A DNA stretch of 63,882 nt, filler included, from Acidimicrobiia bacterium (lineage in GTDB: Bacteria; Actinomycetota; Acidimicrobiia; Spongiisociales; JAENVV01): NCBI GenBank assembly GCA_041577335.1. It is 3 parts of 3 records of this genome, joined end to end, with 100 filler letters (N's around TTAATTAATTAA, not from the genome) between each part and the next. Parts side by side here need not be neighbours in the genome. Positions count along the whole stretch, not along the records: positions 1 to 22,120 come from JBFGJH010000057.1; 2 more parts are not named here. The stretch is one strand, 5' to 3'. Of the stretch, positions 1 to 63,882 are shown one piece after another. Under the pieces are notes generated by a model that saw only the letters and a list, made by a program, of their open reading frames with translations, was not told where the DNA came from and searched no databases. Position numbers and translations under genes: made by a program. Each line of letters opens with the position of its first letter. Within the stretch, counting starts at the first letter, position 1.

Positions 1-4
1 CTCG

Positions 5-601
5 ATGCTCATCTCAGGCACGGTGATGGCTCTGGTCGTCTTTGCGGTCTACGGCTCGGCCCGTGCTTATGCTGCAACCCTCGTTGACGATGACCAGCTG
101 ATCGCGGCGATATTCGTCGATGGTGGTGGCTTGGTGCTCGCAACGGTGGCCGCCTTGCCCTGGTTCCGTCGCACCCTGATTGCGGTCGGAGCAGATCCCA
201 ACGGGCTCCCGACCTCCGCATCCAGGATTACGGCCATGCTTGCCGCCGCGATTGTCTTCTGGGCTGGTGTCCTGTTTGGGCTGCGATATCTGTACGGCAT
301 CCCGGCGATCTTCGTGCTGCTTTGGTACGCACTGTTTGGGTATGCGGTCGCCTCTACGAACGAACGCGGCCTCAAAGCGCTCGGGACGAGTGTTCGGATA
401 GGGCAAGGCCGGAGATGGTCCATTGCGGCGCTTGGCATAGTCTTGCTCCCGTTCAACCTCGCGGCCGCGGCTCCTATCGGGATTGAGATTTCGCCGCTGA
501 CGGTTGTAGCGGCGGCACTGCTTCTCGTTGTGACCACGAACATATCGATGGGTGCTGGCGCCAATCTCTATCGCTGGTTAGTTGAAAGTGAGGGCTCATG
601 A
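5..601 (+). CDS. Multi-pass membrane protein, probably 5'-truncated by the window edge
   Basis: Several hydrophobic segments. Its stop overlaps the ptsI ATG (ATGA). Confidence 0.65.
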   Translation: MLISGTVMALVVFAVYGSARAYAATLVDDDQLIAAIFVDGGGLVLATVAALPWFRRTLIAVGADPNGLPTSASRITAMLAAAIVFWAGVLFGLRYLYGIPAIFVLLWYALFGYAVASTNERGLKALGTSVRIGQGRRWSIAALGIVLLPFNLAAAAPIGIEISPLTVVAAALLLVVTTNISMGAGANLYRWLVESEGS

Positions 602-2304
602 CCACTACCGGATCTCAGCTGCAGCTCCGCGGCTTCGCGGCCTCGCCTGGTGTCGTAGAAGGCACTGCTTATGCAATCGTCGATTCTGAGCCCGACATCA
701 GCGGAGTAACCGATCCGGGGCCCGCGTTCACCGCCGCAGCGGCTGCTTCGGCTGAACAACTGACCAACCTCGCCGCTTCCGCCGAGAGCGCCGGTAGGGC
801 CGAGGCCGCCGAAATCCTCAGTGCCCAGGCGTTGATGGCAGCCGATCCGATGCTCGCCGACGAGGTCCAGGGTCGGATCGCGGCCGGTGTGGCGCTCGGC
901 GATGCCCTCGTCGAAGCGTCCGAGAACGTCATCACGATGCTGCTCGAGTCGGGAAGCGAATACCTGGCCGAGCGGGCGGCCGATGTGCGAGAGATCGTGC
1001 GTCGCATCCTGAGCAACCTCGCGGGTGAAGAGCCCCGCTCGCTCGCTGCTTTGACGGATCCGGCGATCGTGGTCGCTTCGACTCTCACCGCCGCCGACAT
1101 TTCGGCGATGGACCCGGCGACGACCATCGGTCTTGTCACCGAAGGCGGCGGACCCACTGGGCACGTGGCCGTGATCGCCCGGTCTCTGGCGATCCCGGCG
1201 GTGGTGGGTCTGGCTGGTGCGCTGACACACATCGAAAATGGCACAGCGCTCATCATTGATGGCAGCTCTGGTGAAGTTGTCGTCAACGCCGATGATGCCA
1301 CCCGTTCGGATCTGCAAGCGCGGGCTGCCCGGCGGGTGGAGATGGCCAAAGCAGCCGAAGCCTATCGCGGCAAGGCAATCACCTATGGCGAGAGGGCGAT
1401 GTCGATTGCCGCCAATGTCGGCAACGTCGCCGATATCGAGGGGGCGACGGCCCAAGAGTCCGATGGCATCGGCCTGTTCCGCACCGAGTTCTTGTTTCTC
1501 AGCTCCGATCGACCGCCAACCGAAGCAGAGCAAGTTGCCGTCTACACGCAGGCTGCGTCTTCGTTCGAGCACCCTGTCGTCATCAGGACGTTCGACATCG
1601 GCGGCGACAAGCCTGCTCCCTACCTCGATATCCCTCCTGAGGAGAATCCGTTCTTGGGTGTTCGCGGGATTCGACTGTACGAGGATCACGAACAACTGGC
1701 CCGCACTCAGGCTCGGGCAATCCTTCGTGCGGCTGCCGGCGGGGACGTGTGGGCGATGGCGCCAATGGTTGCCACTGTCGATGATATGAAGATGGTTCGG
1801 GCGATCTTCGATCGAGCGCGCTCGGAGCTCGAAGAGGAGGGCGTAGCCATGGGACCGATACGCCTCGGCGCGATGGTGGAGGTTCCGTCGCTGGCGCTGA
1901 ATGCACGCGCCGCCGCCGCCCACGTCGATTTCTTCTCGATCGGCACCAACGACCTCACCCAATACACGTTGGCGGCCGACCGCACTTCGGGAGCGTTGGC
2001 GAAATACGGAGATGCCGCCGACCCAGGCGTTCTCAAACTGTGCGCAATGACGGCTCGGGCAGCCAATGAACGCGGTATCTCGGTGTCGGTATGCGGAGAA
2101 GCGGCCGCCGATCCAGTTCTTGCCTTGCTGTTCGCCGCCATGGGAATGGACAAGCTGTCGGTGGCGGCGGGTTCTGTGAACCAAATCAAGATGACGGTCG
2201 ACCAGGCAAACCCCTCCGCTTTGGCACCTTTGCTCGAGGCCTGCCTGGAGGCATCGTCATCTGAAGAGGTCCGCGGCCTCGTTGCCGAGGCCGTACCAAG
2301 CTGA
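598..2304 (+). CDS. ptsI: PTS Enzyme I (PEP-protein phosphotransferase)
   Basis: Motifs EGGGPTGHVAVIAR (phospho-His), GIGLFRTEFLF, RTFDIGGDK, EENPFLGVRGIR, DFFSIGTNDLTQY, VSVCGE. Confidence 0.96.
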   Translation: MTTTGSQLQLRGFAASPGVVEGTAYAIVDSEPDISGVTDPGPAFTAAAAASAEQLTNLAASAESAGRAEAAEILSAQALMAADPMLADEVQGRIAAGVALGDALVEASENVITMLLESGSEYLAERAADVREIVRRILSNLAGEEPRSLAALTDPAIVVASTLTAADISAMDPATTIGLVTEGGGPTGHVAVIARSLAIPAVVGLAGALTHIENGTALIIDGSSGEVVVNADDATRSDLQARAARRVEMAKAAEAYRGKAITYGERAMSIAANVGNVADIEGATAQESDGIGLFRTEFLFLSSDRPPTEAEQVAVYTQAASSFEHPVVIRTFDIGGDKPAPYLDIPPEENPFLGVRGIRLYEDHEQLARTQARAILRAAAGGDVWAMAPMVATVDDMKMVRAIFDRARSELEEEGVAMGPIRLGAMVEVPSLALNARAAAAHVDFFSIGTNDLTQYTLAADRTSGALAKYGDAADPGVLKLCAMTARAANERGISVSVCGEAAADPVLALLFAAMGMDKLSVAAGSVNQIKMTVDQANPSALAPLLEACLEASSSEEVRGLVAEAVPS

Positions 2305-3809
2305 TGACGGTCGTCCTGACGAGCCGCCAAGTGCGAACCCTCGAGTGGCTCTTCGAGCAGGACTCACCGACGAGTATCTCCTCCGCCGCCGCCGAGCTGC
2401 GCCTGAGCCCTCGGGTGGTTCGCAGCAGTCTCGACGGGATCGAGCGATATCTGGCGGAGTTCGCCGTCCGCCTCGAACGTCGACGTGGATTGGGAATCTG
2501 GCTGGAGGGCCCAGCCCCTGGATTGAAGGCGGCCCGTCTATCGATCGAGGCCATGGAGGACTCCGACTCTGTCAAGGTCTACACGGCCAGTGACCGGCGC
2601 AAGCTGACCCTGTTCGAGTTGTTGGTGGCGGCCCCGGCATCCCGAACCGTCGAGCAACTCGCCGAAGCACTTCAAGTGTCGCTGACATCGGCCCGCCGGG
2701 ATCTCGTGCGCGCCGAACCGTGGTTCATCGAGCAGGGGCTCTTTCTCGCCCGGCAGCCCGGACTGGGAATATCGGTGATCGGGACCGAGACGGCCATCCG
2801 TCGTTCCCTCGTCAAGCTGCTCCTCGAGACGGTGCCGCTCGATGTTCTCGCCTCGGAGGAAGTTGGGCCAACCTGGTATCGGGTGCCGAACATCGGCGCC
2901 GGCATCCGCCGTGTTCTTCGTCAGCTGCCGCTGTCTGACTGCCATGGCATCGTCCAACGCATCGACGCACTCAGAAGGCAGGCACGGCACGGCCATCCGT
3001 GGTTGGCGGCCGACCTGGCGGTGACAGCGTTTCGGATTTCGACGGGCAAGGTGCTGACACTCGAGCCAGGTGAGCTCCGGTCGCTGGTCGATCACCCAGT
3101 GTGGGAGACGGCGGTGGCAGTGGCGGCCGAAATGGCCGAGATCGTCGGCGCGCCGCTTGCCGATCCCGAGATCGGTGGCATCACGGAGCATCTGCTGGGG
3201 ATGGCGGAGCTCACCATCACTCAACCCGAGAGCTCGGTACTCGACGCCTCCGTGGAACAGGCGATCGCCATCGCGTCGGCAACGCTTCACCCGGGCTTGG
3301 CTGACGACGCCGAGCTGGCCCGTTCAATGAACGAGCACTTCGACCGGCTTCGAATCCGCATCCGGTATGGCCTGCCGGTTCACAATCCGCTGCTGAGCGA
3401 TGTCTCGGCTCGCTACCCGGATGTGCACGCCGTTGCGACCAAGATCGCCAACGAGACAGGCTTGGCCTTTGGCGGCCCGATCACCGAGGACGAGGCCGGG
3501 TACATCACGATGTACCTCTCGGGGGCCATGGAACGTCTCCGCCTGAAACCTCGCCGCCGGGCGATCGTCGTTTGCCCGAGCGGTGTGGCGACGGCATGGA
3601 TTCTCGTGTCCCGCATCCAGGCGGAGTTTCCCGAGCTCGACCTCGTGGACGTGCTGTCTGCCGGGTCGATCGATGATCATGCCGACCTCGACGCCGACGT
3701 GGTGATTTCCACTGTCGCGATCGCCGATGCCCCGCCCGGAGTGCCGATCGTGGTCGTCAATGCGCTTTTGCCCGCCGACGATGTGCGCAAGGTCTCGAGA
3801 CGGCTCTGA
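2304..3809 (+). CDS. PRD-containing transcriptional regulator (MtlR/BglG-like): HTH, PRD domains, C-terminal EIIB
   Basis: Two N-terminal HTH segments, PRD-like segments (EIGGITEHLLG; EHFDRLRIRIRYG..HNPLL..DEAGYITMYL) and EIIB motif VVCPSGVATA. Lies inside the PTS operon. Confidence 0.88.
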   Translation: MTVVLTSRQVRTLEWLFEQDSPTSISSAAAELRLSPRVVRSSLDGIERYLAEFAVRLERRRGLGIWLEGPAPGLKAARLSIEAMEDSDSVKVYTASDRRKLTLFELLVAAPASRTVEQLAEALQVSLTSARRDLVRAEPWFIEQGLFLARQPGLGISVIGTETAIRRSLVKLLLETVPLDVLASEEVGPTWYRVPNIGAGIRRVLRQLPLSDCHGIVQRIDALRRQARHGHPWLAADLAVTAFRISTGKVLTLEPGELRSLVDHPVWETAVAVAAEMAEIVGAPLADPEIGGITEHLLGMAELTITQPESSVLDASVEQAIAIASATLHPGLADDAELARSMNEHFDRLRIRIRYGLPVHNPLLSDVSARYPDVHAVATKIANETGLAFGGPITEDEAGYITMYLSGAMERLRLKPRRRAIVVCPSGVATAWILVSRIQAEFPELDLVDVLSAGSIDDHADLDADVVISTVAIADAPPGVPIVVVNALLPADDVRKVSRRL

Positions 3810-3911
3810 CCGCTCGCATTGTCACAACTCAGAAAGACCGTATTGCTACTGGCATCGAGCGGGTTCTTCGACGAAAGTGCAAGAACAGGAATCTCTCATG
3901 AGGAGGCTTGA

Positions 3912-5072
3912 GTGCAAGCGAGGATTCAGAAATTCGGTGGGTTTCTCTCCGGAATGGTCATCCCCAACATTGGGGCGTTTATCGCATGGGGGCTTATTAC
4001 CGCCCTCGTGATTCCAACCGGATGGCTGGTGGAACTTGGCTGGATGGGTACAGGGACGGCAGACAACCTGACAGGTGGCCTGGTCGGACCCATGATCAAG
4101 TACCTGTTGCCGGTCTTGATTGCCTATACCGGTGGAAAACTGGTCCATGGACACCGCGGCGGTGTGCTGGGTGCCATCGCAGTCTTCGGCGCCATCGGTG
4201 GCGCCGCGTTCGAGTTGGCGTCGGGAGCAACGGGCGATCCGCCTCAGTTCCTCGGCGCGATGGTCGTTGGCCCGCTCGCCGGCTGGGTGATGCTGAAGAT
4301 CGACGACTTCATCGAGCCGCGTACGCCGGCCGGGTTCGAGATGTTGTACAACAACTTCTCGCAAGGTATCGCAGGCGTCTTCTTGGCGTTCCTGTCCTAC
4401 TGGGTCATCGGTCCGGTGATGTCGTGGATCGCCACGATCTTCGGCAACGCCGTCGAAGGAATCACGGACGCTGGGCTGTTGCCACTGGCAGACATACCTA
4501 TCGAGGTTGGCAAGGTGTTGTTCTTGAACAACGCCATCAACCACGGCGTGTTGACCCCACTGGGAACGACCGAGGTGGCCGAGGCAGGCAAGTCGGTGTA
4601 CTTCATGCTCGAGTCCAACCCCGGCCCCGGCCTGGGTCTGCTGTTGGCCTACTGGGTCGCCGGCAAGGGTCTCATCAAGCTTTCGGCACCAGGTGCTGCG
4701 ATCGTGCACTTCTTCGGTGGCATCCACGAGGTGTACTTCCCGTATGTGCTCATCAACCCCATCATGATCTTCGCGATGTGGGCGGGCGGGATCTCGGCGG
4801 ACATCGTGTTCGTCGCCACCGACGCGGGGCTCGTAGGGCCTCCATCGCCGGGCAGTATCTTCGCCTACCTACCGTTGTTACCCTCGGGAGGGGGCGCGTT
4901 CGGCGTTCTCCTCGGGATAGCGGTCGGTACGATCATGACCTTCATCGTGGGTGTCTTCTTACTGCGGATCGTGCCTGTTCGTGACATCACGGACACGGAG
5001 ATCGATCTGCACGCTGACGAGCACTTCGACCCAATGGCGGGCGTTCCTGGAGCGACCACCGCCGAGGCATAA
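3912..5072 (+). CDS. mtlA: PTS mannitol-specific EIIC
   Basis: IQKFGGFLSGMVIPNIGAFIAWGLITAL, GFEMLYNNFS, KVLFLNNAINHG, LESNPGPGLG, HFFGGIHEVYFPYVL. SD GAGGAGG before the GTG. Confidence 0.95.
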   Translation: MQARIQKFGGFLSGMVIPNIGAFIAWGLITALVIPTGWLVELGWMGTGTADNLTGGLVGPMIKYLLPVLIAYTGGKLVHGHRGGVLGAIAVFGAIGGAAFELASGATGDPPQFLGAMVVGPLAGWVMLKIDDFIEPRTPAGFEMLYNNFSQGIAGVFLAFLSYWVIGPVMSWIATIFGNAVEGITDAGLLPLADIPIEVGKVLFLNNAINHGVLTPLGTTEVAEAGKSVYFMLESNPGPGLGLLLAYWVAGKGLIKLSAPGAAIVHFFGGIHEVYFPYVLINPIMIFAMWAGGISADIVFVATDAGLVGPPSPGSIFAYLPLLPSGGGAFGVLLGIAVGTIMTFIVGVFLLRIVPVRDITDTEIDLHADEHFDPMAGVPGATTAEA

Positions 5073-5085
5073 GGTACTTGTGTGG

Positions 5086-5117
5086 GACGGTGACCGGGAC
5101 TGGGCCCGGTCACCGTC
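5086..5117 (+). terminator. Intra-operon 13-bp stem-loop (partial terminator or mRNA stabiliser)
   Basis: GACGGTGACCGGG-ACTGGG-CCCGGTCACCGTC between the EIIC and EIIB genes. Confidence 0.6.
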
Positions 5118-5147
5118 TCCCTTGTCAACAACACCTAGGGAGGTGCG

Positions 5148-5477
5148 ATGTCCGATCTAGTCACCAAACAGGCGGCGGACGTGAAACTGATCGTGTTCGC
5201 CTGTGAGGCCGGAATGGGTTCGAGCCTGATGGGCGCCAATCAGGTCAAGAAGCTCATCAAGAAATCAAAGCTCGATATCAACGTGGTTCACGCGCCAGTG
5301 GGCCAGATCCCCCCTGCCGCCGATATCGTGCTCACCCACAAGGGCCTGGCAACGCAAGCCAAGGCCAAAGCGCCTAACGCCGCCGTCGTGGGTTTCACCA
5401 TGTTTTTCAACGACCCGAAAGTGCTGGGCGTCGTCGCCAAGCTCAAGGCGGGCGAACCGGTCACGTCGGAGATCTAG
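5148..5477 (+). CDS. PTS mannitol-type EIIB (stand-alone)
   Basis: IVFACEAGMGSSLMGA phospho-Cys loop. SD GGGAGG. Confidence 0.93.
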   Translation: MSDLVTKQAADVKLIVFACEAGMGSSLMGANQVKKLIKKSKLDINVVHAPVGQIPPAADIVLTHKGLATQAKAKAPNAAVVGFTMFFNDPKVLGVVAKLKAGEPVTSEI

Positions 5478-5479
5478 CG

Positions 5480-5929
5480 ATGGATACCGAAGCAGTCCCC
5501 GTACTGGATCGGCGATATATTGCCCTCGGCCTCGAGTCGGTTGATCGCGATAGCGCCGTTCTGGCAGCCGGGCGGATGCTCGTAGAGCGCCAGATCGTCA
5601 GCGAGGACTACCTAGACGCAATGCTGAAGCGCGAAGAGACGGTCTCTACGTTCATGGGCAACGGCGTTGCTTTGCCCCACGGTACGTTCGACGCCAAGAA
5701 CGCGGTGCTCGGAACGGGGATCGTGGTTCTGCAATACCCTGATGGGGTGGAATGGCCCAATGGCACTGCTCATCTCGTGGTGGGTTTGGCCGCAAGCAAC
5801 GAAGACCACGTCACGGTGCTTTCCCAGCTCGCCGAAATACTCCAGGACGAGGAATTGTGCCAACAACTGTGGACCACGGATGACGCTGATTTCGTGTACG
5901 ACTCGCTGATGGCTGAGCCTATCGAATGA
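5480..5929 (+). CDS. mtlF: PTS mannitol-specific EIIA
   Basis: REETVSTFMGNGVALPHGT phospho-His motif of the EIIA(Mtl/Fru) family. Confidence 0.92.
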   Translation: MDTEAVPVLDRRYIALGLESVDRDSAVLAAGRMLVERQIVSEDYLDAMLKREETVSTFMGNGVALPHGTFDAKNAVLGTGIVVLQYPDGVEWPNGTAHLVVGLAASNEDHVTVLSQLAEILQDEELCQQLWTTDDADFVYDSLMAEPIE

Positions 5930-7311
5930 AGGCGACCGTCTTCGGCGCCGGCAACATCGGCAGGGGACTGGTGGGGGCGGTGCTGGCAGATAGCGGCTAT
6001 GACCTCACCTATGTCGACGCCGACTCGGCGCTCGTCGCACTGCTCAGTGACGCATCCTATTTCGAGCTCGTCACTCAAGAGAATCGTCGCCGCATCCCCA
6101 TCGAGGCTGCCATCGACGCGTCTGATCTGGATGCAGTCATCGCGTCAGTGGCTCGATCGGAACTGGTGGCAACCGCCGTGGGCGAGCCGATCCTGCGTGT
6201 GGTGGCGCCTGCCATCGGCGCTGGGCTCGAATCCAGCCTGGCAAATACCGTCAACGTGCTGGCCTGCGAGAACATACATCCCAACTCCACGCTGCTCGGC
6301 GACCATATTGCGGCAGCCACCAGCGACGAGGTAACCCGTGGCGTGGGTTTCCCCAACGTCGTGGTGGACCGGATCGTGCCGGGAGCCGGCGGCACCATCG
6401 ACGTCAACGTGGAAACAGAGTTCGACTTTGTCGTTGACGGGACTGCGTGGGTCGGGTCCCGTCCCGAGACGGCCTCCATCACTTTCGCCGACGACATCGA
6501 GGCGTACGAGCTCCGCAAACTCTGGCTCGTAAATGGCATTCACGCCATCACGGCGTGGATGGGAATCGCCGCTGGTCACGAGTACATCCACCAGGCGATC
6601 GTCGACCCGAAGATCCGTGGGGATGTCGCGGCAGCGGCCGAGGCCGCCGCCCGTGCTCTCGCCGACCTCACCGACGAGTTCGAGCTCGAGGCGCTACAGA
6701 CGTACGCCGCCACTGTGCTCGGTCGGTTCGCCAACGCCGAGCTGGCCGACCCGACCGTCCGGGTCGCCCGCAATCCGCTTGCCAAGCTCGGGCCGGGTGA
6801 GCGGATTCTCGGTCCGGCGGTCGCCGCCGAGGCAAGGTCGCTCGATATCGGAGGTTTCGCCGCCGGAATCGCAGCGGCGCTCCGCCTCGAAGACCAGGCG
6901 GTAGTGGGCCTCGAAGAGTTGAAAGAAGAGATCAAGGAGACAGGCTGGGAGCAGTTCCTCGTTGGGCATGGGGGCGTGCCTGAGAAGGGCGCAATCGTCG
7001 AGGCGGTGCGTGCTCAACTCGAAGCTGTTAGTGAGAGAAGGGATACATCGGTGATTTCCGAGGAGATAGTCATAGCGAATCCGTCCGGGCTTCATGCCCG
7101 GCCGGCCGCAGAGATCGTGGAGCAGGCCAAGACGGTCAACGCCACGGTTCAGATCAAGAAGGGAGAGAAGACGGCAAACGCTGCCAGCATCATGTCCGTT
7201 TTGGCGCTAGGCGCTAACACTGGAGATACTGTTACCGTCATTGCCGAGGGTGAAGATGCCGAGGCGGCAGTATCCGCCATGCTCGCAATCATGAACGCTA
7301 CGGAGCACTGA
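5926..7311 (+). CDS. mtlD: Mannitol-1-phosphate 5-dehydrogenase fused in frame to a C-terminal HPr
   Basis: FGAGNIGRG, LACEN, VVDRIVP, RKLWLVNGIHA, RVARNPLAKLGPGERI, followed without a stop by GLHARPAA. Confidence 0.92.
   Translation: MKATVFGAGNIGRGLVGAVLADSGYDLTYVDADSALVALLSDASYFELVTQENRRRIPIEAAIDASDLDAVIASVARSELVATAVGEPILRVVAPAIGAGLESSLANTVNVLACENIHPNSTLLGDHIAAATSDEVTRGVGFPNVVVDRIVPGAGGTIDVNVETEFDFVVDGTAWVGSRPETASITFADDIEAYELRKLWLVNGIHAITAWMGIAAGHEYIHQAIVDPKIRGDVAAAAEAAARALADLTDEFELEALQTYAATVLGRFANAELADPTVRVARNPLAKLGPGERILGPAVAAEARSLDIGGFAAGIAAALRLEDQAVVGLEELKEEIKETGWEQFLVGHGGVPEKGAIVEAVRAQLEAVSERRDTSVISEEIVIANPSGLHARPAAEIVEQAKTVNATVQIKKGEKTANAASIMSVLALGANTGDTVTVIAEGEDAEAAVSAMLAIMNATEH
7051..7311 (+). 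CDS. ptsH: HPr domain with its own candidate internal start
   Basis: GAAGGGA-N7-GTG at 7051. Counting from this GTG gives His15 (GLH) and Ser46 (NAAS) at the canonical HPr positions. Confidence 0.8.
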   Translation: MISEEIVIANPSGLHARPAAEIVEQAKTVNATVQIKKGEKTANAASIMSVLALGANTGDTVTVIAEGEDAEAAVSAMLAIMNATEH

Positions 7312-7312
7312 T

Positions 7313-7615
7313 ATGTCACGACTTGATCAAGCACAACTGATTGCTGCAATCAGCGAGATCATGAATGCCTCACCCGACGACAGCGGCCAAGCCGATCTGG
7401 TGTCGGAAAAGGGTCACATCGTCGTGGCCGCTGACGCCAACGACTTCAAAACAGCTTTCAAACGCATCAAGAAGGTGCCGGGCTATCGGTGGGTGGCGAT
7501 CAATCGCGATGACCTGTTCCTCGCCAACACGCTATCTCTCGGCAGCAAGGCCGGCATCATCGACGCCACCGGCAAGGTCCTCAAAGCGGCAGACCTTCCG
7601 CGCAAGAAGATGTGA
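7313..7615 (+). CDS. Hypothetical protein, 100 aa, apparently co-transcribed with the PTS operon
   Basis: ATG 1 nt after the HPr stop. Protein-like composition and typical codon usage. Confidence 0.75.
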   Translation: MSRLDQAQLIAAISEIMNASPDDSGQADLVSEKGHIVVAADANDFKTAFKRIKKVPGYRWVAINRDDLFLANTLSLGSKAGIIDATGKVLKAADLPRKKM

Positions 7616-7836
7616 ACATGAACGACGGCTCGGACCGACCGTCGCTTGGCGGCTGGCATGTGCCGAGGTTGTCTACCGCAGTCTGGATAACGGTCGTGGC
7701 CTCGGTGCTCGGCTACTTCGCGTACGGTCGGGCTGTTGCCAACATTGTTGCTATCGCCGGGGCCATTCTCGTCACGGTCGTCGCGGTGGTTCGGGACCGG
7801 TTCGAGCGCGGCGCAGACCGGCGTGAGGTCGATTGA
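7612..7836 (+). CDS. Small two-TM membrane protein
   Basis: Two hydrophobic helices. GTGA overlap with the upstream stop. Confidence 0.55.
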   Translation: MNMNDGSDRPSLGGWHVPRLSTAVWITVVASVLGYFAYGRAVANIVAIAGAILVTVVAVVRDRFERGADRREVD

Positions 7837-7938
7837 GCGGCTTCCGACGCGTGATACGAGATTCGGCAAGCAAGGCTGGGACCTTCTCCTCTGGCGACAC
7901 CCCGGCGGTTCCTCCTACCTTGGAGCTGGAGGTGTGGA

Positions 7939-8166
7939 ATGAAGGTAAAGCTGTTTACGAGCGGCACCAGTTGGGGTAAGCCTGCCAACCAATTCGCCAG
8001 TTTGGAAGAAGCGGTCAATGCCTGGCTGGACGCCCACCCAGGCATCACGATCAACCAGGCCCACCAGCTCAGTCAGCCCACCTTCGGGTGGGGCCAGCTG
8101 GCGATCGCGTTCTGGTACGAGGACGCCGTGGTGGACACCGAGGAACACCTGCTGCTGTCGCAGTGA
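7939..8166 (+). CDS. Small hypothetical protein (MKVKLF..LEEAVNAWL, Cse60-like pattern)
   Basis: SD GGAGG before the ATG. The family resemblance is recalled, not verified. Confidence 0.7.
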   Translation: MKVKLFTSGTSWGKPANQFASLEEAVNAWLDAHPGITINQAHQLSQPTFGWGQLAIAFWYEDAVVDTEEHLLLSQ

Positions 8167-8313
8167 GCTGAATATTGGTGGTCCAGCGCAGCGACGGCTC
8201 AATCGTCGCGCTATGCCGCGGAGCGGTGTCGCCTAGGCGTGCCTTTTGTTCGCAGTCCTACGGTCGTTCTCCAGTCCCGGATTCCGGTGGAGCCACGCGG
8301 TCCAGAGCACAAG

Positions 8314-9327
8314 TCAGAGGCCTCTTCCAAGATCGGGGCGGTCGGTGATCAGGCCGTCGACGCCGAGCGTAACCAAGCGCCGCATCTCTTCGACGTCGTT
8401 GACCGTCCACGGCAGCACCTGAAGGCCGGCGGCGTGGGCTGCGGCCACCATCTCCTCGTCGAGCGTGCGGAAGTTGGGCGACCATACCGAGGCGCCCCGG
8501 GCAGCGAGGTCGGCGAAATCAGGCGGGGTGGTGCTGGCGGTGAGGGCTGACAGGGTCACATCGCTGCGTTGCGAGCGGATCGCCCACAACGAGCGATGGT
8601 CGAAGCTCTGCACGACAACACGGTTCACCAGGCCCCGCTCGTCGAGCACGTCGAGCAGCGTTTGCTCGAAGCGGCCCGGGTTGACGCCGTCGAAGTCGTC
8701 GCCGATGAGCTCCGGCCGGTCCTCGACCCGCTTGGTCTCGATGTTGAAGCCGATCGTGGAAGCGTTGTCGCGCTGCTCCTGGTCCTTGACGCCGGAAGCG
8801 ACGTACAGATCGATGAAATCCAACAGCTCGGTGAGCGTGATGATCTCGAAACGGTTCCCGGCCAGCACGGTCGGCACGGTGTCCTGCACCGGGAAGTCCG
8901 ACGGGTCCGGGTTCCGGTCGCATCGGTAAGCGCCGAGCTCGCTGCGGGTGAGGGCGCTGATCCGCAACTCATCGGGCGGCGTGGCCGGGTCGTCGGGGTC
9001 GGCGGCGCCCGCGGGCGCGCCGCCGGCCAGCCGGCATTTCGCCGGATCGACGTACGGGTCGTGCCACACCACCAGCTCCCCGTCCGCAGTGAGGTGCAGG
9101 TCGAGCTCGAGTGTCGTCACCAGTTCGTCGAGGGCGGTCTCGAAGGCAGGCAGGGTGCTCTCGGGCTTGAGCCCGCGTGCACCCCGGTGACCCTGGACGT
9201 CGAATCCGGCGTCCGCTCCGGCCGTCGAAGCCGGGCCGGCAGTGCCGCTGCCGCCGCAGGCCGCGACCACGACGCTCAGACCTGCGAGGGCCCCGCCGAG
9301 CACGCTCCTTCGAAAGAGGTTGCTCAT
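8314..9327 (-). CDS. Glycerophosphodiester phosphodiesterase, Tat-type lipoprotein
   Basis: QGHRGARG..PESTL, ELDLHLTADG..VVWHD, NIETK, QSFD, WTVN, DGLITDRP. From ATG 9327: FRRSVL signal and VAAC lipobox. CAGAAT lies 6 nt upstream. Confidence 0.92.
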   Translation of the reverse strand: MSNLFRRSVLGGALAGLSVVVAACGGSGTAGPASTAGADAGFDVQGHRGARGLKPESTLPAFETALDELVTTLELDLHLTADGELVVWHDPYVDPAKCRLAGGAPAGAADPDDPATPPDELRISALTRSELGAYRCDRNPDPSDFPVQDTVPTVLAGNRFEIITLTELLDFIDLYVASGVKDQEQRDNASTIGFNIETKRVEDRPELIGDDFDGVNPGRFEQTLLDVLDERGLVNRVVVQSFDHRSLWAIRSQRSDVTLSALTASTTPPDFADLAARGASVWSPNFRTLDEEMVAAAHAAGLQVLPWTVNDVEEMRRLVTLGVDGLITDRPDLGRGL

Positions 9328-9460
9328 GCCCCCATTCTGGCCCGGCGACGAGCCTCCGCCACAACCTGGCTCCACGGCTGCAGTGGCCATTCCGGGAGAT
9401 CCTCTGTGCCCAGCGCGCCGAGGCTGACTAGACGGGCTTCGCCTGGTCGCAGCGAACCTA

Positions 9461-10051
9461 CTACCACCCGTTGCGGTGCAGCTGTTCGTCCAGGGGACGC
9501 CGCCTTCGCTTGACTCCGGAGCCTGTCGGGGCCTCGTCGGGGTCCCGGAACCCGAGTGCGACGATGCCGATCATGTTCCGATCTGCCGGCACTCCGAAGT
9601 GTGCGCGGACGGCCGTGTCATCCGGGATGCCGAAGAACCAGGTGTCGAGCCCGGCATCCACTGCGGCCAGCTGGAGTTGCATCGCAGCCATGCCGCCGTC
9701 CACATCCCAGAAGCGAACCGGCCAGGCGTCGGCGTGATCGAGGCCGAACCCGATCTTGTCGGCTTCTGAGTATCGGTCCAGGTAGCGCTGCGGATCGGAC
9801 CACACCATCACCAGCACGGGCGGACGGTCTGAACCACCATGGTCGCCCTCGTCTTCGCCGGCTGTGACTGCCCAGAAGGCCGCCAATTGATCGGGATCGT
9901 CGACGACCAGAAAATCGATGCCTTGGGAATACCCGGCAGTTGGCGCTCGCCGGGCGATATCGATGATGCGGTCCACCTCGGCAGGCTCGGGCACTTCAGA
10001 GGAATAGCTTCGGACGCTACGGCGAACACGGATGATTTCGGAGAATTCCAT
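9461..10051 (-). CDS. Nitroreductase family protein
   Basis: RRSVRSY, RAPTAGYSQ, DGGMAAMQLQLAAVDAGL. Leaderless pattern TAGGTT-N6-ATG. Confidence 0.9.
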   Translation of the reverse strand: MEFSEIIRVRRSVRSYSSEVPEPAEVDRIIDIARRAPTAGYSQGIDFLVVDDPDQLAAFWAVTAGEDEGDHGGSDRPPVLVMVWSDPQRYLDRYSEADKIGFGLDHADAWPVRFWDVDGGMAAMQLQLAAVDAGLDTWFFGIPDDTAVRAHFGVPADRNMIGIVALGFRDPDEAPTGSGVKRRRRPLDEQLHRNGW

Positions 10052-10139
10052 GTGGCGAACCTAGGCAATGCCATCGGGGCGGGTGCGAGGCCATGGCGAA
10101 AAAACGAGCCGGACAGTGCAGTGGCGTCCGAACCCTTGG

Positions 10140-10670
10140 TCAGGCCAGGACGGACAGAACCTCATCGAGGTCGGCGTGGTCGCCGGCGAACTCTTCGTAG
10201 TCTTCGAACAAGAGCTCGTCTCCCGGCCCGATGACCAGCGTGGCGCCCAGTTGCATTGGTCTCCTGCCTGTCTTGTGTTGGCGATTGCCTTTGATGGTTG
10301 CCCGCACGCCCGCCACCAACTGGCCGGGCTTCACGAGGTCTAGTCCACCAAGGGCGTTCGTCCCGACGATCTCGGCGGCAGATCCGTCCTCGTCCAAGAG
10401 CACATCGAACGGCACCCGCTCGTCCTCGATGAACGCTTGGGCGTATCGCTTCCCTCCCGTGCCGATGGCCACGACGCCCGCGCCTGTTGCAAGGATATCT
10501 TCATATCTGTCGCGGACCTGACCGGCCCGCTCGCGACAGGTCAGTCAGCCAAAGTGGCGGAGGAAGAGGACGACCTGAGGCTTCTCTTTCCAACGATCGC
10601 CGAGGCGTTCGTGGTTGCCATCAGGATCGATGAGCATGTGGTCAGCGAGCTTTGTTACGTCAAAGGGCAT
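10140..10670 (-). CDS. AhpC/TSA-2 (PRXL2/SelU-like) peroxiredoxin-like selenoprotein, UxxC, 176 aa, with in-frame UGA at 10547-10545
   Basis: Track ORFs 10545..10949 and 10140..10472 share one frame, separated only by TGA: VVLFLRHFG-U-LTCRE..VVAIG..PFDVLLD..QLGATLVIGPG. A downstream hairpin is present. Confidence 0.88.
10507..10544 (-). promoter_or_regulatory. Candidate bacterial SECIS
   Basis: After the UGA: CUGUC/GACAG lower stem, GCGGGCC/GGUCCGC upper stem, and loop GGUCA starting after 21 nt. Confidence 0.7.
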
Positions 10671-10795
10671 TGGCTTGGCTTTCGTGGAGGCGATGAGGTA
10701 CAGGCCGCGAGGGTCGGGTAGGGATGGTACCGGTCGCCGATCGGGACAGGAAAACGGGCTCCTGCCTCGACCCTGAGCCCAACTTCGGCCGGCGT

Positions 10796-11086
10796 TCATG
10801 GGACGCCGATGCCGCCGATCGGTGCGGTCTCGATGCGCTGATCGAATCCAGCGATGAGAGGCCGGCCCTTCTCGATCGCCGCCTGCACGGAAGGAAGGCT
10901 GAGGGAGGCGGCATGGGCCTCGGCGCTGTCCCACACCTCCGTTACCCAAATCGCCTGTGGGTCAGAATCCTCCAGGGCCACGATGTAGTTGAGGCAGCCG
11001 GGCACATCGCCGATTCCCGCCAGGATGCCTGCCAGCTCATCCCGTTTTCCTGCAACGGCTCTCATTCGACCGATCAATCCGTACAT
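10796..11086 (-). CDS. Antibiotic biosynthesis monooxygenase (ABM) family protein
   Basis: GKRDELAGIL..PGCLNY..IWVTEVWDSAEAHAASL. SD GAGGAGG. Confidence 0.88.
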   Translation of the reverse strand: MYGLIGRMRAVAGKRDELAGILAGIGDVPGCLNYIVALEDSDPQAIWVTEVWDSAEAHAASLSLPSVQAAIEKGRPLIAGFDQRIETAPIGGIGVP

Positions 11087-11177
11087 GTCCCTCCTCTGGG
11101 CACGAAAGCGGCAGGCTAACGGCCGGGGATCGGGTCATCGGCAGCTTGTCGATTGTGGGATCTCCGGCATCACCCGG

Positions 11178-11588
11178 TCAGTCGAGCTCCGTGAAGAGAG
11201 TGAGCTGCATCCCGTCCGGAGCCTCGATGCGAACGTTGAGTGAGTTCCACGGAGTCATCGCCGGCGCGAAGACCGACGTGGTCTGTTCTTCCCCAATCGC
11301 CGTCGCGACGGCCTCGGGCTCAGGCACTTGAAAGGCGATTCGTACCGGCAACCCGACGTGACGACCGACTTCGATCGTGTCCACCCATCCAGCGTGACCT
11401 GCATCGAGGATCTCGACGGTTGCGTGACCGGCGTCCAGGACGAGCCCATGTCCGTGTTCGTTGGAGAAGTCCGCCAGCTGTTCCAGGCCCAAGCCATCAC
11501 GATAGAAGGCGACGGCCCGTTCGAAGTCGGATGTGGTCAGGACTACTCGAGTCTGAATCACTTGAGGGGTGGTCTTTGGCTCGGGCAT
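11178..11588 (-). CDS. VOC/glyoxalase family protein
   Basis: DFERAVAFYRDGLGL..TPWNSLNVRIEAPDGMQLTLF. Confidence 0.88.
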   Translation of the reverse strand: MPEPKTTPQVIQTRVVLTTSDFERAVAFYRDGLGLEQLADFSNEHGHGLVLDAGHATVEILDAGHAGWVDTIEVGRHVGLPVRIAFQVPEPEAVATAIGEEQTTSVFAPAMTPWNSLNVRIEAPDGMQLTLFTELD

Positions 11589-11687
11589 TGTTGGCTCCCT
11601 CGATCGACAGGTCGCTATCGCTGCCCCGAGTTCTAGTCGGGCTTTGACGACAAATGAGGGGTTGCCATTTTGCGTAGAGTGGAAATC

Positions 11688-12503
11688 ATGAAGCGGGCCC
11701 TATTCGTTCCCAACTTCGGAGACTTTGCCGAGCCGAGGGTCTTTGCCGACCTGGCTGCCGAAGCGGAGACGGCCGGATGGGACGGCATCTACATCTGGGA
11801 TCACATCCTGGTCGAAGATGGCAGGCCGATGTGCGACCCGTGGGTGGCGATGGCCGCGGCTGCCATGCTCACCGAGCGGATTCGACTGGGGCCCATGGTG
11901 ACGCCGGTCCCTCGCCGCTATCCGTGGAAGCTGTCCCGAGAGGTGGTGAGCCTCGACCGGCTGTCGGGTGGCCGGGTGGACTTCGGGGTTGGGATTGGTT
12001 TCCCGCCGGAAGTGGAGTTCGGGACGTTCGGCCACGAAACAGACGCGCGCATACGGGCCGACAAGCTCGATGAAGGCCTCGATGTCATCACCGGTATGTG
12101 GACGGGCGAGTCGTTCTCGTTCTCGGGCGACCACTACCGAGTGGTCGAGCGGACCTTTCTTCCCGCGCCGATTCAGGAGCCGCGAGTGCCAATCTGGGTG
12201 GCGGCAACCTGGCCCAACAAGCGGCCGTTTCGTCGCGCAGCGAAGTGGGATGGCGTATTCCCCCTCCTCATCGGCGACGGCGGATTTGTTCAGATGTCGT
12301 ACGACGACATTGGCGAGATGGCTGAATATGTGACTGCCCATCGCACGTCGGACGGACCGTATGAATTCGTCATCGGCTACGACGACGCCGAGGACCGCTC
12401 GGTCGATGACCTCGAAGCTCTCGGTGCCACGTGGATGTTCTTCAACTTCTATGACGCCGGCGCAGAGACGATGGCGAAGGTGCGCTCGGGTCCCTGGCGG
12501 TGA
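11688..12503 (+). CDS. LLM-class flavin-dependent oxidoreductase
   Basis: AETAGWDGIYIWDH, DPWVAMAA..TERIRLG, LDRLSGGR, PIWVA. TAGAGT-N7-ATG. Confidence 0.92.
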   Translation: MKRALFVPNFGDFAEPRVFADLAAEAETAGWDGIYIWDHILVEDGRPMCDPWVAMAAAAMLTERIRLGPMVTPVPRRYPWKLSREVVSLDRLSGGRVDFGVGIGFPPEVEFGTFGHETDARIRADKLDEGLDVITGMWTGESFSFSGDHYRVVERTFLPAPIQEPRVPIWVAATWPNKRPFRRAAKWDGVFPLLIGDGGFVQMSYDDIGEMAEYVTAHRTSDGPYEFVIGYDDAEDRSVDDLEALGATWMFFNFYDAGAETMAKVRSGPWR

Positions 12504-12617
12504 GCGGGGTGAACTTCGGATGAGGTTTTTGGTGGCAATGGCTCGGGAGGCGACGCAAACCGTTGAACCCCGGACGGTCTCGCGGTCCGACGGGATGCGG
12601 TCGATCGAGCGGGTCGA

Positions 12618-15299
12618 TCAGCCTGTCGAGATGCCGGAGCCGAGCGGGTAGAGGGGGCTCTCGATCGGTACCGTGTCCTCGATCGGAAGCTGCTCGACCG
12701 TGCGAGGCCACGTATATGGCAGCGTTCCTGTGAAAGGCTCGATCCCGAAGAGAACGTCGGCCACTCCTTGACCCTCGGTTCCCGGGAGCCAGGCAGCGAC
12801 GAACGCGTCCCAGTCGTCGACCATGTCGCTCACGATGAGCGGCCGCCCGGAGACGAGGATCACCGCCAGCTCGTCGCATTGCTCTCGCATTCGATCGAGG
12901 AGCCGCAGGTCGGGGACGGGCAGCTTCAGGTCGGCGTCGTCTCCGAAGCCTTCCGAGTACGGGCGCTCGCCCACCACGGCGACGCAGACCTCTGGATCGC
13001 CTGCGCCGTCGAAGCGGCCGAATGGGTCGTAGACCACCGCAGTGTTCGCTGAAACTGTTTCCTCGATGGCCTCCAAGATGGTGGTGCCCTCGGTGATGTC
13101 GCCTTCCTTGCCTTGCCATTCGATGGTCCATCCGCCCGACTGGATGCCGATGTCGTCGGCGGCCGCCCCACCCACGAACACCGCAGGAACATCGTCGGCG
13201 AGAGGCAGCAAACCTTCATCGTTCTTGAGGAGAACCTGGGATTTGGCCACCGCCTCTTGGGCAACGGCCCGGTGCTCGTCGGAGCCCACCGTGCCGATAA
13301 ACTCGTCGCCCGAGAAGGGACGCTCGAACAAACCCAACATGAATTTGACCGTCAGGATCCTTCGCACGGCGTCATCGATGCGGTCCTCGGAAACGTCGCC
13401 CGCCTCGACCGCCCGGGTCAAGGTGTCGACAAAGCGCCGGTAGTCGGATGGCACCATATTCATATCGATGCCGGCATTGATGGAGGCGACGACAGCGTCG
13501 TAGTAGTCGTTGCTGATTTGGTCGATGGCGCCCCAATCCGACAGCACGAAACCTTCGAAGCCGAGTTCTTCCTTGAGCACGTCGGTGATGAGGTAGCGCT
13601 GGGCGTGCATCTTCATCCCGTCCCACGAGGAATACGAAACCATGATGTTCATGGCCCCTTCGTCGATGGCGGCCACGTAAGGGGGCAGGTGCACGGAGCG
13701 AAGGGTGTCCTCGTCGACCTCGGTCACGCCCTGATCGATTTGATAGTCGCCCGTCGAAGAGCTCCCCCACGACGTTCCTCCGTCTCCGATCCAGTGTTTG
13801 GGAGTGGCGAGGACGGTGGCGCCGTCAGCGAGGTCGGTTCCCTGCAAGCCACGGATATAGGCCGCCGCCAGGTCGGAGACGATGGTGGTGTCCTCCGAGT
13901 AGCCCTCATAGGTTCGTCCCCACCGGATGTCCCGGGGCACGGAGACGGCAGGGGCGTAGTTCCAGTAGATGCCGGTGGCGATCATCTCCGCAGCGGTGGC
14001 CTGGCCGACCCGCTCCATCAGCTCTGGGTCATTGGCGGCACCGAGGCCAACGTTGTGGGGAAAGATCACCGCACCTCGGACGTTGCCATGACCGTGCACG
14101 GCATCGACGCCATAGAGGAGCGGTATGCCGAGACGGGACACCAACGCCTCTTCCTGGAACCCGTCCACCATTTCTGCCCAAGCTCGGGGGCTGTTCTCGG
14201 CGGGGGAGCCCCCGCCACCGCTCAAGAGGCCACCAATTCCGTACCTGGCGAGATCCTCTGGAACGATGCTGTTCTTCTCGACCAGCGTCATTTGTCCGAT
14301 CTTCTCGGCCAGGGTCATTCGGCCGACCAAATCGCCGACCCGATCGGCCAGCGGCACGTCGGCTTGCTTGTACGGCGCGTCGTCGGGAACCGGCTCCCCG
14401 GGAACCGCGTCGGGCGCCGGCGCCGGCCCGGCGAGCTCCACGTCGGTCTCGCCGATTTCGAAAAACGTCAGCAGACCGAACACGCTGGGGTTCAGGTAGG
14501 AGGTGTCTGCAGTGTCGAACCGCGACCAGATCACTTTGAGATCCCGGCTCGATTCCGAGGCGCTGTTCAGGTGGACTTGGAAGCCGATAGTGCTGCCGTG
14601 CTCCCGTTGGATGTTCCAGACCCGGTTCTTGAGAGGCACAGCCATCTCGACCGCATAGCCCGAGGACGTCTCGGCCACGACCACCGTGGCCTCCGCCGAA
14701 TGGGCCTGAATGCCGCCGAGAACGATTTCCTCGGGAGGCAGTCCGGCGTTGAGGGGCGGCACCGTGACCTGGGCGACGCCATCGGTGTACGAGGTCAGAT
14801 CGAGATCTCCCGATCCGTTGATGTAGAACTCCACGGAGTCCTCGTTCCAGTAGTCGCTGCCGTGCAGACCGGTCACGATCTTTGCGTCGGTCACGTCGCC
14901 CATGACGTACAGGAACTCGTCGTCGGCGGCTGCGGCGAACTCCACCGAGGTGGCCCCGATGACCACGTCAGCGGTCGGGGGGATCGTGACTTTGGGGATC
15001 TCCGTCCACTCTGAGAGATCGCCGTCGACCGTGATCGAAACCGGAAACGCGGCGAAGTACCGTTCCGCCGGCACCGGCTCGGGCGCCAGGCTCGAGGGGG
15101 CGGCGGTGGCGCCGGCGCTCGTGGTCGAGGTTGAGGTGGGGGAGGGGGGCGGTGGCGTCGTCGTTTCGGCCGTTTCGCCCGAGGTGGTGCAAGCCGTAGC
15201 CAGCAGTGCAACCACGAGTGAAGCTGCAGCCAGGCGCCGCCTCCGGCCTGGTGGTCCGGAGCGTGGTCGACGACCGACGGGCGCTGCGCTCATGTCCAT
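12618..15299 (-). CDS. Lipoprotein GH3 beta-glucosidase with an N-terminal CBM9-like domain
   Basis: LATAC lipobox, Pro/Thr linker, ITVDGDLSEW..DSVEFY..GYAVEMAVP (CBM9-like), then MTLAEKIGQM, GVDAVHGH, RDIRWGRTYEG, KHW, VLSDW (nucleophile), AWLPGTEG. Confidence 0.92.
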   Translation of the reverse strand: MDMSAAPVGRRPRSGPPGRRRRLAAASLVVALLATACTTSGETAETTTPPPPSPTSTSTTSAGATAAPSSLAPEPVPAERYFAAFPVSITVDGDLSEWTEIPKVTIPPTADVVIGATSVEFAAAADDEFLYVMGDVTDAKIVTGLHGSDYWNEDSVEFYINGSGDLDLTSYTDGVAQVTVPPLNAGLPPEEIVLGGIQAHSAEATVVVAETSSGYAVEMAVPLKNRVWNIQREHGSTIGFQVHLNSASESSRDLKVIWSRFDTADTSYLNPSVFGLLTFFEIGETDVELAGPAPAPDAVPGEPVPDDAPYKQADVPLADRVGDLVGRMTLAEKIGQMTLVEKNSIVPEDLARYGIGGLLSGGGGSPAENSPRAWAEMVDGFQEEALVSRLGIPLLYGVDAVHGHGNVRGAVIFPHNVGLGAANDPELMERVGQATAAEMIATGIYWNYAPAVSVPRDIRWGRTYEGYSEDTTIVSDLAAAYIRGLQGTDLADGATVLATPKHWIGDGGTSWGSSSTGDYQIDQGVTEVDEDTLRSVHLPPYVAAIDEGAMNIMVSYSSWDGMKMHAQRYLITDVLKEELGFEGFVLSDWGAIDQISNDYYDAVVASINAGIDMNMVPSDYRRFVDTLTRAVEAGDVSEDRIDDAVRRILTVKFMLGLFERPFSGDEFIGTVGSDEHRAVAQEAVAKSQVLLKNDEGLLPLADDVPAVFVGGAAADDIGIQSGGWTIEWQGKEGDITEGTTILEAIEETVSANTAVVYDPFGRFDGAGDPEVCVAVVGERPYSEGFGDDADLKLPVPDLRLLDRMREQCDELAVILVSGRPLIVSDMVDDWDAFVAAWLPGTEGQGVADVLFGIEPFTGTLPYTWPRTVEQLPIEDTVPIESPLYPLGSGISTG

Positions 15300-15303
15300 T
15301 CGC

Positions 15304-18300
15304 TCACCGGCCGGCTAACGGTCGAACCGCTTCGGCCGCTACGAACCCGCGGATGATTGCGACCTCGCCCGTGCGGCCGAAGACGCCGGCGCTGGTGTGC
15401 CGGTCGATCTGTGAGCCGGCATGGCGATGGGTGGTGCCATCGGCGAGATGCACCTCGACGAAGGGGTCCTCGGAGGTGGTCGACACGACGATGGGTACCT
15501 GGCACACCGTGATACCCAAAGAGCCCGCGCCGAGTTCGACTGTCTGCGGCGCGAGGTCCACATCGTGAAACCGCCACGTTCGGGGCTGTGCGAGCAACTC
15601 GTCTTGTCGCAGGAAGAGCGAGGAGAACCGAATCTCGCCGTTCTCCACTTGAACGCCGGTTTCGAGCGGCCGGGTCAGGATCTCTTCCTTCACCAATCCG
15701 GTCATGCCGGGCTGTTGGGCACCGGCGTGGCCGGGGGTATGCGAATACGGGTCGATGGGGATGGCGCCGAACTGTTGTGCGCTCTTGTTGAAGCCGAGAC
15801 CCGACCTCACGCGCCAGTAGGCATCGGTGAGTCGGTCGATCGTCGCAGATGAAGCACCGCTCGCAGCCGCAGCCACGGCCGACTCCTGCAGGGCGACGAG
15901 CAGTTTGGCGACCATGTGCCAGTAGATCGACCCGATACCCTCGTAGCCATACATCGTCCCGGATCGGCCGGTGAAGGAGTGATGGCGGAATACGTGCTCA
16001 TATATGTCCAATGTCGAGCCTCGATTCGCCGCCACGAGATCGGACCACCCGTCCTGGCCGGCCAGTCGGTCGAGAGCCTCCTCGACGTCGCCACGGTTGG
16101 CGAAATCGGCGTTGAACCGGAACCGCCCGTCGGTGTCGACGACGATCAGCGAGTGATCTTCCGCAGCGATGAGCGCGCCGAGAAGGGGGTTGCCCGCCAG
16201 GGCGTCGGCCGGGACGACGTTCTTTTCGAGAAACGGGGGTGGGGGCTGTGGCGGGTAAAGGGTGAAGCTGTTTTGATCTGCCCGGTACATGGCGCTGGCG
16301 AACAGCGAGTCGACGAGGTCTGCCTGCTCTTCGGCGGACAGCACATCTGAACCGATCGCGGCCACCTGGCCTTCGAGCATCTCGTAGAGGTTCTCCACCG
16401 ACGCGGCGGAGCCGTCGTCGGCGAAGCGGATGAGATTGTACGAATGGTAGAGCCCGTCGGAGCGGCGTCCGGCGCTGATCGTGTCGTCGAGATGAGCGAG
16501 CGCCACCCGGCACAACTCGGCCACCTCATCGAGGGCTACTGCCGTGACGCCGGAGAAACCCGCCCGATACACCTGCAACCGGTAGTCGGAGAAGGCGGCG
16601 CCGAGCTGGTCGACGAGGGCCTTGCGGTCCCGGTCGCGTCCGCCACCGTCTCCGCCCGGAGGAGTAGCGGCCAGCGCACCGCCGACGGCGGTGAGCCAGT
16701 GCGCCACCTCCGTCGACATCGCCACCGTTTCCAGGCGGGAAGACCGCAAGAGCGTCAGCAGAAACTGGAGGTAGTCGCGCAGGTGGAACAGCGTCACCAT
16801 CGACAGTCCGTAGCCGACAAGAGCGTTGTTGGCGTCGTTCCATTCGGGCCGCTGGGTGTTCATCCATATGCCGCCGCCCGGAACGAAGTTGGAGAGCTTG
16901 GCCAGTGCCGGAACGAGCAATTTCTCGGCGAGCGTCACCTGGTACACCTCGGCGCCCTCCCACAGAAGCTTGCCATCGCTGCCGGCGTGATCGACCCGCT
17001 CCGCGGTCCGAGTGGCCGCCTCCCCGTCGAAGAGAATCGTCTCCTTGGGATCCTGTACGAGTTCGTGATACGGCTTGATGCGGTAGGGCACGTCGGCATA
17101 GGAGAACCAGCGCCGGCCAAGCATCTCTGTCAATTGTCCGGGGCCGTACCGTTCGAAGGCCCTCAAGAGACGGAGAAGGTAGACGATCTGGTGATCTCCC
17201 CAATAGCCGATGTTGCTCCACGGATCGTCGGGATCGGGGACCTCCCAATCGATCCCATTGCGGGTGACACGATACGGGTTGAATCCATCTGGCGTGGAGG
17301 CGTTGACGAACACCGAAACGACGCTGGGCAGATATTCGGGGAAGCTCAAGCACAAGGCCTCCCAATTTTGAAAGATGTCCCGCCAGTTGCCCTCGTAGTA
17401 GACGATCGGGTCGCCGGCCGAATCCTGCACACGGATGGAAAAGGCGTTCCAGGGCCGGCTGGGATCGCCGTGGCGCCTCGAGAAACTGAACGGCAGATAT
17501 TCCAGGGCGAGGCGGACGAGCTGGTCGTCGCCTCTGCCGGCGATCTCGTCGACGAGCTCGCGGCGCCCGATCGTCTCGGGAAGAGTGGCGAACCATTCCG
17601 CATGGTGCTTGCCCACCCGACGGTTCCGTTGGGAAACGAATTGAGCGAAGTCTTTGGTCCCGATCCGGTATCCCGTCAGGGGCGCGCCGCCGCGCATTGT
17701 GTTGTAGGTGACGTTGGCGAAATGATGCGCGGTGGCGATCTCGTCACCCGTCTGTTGACTGGCGTCGGCACGCGCCATGATCTTCACCAACGTGTTGGTC
17801 GCTTCGGCGAGCGACTCGGCGATGTCAGCCGACAAGTCGTTTGCCGATTGGAGGCGAAGTCGCCTCTCTGCCACTTCGGCCTGATCCTGTCCGACGTCCG
17901 CGACGAGGTGCCAGGTCACCTCCTCTCCCGGCTTCAACGCAACCGAGCCATTCAGGAGGTAGGCGCCGCGCTGTCCTGTGATCAGCTGCTTCGGCACGAC
18001 TGGGCGGCCTGCCACGAAGTCGGTCACTGCGGACGCCTCGAGTGTGATGGAGGCGCCTGGGAGGCCCACCGACCAGACCGTGGAAGCGCGGAGCACCTCG
18101 GCGGGCTCGGGCCGGTCGACGAGCCGGCTCTCGAGCGTGAAGACGGCCAGACGCGTCGTGTTGTCGACGATCTCGGAGCGCTTGTGGGCGTTGAAGAGGT
18201 TGCTCATCCGCTGGTAGGAATATGGATCGATTCCGTGGGGGAGCAGGTTGACGAGTCCATCCACCAGGTCGACGCGAGCTTGGTGCGCTCCGGTGTTCGC

Positions 18301-18789
18301 CAGGGTTGCGGTTCTCACGAATCCGAGCTCTTCGCTGCTCGCCCACTTGTATCTGAAGGTGAGATCCAGGCCAGAATGCCGTTCTTCGAAGACTACCGAG
18401 TCGCCCACTACCGATTTGTACAGGCACCGGCTCACCGGGGCTGGGTCGTGGTCGCGGAACGGCTGCCACAGTGTTCGCCCGTCGTCGGTGTGAACGTACA
18501 TCGCCGTCACCGGGCCGACATTCCCTGCGGCATCATGAAGGCGATCGTCCGGGTCGTAGGGGAAGAGAGCCCCGGTTGCGTCTCTTCTCCCGGCCGTCAA
18601 GGCTCCCGTGCTCGACAGGAACATCCACCGGTCGCCGTCGCTCACCACGTTCATCAGGAACGGAGCGATCCGGTCTACGCCGGGAATGGCGTAGTACTCG
18701 GTGCCGTCGATCTCGATGAGCCCTTCACCACTCGGTGCGCCGACCATTCCTCGTGGCTCGACCGTCGCCAGGCGTCCGGTGTCACCCAT
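15304..18789 (-). CDS. GH149-like beta-1,3-glucan phosphorylase, 1161 aa
   Basis: N-terminal PFLMNVVSDGDRWMFLSSTGALTAGR..ALFPY, FSRRHGDPSRPWNAF, YEGNWRDIFQNWEAL, WMNTQRPEWNDANNALVG, GSIYWHMVAKL, DPYSHTP. Size and GH16/GH3 context fit. Confidence 0.88.
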   Translation of the reverse strand: MGDTGRLATVEPRGMVGAPSGEGLIEIDGTEYYAIPGVDRIAPFLMNVVSDGDRWMFLSSTGALTAGRRDATGALFPYDPDDRLHDAAGNVGPVTAMYVHTDDGRTLWQPFRDHDPAPVSRCLYKSVVGDSVVFEERHSGLDLTFRYKWASSEELGFVRTATLANTGAHQARVDLVDGLVNLLPHGIDPYSYQRMSNLFNAHKRSEIVDNTTRLAVFTLESRLVDRPEPAEVLRASTVWSVGLPGASITLEASAVTDFVAGRPVVPKQLITGQRGAYLLNGSVALKPGEEVTWHLVADVGQDQAEVAERRLRLQSANDLSADIAESLAEATNTLVKIMARADASQQTGDEIATAHHFANVTYNTMRGGAPLTGYRIGTKDFAQFVSQRNRRVGKHHAEWFATLPETIGRRELVDEIAGRGDDQLVRLALEYLPFSFSRRHGDPSRPWNAFSIRVQDSAGDPIVYYEGNWRDIFQNWEALCLSFPEYLPSVVSVFVNASTPDGFNPYRVTRNGIDWEVPDPDDPWSNIGYWGDHQIVYLLRLLRAFERYGPGQLTEMLGRRWFSYADVPYRIKPYHELVQDPKETILFDGEAATRTAERVDHAGSDGKLLWEGAEVYQVTLAEKLLVPALAKLSNFVPGGGIWMNTQRPEWNDANNALVGYGLSMVTLFHLRDYLQFLLTLLRSSRLETVAMSTEVAHWLTAVGGALAATPPGGDGGGRDRDRKALVDQLGAAFSDYRLQVYRAGFSGVTAVALDEVAELCRVALAHLDDTISAGRRSDGLYHSYNLIRFADDGSAASVENLYEMLEGQVAAIGSDVLSAEEQADLVDSLFASAMYRADQNSFTLYPPQPPPPFLEKNVVPADALAGNPLLGALIAAEDHSLIVVDTDGRFRFNADFANRGDVEEALDRLAGQDGWSDLVAANRGSTLDIYEHVFRHHSFTGRSGTMYGYEGIGSIYWHMVAKLLVALQESAVAAAASGASSATIDRLTDAYWRVRSGLGFNKSAQQFGAIPIDPYSHTPGHAGAQQPGMTGLVKEEILTRPLETGVQVENGEIRFSSLFLRQDELLAQPRTWRFHDVDLAPQTVELGAGSLGITVCQVPIVVSTTSEDPFVEVHLADGTTHRHAGSQIDRHTSAGVFGRTGEVAIIRGFVAAEAVRPLAGR

Positions 18790-20527
18790 GCGACCTGCCC
18801 AAGGTCAAACCGTGCCCGAGCGGGTACCGCGGCGTTGCCTGCGGGTCATCGAGGTCGGCAGGAGAGCCGGGCCACGGCTGGGGCAGGCGGCCTTCGAATG
18901 GGTCGCGGCCCCGTAGCAAGCCGGGGAGCTCCGTTGCTTCGGTGCCGGGCAGCCATGCCGCGATCACCGCGTCGGCACGGGAGAGAATGTCTTCGATCAG
19001 CACGGGCCGACCGGAGAACACGACGACCACCAGCCGTCTGCACAGTGTGCGCATTCGTTCGAACACCTCGCGATCCGACGCTCGCACATCAGGCGCGGCC
19101 CGGTCTCCCGGGCCCTCGGCGTACGGCTCCTCGGCGATGCAGACGATCCCGATGTCGACGGGATCATCGTCGGCAAAACGCCCGTCTGGCGAGTAGTGGA
19201 CGTCGGCCGATTCGGCCTCGAATGCTTGGCGAAGCGTCGTGCCCGAGGTGATGGGTCCGGGTGCTCCCTGCCATTCAACGGTCCAGCCTCCGCACTGAAG
19301 GCCGATGTCGTCGGCAGCCTCGCCCGCCAGGTAGATCGGTCCAGCGGTCGGCTGAAGGGGGAGGGTCCGGTCGTTCGACAGCAGGACTGCACTGCGTCGA
19401 GCAGCTTCCGCCCCCAGCTCGCGGTGTTCGGCCGCGCCGACGACACTCAGGGACGGGCGTTCGTCACCCTCGCCGAGTGCAGCCTTGGCGGCGAGGATGC
19501 GGCGGACGGCGTCGTCGATGCGATCTTGCGGGATCCGTCCGTCGGCGACCGCCTCCGTTGTCACGGCGATGAAACGCTTGAAATCGAAGGGGACCATCAC
19601 CATGTCGATACCGGCGTTGATGGCGGCCACTACGGAAGCCGCATAACTGGGGTCGATCTGGTCGAGCCCCATCCAGTCAGTGACCACAAATCCGTCGAAG
19701 CCCAATTCGCCCTTGAGCACATCGGTCAGGAGTTGGCGATGGCCATGGAGCTTCTCGCCGTTCCATGAGCTATAGGACGCCATCACGGTGTGGGCCCCCG
19801 CCGCCACGCCGGCGGCGTAAGGAGGGAGGTGCTGGGATCGCAGGACATCTTCCGAGGCCCGGAAGTCGCCCTGGTCGATCTGCCACTCACCGCCCCAGTT
19901 CGTCCACCATTCGACCCATTGTGGTCTGGTCACGGATCCCCATTGGGTGCCGCCGTCGCCCACGAAGTGCTTGAGGCACGCCAAGATGGGGCTTGCTCCC
20001 GGCCCTGGTTGTTGGAGTCCCTCGACCAGCGCTGCGCCGAGCTGCGCCACGGTGCCAGGGTCGCGACTGAATCCTTCGTAGGTGCGTCCCCAGCGGATGT
20101 CTTGGGGAACGGCGACGGTGGGGGCGAACGTCCACCGTACGCCGGTGGCAGCTACTTCTCGGGCGGTGGCCTGGCCGATCCGTCTGACCAGCTCCGGGTC
20201 GCCGGCGGCACCGAGACCGATGTTGTGCGGGAAGATGGTGGCTCCTCGGACGTTGCTGTGGCCGTGCACGGCGTCGACGCCATAGAGGAGGGGGATTCCG
20301 AGGCGGGTGCTGCGAGCCGGCTCCAGGTAGCTCTCCACCATGTCCGCCCACGATGCAGGGTCGTTGGTGGGCGGGTTGCCGCCTCCGCCACTCAAGATCG
20401 ACCCGATGGCGTGGTCGGCGACTTCGGCCGGAGTGATGCTGCCCTTGTTGACCTGGGTCATCTGCCCGATCTTCTCGGGCAGCGTCATGTCGGCGACGAG
20501 TTGGGCGATTGTTCCTTCGAGCTTCAA
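18782..20527 (-). CDS. Cytoplasmic GH3 beta-glucosidase
   Basis: MTLPEKIGQM, GVDAVHGH, QDIRWGRTYEG, KHFVGDG, VVTDW. Probable start is TTG 20527 after AAGGA; the longer track N-terminus overlaps the upstream gene. Confidence 0.9.
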   Translation of the reverse strand: MKLEGTIAQLVADMTLPEKIGQMTQVNKGSITPAEVADHAIGSILSGGGGNPPTNDPASWADMVESYLEPARSTRLGIPLLYGVDAVHGHSNVRGATIFPHNIGLGAAGDPELVRRIGQATAREVAATGVRWTFAPTVAVPQDIRWGRTYEGFSRDPGTVAQLGAALVEGLQQPGPGASPILACLKHFVGDGGTQWGSVTRPQWVEWWTNWGGEWQIDQGDFRASEDVLRSQHLPPYAAGVAAGAHTVMASYSSWNGEKLHGHRQLLTDVLKGELGFDGFVVTDWMGLDQIDPSYAASVVAAINAGIDMVMVPFDFKRFIAVTTEAVADGRIPQDRIDDAVRRILAAKAALGEGDERPSLSVVGAAEHRELGAEAARRSAVLLSNDRTLPLQPTAGPIYLAGEAADDIGLQCGGWTVEWQGAPGPITSGTTLRQAFEAESADVHYSPDGRFADDDPVDIGIVCIAEEPYAEGPGDRAAPDVRASDREVFERMRTLCRRLVVVVFSGRPVLIEDILSRADAVIAAWLPGTEATELPGLLRGRDPFEGRLPQPWPGSPADLDDPQATPRYPLGHGLTLGRSHG

Positions 20528-20555
20528 AGCAAGATCCTTTGTGTTCCCCTCAGAC

Positions 20556-20589
20556 GCGGGTTCCGGCCGAGCTACCGGCCGGAACCCGC
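20556..20589 (-). terminator. Perfect 14-bp inverted repeat after the GH16 gene
   Basis: GCGGGTTCCGGCCG-N6-CGGCCGGAACCCGC. Confidence 0.65.
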
Positions 20590-20604
20590 CACGAGGGTAG
20601 GAGG

Positions 20605-22120
20605 TCACTCCAACTCGAACGACCCGACATCGCAGCCCAACCCTTGAGGTCGAGCCACGCCGCGCTGGTCGGTGGCCGGACATGCCCCCACCGCGGCGTC
20701 GATCGCCGGGCTTCCGGCCAGTAGAGCGTGCGTCAGGGTCGGTCCGCCATTGTTTGCGAGAACATCGACCTGAGCGCCGCCTGGACCCACGTCCTGGTCG
20801 CTGCCGATGAGCGAGCACGACCCATCGGTGTTGACGTTCCCACCGAGCGAGGTCAGCACCGCAGCCCCGCCGCCTTCGATCTGGCAGTTGTATGTGCCGT
20901 TGTCGGCGATGATGTTGTCCTCGATGGTCACGGTGACAGGGGCACCGAACGTAGCCACCATCAGGCCGCCTGCAGTACCTGCCGGCGCGTTGTTCCCAAC
21001 GATTGTGCTGTTCGAGATCGTGACGTTCCCATCGGTCAGGAACATCGCGCCACCATGCCACGCCGTCGACGTGTTGCCGCTGAACGTGCTGTTGACGATC
21101 GTCGAGTCTCCAAGCGAGCGCAGCCCACCTGCGACGTCGCCGCTGACGTTGCCGCTCACCGTGCTGCGGGTGATGGTGATCGTCGAGTTGAAGAACCCGT
21201 AAACACCACCACCGGGCTGGTTCAGCGACGTGTTGTCGCTGACCGTGCTGTCGGTGAGGTTCAAGACCGCCCCGTCTCCGTTGTAGATGCCGCCGCCACC
21301 GAAGGCGAAATTCGCCGGACCGGCACTGTTCTCCGTGTTGTTCGTAACGACCACCCTCTCGAGGCTGAGCTCACCATTGTTGAGGATGCCACCGCCGGTG
21401 GGTCCGGCAGCGCCGTCGCGCACGACGAGATCGTTCATGGAGACCACAGCGCCGGCCACGACGTCGAACACGCGCGATGCGTCGCCGCCGCTTATCGTCA
21501 CGGGAGCCGCCCCAGACGCGTCGACGGTCACGGAACGGTCCACGAGCAACTGTCCCGACGACAACGCCACCGTCCCTCCGGCGAGTCCTGGATCGAACGT
21601 GATCGTGCCGCCGTCAGCGATGAGCCCGAGGGCCTCACGAAGTGAGCCGGGCCCGCTGTCGTCGAGGTTGGTCACCACCAACTCGGTCGGCGGCGGAATC
21701 GGTGTCCGCCGGACGTAGTCGATGCGGGCCTCGCCGCTGGCCGTTCCGTTCGGGAACCCGAGGCTGTAACCCCAGACCTCGGTCAGGCCGAGACCGTCGT
21801 CGGGCGCACCGGCCGGTTGGTCGTCGCTGCGGACGAAGTCGGTCACCGGGATCGAAACCTCGGTCCAGCCCGCCACGTCGTCGGTGAACGATGTCTCGAA
21901 CCGCTCGGCGGTGTCGGGACCCTGGTACACCCGGACGTAGTCGACCAGGTACTCCTGCGGGTAGGTATTGAGGGGATCGACCGCGCCTCCGAAGTTACCT
22001 CCGATGGCGAAGTTGAGCAGCAGGAAGAACGGCTTGTCGAACACCCACGGCCCGGGCACGTCGGACGGCTCCGCCTGATGGTATTGGATGCCGTCGACGT
22101 ACCAGGTGATCAGGTTCGGC
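20605..22120 (-). CDS. Multidomain GH16 laminarinase-like protein (5' part lost at the contig end) with a CBM11-like segment and a beta-helix/choice-of-anchor Q tail
   Basis: ITWYVDG..WVFDKPFFLLLNFAIGGNFGG..YPQEYLVDYVRVYQ (GH16 C-terminus), DSGPGSLREAL, GGGIYN repeats, LANNGGPTLTHALLAGSPAIDA..DQRGVARPQ..CDVGSFE. Confidence 0.85.
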
Positions 22121-22220
22121 NNNNNNNNNNNNNNNNNNNNNNNNNNNNNNNNNNNNNNNNNNNNTTAATTAATTAANNNNNNNNNNNNNNNNNNNNNNNN
22201 NNNNNNNNNNNNNNNNNNNN
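22121..22220. other. Artificial contig linker
   Basis: N44-TTAATTAATTAA-N44; the central 12-mer has stops in all six frames. Confidence 0.98.
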
Positions 22221-24143
22221 CGAGGGAGGAGACGATGCCGCGGAAGGCTCGGGGCGGACATCGTCTCCTCCGGACGCAGCGCGCCGGTCCGCGAGGATCA
22301 GCCGGGCTACGTCCGGGGCCCAGCCCCGGTCGGTGCGGCGGAGTTCGACGGTTGGGCTATCGGCGAGCGCTGCGCGTCTGATGCCGCGCTCCCGTTCGGC
22401 GAGCGCAGAGCCGTCGAACGACGTGCCGAGAAAGTCCTCGATCTTGGAGTACGGCGGGAACCCGAAGGCGTCGGCTGTGTTGGCGGCGAGGACGTCGTCA
22501 GCCTCAACGTCCGTCAGCATCCGCTTGCCCTCTTCGTCGCCGAGGACGATGACGAACATGCCTGCGAGCCGCGATGCCTCGCCGATGCGAACGCCGTTGA
22601 TCAGCCGCCCGACGCGGTACTTCGGCGGCGGCACCACGATCTGCGCGACGGCGTTGATTGTGGCCATCGGCAAGGGAAGGCGGGTCATGGCAAACGCTAC
22701 CTTGCGCCCACCGCGGGAGTGGATACGGCTCTGTAATGGCAGCACGAGCCGCTCCTTGCGCCGCAGGTTGTGTTTCCGGACGGCGGACACCGTATGCGCG
22801 CTGATCGTCATCGGCTTCGGGTAGGCGAGGACTTGGCCGTTGGGATCCACCAGGGCGAGATCATCGCCAAGGAACTCGACACCCTCCTCTGCGAGCGCCT
22901 CGAGCAGCATCAGCGTGGTGGTGGTTTTGCCGGTGTCGGTGCGAGCTGTGATTAGGTATGCGCGATCATCAATCGAGACGCAGGCGCCGTGAACCAGGGC
23001 ATAGCCCCGCTCGACGAATGCCCAACGCAGCACGGGCTCGACCACGTTGGTGTACAAAACGTGAGGCGACGATTTGAGCAGCCGGCTGGCACGGATATTG
23101 GTGAGCGCATGCTCCCGGTCGATCTCGACGACGAATCCCATCCTTCGGAACACTTCCCTGTATACCAATCCTTGGGCGGTCGACCGTCTCCGGATGGGCC
23201 GCTCGATCGATACTTGGATGTCGGGTGGGCCTACCGGCCTGCGCACCTGGAAGCGATCCAACTCGGGGAGGCGCGCCTCTGATTCCAATCGGATGAGCCC
23301 GTGGATGTCATACGACCACACGCGTGGAGCGCGCGGCGCCGAGGTACGCAGCCGAAGCAGGTGGCGAAGGAACCTGCCTGCCTCACGCACCGACGCCTTG
23401 CTCTCGCCGGCGTTCCGGGTCCCGAACTCGAAGCCCACCTCGAGCAGGCGCAGTGCCGGGTTTCGGACGAGGATCTCGAGCAGGATCTTGAACCCATGAG
23501 GTCGCAGAGATTCGAGCGATAGTGCACGCCGGTCGACGAGGAAGAAGCCCGTCATCGGGTCCTTTACCCGGCCGGCCCGGCGCGGGAATGACAGCCGGGC
23601 GAGCGACGTGAGGCCGAGCGAGGCAGCAAGACGCAGTGGGCCGGAGAGTCCTCTGGAATCCCCGCCGGCGGAGTAGCGACTGGCAACGACCGCGTCAACG
23701 TCCGTCGATGCGGCCCGGTCGAACATTTCCCGCACCGTGCTAGGTGGATGCTGGAGGTCGCCGTCCATCACGACGACCCAGTCGTATGCAGCAGCCCGAA
23801 TGCCGGCGACGACTGCAGTGCTCAGCCCTCCCGCCCGGTCCTCTGGCTCACGATGGATGAGCGTGACCGGAATGGGCGACACCCGGGCTACGGCTGCGAT
23901 CGCCGCCGGCGTCTCGTCCGAGCTGTCGTCAACGAACAGGATCTCGCCGACGATGTCTATCAATCCCTGAGCGATCGCATTGACCAGCGTGGCGATGTTG
24001 AGAACTTCGTCGCGGGTCGGGACCACTACCGACACCAACCCCGGGGTCAGATGCCGGTGCCGGGTCACCGGCAGGTCCCTCGATGGATCGCTCGATAGAT
24101 CGCGGTTATTCGGCGCGGTCCCACGGCCAGCGCGTACCAACAT
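22221..24143 (-). CDS. GT2 polyprenol-phosphate mannosyltransferase-like domain fused to an HprK-related P-loop domain (3' end runs into the gap)
   Basis: VSVVVPTRDE, FVDDSSD, VMDGDLQHPP, DPMTGFF, GFKILLE, GESK, then LVHGACV..ITARTDTGKTTT..FLGDD. SD GGGAGG. Confidence 0.85.
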
Positions 24144-24197
24144 ATTGCCTCCCAGCGTGTGTCTAGCCCTATGAGGTGGGACTATGACCGCGGCGCG

Positions 24198-24278
24198 TGG
24201 CGGCGTCTATGACATTCCGTGGCAGAGTGCCGACAAGCTGGATGGCAGACAGTGGCCAACACCTGGCGAGATCGGCAG
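24198..24278. repeat. Phased array of degenerate YGRCnn (TGGCAG-like) hexamers, candidate operator array
   Basis: TGGCGG 24198, TGACAT 24210, TGGCAG 24220, CGACAA 24231, TGGCAG 24243, TGGCCA 24253, TGGCGA 24264, CGGCAG 24273. Spacing is 9-12 nt. Confidence 0.5.
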
Positions 24279-24337
24279 AAGCACGTGCCCCGGCCAGTGT
24301 GGGTGGACAAACCCCATCCGCAGCGGTGACCCCGCCT

Positions 24338-24955
24338 CTAGGTAATGGACACCTCGTCTTCGAAAAGGTCGAGTCGTTGGGCGGCCATCAGGGCGTCGAC
24401 GCGGTTGCGAGCGCCGAGTAGGCCGTAGATCGTGTCGAGTTTTCGGAACATCGTCCGCTCGGAGTAGCCGACTCTCTTGGCGAGGTCCGCAACCGTGTGC
24501 CCGTCCGCCAGGTACCGGAGCCACTGCGCTTGCTCGGGGGAGACGCTTGTGTCCCCCTGAGGGGCCGGCTCAGACAGTTGGCCCAACTGGCGAAGCACCG
24601 ACACCGGGATCAACGCATGCCCTTCCAAAGCGTGAAGGAGGATGTCGACAATCCTTTCCGGAGGGGCATCCCAATCGGCTACTCCGGTGGCGCCTGCGTC
24701 GATCGCCTGGGCTATTCCCGCGAGCTCCATACTCGGGATCAACCCAACGACGGTCAGCGAGTCCGCCAGCTGCACGACCGTAGCCAGGGAGCCTGCGTCT
24801 ACCAGGCCGACCAGGGCGGCGGCGGCTCTCCCGCTGGCTACCCATTCTGCGACATCCGCCGGTTCGACGGCCTCGTACCCGGCGGCGTCGAGCGCGCCCG
24901 CCAGGCCGCGACGATAGGCGGCAGCAGACACGATGATCCCAACCTGATCAGGCAC
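24338..24955 (-). CDS. Atypical NarL/LuxR-family response regulator
   Basis: C-terminal HTH WLRYLADGHTVADLAKRVGYSERTMFRKL..LGARNR and a degenerate receiver domain. GTG 24955 follows a purine-rich SD. Confidence 0.82.
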   Translation of the reverse strand: MPDQVGIIVSAAAYRRGLAGALDAAGYEAVEPADVAEWVASGRAAAALVGLVDAGSLATVVQLADSLTVVGLIPSMELAGIAQAIDAGATGVADWDAPPERIVDILLHALEGHALIPVSVLRQLGQLSEPAPQGDTSVSPEQAQWLRYLADGHTVADLAKRVGYSERTMFRKLDTIYGLLGARNRVDALMAAQRLDLFEDEVSIT

Positions 24956-25256
24956 CCATCCCACCCTTTCAGCATACGCTGGGAGAGAGTGATGAGCGCT
25001 CTCTCGGGGCGGCGAGATTCTCAACTGTGGCCTACGCCGTCTGCTCGGTAGTACAAACAGGCCTGCACGCCGGCTCCTGCGTATCTAGCCCAGAGGCGAG
25101 GGGCGGCTCCTCATAATGCGGGCGTAGTAACAGCGGCGCCGACCGTCAGCTTCCGCCACGACTACCATCATCCATGACGCACGGCCCAGCGGAATTGGAG
25201 AGGCGAAGCCGATCAGGCCGCCAATACGGTCGATCCGCCCGGTACCCTCCCGGCAT

Positions 25257-26057
25257 ATGCCTGACACCCTGTTCATTCCTGATGGCGATCACTATCTGCC
25301 CACCGAGCTGACCCGGGGCGGATGGTCGGACCTCGCTCAGCACGGCAGCCCGCCGTCGGGACTGCTCGCCGCTGCCATCGAGAGTGTCTCCACCGTGGCG
25401 CCGATGCAGGTCGCTCGCTTCACAATCGATCTCTTCCGCCCCGTGCCGCTCGAACCGCTCCGAGTAGAGACACACGTCCTACGTGACGGCAAACGCATCC
25501 AGGTGGTCGAAGCGATCCTGCGCCATGGCGATATCGAGGTCGGCCGGGCGACTGCACTCAAGATCCGCACCGCCGAGGTCGAACTCCCCGACGTCGAGAA
25601 GGAGCCGTGGGAGCAGCCTCCGCCACCGGACGAGGCGAAGCCGATCGAGGACTTCTGGACGTTCGCTACGAACCTGACTCGATTCCACAGGGACGCAGTG
25701 GAGATCCGCACGATCGACGGCAGCTTCACGAAGTACGGCCCGGGGGTCTCATGGTTCCGGCTCAAGCACCCAGTGATCGCCGGGCAGGAAACGACGCCGT
25801 TCGTGCGGCTGGCCACGCTCGCCGACATGTCGAACGGCAACTCCCAGGCGCTCGACCCGGAGGCGTACCTCTACGTCAACCCCGACATCACGCTGTACGC
25901 CCACCGGCTTCCCCTCGGCGAGTGGGTCGGCATGAAGTCGGCCGCCCACCAACACCGCTCCGGCATCGGCCTCGCCGACACCCGCGTCTTCGACGAGACG
26001 GGACCGCTCGGCAGGATCAACCAAGCCCAGCTCGTCGACAAGCTGAGGGGTGGCTGA
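25257..26057 (+). CDS. Acyl-CoA thioesterase-like (double hotdog) protein
   Basis: PTELTRGGWS..QHGSPP, RFTIDLFRPVP, RDGKRIQ, LADMSNG, NPDIT. Confidence 0.88.
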   Translation: MPDTLFIPDGDHYLPTELTRGGWSDLAQHGSPPSGLLAAAIESVSTVAPMQVARFTIDLFRPVPLEPLRVETHVLRDGKRIQVVEAILRHGDIEVGRATALKIRTAEVELPDVEKEPWEQPPPPDEAKPIEDFWTFATNLTRFHRDAVEIRTIDGSFTKYGPGVSWFRLKHPVIAGQETTPFVRLATLADMSNGNSQALDPEAYLYVNPDITLYAHRLPLGEWVGMKSAAHQHRSGIGLADTRVFDETGPLGRINQAQLVDKLRGG

Positions 26058-26177
26058 GGCAGCCCCAACCGCCCATGTCGCCGACGGCAACGGATGATCG
26101 AGCAATCCGGACGAGGTAGCGGTGACCAGACCGAAGCGTGCGGTGGTCACAGCCGCCTGGACAGGGCTGGCCGTCTC

Positions 26178-26666
26178 TCAACCGGCTGAACCAGTGGGGT
26201 AACGATCGCGCACCACGGAGAGGACAATGCCGTGTTCGAGGAAAGCTTTGAGAGCACACAGCATGAGTGAGAACCCACCGGTGGAATCGGCCAGCCACGC
26301 CGCAAGATCGTCTCCGCTGCCGTCGAAGCCACGCTCGGAAATCTCGACGTAGGTCCAGTTCTCTCCCCAGCGCTCGAGTGTGATCTCAACCGGCCGGAAG
26401 ACTTCGCCGCCGCCCCATTCGATGAGAATCCTCGAGTTGGCTTCTACTTCTCTCACCAAGACCTTGACGACCACCCCGTACATCTCCCATTCCCAGGTCA
26501 GGGTTGCTCCGGCTTCGACGGCGCCGCTGCTCTTCGTGAACCAGAACTGGGTGGTATTGGCCGGGTTGACGAGAGCCGAGAACACGTCCTCGCGAGGTCT
26601 GCGGATTCCCATGCCCACGTTCACGTAGGGGACCGAGGTAAGCGTCAGAGGGTTGTCTGCGATCAC
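26178..26666 (-). CDS. SRPBCC/AHSA1-like protein
   Basis: IRRPREDVFSALVNP..TTQFWF..WEWEMY..DSTGGF..LKAFLEHG. TAGGCT-N6-GTG. Confidence 0.85.
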   Translation of the reverse strand: MIADNPLTLTSVPYVNVGMGIRRPREDVFSALVNPANTTQFWFTKSSGAVEAGATLTWEWEMYGVVVKVLVREVEANSRILIEWGGGEVFRPVEITLERWGENWTYVEISERGFDGSGDDLAAWLADSTGGFSLMLCALKAFLEHGIVLSVVRDRYPTGSAG

Positions 26667-26765
26667 AGGACAAGCCTATCGATGGCGCACCAGCCGGAGC
26701 AACGAATTCAGAAGTACACATGTGCGCCCTGATATGGTGGGCCGCCATTCCAAGAAGGAGGCGAG

Positions 26766-27614
26766 ATGAGCGGCGTCGACTACACCCAGGCGCTAGAGGG
26801 GGCGTCGAAAACGGTCACTCGAGCCGACGGGTCCAAGCTCCACACCGTTGCCCTTGGTTCGGGTGGACGACCGGTGCTTCTCGCGCACGGTTACGGATTC
26901 ACCGCCGACGAATGGAATCTCGTTGCGCCTTCACTCGCGGAGCGAGGGTTGCAGGTGATTGCCTTCGATCAGAGGGGCCACGGTCGTTCCACAATCGGCA
27001 CAGACGGGATCGGCTCCCTCCAGATGGCGTCGGACTACGGGGCCATCCTCGAAGCCTACGCCGCACGAAATGCCATCCTCGTCGGGCATTCCATGGGTGG
27101 GTTTCTCGGAATCACCTTCCTCGTCGAGCGCCTGGAGGGTGCTGACCGTGTGGGGGCGGCCCTGCTGATGGCAACCTTTGCCGGCGACGTCAACCGCGAG
27201 AACCCACAGAACCGTCTTCAGATCCCGCTCATCAAGTCAGGAATCCTCGTCAAGATGCTCGGGATCGGGGCCGTGGGAACCCTCTTCACGAAGAGCCTCA
27301 CCGGCGACGACTACGTGCCGGGATATGCGGATGCCTTCGTCCCGACGTTCCGCGCCCAGGATCACCGATCGCTCGTGCCCATCCTGCAGGCGCTCGTAGA
27401 CGAAAATCGGTACGACAAGCTTGGTGAGATCGATCTCCCGTGCACGGTCGTCGTAGGCTCGAAAGACGCCACCACTCCGCCATTCCATACCGCCGATCTT
27501 CACGCGGGCATCCCCGGTTCGAGTCTCGTCACGCTCGACGGCAAGGGGCATTCTCTCAACTGGGAGGCCCCGGAAGCCATCGTCGAGGAGATCGTCAAGC
27601 TGGCAGCCGCCTGA
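26766..27614 (+). CDS. Alpha/beta hydrolase
   Basis: LAHGY, FDQRGHGRS, GHSMGG, VVGSKD, GH near the C-terminus. Confidence 0.92.
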   Translation: MSGVDYTQALEGASKTVTRADGSKLHTVALGSGGRPVLLAHGYGFTADEWNLVAPSLAERGLQVIAFDQRGHGRSTIGTDGIGSLQMASDYGAILEAYAARNAILVGHSMGGFLGITFLVERLEGADRVGAALLMATFAGDVNRENPQNRLQIPLIKSGILVKMLGIGAVGTLFTKSLTGDDYVPGYADAFVPTFRAQDHRSLVPILQALVDENRYDKLGEIDLPCTVVVGSKDATTPPFHTADLHAGIPGSSLVTLDGKGHSLNWEAPEAIVEEIVKLAAA

Positions 27615-27655
27615 CCCGCGGTCCGCGATTTCGGAATGGAACTCGTCGAACGAGA

Positions 27656-28150
27656 TCAAGCGCTCTTGTCGCGCATCTCCCGTACGGTGTCATGTGCCTG
27701 CTTCACGCTCGTGTATTGGCTCCTCACCGTGCCACCGAAATCGGTCGGAAGGTTGGTTTCCAATGCTTCCGCGTAGGTAGCCACGGCGTGGTCCTCGCCG
27801 GCCTCGGCCGCTGCGAGGATCGCATGGTCGCCCGAGGTGAGCACGTCCTTGACGCCGATCCATGCTCGATGGAGCTTCGATGCAACCGAGTCGCCGGGTG
27901 CGTCCTCAGCGAGGAATCGCGATCCTGCATCGACGAGCTCATCGGCGAACCGGGTTCGCTCTGCCGCGAAGCTCCGGAACGTTGCGGCATGGTCAGCCCG
28001 CTCGAGCCTGTCAGCCGCTGCGGCAAACCCTTCTGCCGCATCGCGATTCACCTGGATCAGTGATTCGAGTGTCTGCCGGGGCTGCTCGAGGGTGGTTTCA
28101 TCCTGCGGCGTGATGGCGAGGAGTGATTGTTCGGTACGTTCGGCGGCCAT
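27656..28150 (-). CDS. PA2169/DUF2383 ferritin-like four-helix stress protein
   Basis: LIQVNRDAAEGF, LHRAWIGVK, AEAGEDHAVATY. SD AGGAGG. Confidence 0.88.
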   Translation of the reverse strand: MAAERTEQSLLAITPQDETTLEQPRQTLESLIQVNRDAAEGFAAAADRLERADHAATFRSFAAERTRFADELVDAGSRFLAEDAPGDSVASKLHRAWIGVKDVLTSGDHAILAAAEAGEDHAVATYAEALETNLPTDFGGTVRSQYTSVKQAHDTVREMRDKSA

Positions 28151-28187
28151 GGGATCCTCCTATGACATAGTGTGTGATGGCAAAGGC

Positions 28188-28213
28188 ATACCCCGACCTC
28201 CCAGTCACCAAAC
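28188..28213 (-). promoter_or_regulatory. SigB/SigF-type promoter for the PA2169-like gene
   Basis: GTTT-N16-GGGTAT on the minus strand. Confidence 0.65.
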
Positions 28214-28298
28214 ATGAATTGTGGCGGGCACGTTTCGAAAGCCGCGCAGATCAACTATCACCAGATCAACCTTCGCCAGCGGCAGTCGGGTGTGCGAT

Positions 28299-28323
28299 GT
28301 TTGCCGTTTACCCTCGGGGGTAG
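28299..28323 (+). promoter_or_regulatory. SigB/SigF-type promoter for 28357..28587
   Basis: GTTT-N15-GGGTAG. Confidence 0.65.
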
Positions 28324-28356
28324 GACGTACAAGACAAGCCGAACTGGAGGCAGAAA

Positions 28357-28587
28357 ATGAACGCCGCTGAATCATCGACGGTTGAATCGATACGTGACGC
28401 AGAAGAGACCCTATCCAAGGCCCAAGACGCTCTCGATGCCGCACAGGAGGGCCTACACGCCGCTGAAGAGGTGGTGACAAAAGCCAACGAACTGAAGTCC
28501 AGCCCCTGGGTGAAGGTTTCGATTGGTGCCGTACTGGTTCTCGTCATAGCCGGCATCTTGGCGGCGATTCGCAAAAGCAAGGACTGA
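28357..28587 (+). CDS. Small tail-anchored coiled-coil protein
   Basis: SD GGAGG. Acidic helix followed by a single C-terminal TM and a basic tail. Confidence 0.75.
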   Translation: MNAAESSTVESIRDAEETLSKAQDALDAAQEGLHAAEEVVTKANELKSSPWVKVSIGAVLVLVIAGILAAIRKSKD

Positions 28588-28624
28588 CGAGAGCGCCGTC
28601 TCACCGGTGAGAGTCAGATCCTCG

Positions 28625-28653
28625 GCAACCGCCGACCGACGGTCGGCGGTTGC
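28625..28653. terminator. Hairpin between convergent genes
   Basis: GCAACCGCCGACC-GAC-GGTCGGCGGTTGC. Confidence 0.7.
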
Positions 28654-28697
28654 TGGTTGGTTGAATCGAGCTTGCTCGGAAGCAACAGAGCGTCTTG

Positions 28698-29180
28698 TCA
28701 CATTCCCGGAAGCGGGGTCAGTCCGTACCGCTGAATCACGTCCGGCAGCCAGTCGGGCTGGGCAAACGGCAGCGAATATCTGCCTGCCAGCTCGACCATT
28801 GCCTCGAAGTCAGGAGCGCCGGACGCCGTCAAGTCGGACAAGCCTCGGAAGAAATTCTCAGACCCTGCTGGCGTGATCACCTCGATCATTCGCGCGGGCG
28901 TCGACCCGGCATTCCACATCGCATGGACCTGATTCCTCGGCTTGACGATGTACCCGCCCGCAGCCAGTACCACTTCCTGATCTTCGGACCGGAATCCGAT
29001 CTCCCCTTCGAGCACATATGAGATCTCATCTTCGAGATGGTGAACGTGCGGTGGCACGAGAGCTCCGACCGCGAAGGGGTGTTCGACGATCGAGACCAAA
29101 CCCCCCGTGTCAGCCCCGTCGATCTTGAACTGCACACCGATCCCGTCTAGAAGGTCGCCAGTATCACCTCCATGCGGTCG
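28698..29180 (-). CDS. Cupin-domain protein; start unclear, possibly 5'-truncated
   Basis: PPHVHHLEDEISYVLEG..KPRNQVHAMWN. No ATG/GTG/TTG lies near the domain start; the first one is at 29411. Confidence 0.7.
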   Translation of the reverse strand, partial: RPHGGDTGDLLDGIGVQFKIDGADTGGLVSIVEHPFAVGALVPPHVHHLEDEISYVLEGEIGFRSEDQEVVLAAGGYIVKPRNQVHAMWNAGSTPARMIEVITPAGSENFFRGLSDLTASGAPDFEAMVELAGRYSLPFAQPDWLPDVIQRYGLTPLPGM

Positions 29181-29520
29181 GTCAGGGGATCCGGCGCACG
29201 TGGCCGTCGCCGGCAGCGACAGATGGCGGTGGCAACTCTCGTTACCTCGTTCGGGACTTGGTGGTCCTTGGCAATTGAATCCGGGCTCGACGATGCGCAG
29301 GCCGTTGACATCGCGACTGGCTTCTCGCTTCGGTATGAGAGCCGCGGCGTTGCTGCGGATAATCGGTTCTCGGGAGCATCCCAGTGACGTAGGAGAACCT
29401 CGCGCGACCACCGATTTCTGCCAGCGCGTGGTTCACCAAACCATGGATTAGAAAGGGACTGTTGCCTCTTGTCCATACCCCCAGACCGGCGTTGACTGGG
29501 ACGGAGAGAGGAGGTATCTG

Positions 29521-30030
29521 ATGCGAGATGTAACGCTCGCGAAGACGAGAGGTTACGGCTGGAAAGCCGGCGAATGGCTCATGGGGGTGTTCGGCGGTGT
29601 CGCAGCCTTCCTTGGATTCTTCATCATGTTCGGACCTGAAGAGGACTATGTGGGACTAGGTGGCGACGTCGCCTGGCAGGTCGGGGAAATCTCGTCGGCT
29701 TGGATGTATGGACTCATCATCGGTGGACTGGTACTCCTCGCCGGCACACTGGCCTTGATCATCGCCGGTCGGTCGAGGACTCCGGTGGCTTCTACGCCAC
29801 GCGGAGATCTGTTGTGGCACAGCGGAGTGTTCGTTCTGGTCAATGCCTTCCTGTGGGCCCAGGACTTCGCGCTTGGGACCGGGCTCGACTACGCCTACCT
29901 GGTGACGATCCCATGGGGTATCGGCCTCGCGTTCCACGGCTACCGGTACTTCTCTGGCGATCTGGATGCGGAACCGATGCTCGAGACGGGAGCGGCGGAG
30001 CAGGAGCAGAAAGAGCTTCAGTACCACTGA
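29521..30030 (+). CDS. Membrane protein with a C-terminal 2TM domain
   Basis: HSGVFVLVNAFLW..PWGIGLAFHG. SD GAGGAGG. Confidence 0.8.
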   Translation: MRDVTLAKTRGYGWKAGEWLMGVFGGVAAFLGFFIMFGPEEDYVGLGGDVAWQVGEISSAWMYGLIIGGLVLLAGTLALIIAGRSRTPVASTPRGDLLWHSGVFVLVNAFLWAQDFALGTGLDYAYLVTIPWGIGLAFHGYRYFSGDLDAEPMLETGAAEQEQKELQYH

Positions 30031-30074
30031 GGCGAACCCACTGAATCCGAATCTGAGCTGAGGCTTGGCTCCGA

Positions 30075-33000
30075 TCAGTTGGTCAGTGAACGGGCGAAGG
30101 CGGCTCCCATCAGGTTGCCCTTTTGCTCGTAGAGACGGTGGGCAGCTTCCGCCGCCTCGATGCTGCGCCGGCGATGGCCGGCGAGTCCCAGGACCTCCGC
30201 CCGGACCGCGGCCGCATCGGCGGAAAGGTTCAAGAACCCCGACGGCGCCATATCCATGGCTTCGGCGGCCAGGACCTCGGCGGATTCGTGCGCTCCCGAG
30301 CGCGCCAGCAGCAGCGCGCAGGCGGTGCGCCACGCCATCTGGGAGCCAACCGATTCGACCGGTGCCTCTTCCCGGCTGGTGCGGGCCAGTGGTTCGGCCT
30401 CGTCCACCCTGCCCTGCCGCAGCAGTAGGCGGGCGAGTTCGGCGGCGATCACCGACACTTGCTCGGGTTCTCGTTGCTCGGTGTTGCGTCGCAGCGCATC
30501 GCGCAGGAGCGCCTCGGCGGATTCGATGTCGCCCGCCAGGAGTCCGACGTGCCCCGCTCGCAGGACGATATGGGCCACGGGCCGCCGGGCCCGCACGGTC
30601 TCTCGGAGGATCCGGCGGGCATCTGCGATCAGCTGCCGGGCCTGCTCGAAGTCTCCAGTCATTGCCAGCAGAAACGCCAGCGACGCGGCAACGCCGGGAT
30701 TGTTCCCGTCGCCCATGAGTTCCCGGCATCGGTCGACAGCCTCCGGGACCGACCGCGGTCCCTCTTCGAGCGCCAGGGCCATCATCCACGGGCCGGCAAC
30801 GGCTTCCCGAGGGCTGCCCGAGCGTTCTGCGTGGCCGAGGGAGCGGGTGGCGGCCGCCTCCATCGCTTGGGCGTCGCCGCGGCGCCGGTGGATGTCGACG
30901 AGCACCCGCTCGACCTGGGCGAGGCCCAGGTCGTCGCCGGCACCCTCGAACACCCGGCGGGCTCTGGCGGTCTCGGCTTGGAGTTCGGCGAGCGTGATCG
31001 GATCCGGTCCGGAGATGAGACGAGCCCACACCCGCTCCACCCGAAGGAAATGGTGGAGCGTCGGGTCTGCGTCCTCGCCGGCGTCGTTGATCAGTTCATC
31101 GAGGAGCATGACGGCTTCGGTCTGTTTGGCCATCACTTGATGGCTCTCGGCCAGGTACCTGCGGGTGGTGAACCCGTCGGGATGGCCTGCGGGGAGGAGC
31201 TGGTTGGCCCGGACGAGCAGATTCTCCGCAGCCACGATGTCGAGCCTGCGAAACGCCAGGACTCCCGCCCGCCCGAGGTGTTCTCCGGCCCGGCGGGCGA
31301 GGCGGCCGCAGTGCTCGTCGTCGAGGCTCAGGTCGGTCCGGTACGCGACCGCCTGCTCCAGGTGATAGCCGACAAGCTCATCGAAGTCGCCGAGATCACC
31401 GTCGGCCGACCGTTCGAGCACCTCTACGACCTGTTCGTGGAGCTGCGCCCGACTCTCCTTCGTGACGCTTTGGTAGGCGGCGAGCCGGATGAGCGCGTGG
31501 CGGAAGTCGAAGTGGCCATTGGAACGCACCAGCAGCCGCTTGCGTTCGAGAGCCTCGAGATGGGTGGCGATTCCTGGGCGAGCCGCGTCAGGCAGCAGGC
31601 CGGCCACTTCGGCGACCCGAAATCGCCTTCCCCAGACCGAGGCGGCACGGACCAAGCTCTGTTCTGCCGGCCCGAGGCGGTCGAGGCGCGCGGCGAGGAG
31701 CGCCCTGATCGAGGGAGGAATGGTGGCCTCGTCAGATTCCCGCAACGCCGCCATCATTTGCTCGACGAATAGCGGATTGCCTCCGGCCAGTTCCACCACC
31801 TGCTGGGCGCGCTCGTAGGGCACGCTGGTGCTGGCCAGCTCCAGCTTGACGAGTTCGCCGACCTGCTCGGGGGGAAGCGGTTCGAGCGTGAGCGCCCACC
31901 TCTTCGGAGCGCCCGTGGCCCATTGCGGGCGCTCGTCCAGGAATTCGGGGCGAGCCAGACAGAGCAGCATGAGGGCGCCTTCGACTGAGTCGGCCAGGTA
32001 TTCGACGAGGTCGACGAAGGTGGGTTGGGACCAATGCAGGTCCTCGATAACCGCCACGAGAGGTCGATCGAGGCACAGCGACTCGAAGAACGACCGTATG
32101 GCGCGGTAGAGGACGTCAGGCCGGCCGGCTTCTTCGGACCCGATGGCTCCGGCAAGCGCGGCCGCCACCGGCCCGGCGTCTGCGGCGGGCAGGATCCGGG
32201 CGATCCGCTCGCGCTCGACGCCGCCGGCGGCCCCTTCGACGATCTCGCGAAGCGGCCAGAAGGTGATGCCATCGCCGTAGGGCGGGCAGTGTCCGGTGAG
32301 GTGTCGGGCGCGGCCGTCGAGGCCGGCGACGAACTCGCCGGCCAGGCGCGACTTGCCGATGCCGGCCTCGCCGGAGATGACCACCCGGAGGGGGCGGCGG
32401 GTTTTCGAGGCGGTGCGCAAGGCCCGGTCGAGCGTGGCGAGCTCGTCGGTCCTTCCCACCAGGGGGGTGGCCGGCGACTCCGGTCCGGCCGGTGCGTCGA
32501 CAGAGACGACCCGCCATGCCATCAGGCGGCCGCCCTCGTCGCCGAGGAGCGGTGCAACCGGCTCGACGTGGACCAGGTTGCGGACCAGCCTTCGGGTCTC
32601 GTCGCCGATGAGGATGTCGCCAGGGCCCGCCGCCTGCTGAAGTCTGGCGGCGAGGCGCACGGTCGAGCCTGCGTAGCCACCGCCGGTGACGGGAGGCGGT
32701 CCGGCGACGACCTCGCCGGTGTTGATGCCGATCCGGATTCCCGGCGCGACGCCGGGGCGTCCTCCGATCTCGGCGGTTCGCTCGACGATCTCGTCGGCGG
32801 CCGCCACTGCGCGTCGGGCGTCGTCCTCGTGGGCGACGGGCACGCCGAACACCGCCACGACCACGCCGCCGACGGTGCCCTCCACCGTCCCGCCATGCCG
32901 GTGGAGGGCCTGGTTGGCGATCGCTTGCACCTGCCGGGTGATGGTCAGCGCCGTCTCCGGATCGGCGTCGCGATCTCCTGCCCCGCCGCCACCCACGAAG

Positions 33001-33833
33001 ACCACCGTGACGTCGCGGCGGCTCTCAGCCAGGAGAGGAGCCAGTGGGGGGTCGTTGGCGGAGGCCGTGGTGGCGGGCCCGGGGTCGGGTATCTGGAGGG
33101 ATGGGTCGTGGTCGAGGATGGCCTGGTAGATGTCGCGCAGGTCCGGGCCTGGGTCGATGCCGAGTTCTTCGCCCAGGATCTGCGCTGCGTCTCGGTAGAC
33201 GCCGAGCGCTCTCCGCTGGTCGCCGAGCCGGTAGAAGACGAGCATTGCCAACGCCCGCAGCCGCTCCCGAAACGGATGCTCGGCGATCAGCAGCTCGAGT
33301 TCCCCGACGACGGCGGCGTGGTGGCCGAGTTCCAGCTCGGCGCCGATGCGCGCTTCTGCCGCGCCGAGCCTCAGCTCTTCCAGGGCGGCGATCTCCGTCT
33401 GTGCGAACGGTTCGTACGTGAAATTGGCCAGAGCCGGTCCTCGCCATAGGGAGAGCGCCTCGGAGAGGAGACTGGCCTGCTCGGCGGGGGGTAGCTCGCG
33501 GGCCCGGTCGACCATGGCTCGGAACCGTATGGCGTCGACGGCGTCGGGTGGGAGCGCCAGGGCGTAGCCGGGGGACCGGGTATCGATCAACCGTTGGTCG
33601 CCGTCGTTCTGCTGTGCGGCCTTGCGGAGGCTGGAAACCAAGCCGTGGAGCTTGGCGCGAGCGGTGACCGGAGGTGCGGCGCCCCAGAGGTCGTCGATCA
33701 ATCTGTCGATCGATACGACCTGGCCACCGTGGACGCCGAGGATGGCGAGAAGGGCTCGGGCACGCCCCCCGGGCAGGGAGAGCGCCCCTCGTTCGCCGGT
33801 CACCTCGAGCGGCCCAAGGATTCGAACTTCCAT
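30075..33833 (-). CDS. SARP (wHTH-BTAD) + cyclase-homology + AAA ATPase + TPR regulator
   Basis: VRILGPLEV, LIDDLWG, ALSLWRGPAL, EHPFRE, EELGIDPGP; HEDDARRAV..RIGINTGEV..AARLQQAA; LVGR..GEAGIGKSRL; EDLHW; GGNPLF. Confidence 0.92.
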   Translation of the reverse strand: MEVRILGPLEVTGERGALSLPGGRARALLAILGVHGGQVVSIDRLIDDLWGAAPPVTARAKLHGLVSSLRKAAQQNDGDQRLIDTRSPGYALALPPDAVDAIRFRAMVDRARELPPAEQASLLSEALSLWRGPALANFTYEPFAQTEIAALEELRLGAAEARIGAELELGHHAAVVGELELLIAEHPFRERLRALAMLVFYRLGDQRRALGVYRDAAQILGEELGIDPGPDLRDIYQAILDHDPSLQIPDPGPATTASANDPPLAPLLAESRRDVTVVFVGGGGAGDRDADPETALTITRQVQAIANQALHRHGGTVEGTVGGVVVAVFGVPVAHEDDARRAVAAADEIVERTAEIGGRPGVAPGIRIGINTGEVVAGPPPVTGGGYAGSTVRLAARLQQAAGPGDILIGDETRRLVRNLVHVEPVAPLLGDEGGRLMAWRVVSVDAPAGPESPATPLVGRTDELATLDRALRTASKTRRPLRVVISGEAGIGKSRLAGEFVAGLDGRARHLTGHCPPYGDGITFWPLREIVEGAAGGVERERIARILPAADAGPVAAALAGAIGSEEAGRPDVLYRAIRSFFESLCLDRPLVAVIEDLHWSQPTFVDLVEYLADSVEGALMLLCLARPEFLDERPQWATGAPKRWALTLEPLPPEQVGELVKLELASTSVPYERAQQVVELAGGNPLFVEQMMAALRESDEATIPPSIRALLAARLDRLGPAEQSLVRAASVWGRRFRVAEVAGLLPDAARPGIATHLEALERKRLLVRSNGHFDFRHALIRLAAYQSVTKESRAQLHEQVVEVLERSADGDLGDFDELVGYHLEQAVAYRTDLSLDDEHCGRLARRAGEHLGRAGVLAFRRLDIVAAENLLVRANQLLPAGHPDGFTTRRYLAESHQVMAKQTEAVMLLDELINDAGEDADPTLHHFLRVERVWARLISGPDPITLAELQAETARARRVFEGAGDDLGLAQVERVLVDIHRRRGDAQAMEAAATRSLGHAERSGSPREAVAGPWMMALALEEGPRSVPEAVDRCRELMGDGNNPGVAASLAFLLAMTGDFEQARQLIADARRILRETVRARRPVAHIVLRAGHVGLLAGDIESAEALLRDALRRNTEQREPEQVSVIAAELARLLLRQGRVDEAEPLARTSREEAPVESVGSQMAWRTACALLLARSGAHESAEVLAAEAMDMAPSGFLNLSADAAAVRAEVLGLAGHRRRSIEAAEAAHRLYEQKGNLMGAAFARSLTN

Positions 33834-33882
33834 CGAGATCCTCGCCTCCTCGCCGTCCAACTATATCGATCCGCCCTACGGC

Positions 33883-33899
33883 CGTTAGGGGAGCGTTAG
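33883..33899 (+). promoter_or_regulatory. Candidate SARP binding direct repeat
   Basis: CGTTAG at 33883 and 33894 (11-nt period), upstream of a possible -10 GACGAT at 33910. Confidence 0.45.
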
Positions 33900-33949
33900 C
33901 CGGCCACAGGACGATGTCGCCCAGGGCTGTCGGCAGAAAGGAGAATGAA

Positions 33950-34351
33950 ATGGCCGAGCCGCTGATCCTTATCAACACATACCGGGTGGTACCCGGCAAG
34001 GAAGAGGAGTACTTCGAACGGTTCGGGGAGGTCGTCGACATTGTCGAGGCCAACGAGCCGAAGATGCTGTACTTCGCAGAGCACGTGAGCGAAGACGGCG
34101 CGTGGACCTCGACCGTCCAGGTCCACGCCGACGCGGAGAACCTGGGCTACCACATGAAACTGGTGGAAGACCACATCCGGGAGGCCGCTGAGTACATCGA
34201 CTGGTCCTCGATGTCGATCCAGCTGTTCGGGTCGCCGGGGCAGGCGGTGCTCGAGCAGATGCGTCAGCTGGCCGGGTCTGGGGTGTCGGTTTCTATCAGC
34301 CCGGCGAAGGTGAGCTTCGACCGATTCTTGGTGCCCGCCCAAGGGGCCTAG
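33950..34351 (+). CDS. Dimeric alpha-beta barrel (ABM-like) protein
   Basis: SD AAAGGAG before ATG 33950. Sequence VVPGKEEEY..VEANEPKML..VQVHADA. Confidence 0.8.
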   Translation: MAEPLILINTYRVVPGKEEEYFERFGEVVDIVEANEPKMLYFAEHVSEDGAWTSTVQVHADAENLGYHMKLVEDHIREAAEYIDWSSMSIQLFGSPGQAVLEQMRQLAGSGVSVSISPAKVSFDRFLVPAQGA

Positions 34352-34373
34352 TTGCGTCGTCGAGACGACGGCC

Positions 34374-34404
34374 CGAGGCCGTCCGGGGACCCCGGACGGC
34401 CTCG
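34374..34404 (+). terminator. Hairpin after the ABM-like gene
   Basis: CGAGGCCGTCCGGG-GAC-CCCGGACGGCCTCG. Confidence 0.7.
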
Positions 34405-34709
34405 CTGCGCTCCCCGCCACCCCATGACCTTCCTGCGCGAACGGCCGGAATCCTCTGATCGGCGCCGCGCATCTCAGTCATCGCCACATGTGCTGGCGAG
34501 GCCGGCGGAGAGAGCGGCCAGTTGAGCGTCGTCGAGTCGCGCCTCGGGATGGCGAGCAAGAACATATAAGGAGGCATCGAACCTCCTTGTGTTTGTGGAT
34601 GAGTGGTGTGCCCGGATGGGAGGTCCGGTTAGGCCTGACATGTGACATCCGCCTCTTCTGATGGGCTCGCTCCTGGTAGATGATGGTCGTGACGTACTCG
34701 GGGGGGTGC

Positions 34710-35207
34710 ATGATGCGTCGGATCATCGGATTGTTGGTAGTTGTATTGCTGGTCGCCGGATGTTCGGGCCGGCCACTCGCGGTTGAGTTCTCGCATCCGC
34801 AAGAACAGGGGTTGATCCCGTTCGCAGCGACCGGTCCGGCAGTGGAACAGGCAGATGTCTGCGATGCCGGGATGATGGAGATCGTCAGTTTGGAATCGGT
34901 GGAAGGTGACCCGATCACCGATGAGGACTGGGCCACGATATTCGACGCAGCAATGGCCAATGGGGGCGTCGCAGAGATGTACGTCATGGCCGACTACTCC
35001 TGCGACGACGGGTCGGGGACTTTTGTGATGAGATTCCACAACCGGATCGACTTCGCCACATTCGAGTTTGAAGGTCAGCAGGCGGTCGGCACATGGGAGA
35101 TCGATACGGGGACGGCCGATTATGCGGGCCTCACCGGTTCGGGTAACGCCACCCTCGACTGGGACAGCGAAGAAGCGATCTACGAGGGAGAGCTCGACGC
35201 GGGCTAG
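34710..35207 (+). CDS. Hypothetical lipoprotein
   Basis: MMRRIIGLLVVVLLVAGC lipobox. Acidic beta-rich body with GTWEIDTGTADYAGLTGSG. Confidence 0.8.
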   Translation: MMRRIIGLLVVVLLVAGCSGRPLAVEFSHPQEQGLIPFAATGPAVEQADVCDAGMMEIVSLESVEGDPITDEDWATIFDAAMANGGVAEMYVMADYSCDDGSGTFVMRFHNRIDFATFEFEGQQAVGTWEIDTGTADYAGLTGSGNATLDWDSEEAIYEGELDAG

Positions 35208-35392
35208 GAGCGACTTCGTTGATAGCGCACAAACGGCTCGGCCTTCACCTACTCCTCTGCGGATGGCAACTGGCAGCACCGACCCACTGATTGTGCCGCC
35301 AGCCGGACCATTCAATATGGGTCGCTTGCCTCTGGCGGCGATGGAAGAGGCGTGCTCTCATTGGATGAGTCAAGGCCGGCCGGGAGGTCGAT

Positions 35393-36067
35393 ATGGCAAC
35401 TGCTATGCGCGCGCATACGGCTCCAAGCAAGACATTCATCGATGGCCGTGGGAAGACGATCACGACCTTCGTGGTATTCGAGATCGTGCGTGAACTCCGA
35501 GATCTCAACGTTGGTGATCTCGTTGAGGTTCTGACTGACGAGTTTCCGCCCTTCCTCGCAGACATTGCCGCGTGGTGTTCCGCCACGGGACACCTGCTTC
35601 TTGTATCCGAACAAACAGAGGAGGGACACCGCTTTCTCGTAGAGAAATCCGACCAGGTCGAAAGGGGCGTCAGCCTGGCCATGGTGATCTCGAGCGCCGG
35701 TCTATCGGAGCTGTTGTCTCCGCTCGGATTCGCATTGGCGGGCGCTCTATCAGGTGTCGACGTCCACCTCTATTTCCAAGGGCCCGCCGTTCGAGTTTTG
35801 ACTCGCGGATACCACCCCAGGTTGAGCGGGTGGGCGCGACCGTTCAGCAGGTTTGCCTTGGCGGCGATGGCTGAGGGCGGTCACATTCCACCAAGCGAGA
35901 AGCTGGAGCAGCTCCGTTCCCTCGGCGCGAAGTTCTATGTCTGTGGTGGTTCGCTGGAGCCGTTCAAGGTGACACCCGATGACCTCGTATTCGACGACCT
36001 GCCGATTATCGAATACCTGTCTTTCATGCCAATCATGGAAGCGGCCACCGTTCAGATGTACGTGTGA
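35393..36067 (+). CDS. TusA-like + DsrE-like fusion protein
   Basis: IDGRG..GDLVEVLTD..DIAAWCSATGH..FLVEK (TusA fold, no CPxP); VHLYFQGPAV..GAKFYVCGGS (DsrE). Confidence 0.82.
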   Translation: MATAMRAHTAPSKTFIDGRGKTITTFVVFEIVRELRDLNVGDLVEVLTDEFPPFLADIAAWCSATGHLLLVSEQTEEGHRFLVEKSDQVERGVSLAMVISSAGLSELLSPLGFALAGALSGVDVHLYFQGPAVRVLTRGYHPRLSGWARPFSRFALAAMAEGGHIPPSEKLEQLRSLGAKFYVCGGSLEPFKVTPDDLVFDDLPIIEYLSFMPIMEAATVQMYV

Positions 36068-36127
36068 AACTCGTGCCCACCCGCGAGCCCGCCGTTTGGT
36101 TCAAGGTGGGTGGTGCCCACTCGCAGC

Positions 36128-36152
36128 ATCCGCCTGGCGTCGCCAGGCGGAT
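36128..36152 (+). terminator. Hairpin
   Basis: ATCCGCCTGGC-GTC-GCCAGGCGGAT. Confidence 0.55.
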
Positions 36153-36266
36153 CTGGTCGTCGTAAAACCGCAGTCGTCCTGCTCAACATCCCGTAGGCGC
36201 GCTCGCGGTGTTGCCCCAGCATGCCGCGTGTAGGGTCGAAATGCGCCGCCAGCAAGGACCGCCGCG

Positions 36267-37736
36267 ATGGAGCAACGCGAAGAAATCACCGTTCTGATCC
36301 ACGGCACGTTCGCCAACATGCCGCCCGAGCCTGGCAAGGCGCCACTTCCGCTCTGGTGGCGCCCGACCGAGGAGGGTCTCACCGCCGAACGTCTCCGCGA
36401 GGCTCTCGAGAAGCGAAATCCGTCATTGGCAGACACGGTGTGGCGGCCGGGCGCCGATCCACGCGACGGCGACATGACCTACGAACGATTGGTGGAGTGG
36501 TCGAGCGCCAACAAGCACAAAGATCGCGTCAAAGCCGCTCGGCAGCTGACCGGCTCGCTGAGGATGCTCGCCGATCGTCGGGGCTGCACGGCAAACAATC
36601 CCCTTCACGTGAACTACGTCGCCCATTCGCACGGTGGCAATGTGGTGCTCGAATCGCTCAAGTACGTTGGCCAAGCTGACACCGTCAAGCCCCGGCAGGT
36701 GACGCTGCTGGGCACCCCCCTCACGTGGCGATACACCGACCCGCGCTTGATCTACTTGTCGATCCTGTTCTTTTTCTTCTTCACCTGGATCAGCTTGGAG
36801 GTCGCCTGGTTCGCCGACTGGGGTCTCAACCAGACCGACGTCGATGCGCTCACCCTGCCGGAGGAGATCATCTTGTCGATCGTTCTCCTGGTCGGTCTCT
36901 TCTGGATCGCGTTCTTTTTCATCCGGTTCCTCCGGCGCATCATCGGGGGAAGCCGAGGAAAGCCCGCCTACGGCCCCGATCCCCAGGACTTGATCGACAA
37001 GTTGGGATCGCGACCGGTGGCGCTGGTCATCAGCGAAGAGGACGAGGCCGATCTCATGCTTCAGCTCGGCGCTGCGCCCTTGGACACGTACCGGGCGCTG
37101 GTGCGAGGGCGCCCGGGCTTGAAAGGAGTCGGGTTAGTTCAGAAGATCGTGCGGACGCCCCTCCGTCTCATCGAGATCTTCCTCATTCGTCCGTTCGCGT
37201 ACGCCATCGTTGTCCCTCTGATCGAGATCTTGCTCGAACGGTTCGGGCTGGGATTTCCGTTCCGGTCGGTGATGTTCCGCAACTATGAGATGACCACCTG
37301 GACGAGGAATGATCCTTATGTGGGGGTGATCGAAAAGGTTTCGATCGATGCCGATCTGCTCGGAAAGGCTCAGCAGGAGGCGGCCGAGCGCGCTCAAGAG
37401 CGGGCCGATGCAGAGCAGGCGTCGCTCGCCGATGGAAACCCGCCAACCGTTCCGGCACAGCCCAAACAGGTGACGGAGCGAGAGCGGATCCACGAGCTCC
37501 GCATGACCTTGCTGGAGACTCTGGGAGGCCTGAAGAAGCAGGTCCACCTGAGCCACTCGGGGTACTACCAGGCGCAGTCGATCATCGAGGGAGTCGCAGC
37601 GCTCATTGTCTCCCCAGACGAATCGATAGGCAGGGCAATCGAGGCGTTCAAGGCGGACCAAAAGGCCGTCGGCGCCGCCACGGAAGCGAGCTTGATTCAG
37701 GCACCAGCGTCTAGCTCTCCCCAGGGAGGCCTGTGA
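36267..37736 (+). CDS. Membrane-associated alpha/beta-hydrolase-fold protein
   Basis: LIHGTFA, VAHSHGGNV, LLGTP, inserted TM helices, C-terminal HSGYY. Confidence 0.7.
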   Translation: MEQREEITVLIHGTFANMPPEPGKAPLPLWWRPTEEGLTAERLREALEKRNPSLADTVWRPGADPRDGDMTYERLVEWSSANKHKDRVKAARQLTGSLRMLADRRGCTANNPLHVNYVAHSHGGNVVLESLKYVGQADTVKPRQVTLLGTPLTWRYTDPRLIYLSILFFFFFTWISLEVAWFADWGLNQTDVDALTLPEEIILSIVLLVGLFWIAFFFIRFLRRIIGGSRGKPAYGPDPQDLIDKLGSRPVALVISEEDEADLMLQLGAAPLDTYRALVRGRPGLKGVGLVQKIVRTPLRLIEIFLIRPFAYAIVVPLIEILLERFGLGFPFRSVMFRNYEMTTWTRNDPYVGVIEKVSIDADLLGKAQQEAAERAQERADAEQASLADGNPPTVPAQPKQVTERERIHELRMTLLETLGGLKKQVHLSHSGYYQAQSIIEGVAALIVSPDESIGRAIEAFKADQKAVGAATEASLIQAPASSSPQGGL

Positions 37737-37883
37737 TTGCTGCGGGCCCCAGGATGGGGACTCGCTGAACGCTCGCCGATGTCGAGCCGGCACACGCATC
37801 GAAACGCGATCTTCAAGGGGGCTGCCGGCGCCTAGAAGAGAAAGCGGGCACCGGTCCAACCGCCGGATTCAACCGGACTCGGC

Positions 37884-38381
37884 TTAGACGGGTATCAGCT
37901 GCCCGCTGGCCTCGATGTAGGTCCAGCCGTCCATGTTGGGCGGCTCGATTCCGAGCTGAGTCAGAATCGTCGCGATCTGAGAACGGTGCTCGGTGCCATG
38001 GTTGATGGCCTGGAGCAGAAACAGCCCAACCGGCATGGTCCAGGATCCTGGTGGGTCGTCGCCGGTGACGACCACCTCTCGGTCGACATCGGACTGAGCC
38101 ACCGCAAGTTCGAGGGCGGAGTCGCCGTCGGCCATTCGTTCTGCCAGCGCCGCGAGACCGGGGAACGGATGCTCAGGAAGCCGGTCGGGCCGCTGACCGT
38201 CGAGAAGACGGGCTGCGTAGCTCTCCTGGGCATTGGCGATATGGACGAGGGTTGCCCCAATGCTCCCGTACGTTCCGGTGGCGGTGGCGTCGAGCTGCCC
38301 GGCTGTGAGGTCTCGACATGCTGAAATGATGCGACCATTCATCATCGAATTGTGGTGAAAGAATTCTTGAATGAGCTCCAT
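37884..38381 (-). CDS. DinB family protein
   Basis: GTYGSIGATLVHI, QAINHGTEHRSQI..LTQLGIEPP. TAGGGT-N6-ATG. Confidence 0.9.
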   Translation of the reverse strand: MELIQEFFHHNSMMNGRIISACRDLTAGQLDATATGTYGSIGATLVHIANAQESYAARLLDGQRPDRLPEHPFPGLAALAERMADGDSALELAVAQSDVDREVVVTGDDPPGSWTMPVGLFLLQAINHGTEHRSQIATILTQLGIEPPNMDGWTYIEASGQLIPV

Positions 38382-38503
38382 CTGGGGACCCTAGCCATCT
38401 CTGATTCGACCGGCATGAAGACGATGGGGATGTCCGCCCCACGGCGGGCATCTTCGCGGGTACGGTTGGAACCTGGCTCCCTCGCGCTAGGAAGGAATAC
38501 GTC

Positions 38504-39835
38504 ATGCGAAGAAAGCTCGGCCTGGTCATGGCCGCTGCATTGGCCCTTTCAGTCCTGGGTGGCGCTGCCGCCGCCCACGATCAGCAGGAGGATTCGTCGC
38601 AAGTAGCGGCGTTCGAAGCGATTGCGGCGAACGCCGCTCAGAACAGCAACGCGCCACGAACCCACCAGCCCTGCGTTCGCGGTTACGCCGGTGAGTTCCC
38701 GTGCAGCAACATCGACATGCTGAGCTTTGTGCCCTCTGCCGACCTGGGCGCCTCGTTTGTCAACGACATATGGGGATGGACTGATCCCGAAACCGGCATC
38801 GACTACGCATTGGTCGGAGCTTCGGAAGGGACCATCTTCGTGGACATCTCCGACCCGAAGCGCCCCTGGGTCGTTGGTCTGCTTCCCACCGCGTCAACCG
38901 AAGGCGGCGAGTTCTGGCGGGACATCAAGGTCTACGCGGATCACGCGTTCGTGGTGGCGGAATTCGACAACCATCCCATGCAGGTGTTCGACTTGACCGA
39001 GTTGCGGGGCGTCTCCGCGTACACGGTGTTCTCCGACACGGCGCAGTACTTTGGCCCGGAAGGCTTGGAGATCGAGCACGCGCACAACCTCAACATCAAC
39101 ACGGCCATTGGTCACGCCTACATCGTGGGTACCGACACCTTTGACGGTGGATTGCATATCGTCGATATCACCGACCCGGCCAACCCGACGTTTGCGGGCG
39201 GATTCGCCGATCACGGGTACAGCCACGACACACAGTGCGTCCAGTATCGCGGTCCAGACGCCGACTATTCCGGGCGGAGCCTGTGCTTCAGCTCCAACGC
39301 CACGTTCGACGACACGCCGTTTTTCAACACCCTGTCGATTGTCGACGTCACCGATCCGGCCAACCCGGTCGGTATCTCCAACACGGACTACCCCAACGAC
39401 GGCTACAGCCACCAGGGATGGCTGACGCCTGACCAGAGGTACTTCCTCCACAACGACGAGTTGGATGAGCTGTTCTTCGGCATCAACACGACCACCCGTA
39501 TCTTCGACGTCAGCGACCTGGACAACCCGACTCTGGTGGCGACGGTGGCACACAACACGGCCGCTATTGGACACAATGCCTACACGGAGGGTCGTTACTT
39601 GCTGGCGTCGAACTACACGGCCGGCTTGCGGATATTCCGCACCGACCAAGTCGCCAATGGGGCGTTGCCCGAGGTGGCGTATTTCGACGTGTATCCCGAA
39701 AACGACAACCCCTCGTTCGAAGGCGGCACGTGGAGTAACTACCCCTACTTCGGCCAGAAAGGCATCGTTGCTGTGTCGAGCATGGACCGTGGGCTGTTCA
39801 TACTCCAGCCAAGACTGAGGAGAAGCGGCAGGTAG
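38504..39835 (+). CDS. Secreted choice-of-anchor B (LVIVD-repeat) protein
   Basis: Signal peptide, FPCSNIDML, NDIWGWTDP, WRDIK, YSHDTQC, YSHQGWLT, GTWSNYPYF. Confidence 0.88.
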   Translation: MRRKLGLVMAAALALSVLGGAAAAHDQQEDSSQVAAFEAIAANAAQNSNAPRTHQPCVRGYAGEFPCSNIDMLSFVPSADLGASFVNDIWGWTDPETGIDYALVGASEGTIFVDISDPKRPWVVGLLPTASTEGGEFWRDIKVYADHAFVVAEFDNHPMQVFDLTELRGVSAYTVFSDTAQYFGPEGLEIEHAHNLNINTAIGHAYIVGTDTFDGGLHIVDITDPANPTFAGGFADHGYSHDTQCVQYRGPDADYSGRSLCFSSNATFDDTPFFNTLSIVDVTDPANPVGISNTDYPNDGYSHQGWLTPDQRYFLHNDELDELFFGINTTTRIFDVSDLDNPTLVATVAHNTAAIGHNAYTEGRYLLASNYTAGLRIFRTDQVANGALPEVAYFDVYPENDNPSFEGGTWSNYPYFGQKGIVAVSSMDRGLFILQPRLRRSGR

Positions 39836-39994
39836 ACACATTTGGATTGTCGCTGGCGGGCCCGAACCGTGGCCCGTCAGCGCACTGTCCAAGATTGCGG
39901 CGCCCGCGCCGCGCCCGTAATGCATGGGCGAGTCGCCCGACCCCATCAACTCACGAGAAGGAGCCGACCGCTACAGCCGCCTCAGGCCTGTGGG

Positions 39995-41041
39995 CTACAC
40001 AGCGAGCTTGGCTCGGCGTGAAACGTCGACCTTGCCGTTTGCTGTCTGCAGCACGACCCGGAATGTTGACCCGGTGCCGGGGCCCTCAGAGTGTGCGCTG
40101 ATGGCGCCATCCATGGCCTGAACCAATGACCGGCTGATAGCAAGTCCGAGGCCGCTGCTATCGCGTCGTCCCGAGCCGATCGATCCCGAGTCGAACGCGT
40201 CGAAGATCGTCTCCAGGTCTTGGGTGGGAATCCCGGCACCGCCATCGCGAACTTCGAAAGTGGTGTGGCCGTTCTCTTCGAGGGCATGAATGGTGACCGT
40301 GCCCGCGTCGGAATACTTGATCGCATTGGCGATAAGGTTGGTGAGAACCTGGCCAAGCCGAACCGGATCGGCCCAGCACGCCACGTCAGCAGTGGCCAGA
40401 GCCGATAGCTGAAGGCCCTTCTGATTTGCCAGGGGACTCATTCTGCCTACAACGTTCTGGATCGCTTCGCGGCAGGACACGCTGGTCATGTCGATGGCGA
40501 TACCACCTGTCTCCAGTTTGGCGGCGTCGAGGAGATCATTGACCATACCGAGCATTGCGGTGGCGGCGCCGTAGATCTCGGCGAGGTAACCGGTGAGCTC
40601 GGCTGGCTTCGGACCGATGTGTTCCGCCAGATCTGTGTAGCCGACAATGGCCGTTAGAGGAGAGCGAAGCTCATGGGTCACTGCGGCGTAGAAGGCTCTT
40701 CGTGCCTCGAGCGATTCGGCAAGTTCGAGGTTGGCGGCGTGGAGGTCCGCCGTCCAGCTTTCGGCGATCTTGCGGGCAACAGTCTCAGTGCGGGCTTTGG
40801 AGTCGGCGAGCCTCTTGTGGAACATGCCAATGGCGGCGCCGGCGATGGCGAGCACTGCTGGAGCGAGGTCGACGATCCACATCGTGGGATGAATCGTGCG
40901 CAGCTCGCCGAACGACAGCGCTCCCGACTCGGCGACTCCGACTCGCCATGCGACGAGCGGAAAAACCGCGCCAAAAAGTGCTCCGGCGATAGTCCATCGG
41001 GCCACGTACGGTCGGCCCTTCGTCGAAGGATGTGTGTCCAT
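39995..41041 (-). CDS. Orphan two-TM sensor histidine kinase
   Basis: THELRSPL, QVLTNLIANAIKYS, DGGAGI, GLGLAIS, GSTF. Confidence 0.92.
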   Translation of the reverse strand: MDTHPSTKGRPYVARWTIAGALFGAVFPLVAWRVGVAESGALSFGELRTIHPTMWIVDLAPAVLAIAGAAIGMFHKRLADSKARTETVARKIAESWTADLHAANLELAESLEARRAFYAAVTHELRSPLTAIVGYTDLAEHIGPKPAELTGYLAEIYGAATAMLGMVNDLLDAAKLETGGIAIDMTSVSCREAIQNVVGRMSPLANQKGLQLSALATADVACWADPVRLGQVLTNLIANAIKYSDAGTVTIHALEENGHTTFEVRDGGAGIPTQDLETIFDAFDSGSIGSGRRDSSGLGLAISRSLVQAMDGAISAHSEGPGTGSTFRVVLQTANGKVDVSRRAKLAV

Positions 41042-41152
41042 ACTTTCGTTCCATCGGCACAATCGACCGTTTTCCTGAGGAGTTCGTTGTTGGTTGAAGC
41101 AATCGGGCGAGCTGTGCGATAGCGTGTTGACTGACGGCAGACGAGGAGGGTC

Positions 41153-41833
41153 ATGTCGCCGTTCGCGATATTGGGACGCCTACTTCTGGCCGCGATATGC
41201 AGCGGGCTCATCGGCTACGAGCGGGAGACCGCCCGCAAGCCGGCAGGGCTTCGCACCCATACCTTGGTTGGCGTCGGCGCTGCCGTCTTCTCCGTTGCCT
41301 CGATCATCAGCTTTCCCGGACCGGATCAGGCGCGGATCGCCGCGCAGATCGTCACCGGAGTCGGGTTTTTGGGAGCAGGGGCGATCTTCCGCGACGGTGC
41401 CCTGGTGAGCGGGCTCACCACGGCTGCCGGACTGTGGGTCGTCGCCTCGATCGGGATGGCTGCCGGGTCGGGTACCTACTGGCTGGCCACCCTGGGCACT
41501 GCGGTGACGATTGGCACGCTGTATGGGCTGCGTGCTGTTGATGCCGCTGTGGCCCGTCGGAAAGCCAAGATTCGCAGCAGGCTGGAGGTGCAAGTCGGCC
41601 ATGTCGCCAAGCTCGACGCGCTGTTCAAGTTCATCCGGCGAATCGACCCTGAGGCCGAACAACTCGATTTCAAACGGACCGCCGACGGAGGAGGTGTGCT
41701 CGTGGTGAGCTGTCGAGAAAGCGACGTTGGGATGATGTCCGAACTGCTGTCGTCGCATCGAGCGGTGAAAAGTGTCGAGGAGCTGTCGCCGCTCTATTGG
41801 CCTCAGCAGCCAGCCAAGAAGCCTGCCTCATGA
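41153..41833 (+). CDS. MgtC/SapB family protein
   Basis: IGYERE..AGLRTH, RIAAQIVTGVGFLGAG, GLTTAA. Confidence 0.92.
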   Translation: MSPFAILGRLLLAAICSGLIGYERETARKPAGLRTHTLVGVGAAVFSVASIISFPGPDQARIAAQIVTGVGFLGAGAIFRDGALVSGLTTAAGLWVVASIGMAAGSGTYWLATLGTAVTIGTLYGLRAVDAAVARRKAKIRSRLEVQVGHVAKLDALFKFIRRIDPEAEQLDFKRTADGGGVLVVSCRESDVGMMSELLSSHRAVKSVEELSPLYWPQQPAKKPAS

Positions 41834-41864
41834 TCGGCCCGATGCTGACCCGAGGAGTAGTGCA

Positions 41865-42842
41865 ATGACTGCTGTCCTTGGGTTCGGGGGCTACGTGCCC
41901 CAACGGGTGATGACCAACGACGACTGGGCGAAGATCATCGATACCTCCGACGAGTGGATCACGACCCGGACGGGAATCAAGGAGCGCCGGTTCGCCGCCG
42001 AAGGCGAATCCACTCTCGATCTTTCGGAGCAGGCTGCGCGGCGGGCTGTTGATGACAGCGGCCTCAGAACTGCCGATCTCGATGAGATCATCGTGGCGAC
42101 CGACACCCCTGAGGTCTACACCCCGGATACCGCCTCGCTGCTTCAGGACCGTCTCGGATGCGACAACATCCCGACCTACGACCTGGGTGGGAGTGGATGC
42201 GCCGGTTGGGTTCAGGCCGTCGACGTGGCCAGGGCACGCATTGCCTTCCAACCCAAGCGGATCTTGGTCGTTGGTGTCGAGCTCATCTCTCGGCTCATGT
42301 CCTGGGAAGACCGGGCCATCTGTGTTCTCTTTGGCGATGGCGCCGGTGCTGTGGTTCTCGGTCCGGGGGAGGGGAAGGCCGAAGTGCTCGACGTGATCTC
42401 GGGAACCGACGGCAGCAAGGCTGACATCCTCACGCTGGAGAACGGCGGGACCAGATATCCGTTCAGCGCCGACTCGGCAGCGGCGGGTGATCATCAGCGT
42501 CTCGTCATGGTCGGCAGCGAGGTGTATCGGGAAGCGGTTCGGCGAATGAGCGGAGTCACGCTGGACCTTCTCGAGAGACTGGGGAAGTCGATCGACGATG
42601 TTGCTCTCCTCGTGCCACACCAGGCCAACAAGCGCATCATCGACGCAGTGGGGCGCAAGCTCGGTCTCGGCGAAGAGCGGGTCGTTGTCAATGTCGACCG
42701 CTACGGAAACACCGGGTCGGCCACCGTTCCTCTGGCACTCTGGGAAGCCCACCAGCAAGGACGGATCAAACCGGGCGACCTCGTCATGCTGACCGCGTTT
42801 GGGGCCGGTTTCCACTGGGCATCGGCGGCACTTCAGTTCTAG
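41865..42842 (+). CDS. fabH: Beta-ketoacyl-ACP synthase III
   Basis: DTSDEWITTRTGIKERR, GCAG, LFGDGAGA, PHQANKRI, YGNTGSAT, AFGAG. SD GAGGAG before ATG 41865. Confidence 0.93.
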   Translation: MTAVLGFGGYVPQRVMTNDDWAKIIDTSDEWITTRTGIKERRFAAEGESTLDLSEQAARRAVDDSGLRTADLDEIIVATDTPEVYTPDTASLLQDRLGCDNIPTYDLGGSGCAGWVQAVDVARARIAFQPKRILVVGVELISRLMSWEDRAICVLFGDGAGAVVLGPGEGKAEVLDVISGTDGSKADILTLENGGTRYPFSADSAAAGDHQRLVMVGSEVYREAVRRMSGVTLDLLERLGKSIDDVALLVPHQANKRIIDAVGRKLGLGEERVVVNVDRYGNTGSATVPLALWEAHQQGRIKPGDLVMLTAFGAGFHWASAALQF

Positions 42843-43001
42843 AACACACCTTGCGATCAATTGAAGGGCCCTTGCGTGGCCTCGCAGGTGAAGGTCACAT
42901 AGAGTGACAAGTCGGTTTCATTTCTCACGGAGGGCGGTCTAGAGTGGCGCGCACGAGACGGGCCGGGCGGGCTTGTCGCAAGCCATAGGGAGTGGGATCT
43001 C

Positions 43002-43499
43002 ATGAGTTGGCGTACGGTTTCGAAGCGAAGGGCGACGTTCCTTCTGAGCGCGGTGCTCACCATGGTGCTGGTGGCAGCACCGGTGGCCCTGGCTGATCCA
43101 CCGGGAAACAATGGCACAGTCAAGATCGATGGGCTGGCGTTCGATGATCACCCCAACAACGAGCCTCACGTCGGGTGCATCTTCCAACTCGACATGTACG
43201 GCTACGACGAGGGCGAGCTATACGCCGACGTCACGTTCGAAGCTCACCCGCCCACGGGCACGGGGGTGTTGGTGACCGACGTGGTTCCGATCGGAGAAGA
43301 CGCAGCGGGTGGAGGTACGGATCTCGATGCCTCCCGAACCTACGATCTGTCATCGGCCTTGGCATCGTACGATCCGCATCCCATACAGGGCTATCACGTA
43401 AAGCTGACGGTGAATGCCGACGGATCGATCGGCGCAGACGTCAAGCACAAGGTGTTCTGGGTCACCGACTGCGAACCGCCTTACCCCTACTACGACTGA
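43002..43499 (+). CDS. Secreted hypothetical protein
   Basis: Signal peptide ending ALA, then DPPGNNGTVKID..NEPHVGC..QGYHVKL..KHKVFWV. Confidence 0.82.
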   Translation: MSWRTVSKRRATFLLSAVLTMVLVAAPVALADPPGNNGTVKIDGLAFDDHPNNEPHVGCIFQLDMYGYDEGELYADVTFEAHPPTGTGVLVTDVVPIGEDAAGGGTDLDASRTYDLSSALASYDPHPIQGYHVKLTVNADGSIGADVKHKVFWVTDCEPPYPYYD

Positions 43500-43522
43500 C
43501 GCATACAGCATCATTCGTGAGT

Positions 43523-43548
43523 GGAGCCCGGCTCAGAGGCCGGGCTCC
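43523..43548 (+). terminator. Hairpin at the contig end
   Basis: GGAGCCCGGC-TCAGAG-GCCGGGCTCC. Confidence 0.65.
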
Positions 43549-43648
43549 NNNNNNNNNNNNNNNNNNNNNNNNNNNNNNNNNNNNNNNNNNNNTTAATTAA
43601 TTAANNNNNNNNNNNNNNNNNNNNNNNNNNNNNNNNNNNNNNNNNNNN
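43549..43648. other. Artificial contig linker
   Basis: N44-TTAATTAATTAA-N44. Confidence 0.98.
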
Positions 43649-44485
43649 GAACGGGCAGTCCCGGTGCTCAAGTCGTTCAAGTTCGTGAGCAGGGAGTTCC
43701 AAACAGACAACACCGTCATCGACGTCGGTGGCGTGAAAATCGGTGGAGGAGCGTTCACCGTCATCGCTGGTCCGTGTGCGGTAGAGAGCCGCGATCAGCT
43801 GTTTCGGACCGCCGAGGCCGTCCACTCGGCGGGAGCCCGGGTGTTGCGCGGGGATGCGTTCAAGCCGAGAACCTCACCATACGCCTTCCAGGGTCTCGGC
43901 GAAGAGGGATTGAAGTTGCTGGCTGAAGCCCGTGAGACTTTTGGGATGCCGTTTGTTGCCGAAGTGCTCGACCCCCGCGATGTCGAGCTGGTTGCCTCCT
44001 ACGCAGACATTCTTCGCGTGGGAACCCGCAACATGGCCAATTACGGCTTGTTGGCAGAAGTTGGTCGCCAGCCCCGGCCGGTCCAACTGAAGAGGGGATT
44101 CACCGCGACCATCGAAGATTGGCTGAACGCCGCCGAATACATCTACAAGGAAGGCAACCACGAGATCATCATGGTCGAGCGTGGGATCAGGACCTTCGAG
44201 ACGGCCAGCCGGAACACGTTGGACATCAGCGCCGTGCCGATTCTCAAGAGGCTCTCTCATCTCCCGGTGGTGGTCGATCCGTCGCATTCCGGTGGCCACC
44301 GCTACTTGGTTGCCCCGTTGGCTCGAACGGCCGTCGCCGTCGGTGCCGACGGGATCATGGTCGATGTGCACCCGTCACCGGAGACAGCCAAGGTCGACGG
44401 CGCTCAGGCGCTCCTACCCAGTGACTTCTCAGAACTCATGCGACAGGTGGAGAGACTGGCTGGCGCCATGGACATGTCGCTTTGA
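43649..44485 (+). CDS. aroF: DAHP synthase type I-beta, 5'-truncated by the gap
   Basis: [37 protein letters not shown]. The frame is open from the contig start. Confidence 0.93.
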
Positions 44486-45498
44486 CGAGACGCGCCGCAG
44501 TGATTGGGACCGGTTTGATCGGCGCGTCCATCGGGCTGGGATTGAGGCTGCACGCCTGGGAAGTGGTCGGCTGGGATCCCTCCGGCGACGCCCTCGCGGG
44601 AGCCGGGGCCGTCGGCGCTCTCGACCGCGAAGCCTCCTCTTCGGCTGATGCGATGATCGGTGTTGATCTCGTGGTGCTCGCCGGCCCGGCACAGGCGATC
44701 ATCGAGCAGGTGGCCTCGCTCGACACGCCTGCGCTGGTCATGGACGTGGCAGGCGTGAAGGGGCCGATCGTTGCTGCCGCGGCTGCCGGTACCCGATTCG
44801 TCGGAACCCATCCGATGGCCGGGCGAGAACATGCCGGCCCCGAGCACGCCTCCGCAGGGCTCTTCCGGGGGGCAACCTGGGTCGTGACCACCGATCACGT
44901 CCAAGAAGCCGACCTGGTGGCAGTCGAGAACATTGTCCACGACCTGGGCGGAATCCCCATCCGGATGAGCGCCAACCGGCACGACACCGCCGTCGCCACC
45001 ATCTCTCATCTCCCCCACCTGTTGGCCCTTGCTCTGGTGGAATCCGCCTCTGACGACGACGACGCCATGGCGCTGGCAGCAGGGGGCTTCCGGGACCTCA
45101 CACGCATTGCTCTGTCGGACCCCACGATGTGGGCAGATGTTCTCGTGGTCAATCGCCTGGAGGTCGCTGAGGCAGTGGCACGGATCGCAGCCCGCATGGA
45201 TGCCTGGGTCAGCCAGCTCACCGACACGGAACGCGTGCGCGATCAGATCGGATCGGCTCGCGAGGTCCGCCAGACGCTGGCGCCGCCCATCGTTGCCGTG
45301 CGGGTGATTCTCGAGGACCGGCCGGGTTCCCTCGCCGCAGTGGGCCGCGCCCTCTCCGCCAGCCGGGCTGACGTGCGAGATCTGCAACTGCGCCATGGCC
45401 GCCATGGCGGCGGCGGTGTTCTCACGTTGTCGGTGCGGCCCGGCGAGGCCGAATCGCTACGCCAAGCCCTCGTGGATGAACATTTCGAGATTGTCTAG
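44482..45498 (+). CDS. tyrA: Prephenate dehydrogenase with ACT domain
   Basis: [47 protein letters not shown]. Confidence 0.92.
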
Positions 45499-45527
45499 AT
45501 GCTGCCGACCGTCGGGCAGCTGTGCCG

Positions 45528-46694
45528 CTAGCTGGCTTGGCGGCCCAACTCGATGAGTGTTGCCGTGGCGACGGCGATCCCACGGCCGATGGCTCGCTCG
45601 TCGATGTCGAAGATCGCCGAATGCAGGGCAACTTCGGGCCGGTTGGGGTCGCGGGAACCCAATCGCAGCAGGGCACCCGGGACGTGGCGCAGATAGTCCG
45701 AAAAATCCTCGGCGCCCATGCTGGCAGTGGCCCCCGCCACGGCTTCGTGACCGAAGGTACCGACGACGGCTGTCCGGGCCGCTTCGATGACCCCGGGGTG
45801 ATTGATGACCGGGGGAATGCCGTCCTCATAGTTGGTGATCACCTTGGCGCCGGTGGGCTGGGCGATCTCTTTGGCGAGCCGGTCGATGAGCTCAGGCAGA
45901 GCGAGCCGTGCGCTTTCGTCCAACATCCGTACCGTCCCGGATATCGCCACTCGGGCCGGTATGACGTTGTCGGCGTCGCCCCCGTGGATCTGTCCAAAGA
46001 CGAGCGCGAGTGGTATGCGCCCGTCAATCGAGCGATGCACCAACGTCGGAAGATGCGAGAGGATGAGCCCGGCTGCGTGCAGGGTGTCGACGGTCTCGTG
46101 GGGGCGGGCGGTATGTCCGCCGGGGCCCGAGACCACGATCCGGAAACGGTCGGAGCTCGAGGTGATCGGGCCTACCCGGAGACCGACCTTTCCGACGTCG
46201 AGAGACGGGTCGACGTGGAATGCTGCGATCGCTCTCACCCCGGTCAGCACGCCCTCGGCTGCCATCTGGCGAGCGCCACCCGGAAAGGTCTCTTCGGCGG
46301 GTTGGAAGATGAACCTCACCGTCAGGTCCTTTGGAGCGAGCTCCTGGAGCGCCCGGGCAGTGCCTACCGCGATGGCTGCGTGGACGTCGTGACCGCACGC
46401 GTGCATCCATCCCGGCACCTCAGACGTGAAGGGGAGGCCGGTCATTTCCTGGATGGGGAGGCCGTCGAGGTCGGCTCGCCAGGCGATGATCGGTCCCCCC
46501 GAGCCGACGACGGCGGTTAGCCCGACTCCGTCGCTCCGCACTTGATGGGCGATCCCGGCCTGTTCCAGCTCGGCAGCCAATAGCGCTGTGGTTTCCAGCT
46601 CGGCGAACCCTCGCTCGGGGTGGCGGTGGATGGCACGTCGGATATCGACGCATCGGGGGGCGAGGTTGGCTGCAATGGTCAGGATCGACGTCAC
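45528..46694 (-). CDS. M20 amidohydrolase
   Basis: RRAIHRHPE, RADLDGLP, MHACGHD, FQPAEE, GGHTARPH, MGAEDF. Probable start is GTG 46694. Confidence 0.9.
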   Translation of the reverse strand: MTSILTIAANLAPRCVDIRRAIHRHPERGFAELETTALLAAELEQAGIAHQVRSDGVGLTAVVGSGGPIIAWRADLDGLPIQEMTGLPFTSEVPGWMHACGHDVHAAIAVGTARALQELAPKDLTVRFIFQPAEETFPGGARQMAAEGVLTGVRAIAAFHVDPSLDVGKVGLRVGPITSSSDRFRIVVSGPGGHTARPHETVDTLHAAGLILSHLPTLVHRSIDGRIPLALVFGQIHGGDADNVIPARVAISGTVRMLDESARLALPELIDRLAKEIAQPTGAKVITNYEDGIPPVINHPGVIEAARTAVVGTFGHEAVAGATASMGAEDFSDYLRHVPGALLRLGSRDPNRPEVALHSAIFDIDERAIGRGIAVATATLIELGRQAS

Positions 46695-46757
46695 GGTGGG
46701 TAATGGTAGGCCATGCACGGTGGCCGTCGCCAGAGGGTCGAGGGCTAACCTGCCTCC

Positions 46758-48416
46758 ATGGATTCGATCCGAGTGGCCGGAGCACAACTCAACGTTGTGG
46801 TCGGTGACATCGCCGGCAACGCCAAGAAGATCGCCGCAGCGATGGACTGGGCGGAAGGTGCAGGCGCTGAGGTCCTGGTGCTGTCGGAGCTGGTGCTGTG
46901 TGGGTATCCGCCGGAAGATCTGGTGCTGCGCGAAGGGTTCCTCGATGCCAATGCCGCCGCCCTGCGGGAGCTGGCTGCCCGGGCTGGTCGATGTTGCACA
47001 ATCGTTGGGTTCGTGGATCGAGCTGACGACATCGACGAGATTCCCGACGATGCTGCCCAACGGCAGGTCGCCAATGCTGCCGCCTTGCTACACGACGGCC
47101 AGATCGTCGGCATCTACCACAAGGTCCTGCTTCCCAATTACGGCGTGTTCGACGAAAGCCGCTACTTCGCGCGAGGTGGCAGGCCTGCACAGGTATGGGA
47201 GCTCGGTGGCAGGCGGCTCGGAGTGTCGGTATGTGAAGACGCCTGGGTGGCCGACGGACCGCCGAGCCAGCAGGCCGCGGCCGGAGCGCAGATCCTCCTG
47301 AATATCAACGCGTCTCCCTACAACTACGGGAAGGGACCTGCCCGCGAGGACCTCATGCGGAGCCAGGCTCGCGCCGCGGGTGTTCCGTTTGTCTACGTGA
47401 ACCAGATAGGCGGCCAAGACGAGCTGGTGTTCGATGGGCACAGCATGGTCTTCGACGGCGCCGGCACGCTGCTGTATCGCGGGCCTCAATTCACAGAAGA
47501 CCGATTCGTGGTCTCGGTGCCGTTGGGCGGTTGGGCGCCCCCGCCGGCCCCGGAGCTTCGGCCGCTGCTGTCGGTACACGAGGAGGTCTACCGAGCACTC
47601 GAACTTGCCGTAGCCGACTACGTGAAGAAGAACGGTTTCGACCACGTGGTCATCGGGTTGTCTGGTGGTATCGACTCTGCGCTGACGGCGGCGATCTGCT
47701 CAGATGCTCTCGGTCCCGAAGCCGTATGGGGAGTGACGATGCCATCGCGCTATTCATCGGAGGGATCGGTGGCTGACGCTCGCGATTTGGCGGAGCGGCT
47801 GGGCATTCGTTTCGATGTGCTGCCGATGGACGAGATCTTCGCCTCATTCCTCGACACATTGGCGGAACCGTTCCACGGCACCGAGCCCGGCGTCGCCGAG
47901 GAGAATATTCAGGCTCGGATCAGGGGCGCCCTCCTCATGGCTCTCTCCAACAAATTCGGCGGCATGGTGGTTGCCACGGGTAACAAGTCAGAGATGGCTG
48001 TTGGCTATGCGACGCTGTACGGCGACATGGCCGGCGGTTATGCCGTGCTGAAGGACGTCTTCAAGACGCTCGTCTACGACTTGGCACGCTGGCGCAACCA
48101 AACCGGCGTGGTCATCCCCCTCGCCACGATCGACAAGGCGCCCAGCGCCGAGTTGGCGCCCGATCAGCGCGACTCCGACAGCTTGCCGCCCTACGAGGTG
48201 TTGGACGCGATTCTCGAGCGCTACATCGAGGAGGACCGGTCGATTGCCTCGATCGTCGAAGAGGGGTTCGACGAGTCGACCGTGGTCCGGGTGGCCCGGA
48301 TGGTCGACCGGAATGAGTACAAGCGCCGACAGTCGGCGCCCGGCGTGAAGATCACCGCCAAGGCTTTCGGCAAGGATCGGCGCCTCCCCATCACGAACCA
48401 CCACCGCCTCGGATGA
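46758..48416 (+). CDS. nadE: Glutamine-dependent NAD+ synthetase
   Basis: Nitrilase domain (EL..GYPPEDL, K.LLPNYGVFDE, CED) plus GLSGGIDS, ENIQAR, TGNKSE, NEYKRRQ. Confidence 0.96.
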   Translation: MDSIRVAGAQLNVVVGDIAGNAKKIAAAMDWAEGAGAEVLVLSELVLCGYPPEDLVLREGFLDANAAALRELAARAGRCCTIVGFVDRADDIDEIPDDAAQRQVANAAALLHDGQIVGIYHKVLLPNYGVFDESRYFARGGRPAQVWELGGRRLGVSVCEDAWVADGPPSQQAAAGAQILLNINASPYNYGKGPAREDLMRSQARAAGVPFVYVNQIGGQDELVFDGHSMVFDGAGTLLYRGPQFTEDRFVVSVPLGGWAPPPAPELRPLLSVHEEVYRALELAVADYVKKNGFDHVVIGLSGGIDSALTAAICSDALGPEAVWGVTMPSRYSSEGSVADARDLAERLGIRFDVLPMDEIFASFLDTLAEPFHGTEPGVAEENIQARIRGALLMALSNKFGGMVVATGNKSEMAVGYATLYGDMAGGYAVLKDVFKTLVYDLARWRNQTGVVIPLATIDKAPSAELAPDQRDSDSLPPYEVLDAILERYIEEDRSIASIVEEGFDESTVVRVARMVDRNEYKRRQSAPGVKITAKAFGKDRRLPITNHHRLG

Positions 48417-49237
48417 CGGTTTGGATCGACGGCGAGCCCTCACCCACCGGCCTGTTTCCTGTTTCCGACTACACCTTTGTTCGGGGCGACGGCTGCTTCG
48501 AGGCGCTGCGGGCGTATGACGGCAAGGTGTTCGCCATCAGTGATCACGTAGAACGCTTGGAGCGGTCGGCGGAGCTTATGCAGCTGGCACTGCCGGCTGC
48601 GGCCACGCTCCGTCGATGGATCGAGGTGGCGGGGGCCAAGGACGGCGACTGCGTGGTGCGGGTGATCGTCACCCGCGGAGATCCCGTGGGCGACACACCA
48701 GGGCGCGTCGTAGTCATCACCGAGCCGTTGCCGGTTGTGCCGGCGGGATTCAGCTTTCGCACGGTGAGGGCGCCTTGGCACTCCGCCGGCCGGCCCTGGG
48801 CGCTGGCCGGGGCAAAGACCACCTCCTACGCACCCAACCTCGCCGCCAGCCGCGAGGCCAAGTCGATGGGCGCCGATGATGCGTTGCTGCTTTCTGATGA
48901 CAGAACCATCCTCGAAGGGCCTACATTCTCGATTGCCTGGGTGATATCCGGAGCCATCGAGACCCCCGACCTCGACCTGCTCATCCTGGACTCCATAACG
49001 CGCCGTCACGTATTGGAGATCGCACGCCAACTCGGCGTCACGGTCCGAACCGGCCGCTTCTTGGCGGATCGGCTTCTCGAGGCAGACGAGGTGTTTGCCA
49101 TGTCCACGATCAAAGAGGTGGCAGCGGTCGTCGACATAGATGGCTCGGTTTATGCCGCCGGTCCGGTTACTGCTCGCTTGAAGGCTGCTTACCGCGAGCG
49201 AGTTCTCCAGACGTTCGACAGGCGAGGTCGTGCCTGA
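48413..49237 (+). CDS. Class IV PLP aminotransferase (PabC/IlvE-like)
   Basis: RGDGCFEALR, HVERL, AKTTSY, LEGPTF, ILDSITR. Confidence 0.9.
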   Translation: MTVWIDGEPSPTGLFPVSDYTFVRGDGCFEALRAYDGKVFAISDHVERLERSAELMQLALPAAATLRRWIEVAGAKDGDCVVRVIVTRGDPVGDTPGRVVVITEPLPVVPAGFSFRTVRAPWHSAGRPWALAGAKTTSYAPNLAASREAKSMGADDALLLSDDRTILEGPTFSIAWVISGAIETPDLDLLILDSITRRHVLEIARQLGVTVRTGRFLADRLLEADEVFAMSTIKEVAAVVDIDGSVYAAGPVTARLKAAYRERVLQTFDRRGRA

Positions 49238-49291
49238 AGCCGACCGTCGGTGGTGGGCGTTCTGGGCGCCTTCAGAATGATGCTTCCGCCG

Positions 49292-50665
49292 CTAGAGCAA
49301 TGCCGAGGCGATGAGGAGGAAGCCACCGAAACCGGCCAGGTCGGTGATCAGGGTCACGAAGATATTCGAGGCCAGCGCCGGATCGAGTCCCCAGGCTCTC
49401 AGAAGCAACGGGATTGCCGATCCGGCAAGGGTGGCGATGACGAGATTGACGAAAGCCCCCAGCCCGACCACGAAGGCAACGGCAGGATCGAACAGGAATG
49501 CCACACCAAATGCCAGCGCCCCCACTATCACGCCGGCGAGGGCGCCGATGGCCACCTGCCTCCCCAAGATGCCGGAAATCTCGTTGCGGGGTACGTCGTC
49601 GGTGGCAAGGGCACGAATGATCACCGCCAGGCTTTGCCCTCCCGCATTGCCTCCCAGAGTGGCCACCAGCGGCATCAGGATGGCCAGGCTTGGATACTCG
49701 GTGATGATGTCCGTCTGGGACTTCATGACGAACAGGTTGCCGAGGGCCAGCGTCAGGTTGACTGCCAGCCACGGCACCCGATTACGCACCGACCGGTTGA
49801 CCGACGTGTACGCCGTCTCCGTTGGGCCGGCGCCGACGGATGCGGCGAAGTCTTCGGAGGCCTCGGCCTGGACGGCCTCCAGGACAGCCTCGGTGTTGAC
49901 CATTCCCAGCAGTCGTCCGTCGTCGTCCACGACCGGGATGCCAAACAGGTTGTAGCGCTGCGTCAGCTCGGCTACGTCCTCGCGATCGGTGAGCGGAGTT
50001 GCCGACACCGGATTGTGGACCATCACCTCGTCGAGGCCGACGCCGGGGCGATTGAAGACGAGGTCCCGAAACGACAGCACTCCCACCAACTTCTTGTCGT
50101 CATCGGTGATATACACGTAGGACAGGTCTTCCAATTCGTCATGCAGTCGGCGTACGACCTCGATTGCTTCGCCGGCAGTGAGCCCGATCGGTAGCGCCGC
50201 CACATCGGTAGTCATGAGGCCTCCGGCCGAATCTGGTGGATACGAGAGCAGCGCGGCGACCTGATTCGACACGACGTCGTCCATCGCCGCGAGCAGCTGA
50301 TGGCGATCATCGTCGTCCAACTCGCCGATGACGTCGGCGGCTTCCTCGGGCTGCATTGCGGCGAGGACGTCGGCGGCGGCCATGGGGTCCAGCTCCATGA
50401 GGACGTCGGCGGCCAGGTCGGGGCGCATTTCGTCCAGCACCTCGGCCGCCTCGGCCGGGTCCAGGTCGGCGATCAGCTCGGTCGCGGCATCCTCGCCGAG
50501 CTCCTCCAGGATGTCGGCGGCGTCATGGGGGTCTGCGGCCGCCAGCGCCTCCCACTCATGGGGGTGGGCGCCGAGGTACTCCTCGACGCGACGAGGGTCA
50601 GAACGCGCCCGGGCACGGAGCCGGGTCGCCAGGTCGCGGGGGGTACGGAGGCGCAGTCTCACCAT
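49292..50665 (-). CDS. mgtE: Magnesium transporter MgtE
   Basis: Acidic N domain, YPPDSAGGLMT, CBS pair, GGNAGGQ, DPALAS..TLITD. Confidence 0.94.
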   Translation of the reverse strand: MVRLRLRTPRDLATRLRARARSDPRRVEEYLGAHPHEWEALAAADPHDAADILEELGEDAATELIADLDPAEAAEVLDEMRPDLAADVLMELDPMAAADVLAAMQPEEAADVIGELDDDDRHQLLAAMDDVVSNQVAALLSYPPDSAGGLMTTDVAALPIGLTAGEAIEVVRRLHDELEDLSYVYITDDDKKLVGVLSFRDLVFNRPGVGLDEVMVHNPVSATPLTDREDVAELTQRYNLFGIPVVDDDGRLLGMVNTEAVLEAVQAEASEDFAASVGAGPTETAYTSVNRSVRNRVPWLAVNLTLALGNLFVMKSQTDIITEYPSLAILMPLVATLGGNAGGQSLAVIIRALATDDVPRNEISGILGRQVAIGALAGVIVGALAFGVAFLFDPAVAFVVGLGAFVNLVIATLAGSAIPLLLRAWGLDPALASNIFVTLITDLAGFGGFLLIASALL

Positions 50666-50711
50666 GTCGTGTCACCCCAGAGGTAGTCGTCGGTTAGGTC
50701 TGGCCCTCGCC

Positions 50712-51299
50712 TTATAGGGCTTTTGACCGGCGCAATCGTCGCTGGTCCTCGTGGAATGCCAGTGTCTTTGCTGCTCGGTCCAAAATGGCGTCGACTTCGT
50801 GCTCAGAATACCCCCGCATCGAAATGTCGAACACCTTCCTGGCCACGCTGGTGGCGTCGACGAGAGGAGTGAGCGAGCCCTCCTCATGGGCATCCAGGGA
50901 CTGCACAACACGTTCGATGAACTGATCGACCTGGCGCATGTGATACCCGCGAAAGACAATGGTCAATGTTGTTTGGGCCAGATCGGTTGCCAGCAGCAGC
51001 TCCGGAGTCTTCTCGATCGGAGCCGGTGGTGCGCTCACGGCCTCGTGGGTACGGAGAATCCGCTCGACCCGATCGAGGAACTCATCGACTTCTTCGTAGT
51101 CATATCCTCCGACGCCCATGGGGAAGGCCACTTCGCGAACCTCAACTGCGGTGAGCCCGGTGGGCTCGCCCAGATTCCGTTCGATCGCCATCAGCGCACC
51201 GGCGATCCGCCGCCTGAATTGATCCACGTCGCGGCGCTGATAGCCTCGACCAACCCGCTCGAACTTCATCGCAGAAACCTCGCGTGAGGTCAGCGCCAT
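50712..51299 (-). CDS. Protein of four tandem DivIVA N-terminal domains
   Basis: RGYQRRDVDQF, GGYDYEEVDEFL, RGYHMRQVDQFI, RGYSEHEVDAIL. Confidence 0.85.
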   Translation of the reverse strand: MALTSREVSAMKFERVGRGYQRRDVDQFRRRIAGALMAIERNLGEPTGLTAVEVREVAFPMGVGGYDYEEVDEFLDRVERILRTHEAVSAPPAPIEKTPELLLATDLAQTTLTIVFRGYHMRQVDQFIERVVQSLDAHEEGSLTPLVDATSVARKVFDISMRGYSEHEVDAILDRAAKTLAFHEDQRRLRRSKAL

Positions 51300-51452
51300 C
51301 GTCGTACTCCACCTGTTTGGCCCGAGAGCATTGTAGGACCCGCGACGGTCCGGCAGTACCAATCGTGAGCTCTCGCTGAACCAGTCGGGGCGGCCCCGCC
51401 GTTCGTGACCCGCCTCGCTCTTCTCTCGCCGGCACCACTAGTCTCCCTCGTC

Positions 51453-51929
51453 ATGAACGACGAGACGACCTGGCTGACGCCCGCTGCGTATCAGCGGCTC
51501 CAGGAGGAATACGAACAGCTCACGATCGAAGGCCGGGCTCACATCGAAGAGCGCATCGCCGAAGCGCGATCCCATGGAGACCTCCGGGAAAACGCCGATT
51601 ATGACGCTGCCAAGAACGAACAAGGGCTTATGGAGGCCCGGATCCGCCAGCTTCGGTATCTCCTCGACAACTCGGAGATCCGCGAGGCGTCCGACTCGGG
51701 CGTCGTCGAGGTCGGGACACTGGTGACGACCGTCGATGGCGACGGCGACGAAATGGAGTTCTTCGTGGCCCCGCAAGAGAACAAGATGCCCGGCGTTGTC
51801 CTTGCCTCGCCATCCTCGCCCATCGGTGGGGCACTACTCGGCGCGGCAGAAGGAGATACCGTGACCTATGAGGCTCCGGGCGGCACCTACAGCCTCACGA
51901 TCAAGTCGGTGAAACCGTTCGAAGGGTGA
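51453..51929 (+). CDS. greA: Transcription elongation factor GreA
   Basis: EARSHGDLRENADYDAAKNEQ..EARI, SPIGGALLG. Confidence 0.95.
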   Translation: MNDETTWLTPAAYQRLQEEYEQLTIEGRAHIEERIAEARSHGDLRENADYDAAKNEQGLMEARIRQLRYLLDNSEIREASDSGVVEVGTLVTTVDGDGDEMEFFVAPQENKMPGVVLASPSSPIGGALLGAAEGDTVTYEAPGGTYSLTIKSVKPFEG

Positions 51930-51956
51930 ACCACATTTGTGAGGAAGGAGGCTGAG

Positions 51957-52997
51957 GTGGATGCAGTTCGATTGACCTCGTTCTCGCACGGCTCCGGCTG
52001 AGCGTGCAAGCTCAGCGCTGATGAGCTGGCGCAGGTTCTGCGCCCCTTACACAACTCGCCTGCGACATTGCATCCCGATCTGATCGTAGGTCTCGACGAC
52101 GCCGACGACGGCGGCGTCTACATGACGCCCTCCGGCGACGCACTCGTGCAGACGGTGGACTTCTTCACTCCAATTGTCGACGAACCGTTCGACTGGGGCC
52201 GCATTGCCGCGGCCAACGCTCTCTCGGACGTTTACGCCATGGGCGGTTCCCCAATCACGGCACTTCAGCTCGTGGGCTGGCCCCGAGATGTGCTGAGCTT
52301 CGAGCTTCTCCAAGACGTGATCGCCGGCGGCGTATCGGTCCTCGAACAAGCTCAATGCACGCTCGTCGGCGGCCACTCGGTGGATGATCAGGAACCGAAG
52401 TACGGGTTTGCCGTCACCGGTATCGTTGGGCCTGACCGCCTGATGACCAACGCGGGGGCTCGTGTCGGCGACCGGCTCGTCCTCACCAAGCCTCTCGGCA
52501 CCGGCATCATCTCAACCGCCATCAAACAGGGAGTTGCGTCTCGTGAGGCTCGCGACTCAGCAGTTGCATCGATGGTCCGGCTCAATGACTCGGCCAGCTT
52601 GGCGATGACCGACGCCGAAGCGCACGCCGCCACCGACGTGACCGGATTCGGCCTCCTGGGACACCTTCGGGAGCTGCTCGGCTCGGCCGGCGTGGCCGCG
52701 GTAGTCGACGTGGATGAGATCCCACTCTTGCCTGACGTGTTGAGCCTTGTCTCCGAGGGCGTATTCTCGGGCGGGAGTCAGCGGAATCTCGACTCTGTCA
52801 GCCCGATCGTCACCAATTCCACCGGGGATCCCCGCTGGATGCAGATCCTGGCTGATGCGCAGACGAGTGGCGGCCTGCTCATCTCCATGCCGGGCGCCGG
52901 GCTGGAGGCTCTGATGGAGGCGCTGGAGGCATCAGGAGACACTGCGGCGGTCATCGGAGAGATCGTGCCCGGTGAGTCGTCGGTCATCTTGCGGTGA
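51957..52997 (+). CDS. selD: Selenophosphate synthetase, Sec-containing (UGA at 51999-52001), 346 aa
   Basis: AAGGAGG-N5-GTG, then [19 protein letters not shown] in frame with [49 protein letters not shown]. Confidence 0.95.
52009..52044 (+). promoter_or_regulatory. Candidate SECIS region of selD
   Basis: Two hairpins after the UGA: AGCTCA/TGAGCT (52009-52027) and GGCGCAG-GTT-CTGCGCC (52028-52044). Confidence 0.65.
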
Positions 52998-53052
52998 CGC
53001 TGCTCAGGAACGGCCTCCTTCCTCGGTCGGTTGGCCAACCGGCATTTGCCCC

Positions 53053-53475
53053 ATGAGCGACCGACTCGCCGCCATCGCCGAGGCCTTGTCGATCGGTCGG
53101 ATCGAGCGGCACATATTCTTGTGCGCAGACCAGACGACTCCCAAGTGCGCTCCCGTCGCCGAAACCCACCAGTTGTGGGCTTTCCTCAAGCGGCGCCTCA
53201 AGGAGTTGGGACTGTCATCAGCACCTCCTCGTTGGCAGAACCAACCTGACATGGAGGAAACGGCGGTCGTCGGGTCCGGCCGGATTCTGCGCACGAAGGC
53301 TGACTGCCTGCGAATCTGCGAGCAAGGCCCCATAGCAGTGGTCTATCCCGACGGTACCTGGTATCACTCGCTCACCGAAGAGAAACTGGAGCGCATCATT
53401 CACGAACATCTCATAGGCGGTCGACCGGTCGCAGAGTATGCCTTCGCTCGAGACTCACTGGGCGGTGGCACATGA
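53053..53475 (+). CDS. Thioredoxin-like [2Fe-2S] ferredoxin
   Basis: [37 protein letters not shown]. Confidence 0.9.
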
Positions 53476-54398
53476 AATGGCTGCGCCGACTGGTGGTCGG
53501 ATGGGCGCTCTTCCGGCTCCTCGCTCCCGAGTGGGTTCCTTCGTTTGGGCCAGGGCAACAAAGCCCGCTGCGGCTCCCGGGTCGTACGGTATTCGTGGGC
53601 GATCGCGAGATCTTTGTGCGCGAGACCGGGCCGTCCGACGGGCATCCGCTCGTCCTCGTCCACGGCTGGGGAGACCACAGTGTCGTCGTCTTCAGCAAGC
53701 TGATTCCTCTATTGGCAGAGCGGTACCGAGTGATTGCCATCGACTCGCGCAACAACGGCAAATCCGACACCGTCCGGGGCGAATATGAGATCGCCACCAT
53801 GGCAGACGAAGTCTCCGGCGTGCTCGACCAGCTCGGCATCCCGCGGGCGACGGTCTTCGGGTACTCGATGGGCGGGATGGTCGCCCAGGCATTGGCGCAG
53901 CGCTATCCCCACAAGGTGGAGCGCATGATCCTGTCGGGAACTGGGGCGGCCGGGCCGGCCACCGATCCACCCGTGTCGGTTCTCGCCATGGTCGGAGCGA
54001 CCTTGGCCCGGGCCGGCGAACGGGTGAGTCGTACCGAGTATTCGTGGCTGCGCACGCGCTACCTGCTGTGGGTCGGGGCGATCGAGCCGGAACACGCCCT
54101 CTGGTACTACACCCAGCATCGCAACCGCGATATCGACGCCTTCTGGGAGGAGGGCGCAACGTTCGGCCGGTTCGACTCCCGCGAGTGGGTTGGCCGCCTC
54201 GATGTCCCGACCCTCGTGATCGTCATGTGCGACGACCAACTCTGGCCGCCCTCGTTCCAATACGATCTTGCCTCTCGACTAAAGGCCCCGGTCGTGGTCG
54301 AGGTACCGGGCGCTCGCCACGAGGGCCCGTTGACCCATCCGGAGAGGATGGCGGACGCCATCGACGACTTCATCTCCAATGAGGTTGTCAGCCGCTGA
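53472..54398 (+). CDS. Alpha/beta hydrolase
   Basis: LVHGWG, GYSMGG, GARH. Confidence 0.88.
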
Positions 54399-54529
54399 AG
54401 CTGCGCTATCCCGCTCGGATAGGCACCTCGGGCCACTTCTCAGGAGGGTGGCAAGGGGCATGAGGAGGCACCGTCACTGTCCCCTCGATTCCACGGCGAC
54501 GCACACAGGCCGCGAGGTAGGCTGCCAGC

Positions 54530-55168
54530 GTGCACCGTCTCACCGATCTCTTCACTCGTCTCGCCCGCGACGTCTACCCGCCGCGGGACGACCTCGTCGA
54601 GATCCTCGAGTCTCCTCCCGGGAAGACCGATGCGGTGGTGGCGTTCACATCGCACCACGTCGTCGCCGGCTCCGTTGATCCCGACCAGGTTCGGTCCCAC
54701 CTCGATCCTGAAGACGACGCCGCACCGATGAGGGCCCCGTTTCTGGCATGGATGGGTGAGCAGCTCGGCTCCCGCCCGGGGAGCCTGCGGGTGGTGATGG
54801 TGGCCAAAGGGGTGGGAGGAGGCGGCGCCGAGCATTTGGAGCGCCGCGACGACATGTACGGCCACACCCGAGTCGCGGCAGCATTGGTGAACCGTGAGAA
54901 CGTCGAGCTCTACTCCGACAAATACGGCCAGAGCATTCTTGTCATTGGCGAAGGTCTCGCCGGCCGCCGCGAGCTATCGGTACGGGTGCCGGCGTCGCAG
55001 CGTCAGGCGGGGACGGGACGGCGGCTCGTACAGGGTGCTTTGGCGCTGACGCCCAAGGGAGTCCCGTTGTTTGCCCAGGTGGCAGCCGGCAATGCTGCCT
55101 CGCTTCGAGCGTTCTACAACGCCGGCTTCCGGCCGATCGGCGCCGAGGTGCTCTTTCCCAAGTCATAG
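54530..55168 (+). CDS. GNAT-family acetyltransferase
   Basis: RQAGTGRRLV..GNAASLRAFYNAGFRPIG. TAGGCT-N6-GTG. Confidence 0.82.
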   Translation: MHRLTDLFTRLARDVYPPRDDLVEILESPPGKTDAVVAFTSHHVVAGSVDPDQVRSHLDPEDDAAPMRAPFLAWMGEQLGSRPGSLRVVMVAKGVGGGGAEHLERRDDMYGHTRVAAALVNRENVELYSDKYGQSILVIGEGLAGRRELSVRVPASQRQAGTGRRLVQGALALTPKGVPLFAQVAAGNAASLRAFYNAGFRPIGAEVLFPKS

Positions 55169-55184
55169 GCTACGGGAGGTTTGC

Positions 55185-56039
55185 TCAGCGTTTGGTGTCT
55201 CGCCGCATCTGCTTCCACTCCTGTCGAAGGCGAAGGAGCATGTCAGGGACCGTCTCGTACTGCTCCAGGGCATCGGGCTCGGTGATGCCAGTGGCGGCGC
55301 GCTCGAGCCCGGTTCTGACGCCCGATGCCCACGCTTTGGTTGCGGCGGCCGCGGCGATGAACGAGACGAGCACGCCGATGAGCACAGCCAGGGCGTACTG
55401 CACTGAAAGCAGATCCCCCCACAGCAAACCGTTGAGAACGGCCAGGCCCACCGAGCCGGCGGCGGCGCCGGCGATGGCCCCGGTGCGAGCCACGCGGGCA
55501 TCGGCCGAGACGGTGACGGCGGTGGATTCCCCCAAAGCCCGGAAGTCGGTCGTGACATGGCGAGCGTTGCGTAGCGCCCCCGTACCTCGCTGCATCTTGA
55601 GGCCGGTGCGCACCGCCACCATCGGTGAGGGGTCCTTCGACCACTGAACGCCGGCGTCTGAGCTCCGTTGCACCCGCAAGCCCTCGTGGCGGCTCATCCA
55701 CGCTTTGGTACGGTCGGTGACTTCGTCGATCGTTTCGTTGGCCACCCGCGTCACCGAGATCCGGTCTTCGACGAACAGGCGCTCGATGAGGCGGGGCGGG
55801 TCGGACGGGGAGAGTTGCAGCTCTTCGGCCAGAGCCGCCGCCACATACTCGGCCGGGATGCCCATTTCCTTGGCGACCTTGCCGATGAGGCCAAGGTCGT
55901 ACGCATCGTCCTGCTCGGAGTCGTGAAGCTCGATGGCTCGGCGGATCACTCGTTCTGCCGACGCCGCGTCGAGACGGTCGGCGAGGCCCTCGACGACCGG
56001 CTCCGCCGGGGCGTTTTCCTGGTTGCGGGATCGATCCAC
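55185..56039 (-). CDS. Hypothetical membrane protein
   Basis: ERVIRRAIEL..VAKEMGIPAEYVAAALAE plus two C-terminal TMs. TACGTT-N7-GTG at 56039. Confidence 0.72.
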   Translation of the reverse strand: MDRSRNQENAPAEPVVEGLADRLDAASAERVIRRAIELHDSEQDDAYDLGLIGKVAKEMGIPAEYVAAALAEELQLSPSDPPRLIERLFVEDRISVTRVANETIDEVTDRTKAWMSRHEGLRVQRSSDAGVQWSKDPSPMVAVRTGLKMQRGTGALRNARHVTTDFRALGESTAVTVSADARVARTGAIAGAAAGSVGLAVLNGLLWGDLLSVQYALAVLIGVLVSFIAAAAATKAWASGVRTGLERAATGITEPDALEQYETVPDMLLRLRQEWKQMRRDTKR

Positions 56040-56080
56040 ATCGATAAACGTAGTCCAACCGAGGGGGGTTCCACGAAACG

Positions 56081-58603
56081 TCAGGGCGTGAGGATCAACA
56101 CGCCTTCGGGGTCGAGGCGGGCCTCTGCCTCCGACCAGACCATGGGATTGGTTTCTCCCGCCGCCCACGGACCGGCCATGTCGATGTAGTGGCGGTGGAA
56201 GGCGTGGCCTGATTGGCCCGTGCTGTGGATGGCAGTGGACCCGTCGAAGTTGCTCATGTCCACAACCATGCGCATCGATGGAATGGCGATTACCTCATAT
56301 CCATCCGCCGGGCTCCAGTGCATCGCGTTGACGATGGCTGGACCGCCGCCGACCTCGAAGGGCCCCCGATTGAACAGCGCCTCGATTGGAGCGATCCCCG
56401 ATTCTCCCAACGTCCCGTTCCGAAACTCGGCTGTGTGGATCCCTCCCCAACGCCACGACTCGGGCTCCTCGCCGAAGATGTCGGTGAGCTCGTCGTAGGC
56501 ATCCTCCATGGCGAGCACGAGGATGTCGTCTCGTTGCTCGACAGTCGTCGTCTCGACGATGTCCCACCATGGGTTGGCAGGATCTCCAACCAGATTGTTG
56601 ACCGCTACGAACATACGGCTCCCGCCGTCGATGGGAACCTCCTCGGAGTCGAGCTCGTCGACGAGTCGCAGGAGCAGATGGCGCCACGTCGCGTTGTAGG
56701 CAGCGGCGCCTGCCGAGTCGGCGCTGTTCTGGAGCGTGGGCGCAAAGAGGCCCGTGCCTTGCTCGGCCCAGGCGTCCATTGCTGCTTGCAGCGCAGCCAC
56801 CGCCTCGGATTCCGACGGGACCTCGAGGAGTTGCGGGAGAAGCTCCCCGGCATGAACATTGCGGGCGTCGTTCTGTAGCTCGTTCATGAATTCGACGGTC
56901 ATGTTGTCGGATTGGCCGAGCACCTCTTCGATGCGCTCCGCTCGATAGCCGTAGGCCCAGTCTGTGGTCAGCAGGTAGTCGTAGCCCGAGTCCACGACAG
57001 CATGGTTGGCCGTGACGATGAAGCCGCGATCTGGGTTGTAGACGAAGGGGAGGGCGTCGAAGGGCACGGTGCCGACCCAGTCGTATTGGCTGGTCCACCC
57101 GGGCACCGGCCAGCGTCCGTCGCCGTCGGCACGGATCGGCGTGAGTCCGGTGGCTTGGTATCCGATGTTGCCGTCGACGTCGGCGTAGACGACGTTCTGG
57201 GCGGCGGTGTCCCAGCGGGAGAGGGCGTCTCGGAAGTCGTCCCAATTCTCCGCCTTGTTGAGGTCGACGATGGCGCCGACGAGCTGCATCGGCTCGAGCG
57301 ACGTCCACCGCAGTGCCACGCCGAATGTCTCCGGCAGATCAACCCCACCGGCAGAGGTTTCGAAGTCCTCGAGACCCCCAAAGGTGTCGGTGATGAGCGG
57401 GCCGTTGCGCGTCCACAAGATCTCGAGCGTTTCGTTGTCGCCTCCCGCTACGACGATTTCTTCCGAGTACACCTCCATGTCGACCCACTCACCATCGACC
57501 TCATACTGCCGGGGATCGTCCGGGTTGATCTTCTCGACGACGAGGTCTTGCGTGTCGGGGGCCAGGTTGGTGACCCCCCAGGCGATGCGGTCGTTGTGCC
57601 CGATCACGACACCGGGCGTTCCTGCAAAGGAGAAGCCCGCGACGTTGAATGGACACTCTTCGCCCACCGTTTCGCAGTGCAGACCGACCTGGTACCAGAT
57701 CGAGGGCATCTGGATGGAGAGGTGCGGATCGTTGGCGAGTATCGGGAGACCGGTGGCCGTCTTCGAACCTGAGACGACCCAGTTGTTCGAGCCGATCCCC
57801 ACCCCGGAGGTTCCGGTCAAGCGCCGCACGTCCGAGATCGTTCTGTTCAGTTCCGCCAGCGCTTCCCGGCCGGGCGTGGCTGTCGGGGCAGGGGTTGGTG
57901 CGGCGTTCGTCGACTCCGACGGTGCGATCACTGGCTGGTCGGTGGGGTACGGAGGCCACAGCTCTTCGGTCATGTCCACCCCCACGGCGCCAGCGGTGAG
58001 GGCTCTCGCCAATTCGTAGTCCATGTTCGAACCGAGATCCCACGACATCATCTTGGCCCAGGTGAGGGTGTTCGTCGGCGTCCACGGTTCCGGTTCATAG
58101 GAGCGATTGGTGAGGCCGAGAACGGCGTATTCAAGGCTCAAACGGGCGCCGTCGTGATCCGCCAAGTACGCGTTTACGCCCTCCGCGTAGGCGTCGAGGA
58201 TCTGGCGGTGCTCGGGCTCGAGAGCCGCATACTCCTCCACGGCGGTTGGCTCCAGCCGAAGCGTACGGAGGAAACGGTCTGTTTCGATCGTGGTCGAGCC
58301 AAACATCTCCGATAGTCGCGCTGCTCCGATGTGGCGCCAGAAGTCCATTTGGAAGAACCGGTCTTGGGCATGCACGTACCCCTGAGCTGCAAAGAGGTCG
58401 TGGGCAGTTGTGGCATAGATGTGGGGGACGCCCCCGGCATCCCTGACCACGGACACTTCGCCGTCCAAGCCGGGCAGCTGGGCAGTCCCGCTTGTTTGGG
58501 GGAACGACCTGCGGACCGTGAACACGCCCCAGACGCCCACGACGACGAGAAGGACGAGGGCGGCGATGAGGAGTCGTTTCAGCCAGCGGCGCACAGTTGC
58601 CAT
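56081..58603 (-). CDS. Penicillin acylase family Ntn hydrolase
   Basis: GVPHIYA, QGYVHAQDRFFQMD, GIGSNNW (Ser nucleophile), ANDPHL, GQSGH. Confidence 0.94.
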   Translation of the reverse strand: MATVRRWLKRLLIAALVLLVVVGVWGVFTVRRSFPQTSGTAQLPGLDGEVSVVRDAGGVPHIYATTAHDLFAAQGYVHAQDRFFQMDFWRHIGAARLSEMFGSTTIETDRFLRTLRLEPTAVEEYAALEPEHRQILDAYAEGVNAYLADHDGARLSLEYAVLGLTNRSYEPEPWTPTNTLTWAKMMSWDLGSNMDYELARALTAGAVGVDMTEELWPPYPTDQPVIAPSESTNAAPTPAPTATPGREALAELNRTISDVRRLTGTSGVGIGSNNWVVSGSKTATGLPILANDPHLSIQMPSIWYQVGLHCETVGEECPFNVAGFSFAGTPGVVIGHNDRIAWGVTNLAPDTQDLVVEKINPDDPRQYEVDGEWVDMEVYSEEIVVAGGDNETLEILWTRNGPLITDTFGGLEDFETSAGGVDLPETFGVALRWTSLEPMQLVGAIVDLNKAENWDDFRDALSRWDTAAQNVVYADVDGNIGYQATGLTPIRADGDGRWPVPGWTSQYDWVGTVPFDALPFVYNPDRGFIVTANHAVVDSGYDYLLTTDWAYGYRAERIEEVLGQSDNMTVEFMNELQNDARNVHAGELLPQLLEVPSESEAVAALQAAMDAWAEQGTGLFAPTLQNSADSAGAAAYNATWRHLLLRLVDELDSEEVPIDGGSRMFVAVNNLVGDPANPWWDIVETTTVEQRDDILVLAMEDAYDELTDIFGEEPESWRWGGIHTAEFRNGTLGESGIAPIEALFNRGPFEVGGGPAIVNAMHWSPADGYEVIAIPSMRMVVDMSNFDGSTAIHSTGQSGHAFHRHYIDMAGPWAAGETNPMVWSEAEARLDPEGVLILTP

Positions 58604-58656
58604 GTCGGTAGGTTATCGCCGTCACCGAAGCCTGCCGCCGTCAGTACCATGACGGT

Positions 58657-58815
58657 GTGATCACACTTGCTCACCAAGGTGGCTGGGACGAGTTCCTGTA
58701 TTTCGTTGTTCCGGTGGCGTTGGGTTTGTGGGCCCTTCGACGGGCCGAGAAGCGCGCCCGAGCCCGGGCCGAGGCGGCTGATGCGGCCGATTCACAGGCG
58801 GAGAAGGCAACCTGA
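58657..58815 (+). CDS. 52-aa single-TM small protein, not in the ORF track
   Basis: MITLAHQGGWDEFLYFVVPVALGLWALRRAEKRARARAEAADAADSQAEKAT. TACCAT-N6-GTG. Confidence 0.75.
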   Translation: MITLAHQGGWDEFLYFVVPVALGLWALRRAEKRARARAEAADAADSQAEKAT

Positions 58816-58905
58816 GTGCCCATAGCGGAGGGAAAGTGATCCCCGCACCGATGCGTCCGGCCGGCAGCAGGTGGGCGCCGGCTTCGCCCACTATGATGCC
58901 GTCCC

Positions 58906-60042
58906 ATGAGTGAGTTTCTTGCCGCAGCCGCCACCGCAGTGGGTGGGCCCGAGGATCTCGTTGCTCGTTCTGCCGAGGCCCGAGCTCAGGCGCAAGGGGT
59001 GTCGGCCGAAGAGATTCTTCAGGCCTGGGCGGGAGGCGGATCTGCACCGGCGCCGGCCGCGGCGCCGACCGAGCCTGCCACCCCCGTGGCCGCCGATGAT
59101 ACGGCCGACCAGGTGGTTGAGGCCGCTGTCGCTCCTGCTCCCACTCCTGCTGCTGCCGCCGTAGCGGTGGCCGAGGAAGCAGCTCCGGCCGTCGTTCTCG
59201 TCGCCGACGAGCCGATTGAGCCCGTTGAGCCGGCCTTGTTGAGTGAGCGTTTCAGATTCCCCGGCAAGCTTGGCGCCATGGTCGGCTTCATGATGGGCAT
59301 GTTTGCCTTGGTAGCGGCCACCCCTTTGGTTTTTGACAAGGTCACGCTGGGCGGCACAGAGGACGACCCGTCTCTTCTCTGGGTTGTGCAGCCTGCCCGA
59401 CTTCTCCTTCTGGCCGCGGTCGGCTCCGCGCTCTTTGGCGCAATCATCGCTCGGCTGTCCGGCGTCGTACCGGCGTGGTTCGACAAGGGATTGTCCGTGC
59501 GGTCAACCGGCGCGAGCCTCTATATCGTCGGCGCCGGCGTCGGGGCTCTCTTGGGGGTTGTGGGCGCCGGAGTCCTTCTGGCAGCCGGCACGGCCGTCGA
59601 AGTGTTGCCAGACGAGCCAGCCATGACTGAGCTGCCCATAGTCCCGGTGATGGTCGTCGTATTGGCGGGAGGGGCTCTGCTCGGAGCCATCACCGCCATC
59701 GTGGCTCAGGTCATGGCCTTGCCGGTGGGTCTATCCGAAGAAGAGCAAGCCGAGTCCGAGGTGATCAAGCACCGGTTGGGAACCTCGTACATCATGCCGG
59801 CCATGGTGATTCTGATCATCGCTTTGCTGGTGGTTCCGTTCGGGATACTGCTCGTCGAGTTTCACACCGTCGCTCCGATCATCGCCATCATCACCGCAGG
59901 CGGAATCCTGACCTTCGGCTTTTTGTCGGCGAGTCAGCCCGGAATGCGCATCGGAGTGGGTGAGGCGCTGGTGGCCGCAGTCGGCATCGGGACGCTGGTG
60001 CTCTTCATTGTTCTGATGGCCAATGCCGTCGGCCAGGGTTGA
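58906..60042 (+). CDS. Hypothetical multi-TM protein with an Ala/Pro-rich N-terminal region
   Basis: Short helical N domain, Ala/Pro linker, about 7 TM segments. TATGAT lies 8 nt upstream. Confidence 0.8.
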   Translation: MSEFLAAAATAVGGPEDLVARSAEARAQAQGVSAEEILQAWAGGGSAPAPAAAPTEPATPVAADDTADQVVEAAVAPAPTPAAAAVAVAEEAAPAVVLVADEPIEPVEPALLSERFRFPGKLGAMVGFMMGMFALVAATPLVFDKVTLGGTEDDPSLLWVVQPARLLLLAAVGSALFGAIIARLSGVVPAWFDKGLSVRSTGASLYIVGAGVGALLGVVGAGVLLAAGTAVEVLPDEPAMTELPIVPVMVVVLAGGALLGAITAIVAQVMALPVGLSEEEQAESEVIKHRLGTSYIMPAMVILIIALLVVPFGILLVEFHTVAPIIAIITAGGILTFGFLSASQPGMRIGVGEALVAAVGIGTLVLFIVLMANAVGQG

Positions 60043-60117
60043 ACGACGCCACCTGGACAGGTATGCCTCGGTCCGCTGACTCTCGTGTCGGGATTTGCAG
60101 CAAGTAGCGCAGCCGGC

Positions 60118-61449
60118 TCACGGGGGCCGCTCGGTTTCGTAGGTCTCGCCGAGTTTGGTGGTCCACTGGTAGCGGCCTTCGGGTAGCCGTCGGTAGCTCC
60201 ACCCGAGGCGGTGCTTGTTGAGGTGGTCGTGGCGGCACAGTGGGGCCAGGTTGTCGACGCTGGTGGGGCCACCCTTGGCCCAGTCCTGGCGATGGTCGAG
60301 GTCGCAGTCCACGGCGGGCATCCGGCACCCGGGGAACACGCAGGTGGGGCTTTGGGCCTCGATATGGCGCCGCTGCCCCACCGTCGGGCGCCGCCGGGTG
60401 ATGCCGGTAGCCACCGCCTGTCCCTGATGCTGGACGGTGTACCGCCAGGGAGTCTGTGCTTGGTCGTGAGCGACCTGGCGAGCGACGTCGGCGATGACGG
60501 GCCCGTACCCGGCCAGCTCGCCTGAGTTGTTGGCGAGCCCGGCGAGGGTCTCGAGGTCGACGGTGAGGTTGACCGACCCGCCCCCTCGAGCCTGGCCAGG
60601 CTGGAGGCGGCCGCTGAGAAGGTCGAGCGCGACGTCGGCGCGAAGCTGGTCGAGGGTGCGTTCTTCATCGTGTGTCTTGAGCTCCCGGGCGCAGCGGTTG
60701 AGGTAGTCGGAGGCCTGGGAGGCACGTTCGGCGGGAGCATCGAGCACCGACACATTGGCCGATCCATCCGGGGTGGCTTCCACCACGACCCGTCGGTCAT
60801 CGGTGGCGGCTCGGTATCGATCGGCGGCATCGTCCGGATTGAGATCGAGGCACACCTTCCGGAGCCGTGCCCCCAACTGTCCAGTGGTCAGGTTGCCGGC
60901 CCGGGGCATGACTTGCTCAGCCACCTGCCGAGCGTCGAGCTCAGGGAGGTGCCGGGTTGCTGCGACGATGGTTCGGGCGCGACGCACATCGATAGTGCCG
61001 GCCAACAGCGCGTCCCACACCCGCGGCAGCCGTTTCTTCAGATCCAATGCGAATGCCACCTCGCTGTCGGCCGCTCTCCGGGTGAGGCGTAACGCCGCCC
61101 GCACCTCGGCGACCGTGCCCAGATGGGCGAGCTCGATGTCACCGTCGAGCTCTTCGAAGTGGTCTGAGACACCGGCGATGTCGTCGTATACCTGGGCCTG
61201 ATAGTGGGAGGCCATGCGTTGCCGGGCTCGCAAGACCCGGATCCGCTCGGGCCCGGAGCAGCGGCCGAGGTCGATGGACCACAGCATCGCCGCCAAGACC
61301 AGACCCGGCTCCATGAGATCCAGGGCGTGGGGTACGAGCTGCTCTTGATCGAACGCCACCAGCTCGGCCAAGCCCAACAGGCCTTCGTCCACACTCCAGG
61401 GATCTTCGACGAAATCTTCACCGACGTCCCGGTCGTCCAACATCAACAT
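60118..61449 (-). CDS. DUF222 / HNH endonuclease (13E12-repeat-like)
   Basis: RLPRVWDAL..GTID, ERTLDQLRAD, LAGYGPV, TCVFPGC..CDLDHRQDW..GGPTSVDNLAPLCRHDH..KH. Confidence 0.92.
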   Translation of the reverse strand: MLMLDDRDVGEDFVEDPWSVDEGLLGLAELVAFDQEQLVPHALDLMEPGLVLAAMLWSIDLGRCSGPERIRVLRARQRMASHYQAQVYDDIAGVSDHFEELDGDIELAHLGTVAEVRAALRLTRRAADSEVAFALDLKKRLPRVWDALLAGTIDVRRARTIVAATRHLPELDARQVAEQVMPRAGNLTTGQLGARLRKVCLDLNPDDAADRYRAATDDRRVVVEATPDGSANVSVLDAPAERASQASDYLNRCARELKTHDEERTLDQLRADVALDLLSGRLQPGQARGGGSVNLTVDLETLAGLANNSGELAGYGPVIADVARQVAHDQAQTPWRYTVQHQGQAVATGITRRRPTVGQRRHIEAQSPTCVFPGCRMPAVDCDLDHRQDWAKGGPTSVDNLAPLCRHDHLNKHRLGWSYRRLPEGRYQWTTKLGETYETERPP

Positions 61450-61455
61450 TCTTCG

Positions 61456-61477
61456 ATCGTACGAGTCGGGTGTGACA
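61456..61477 (-). promoter_or_regulatory. RecA-NDp/PafBC-type DNA-damage promoter (candidate)
   Basis: TGTCAC-N10-TACGAT-N6-ATG on the minus strand. Confidence 0.6.
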
Positions 61478-61720
61478 GAAGTGCCTTCGGCCACCGAGCG
61501 ATCGAGGTTGGCGAGCGAGCGCATATTGCCGGTTCCCGGGTGCCGCCGGGTGCGCGAGATCGTTCCCGGCGGTGAGTGATCTGCGCGTGGGGCAGGGGGC
61601 TGCGATTGAACCGAGCTCGGTCGGACTCAGGGCCGGTCCGATCTTCGCAGCGGGTTCGTGGTTAGGATCACCAGAGGGGATCGAACGTGCCGTGCGTTCA
61701 AGGCGAAGGGAGAGCTTGCC

Positions 61721-62788
61721 ATGCGAATTCCGACCGGTTCATCCAGAGTCCTCGTGTCACTGCTGGTGACGTTGGCGATGTTGGTGGCAGTGATACCCGC
61801 CGGGGCGTCGAGCCACGTCGAAGTCGTGAGCGAAGGGCCCCGGCCGTCGCTCGAAGGTGTGGCAGTCGACAAGACCGGCAACGTGTTCGTATCGAGCACT
61901 TTCACCGGCGAGCTGTTGAAGTTCGCACCAGGGTCTGGCGACTTCGACGTCTTCGGCACGATCGACGGTTGGGCTGCCGGCGGTCCTGGAGCCGGATTCC
62001 TCGGCCTGGCCACCGACGCCCAGGGCAACATCTACGGCGCGGCGCAATGGGAAGGCTTCACCGGTGTCTACAAGTTCGACCGGAAGACAGGGGACGAAAC
62101 GCTGATCCCCGGAACCGACCAGATGAGCTTCCCCAACAGCATCGCGTTCGACAAGGTCGGCAATATGTACACCACCGACTCCAACTCGACCGGGATCCTC
62201 ACCAGCGAGCTGCCAGGCGACGTGCGCGGCGCGATCTGGCGGGTCGACCCCAACGGCAACGCGATGAAGTGGTTCGAGTCGGCGCAGCTCGGAGGGAACG
62301 GCGGCGCCAGCCTGGAGACACCCGTGGGCGCCAACGGCATCGCCTACCGGAAGGGCGTGCTCACGGTGGCCAACGCCGAAGGCTTCTCGCTCTGGACCGT
62401 CCCGATCGAGGGCGATGGGTCGGCTGGGAACATCGACCTGCTCGCCGGTCTCGGCGTGACGCCCGACTGGCCGTTCCTTGCGGGTCCGCTCGGCGAGATC
62501 CCGGCCATACCCGACGGTATTGCGCTGGACGTCCACGGCGCGATCTATGTGGCTTCCGTCGCCCAGAACGCCGTGTTCCGCGTCAACACCGACGGCTCTG
62601 TCGACGTGTTGTTCCACGACCCGGCGGGTGAAGTGCTGAACTTCCCTTCGAGCGTCGCCTTCGGCACGGGCAAGGGCTTCAAGCAGACGGTGTACGTGGT
62701 CAACCTGGCCTTCGGGCCGACGCCACCCTTCGCTCCGGCCTCACTCGTCGCCATCGATGTTGGGGTGCCCGGCATGCCGCTTCCGTGA
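61721..62788 (+). CDS. Secreted SMP-30/gluconolactonase-like beta-propeller protein
   Basis: Signal peptide, EGVAVD, FPNSIAFD, GANGIA, PDGIALD, FPSSVAFG. Confidence 0.88.
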   Translation: MRIPTGSSRVLVSLLVTLAMLVAVIPAGASSHVEVVSEGPRPSLEGVAVDKTGNVFVSSTFTGELLKFAPGSGDFDVFGTIDGWAAGGPGAGFLGLATDAQGNIYGAAQWEGFTGVYKFDRKTGDETLIPGTDQMSFPNSIAFDKVGNMYTTDSNSTGILTSELPGDVRGAIWRVDPNGNAMKWFESAQLGGNGGASLETPVGANGIAYRKGVLTVANAEGFSLWTVPIEGDGSAGNIDLLAGLGVTPDWPFLAGPLGEIPAIPDGIALDVHGAIYVASVAQNAVFRVNTDGSVDVLFHDPAGEVLNFPSSVAFGTGKGFKQTVYVVNLAFGPTPPFAPASLVAIDVGVPGMPLP

Positions 62789-62916
62789 TGCTGTAAGTCC
62801 GGCTATAGGTGCGCCGGAAGTCCGGCAACGCACACTACCTCCGTCCAGTCATCCCATCGACAGGAGGAAGTGCGATGACCGGGAACAACAACAAGCATGA
62901 GGCGGAACTCACCGCC

Positions 62917-63020
62917 TGAGCCGTCGCCGCCGGCGCCACGATGGTCCATCCGATCGCGGACATGCCGTACCAGGGGCGTTAGGGACGGTTCGACGATCCC
63001 TTCGGCGATCGATCGTCGGT
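62917..63020 (+). pseudogene. VOC/PhnB-type C-terminal remnant
   Basis: *AVAAGATMVHPIADMPYQGR*GRFDDPFGDR with TGA at 62917 and TAG at 62980. Confidence 0.6.
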
Positions 63021-63510
63021 GCGTCCCTGATCGGATCGCGAGCCGCAGGAGCCCCGAGGGGATGGCCTTACACTGATCGCCATGACTCGGCGCTAGCACT
63101 CGCCCATCGTTGCGATGCGCCTCACGGCCATGCACGGACAAGCGACGTTGTCCGAGCGTCCGGCGGATGCTGGATGACGGAGAGCGCGCTGATCGCACCC
63201 CCCGCCAGCGCGCCCCGTTCCCAATCTCCAAATCAGTTGCCATAACGAGCACTTCGCCAAGTGTCCGAGATCGGCACTTCGAGGGGCGCCGGCCCCTCGC
63301 TGGGTCGTCACTGAATGTGGGCGTTCGGCTCCTGCCACGTTGTGTGACCAGCGAGGTGCAAGGAGATGCCGGATCCAGGACGCTGGTGGGTGTGCGAATC
63401 ACCTTCAGCAGTGAACGATCTGTGCGCATCTGGATGTACCCGGCAGGTGTTCGGCGTCGGGGCAAATCGTGATGGCAATTCTGTTGCCTGCAACTGACCG
63501 TCGAATTACG

Positions 63511-63882
63511 CGGGTTGGTGAGAGACACGACCATGCCACGACGAAGGAGCTCGAACGTGCGGGGCTGGCTGTTGCTTCCAATCGAGACATCGAGAGGGCT
63601 GCTCGTTGATCTCCATTGCTTGATGCCGAGCCATCCAAGGTAGCCTGCGCCGGCGAACTTGAGCGTCTGGAACGCAGCATCTGATTGGGCGAAGACAGCT
63701 CCAACTCCAACAGCAGCGACGATGACGTGGACGAATGATGCGAGGCCGATACCGACGGGTGCAGCCATTGCCTCTCTGAGCCGGTGTGATAGCCCGGTTG
63801 CCATGCAGAAGGCCGCGTTGGGCCCTGGGCTGAGGCCAAGTACGAACCACAGTCCGGCGAAGGTAGCGAGGCGAGTTATGTC
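63511..63882 (-). pseudogene. LysE/RhtB translocator, apparently truncated after LTNP
   Basis: LSPGPN..LKFAGAGYLGWLG..VSLTNP, then hydrophilic non-family sequence where three more TMs are expected. The start is at or just beyond the window edge. Confidence 0.7.

Follow-up and report, generated by a model that had tools for sequence, protein, structure and literature searches.

We analysed a stretch of 63,882 nucleotides (the window), in which parts of three contigs from the assembly of an Acidimicrobiia bacterium (G000) are joined by filler. A gene interrupted by an in-frame TGA lies on the first of them (contig C57), and its features, together with a selenium gene on another contig, are given below by window position.

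10140..10670, minus strand: full coding sequence of a SelU/PRXL2-like (AhpC-TSA_2) thioredoxin-fold protein with U42-x-x-C45; 176 aa plus stop.
10545..10547, minus strand: in-frame TGA, likely Sec (U42); TGA in orthologues and metagenomes, aligned with the first Cys of the human PRXL2B CVVC.
10536..10538, minus strand: Cys45, predicted resolving Cys of UxxC, invariant in the alignment.
10512..10530, minus strand: bacterial SECIS-type hairpin, 7-bp stem, GGUCA loop at 10523-10519, 21 nt 3' of the UGA.
10140..10472, minus strand: 110-aa C-terminal fragment in a public gene-caller record (P0003), without the active site.
51957..52997, plus strand: selD, Sec-type selenophosphate synthetase, TGA at 51999-52001, start codon inferred; other contig, same assembly.

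The gene starts with an ATG at 10670-10668 and ends with a TGA at 10142-10140 on the minus strand, and the frame between them is open except for the TGA at 10547-10545. The codons around this triplet, CGC CAC TTT GGC TGA CTG ACC TGT, read RHFG-U42-LTC45. The original prediction of an RHFG-U-LTC site in a frame running to 10140 was thus borne out, with 176 aa and one in-frame TGA. Its assignment of the protein to the AhpC/TSA-2, PRXL2/SelU-like family was also right, as PF13911 (AhpC-TSA_2; 43.4 bits, cut-off 27) and PF00578 (39.3 bits, cut-off 26) were both passed, with UxxC, and PRXL2B was the top structure. Against AhpC-TSA_2, the read-through product scored 43 bits compared with 34 bits for the downstream fragment, and the AhpC-TSA and Redoxin families were matched by the full product only. 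Pipelines truncate the gene, as had been anticipated: 118 of the 120 listed database homologues begin downstream of the UGA, and 40 of the 120 begin at the codon right after it. In two database entries, P0002 and P0112, a Cys at the site is either a true Cys or a database-converted Sec.

An AlphaFold2 model of the 176-aa protein (pLDDT 90.9, pTM 0.88) placed U42 directly ahead of helix 43-54. The top Foldseek match was human PRXL2B (9usa; TM 0.82, rmsd 2.0 Å), with the BCP/PrxQ peroxiredoxins (5epf, TM 0.70) and ResA ranking below it, and the PDB sequence matches were 9us9 and 9usa only (E 8e-7, 21% identity). The thioredoxin fold with the PRXL2 insertion and an RxFGCxxC-type motif place the protein with SELENOU/PRXL2. 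Human PRXL2B is a prostamide/prostaglandin F synthase; PMC13134290 describes it as SELENOU3, and fish and bird SELENOU1 as selenoproteins. The bacterial protein and human PRXL2B both have the motif R-x-F-G-[U/C]-x-x-C, as well as Q-x-G and GD towards the C-terminus; however, PRXL2B is a Cys enzyme and the gene analysed here has a bacterial in-frame SECIS. The prostaglandin substrate of PRXL2B is unlikely for the bacterial protein. The best NCBIfam match, at full length, was NF040769 'SelL-related redox protein' (E 1e-24), with 87.1 bits and thus below the 120-bit cut-off, which is exceeded by a Sec homologue of the same order (L037, 127 bits). In SelL, two Sec residues are described as joined in a diselenide (PMC13134290), i.e. 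UxxU, whereas the present protein, with a single Sec and a single Cys (UxxC), falls outside UxxU.

Catalogues have included Prx-like thiol:disulfide oxidoreductase selenoproteins (PF00578, UxxC/UxxU) since 2005 (PMC1088965, PMC2398784, PMC9312934, PMC13188914). Members of the UxxC family were counted in the data from the Sargasso Sea (PMC1088965) and GOS (PMC2398784), and the family appears in the 2022 and 2026 reviews (PMC9312934, PMC13188914) and in PMC5029168. Our protein is like these in its AhpC-TSA domain, in the UxxC that replaces the TxxC of peroxiredoxins and in a bacterial SECIS directly downstream of the UGA. Among the GOS families are 'Prx-like 1-3', and the peroxiredoxin-like (AhpC/TSA) entry cd02970/PF13911 is given with UxxS, in contrast with UxxC here. 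The 2008 GOS supplementary sequences (PMC2398784; four supplements searched) contained the motifs RHFGU (two) and RHLGU (four).

Were the selenoprotein a true thiol peroxidase (BCP/PrxQ type) with H2O2 as substrate, it could be expected to match Pfam AhpC-TSA, as it does, and to resemble the BCP/PrxQ structures, which stand just under PRXL2B. On alignment to BCP, however, the PxxxTxxC...R triad was absent, with Arg38 in place of Pro, U42 in place of Thr and Gly142 in place of Arg, and C45 at the position of the peroxidatic Cys; moreover, the protein reached 22 bits against a 140-bit cut-off. Peroxidase activity of this type is therefore unlikely. As the triad is missing, thioredoxin-type UxxC chemistry is likely, and dithiol-type redox chemistry is predicted with good confidence. 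The protein is likely to reduce organic peroxides or disulfides, judging by its fold; that its substrate would be a peroxide or endoperoxide rather than a protein disulfide has an even chance.

Codon 42 was TGA in each of the 33 loci with 58% identity or more (28 distinct), in agreement with the conservation of UGA among relatives on which the original prediction depended. The terminal stops of the 28 distinct orthologues were mixed (14 TGA, nine TAG and five TAA), and the C45 codon was TGT or TGC in 28/28. A metagenome pattern allowing TGA, TGC or TGT at the site found TGA in 100/100 matches (90 distinct), a result that covers the close clade only, since the pattern fixed flanking residues and diverged Cys forms would escape it. 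For the window itself, contigs of four public runs gave a single reading of codon 10545-10547 at the DNA level, with no TGC, TGT or other letter listed, and a contig from another study, with 24 differences elsewhere, spans the site with the same codon. Among the public runs that cover the region, none of RNA was listed. Conserved residues upstream of the UGA varied freely at synonymous sites, and both halves of the gene appear from the alignments to be under protein-level selection. That the TGA is a genuine stop, in a pseudogene, through a sequencing error or between two separate peptides, would suit the 110-140-aa fragments recorded in databases, a third of which (40/120) start just after the UGA, and the existence of decayed TGA copies, as in genome G338 (see below). 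However, neither TAA nor TAG was seen in 128 close copies (28 plus 100, partly overlapping), the two halves and the hairpin all bear marks of selection, the downstream fragment would be without the nucleophile, and contigs from other studies carry the same codon. A genuine stop is thus very improbable.

A hairpin with a GG-starting loop 21 nt after the UGA had been predicted, and it was found with a 7-bp stem and a GGUCA loop (GCGGGCC-GGUCA-GGUCCGC), the loop beginning after exactly 21 nt. A 36-nt piece folded at -14.7 kcal/mol (z -3.2), and 0/200 shuffles were equally good; for longer pieces around the hairpin, folding was not significant (z -0.9 to -1.7), and the lower stem below the 7-bp hairpin was poorly conserved. 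The bSECIS model, as set out in PMC13188914, has a loop of 3-9 nt starting with G[G/U], a stem of 4-16 bp, a distance of 16-37 nt from the UGA and an MFE of -7.5 or lower. The present hairpin fits every one of these constraints (5 nt, GGU, 7 bp, 21 nt and -13 to -14.7 kcal/mol). Among the TGA stops that end long coding-like ORFs in G000, only 12 of 911 were followed by a G[G/U]-loop hairpin of equal strength. Synonymous positions were frozen at codons +7, +8 and +10 (top-codon shares 1.0, 1.0 and 0.96), whereas none of the 34 remaining conserved four-fold columns had a share above 0.79. The Gly codon of the loop was GGT in 28/28 distinct orthologues and in 90/90 distinct metagenome matches, whereas GGT makes up 16% of Gly codons genome-wide in G000. 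The GGUCA loop was present in 115/115 distinct sequences, and six of the seven stem pairs were kept in at least 112 of these, the metagenome pattern fixing first and second codon positions within the stem. Pair 18-30 covaried, from G-C to A-U five times and to C-G once. Taken together, the comparison of sequences identifies the hairpin as a SECIS under selection. In most of the more distant homologues the loop lies ~4 nt further out, with AG[G/U]U (AGUU/AGGU) at nt 26-29, and the GGUCA loop at nt 22-26 occurs only in a single well-supported clade, within which L197 retains the distant register. Thus the SECIS seems to have moved register inside the coding sequence (10512-10530 compared with L197-L223).

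A Sec-type selD on the third contig of the window had been offered as support for Sec use, provided that both contigs came from one genome. This selD is real, with the motif SFSHGSG-U-ACK, and its contig (C64) and that of the gene (C57) are from the same assembly, G000 (90.8% complete, 2.0% contamination), with tetranucleotide r = 0.99 to the genome profile. The selA, selB and selC genes, whose absence would have counted against the prediction, were all found in G000 along with selD, with scores above curated cut-offs (selA 424 bits, selB 338, tRNA-Sec 81 and selD 381). The selA and selB genes are adjacent on contig C3, and tRNA-Sec (UCA) is on C87; across the order, selA and selB were each above cut-off in 37/41 genomes. 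Among the 47 tRNAs found, tRNA-Sec was the sole one with a UCA anticodon. TGA was the commonest terminal stop of G000 (915 of 1464 long coding-like ORFs) and RF2 was found, so the code is not reassigned. A reading of UGA as Trp or Cys by a changed code or suppressor, to which the UGA-to-Trp reassignment reported within the same phylum (Actinomycetota) for Eggerthellaceae (PMC13462651) and the failure to find tRNA-Trp(CCA) in an incomplete assembly might point, is next to inconceivable given these stops, RF2, the single UCA tRNA and a site that aligns to Cys, not Trp.

A profile search of 301 Actinomycetota genomes matched 53 genomes (eight of them unpublished), with one TGA in 55 of the 61 matches, suggesting that the family is almost always Sec across the phylum. 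The U site of 30 fetched loci comprised 28 TGA with an intact motif, one TGC and one TGA with a damaged motif. The selA gene was found in 48/53 matched genomes compared with 206/301 in the whole sample, in which kin are not independent; G001 and G275 had selC and a Sec-type selD with no selA found, nor was selA found in G391, a genome 69% complete. Tandem pairs of Sec-containing paralogues of the SelU-like family were observed at L199 (G281) and L202 (G307). The proposed pairing of Cys with UGA was also seen, with Cys (TGC) at the aligned site of L208, L038 and L047 and Cys in human PRXL2B. Within one genus (g216), G365 (L213) has the TGA, the hairpin, selA, selC and selD, whereas in G341 (L208; 95% complete) the codon is TGC, the hairpin is missing and selA, selC and selD were not found. 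In a tree without eukaryotic sequences, the Cys form of G341 is nested among Sec forms, which, with a midpoint root only, suggests Sec-to-Cys reversion, and the two genomes provide natural Sec and Cys versions for comparing catalysis. In G338 (unpublished, 96% complete), the copy at L221:1480-2028 (minus strand) keeps the TGA with no selA, selC or selD found and with the resolving Cys changed to Tyr, and is likely a decaying gene; TGA by itself is therefore no proof of Sec.

As far as sequence can tell, the UGA of the 10140..10670 gene is almost certainly decoded as selenocysteine. The best explanation as a whole, which we hold to be highly probable, is one Sec-containing SelU/PRXL2-type protein of 176 aa, a predicted thioredoxin-like oxidoreductase. 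It is very likely that this is internal-UGA recoding of a well-known kind, overlooked by gene callers, and that the gene is of an ordinary bacterial selenoprotein type. By the standard bacterial mechanism, SelB-GTP-Sec-tRNA would bind the GGUCA hairpin and Sec would be inserted at codon 42. The fold suggests that the selenolate of U42, where helix 43-54 begins, may attack the substrate, that C45 would resolve the adduct to give an Se-S bond, and that a cytoplasmic reductant, likely the thioredoxin system, would recycle the Se-S form. PRXL2B reportedly uses reduced thioredoxin on an endoperoxide. The gene's same-strand neighbours (9461-11588, minus strand) are a glyoxalase, an ABM monooxygenase and a nitroreductase. 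Of nine neighbours in the window, only a luciferase-like monooxygenase was matched, in 3/63 loci at ~30% identity; as the neighbourhood is not conserved, the substrate stays inferred. An Rfam scan gave nothing meaningful (two matches, E about 0.75), and a scan for promoters and terminators gave chance-level matches, none on the gene's strand. Elsewhere in the window, at 5926-7311 (plus strand), is an ORF which, from a translation read by eye, we take to resemble mannitol-1-phosphate dehydrogenase fused to a C-terminal HPr domain.

Beyond the original prediction, the analysis adds the near-universal Sec of the family across Actinomycetota and at least 11 selenoprotein genes in G000. In eleven UGA genes, a family match spans the UGA and the motif fits; the count, chosen partly by eye, is a lower bound because the scans each missed known members, and for most of the genes it reflects a single genome. 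Besides the 10140..10670 gene and SelD, the likely selenoproteins are at the following positions of G000.

C50:17225 (minus), C5:53011 (plus), C46:14545 (plus), C69:2959 (plus) and C74:10990 (minus).
C14:46951 (plus), C9:37961 (minus), C32:5919 (plus) and C1:127752 (plus).

These nine are FdhA, a second Prx-like protein, two TlpA-like lipoproteins, and Rv2466c/DsbA-like, OsmC-like, AhpD-like, SelW/Rdx and CC/Se-motif proteins. Twenty candidate regions were considered, of which 14 were scanned against families and six were dropped by eye; L181, L182, L183, L185, L187 and L190 were judged to be ordinary stops and discarded. The gene at L178:207-821 (minus strand; G000 C74) encodes a UxxC form of Rv2466c, a family of mycothiol-dependent reductases (PF22234, 128 bits). 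It probably belongs under the listed DsbA-like selenoproteins and would couple Sec to mycothiol chemistry.

A twelfth candidate lies outside the window.

G000 C34:15931-16809 (L188:232-1110), minus strand: candidate selenoprotein of 293 aa, twin-arginine signal, beta-rich, FGFF-U-FDL.

Its motif is F-x-F-[FLI]-U-[FLVI]-D-[LV]-F. The aligned TGA was present in 18 of 20 loci examined across Actinomycetota, the other two being one frameshifted copy, and most loci had a short SECIS-like hairpin with GGU or AGU in the loop. None of the loci examined had a Cys form, and one database protein carries Trp at the Sec site. Pfam and NCBIfam gave no family, and the PDB no sequence match, beyond the twin-arginine signal peptide, and a single-protein search of 150 class-wide genomes returned no match. 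The structural model was weak (pLDDT 53), and it matched no fold at E <= 0.001; the only rows were weak ones for beta-barrels. No name match was found in a 119-entry selenoprotein family table, nor anything on the candidate in a literature search. The candidate is likely an undescribed selenoprotein family, and a family without a Cys counterpart would, if true, be beyond the reach of methods based on Cys/TGA pairs. On balance we lean towards a redox system rich in selenoproteins that lies hidden in uncultured Actinomycetota, in which SelU-like proteins are nearly all Sec, G000 has at least 12 selenoproteins, and the C34 gene would found an undescribed twin-arginine-exported, beta-rich family that has no Cys counterpart.

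The original prediction spoke of a Sec redoxin in a poorly documented lineage. Sec stood, but novelty did not, as Prx-like UxxC proteins are catalogued and Sec use in Actinomarina was reported in 2026. The genus Symbiobacterium is no longer classed in Actinobacteria. It was on the strength of this genus that Actinobacteria were called family-rich in PMC1794560. For Actinomarina, a lineage of Acidimicrobiia, a preprint (bioRxiv 10.64898/2026.04.03.716425) describes universal Sec machinery, Sec-type SelD and unannotated selenoproteins, with ~5 per genome compared with at least 11 in G000; the word 'peroxiredoxin' is absent from its main text. No published text placing the subfamily in Acidimicrobiia was found, family tables being broad. 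The main texts of BSepDB (PMC13326102) and deep-Sep (PMC12013277) do not name actinobacteria, and their databases or supplements may hold these genes; in a genomics paper on UBA5794 (PMC12008989), a term search for 'seleno' gave no hit.

A SelU-like gene will be no surprise to a selenoprotein specialist; the candidate twin-arginine family might be. The result corrects an annotation error repeated in public databases, where 118/120 listed homologues are without the active site, and it offers the SelU/PRXL2 family, which is poorly understood, a small model from bacteria. It is also further evidence that selenium use in uncultured actinobacteria goes far beyond what surveys of isolates had indicated.
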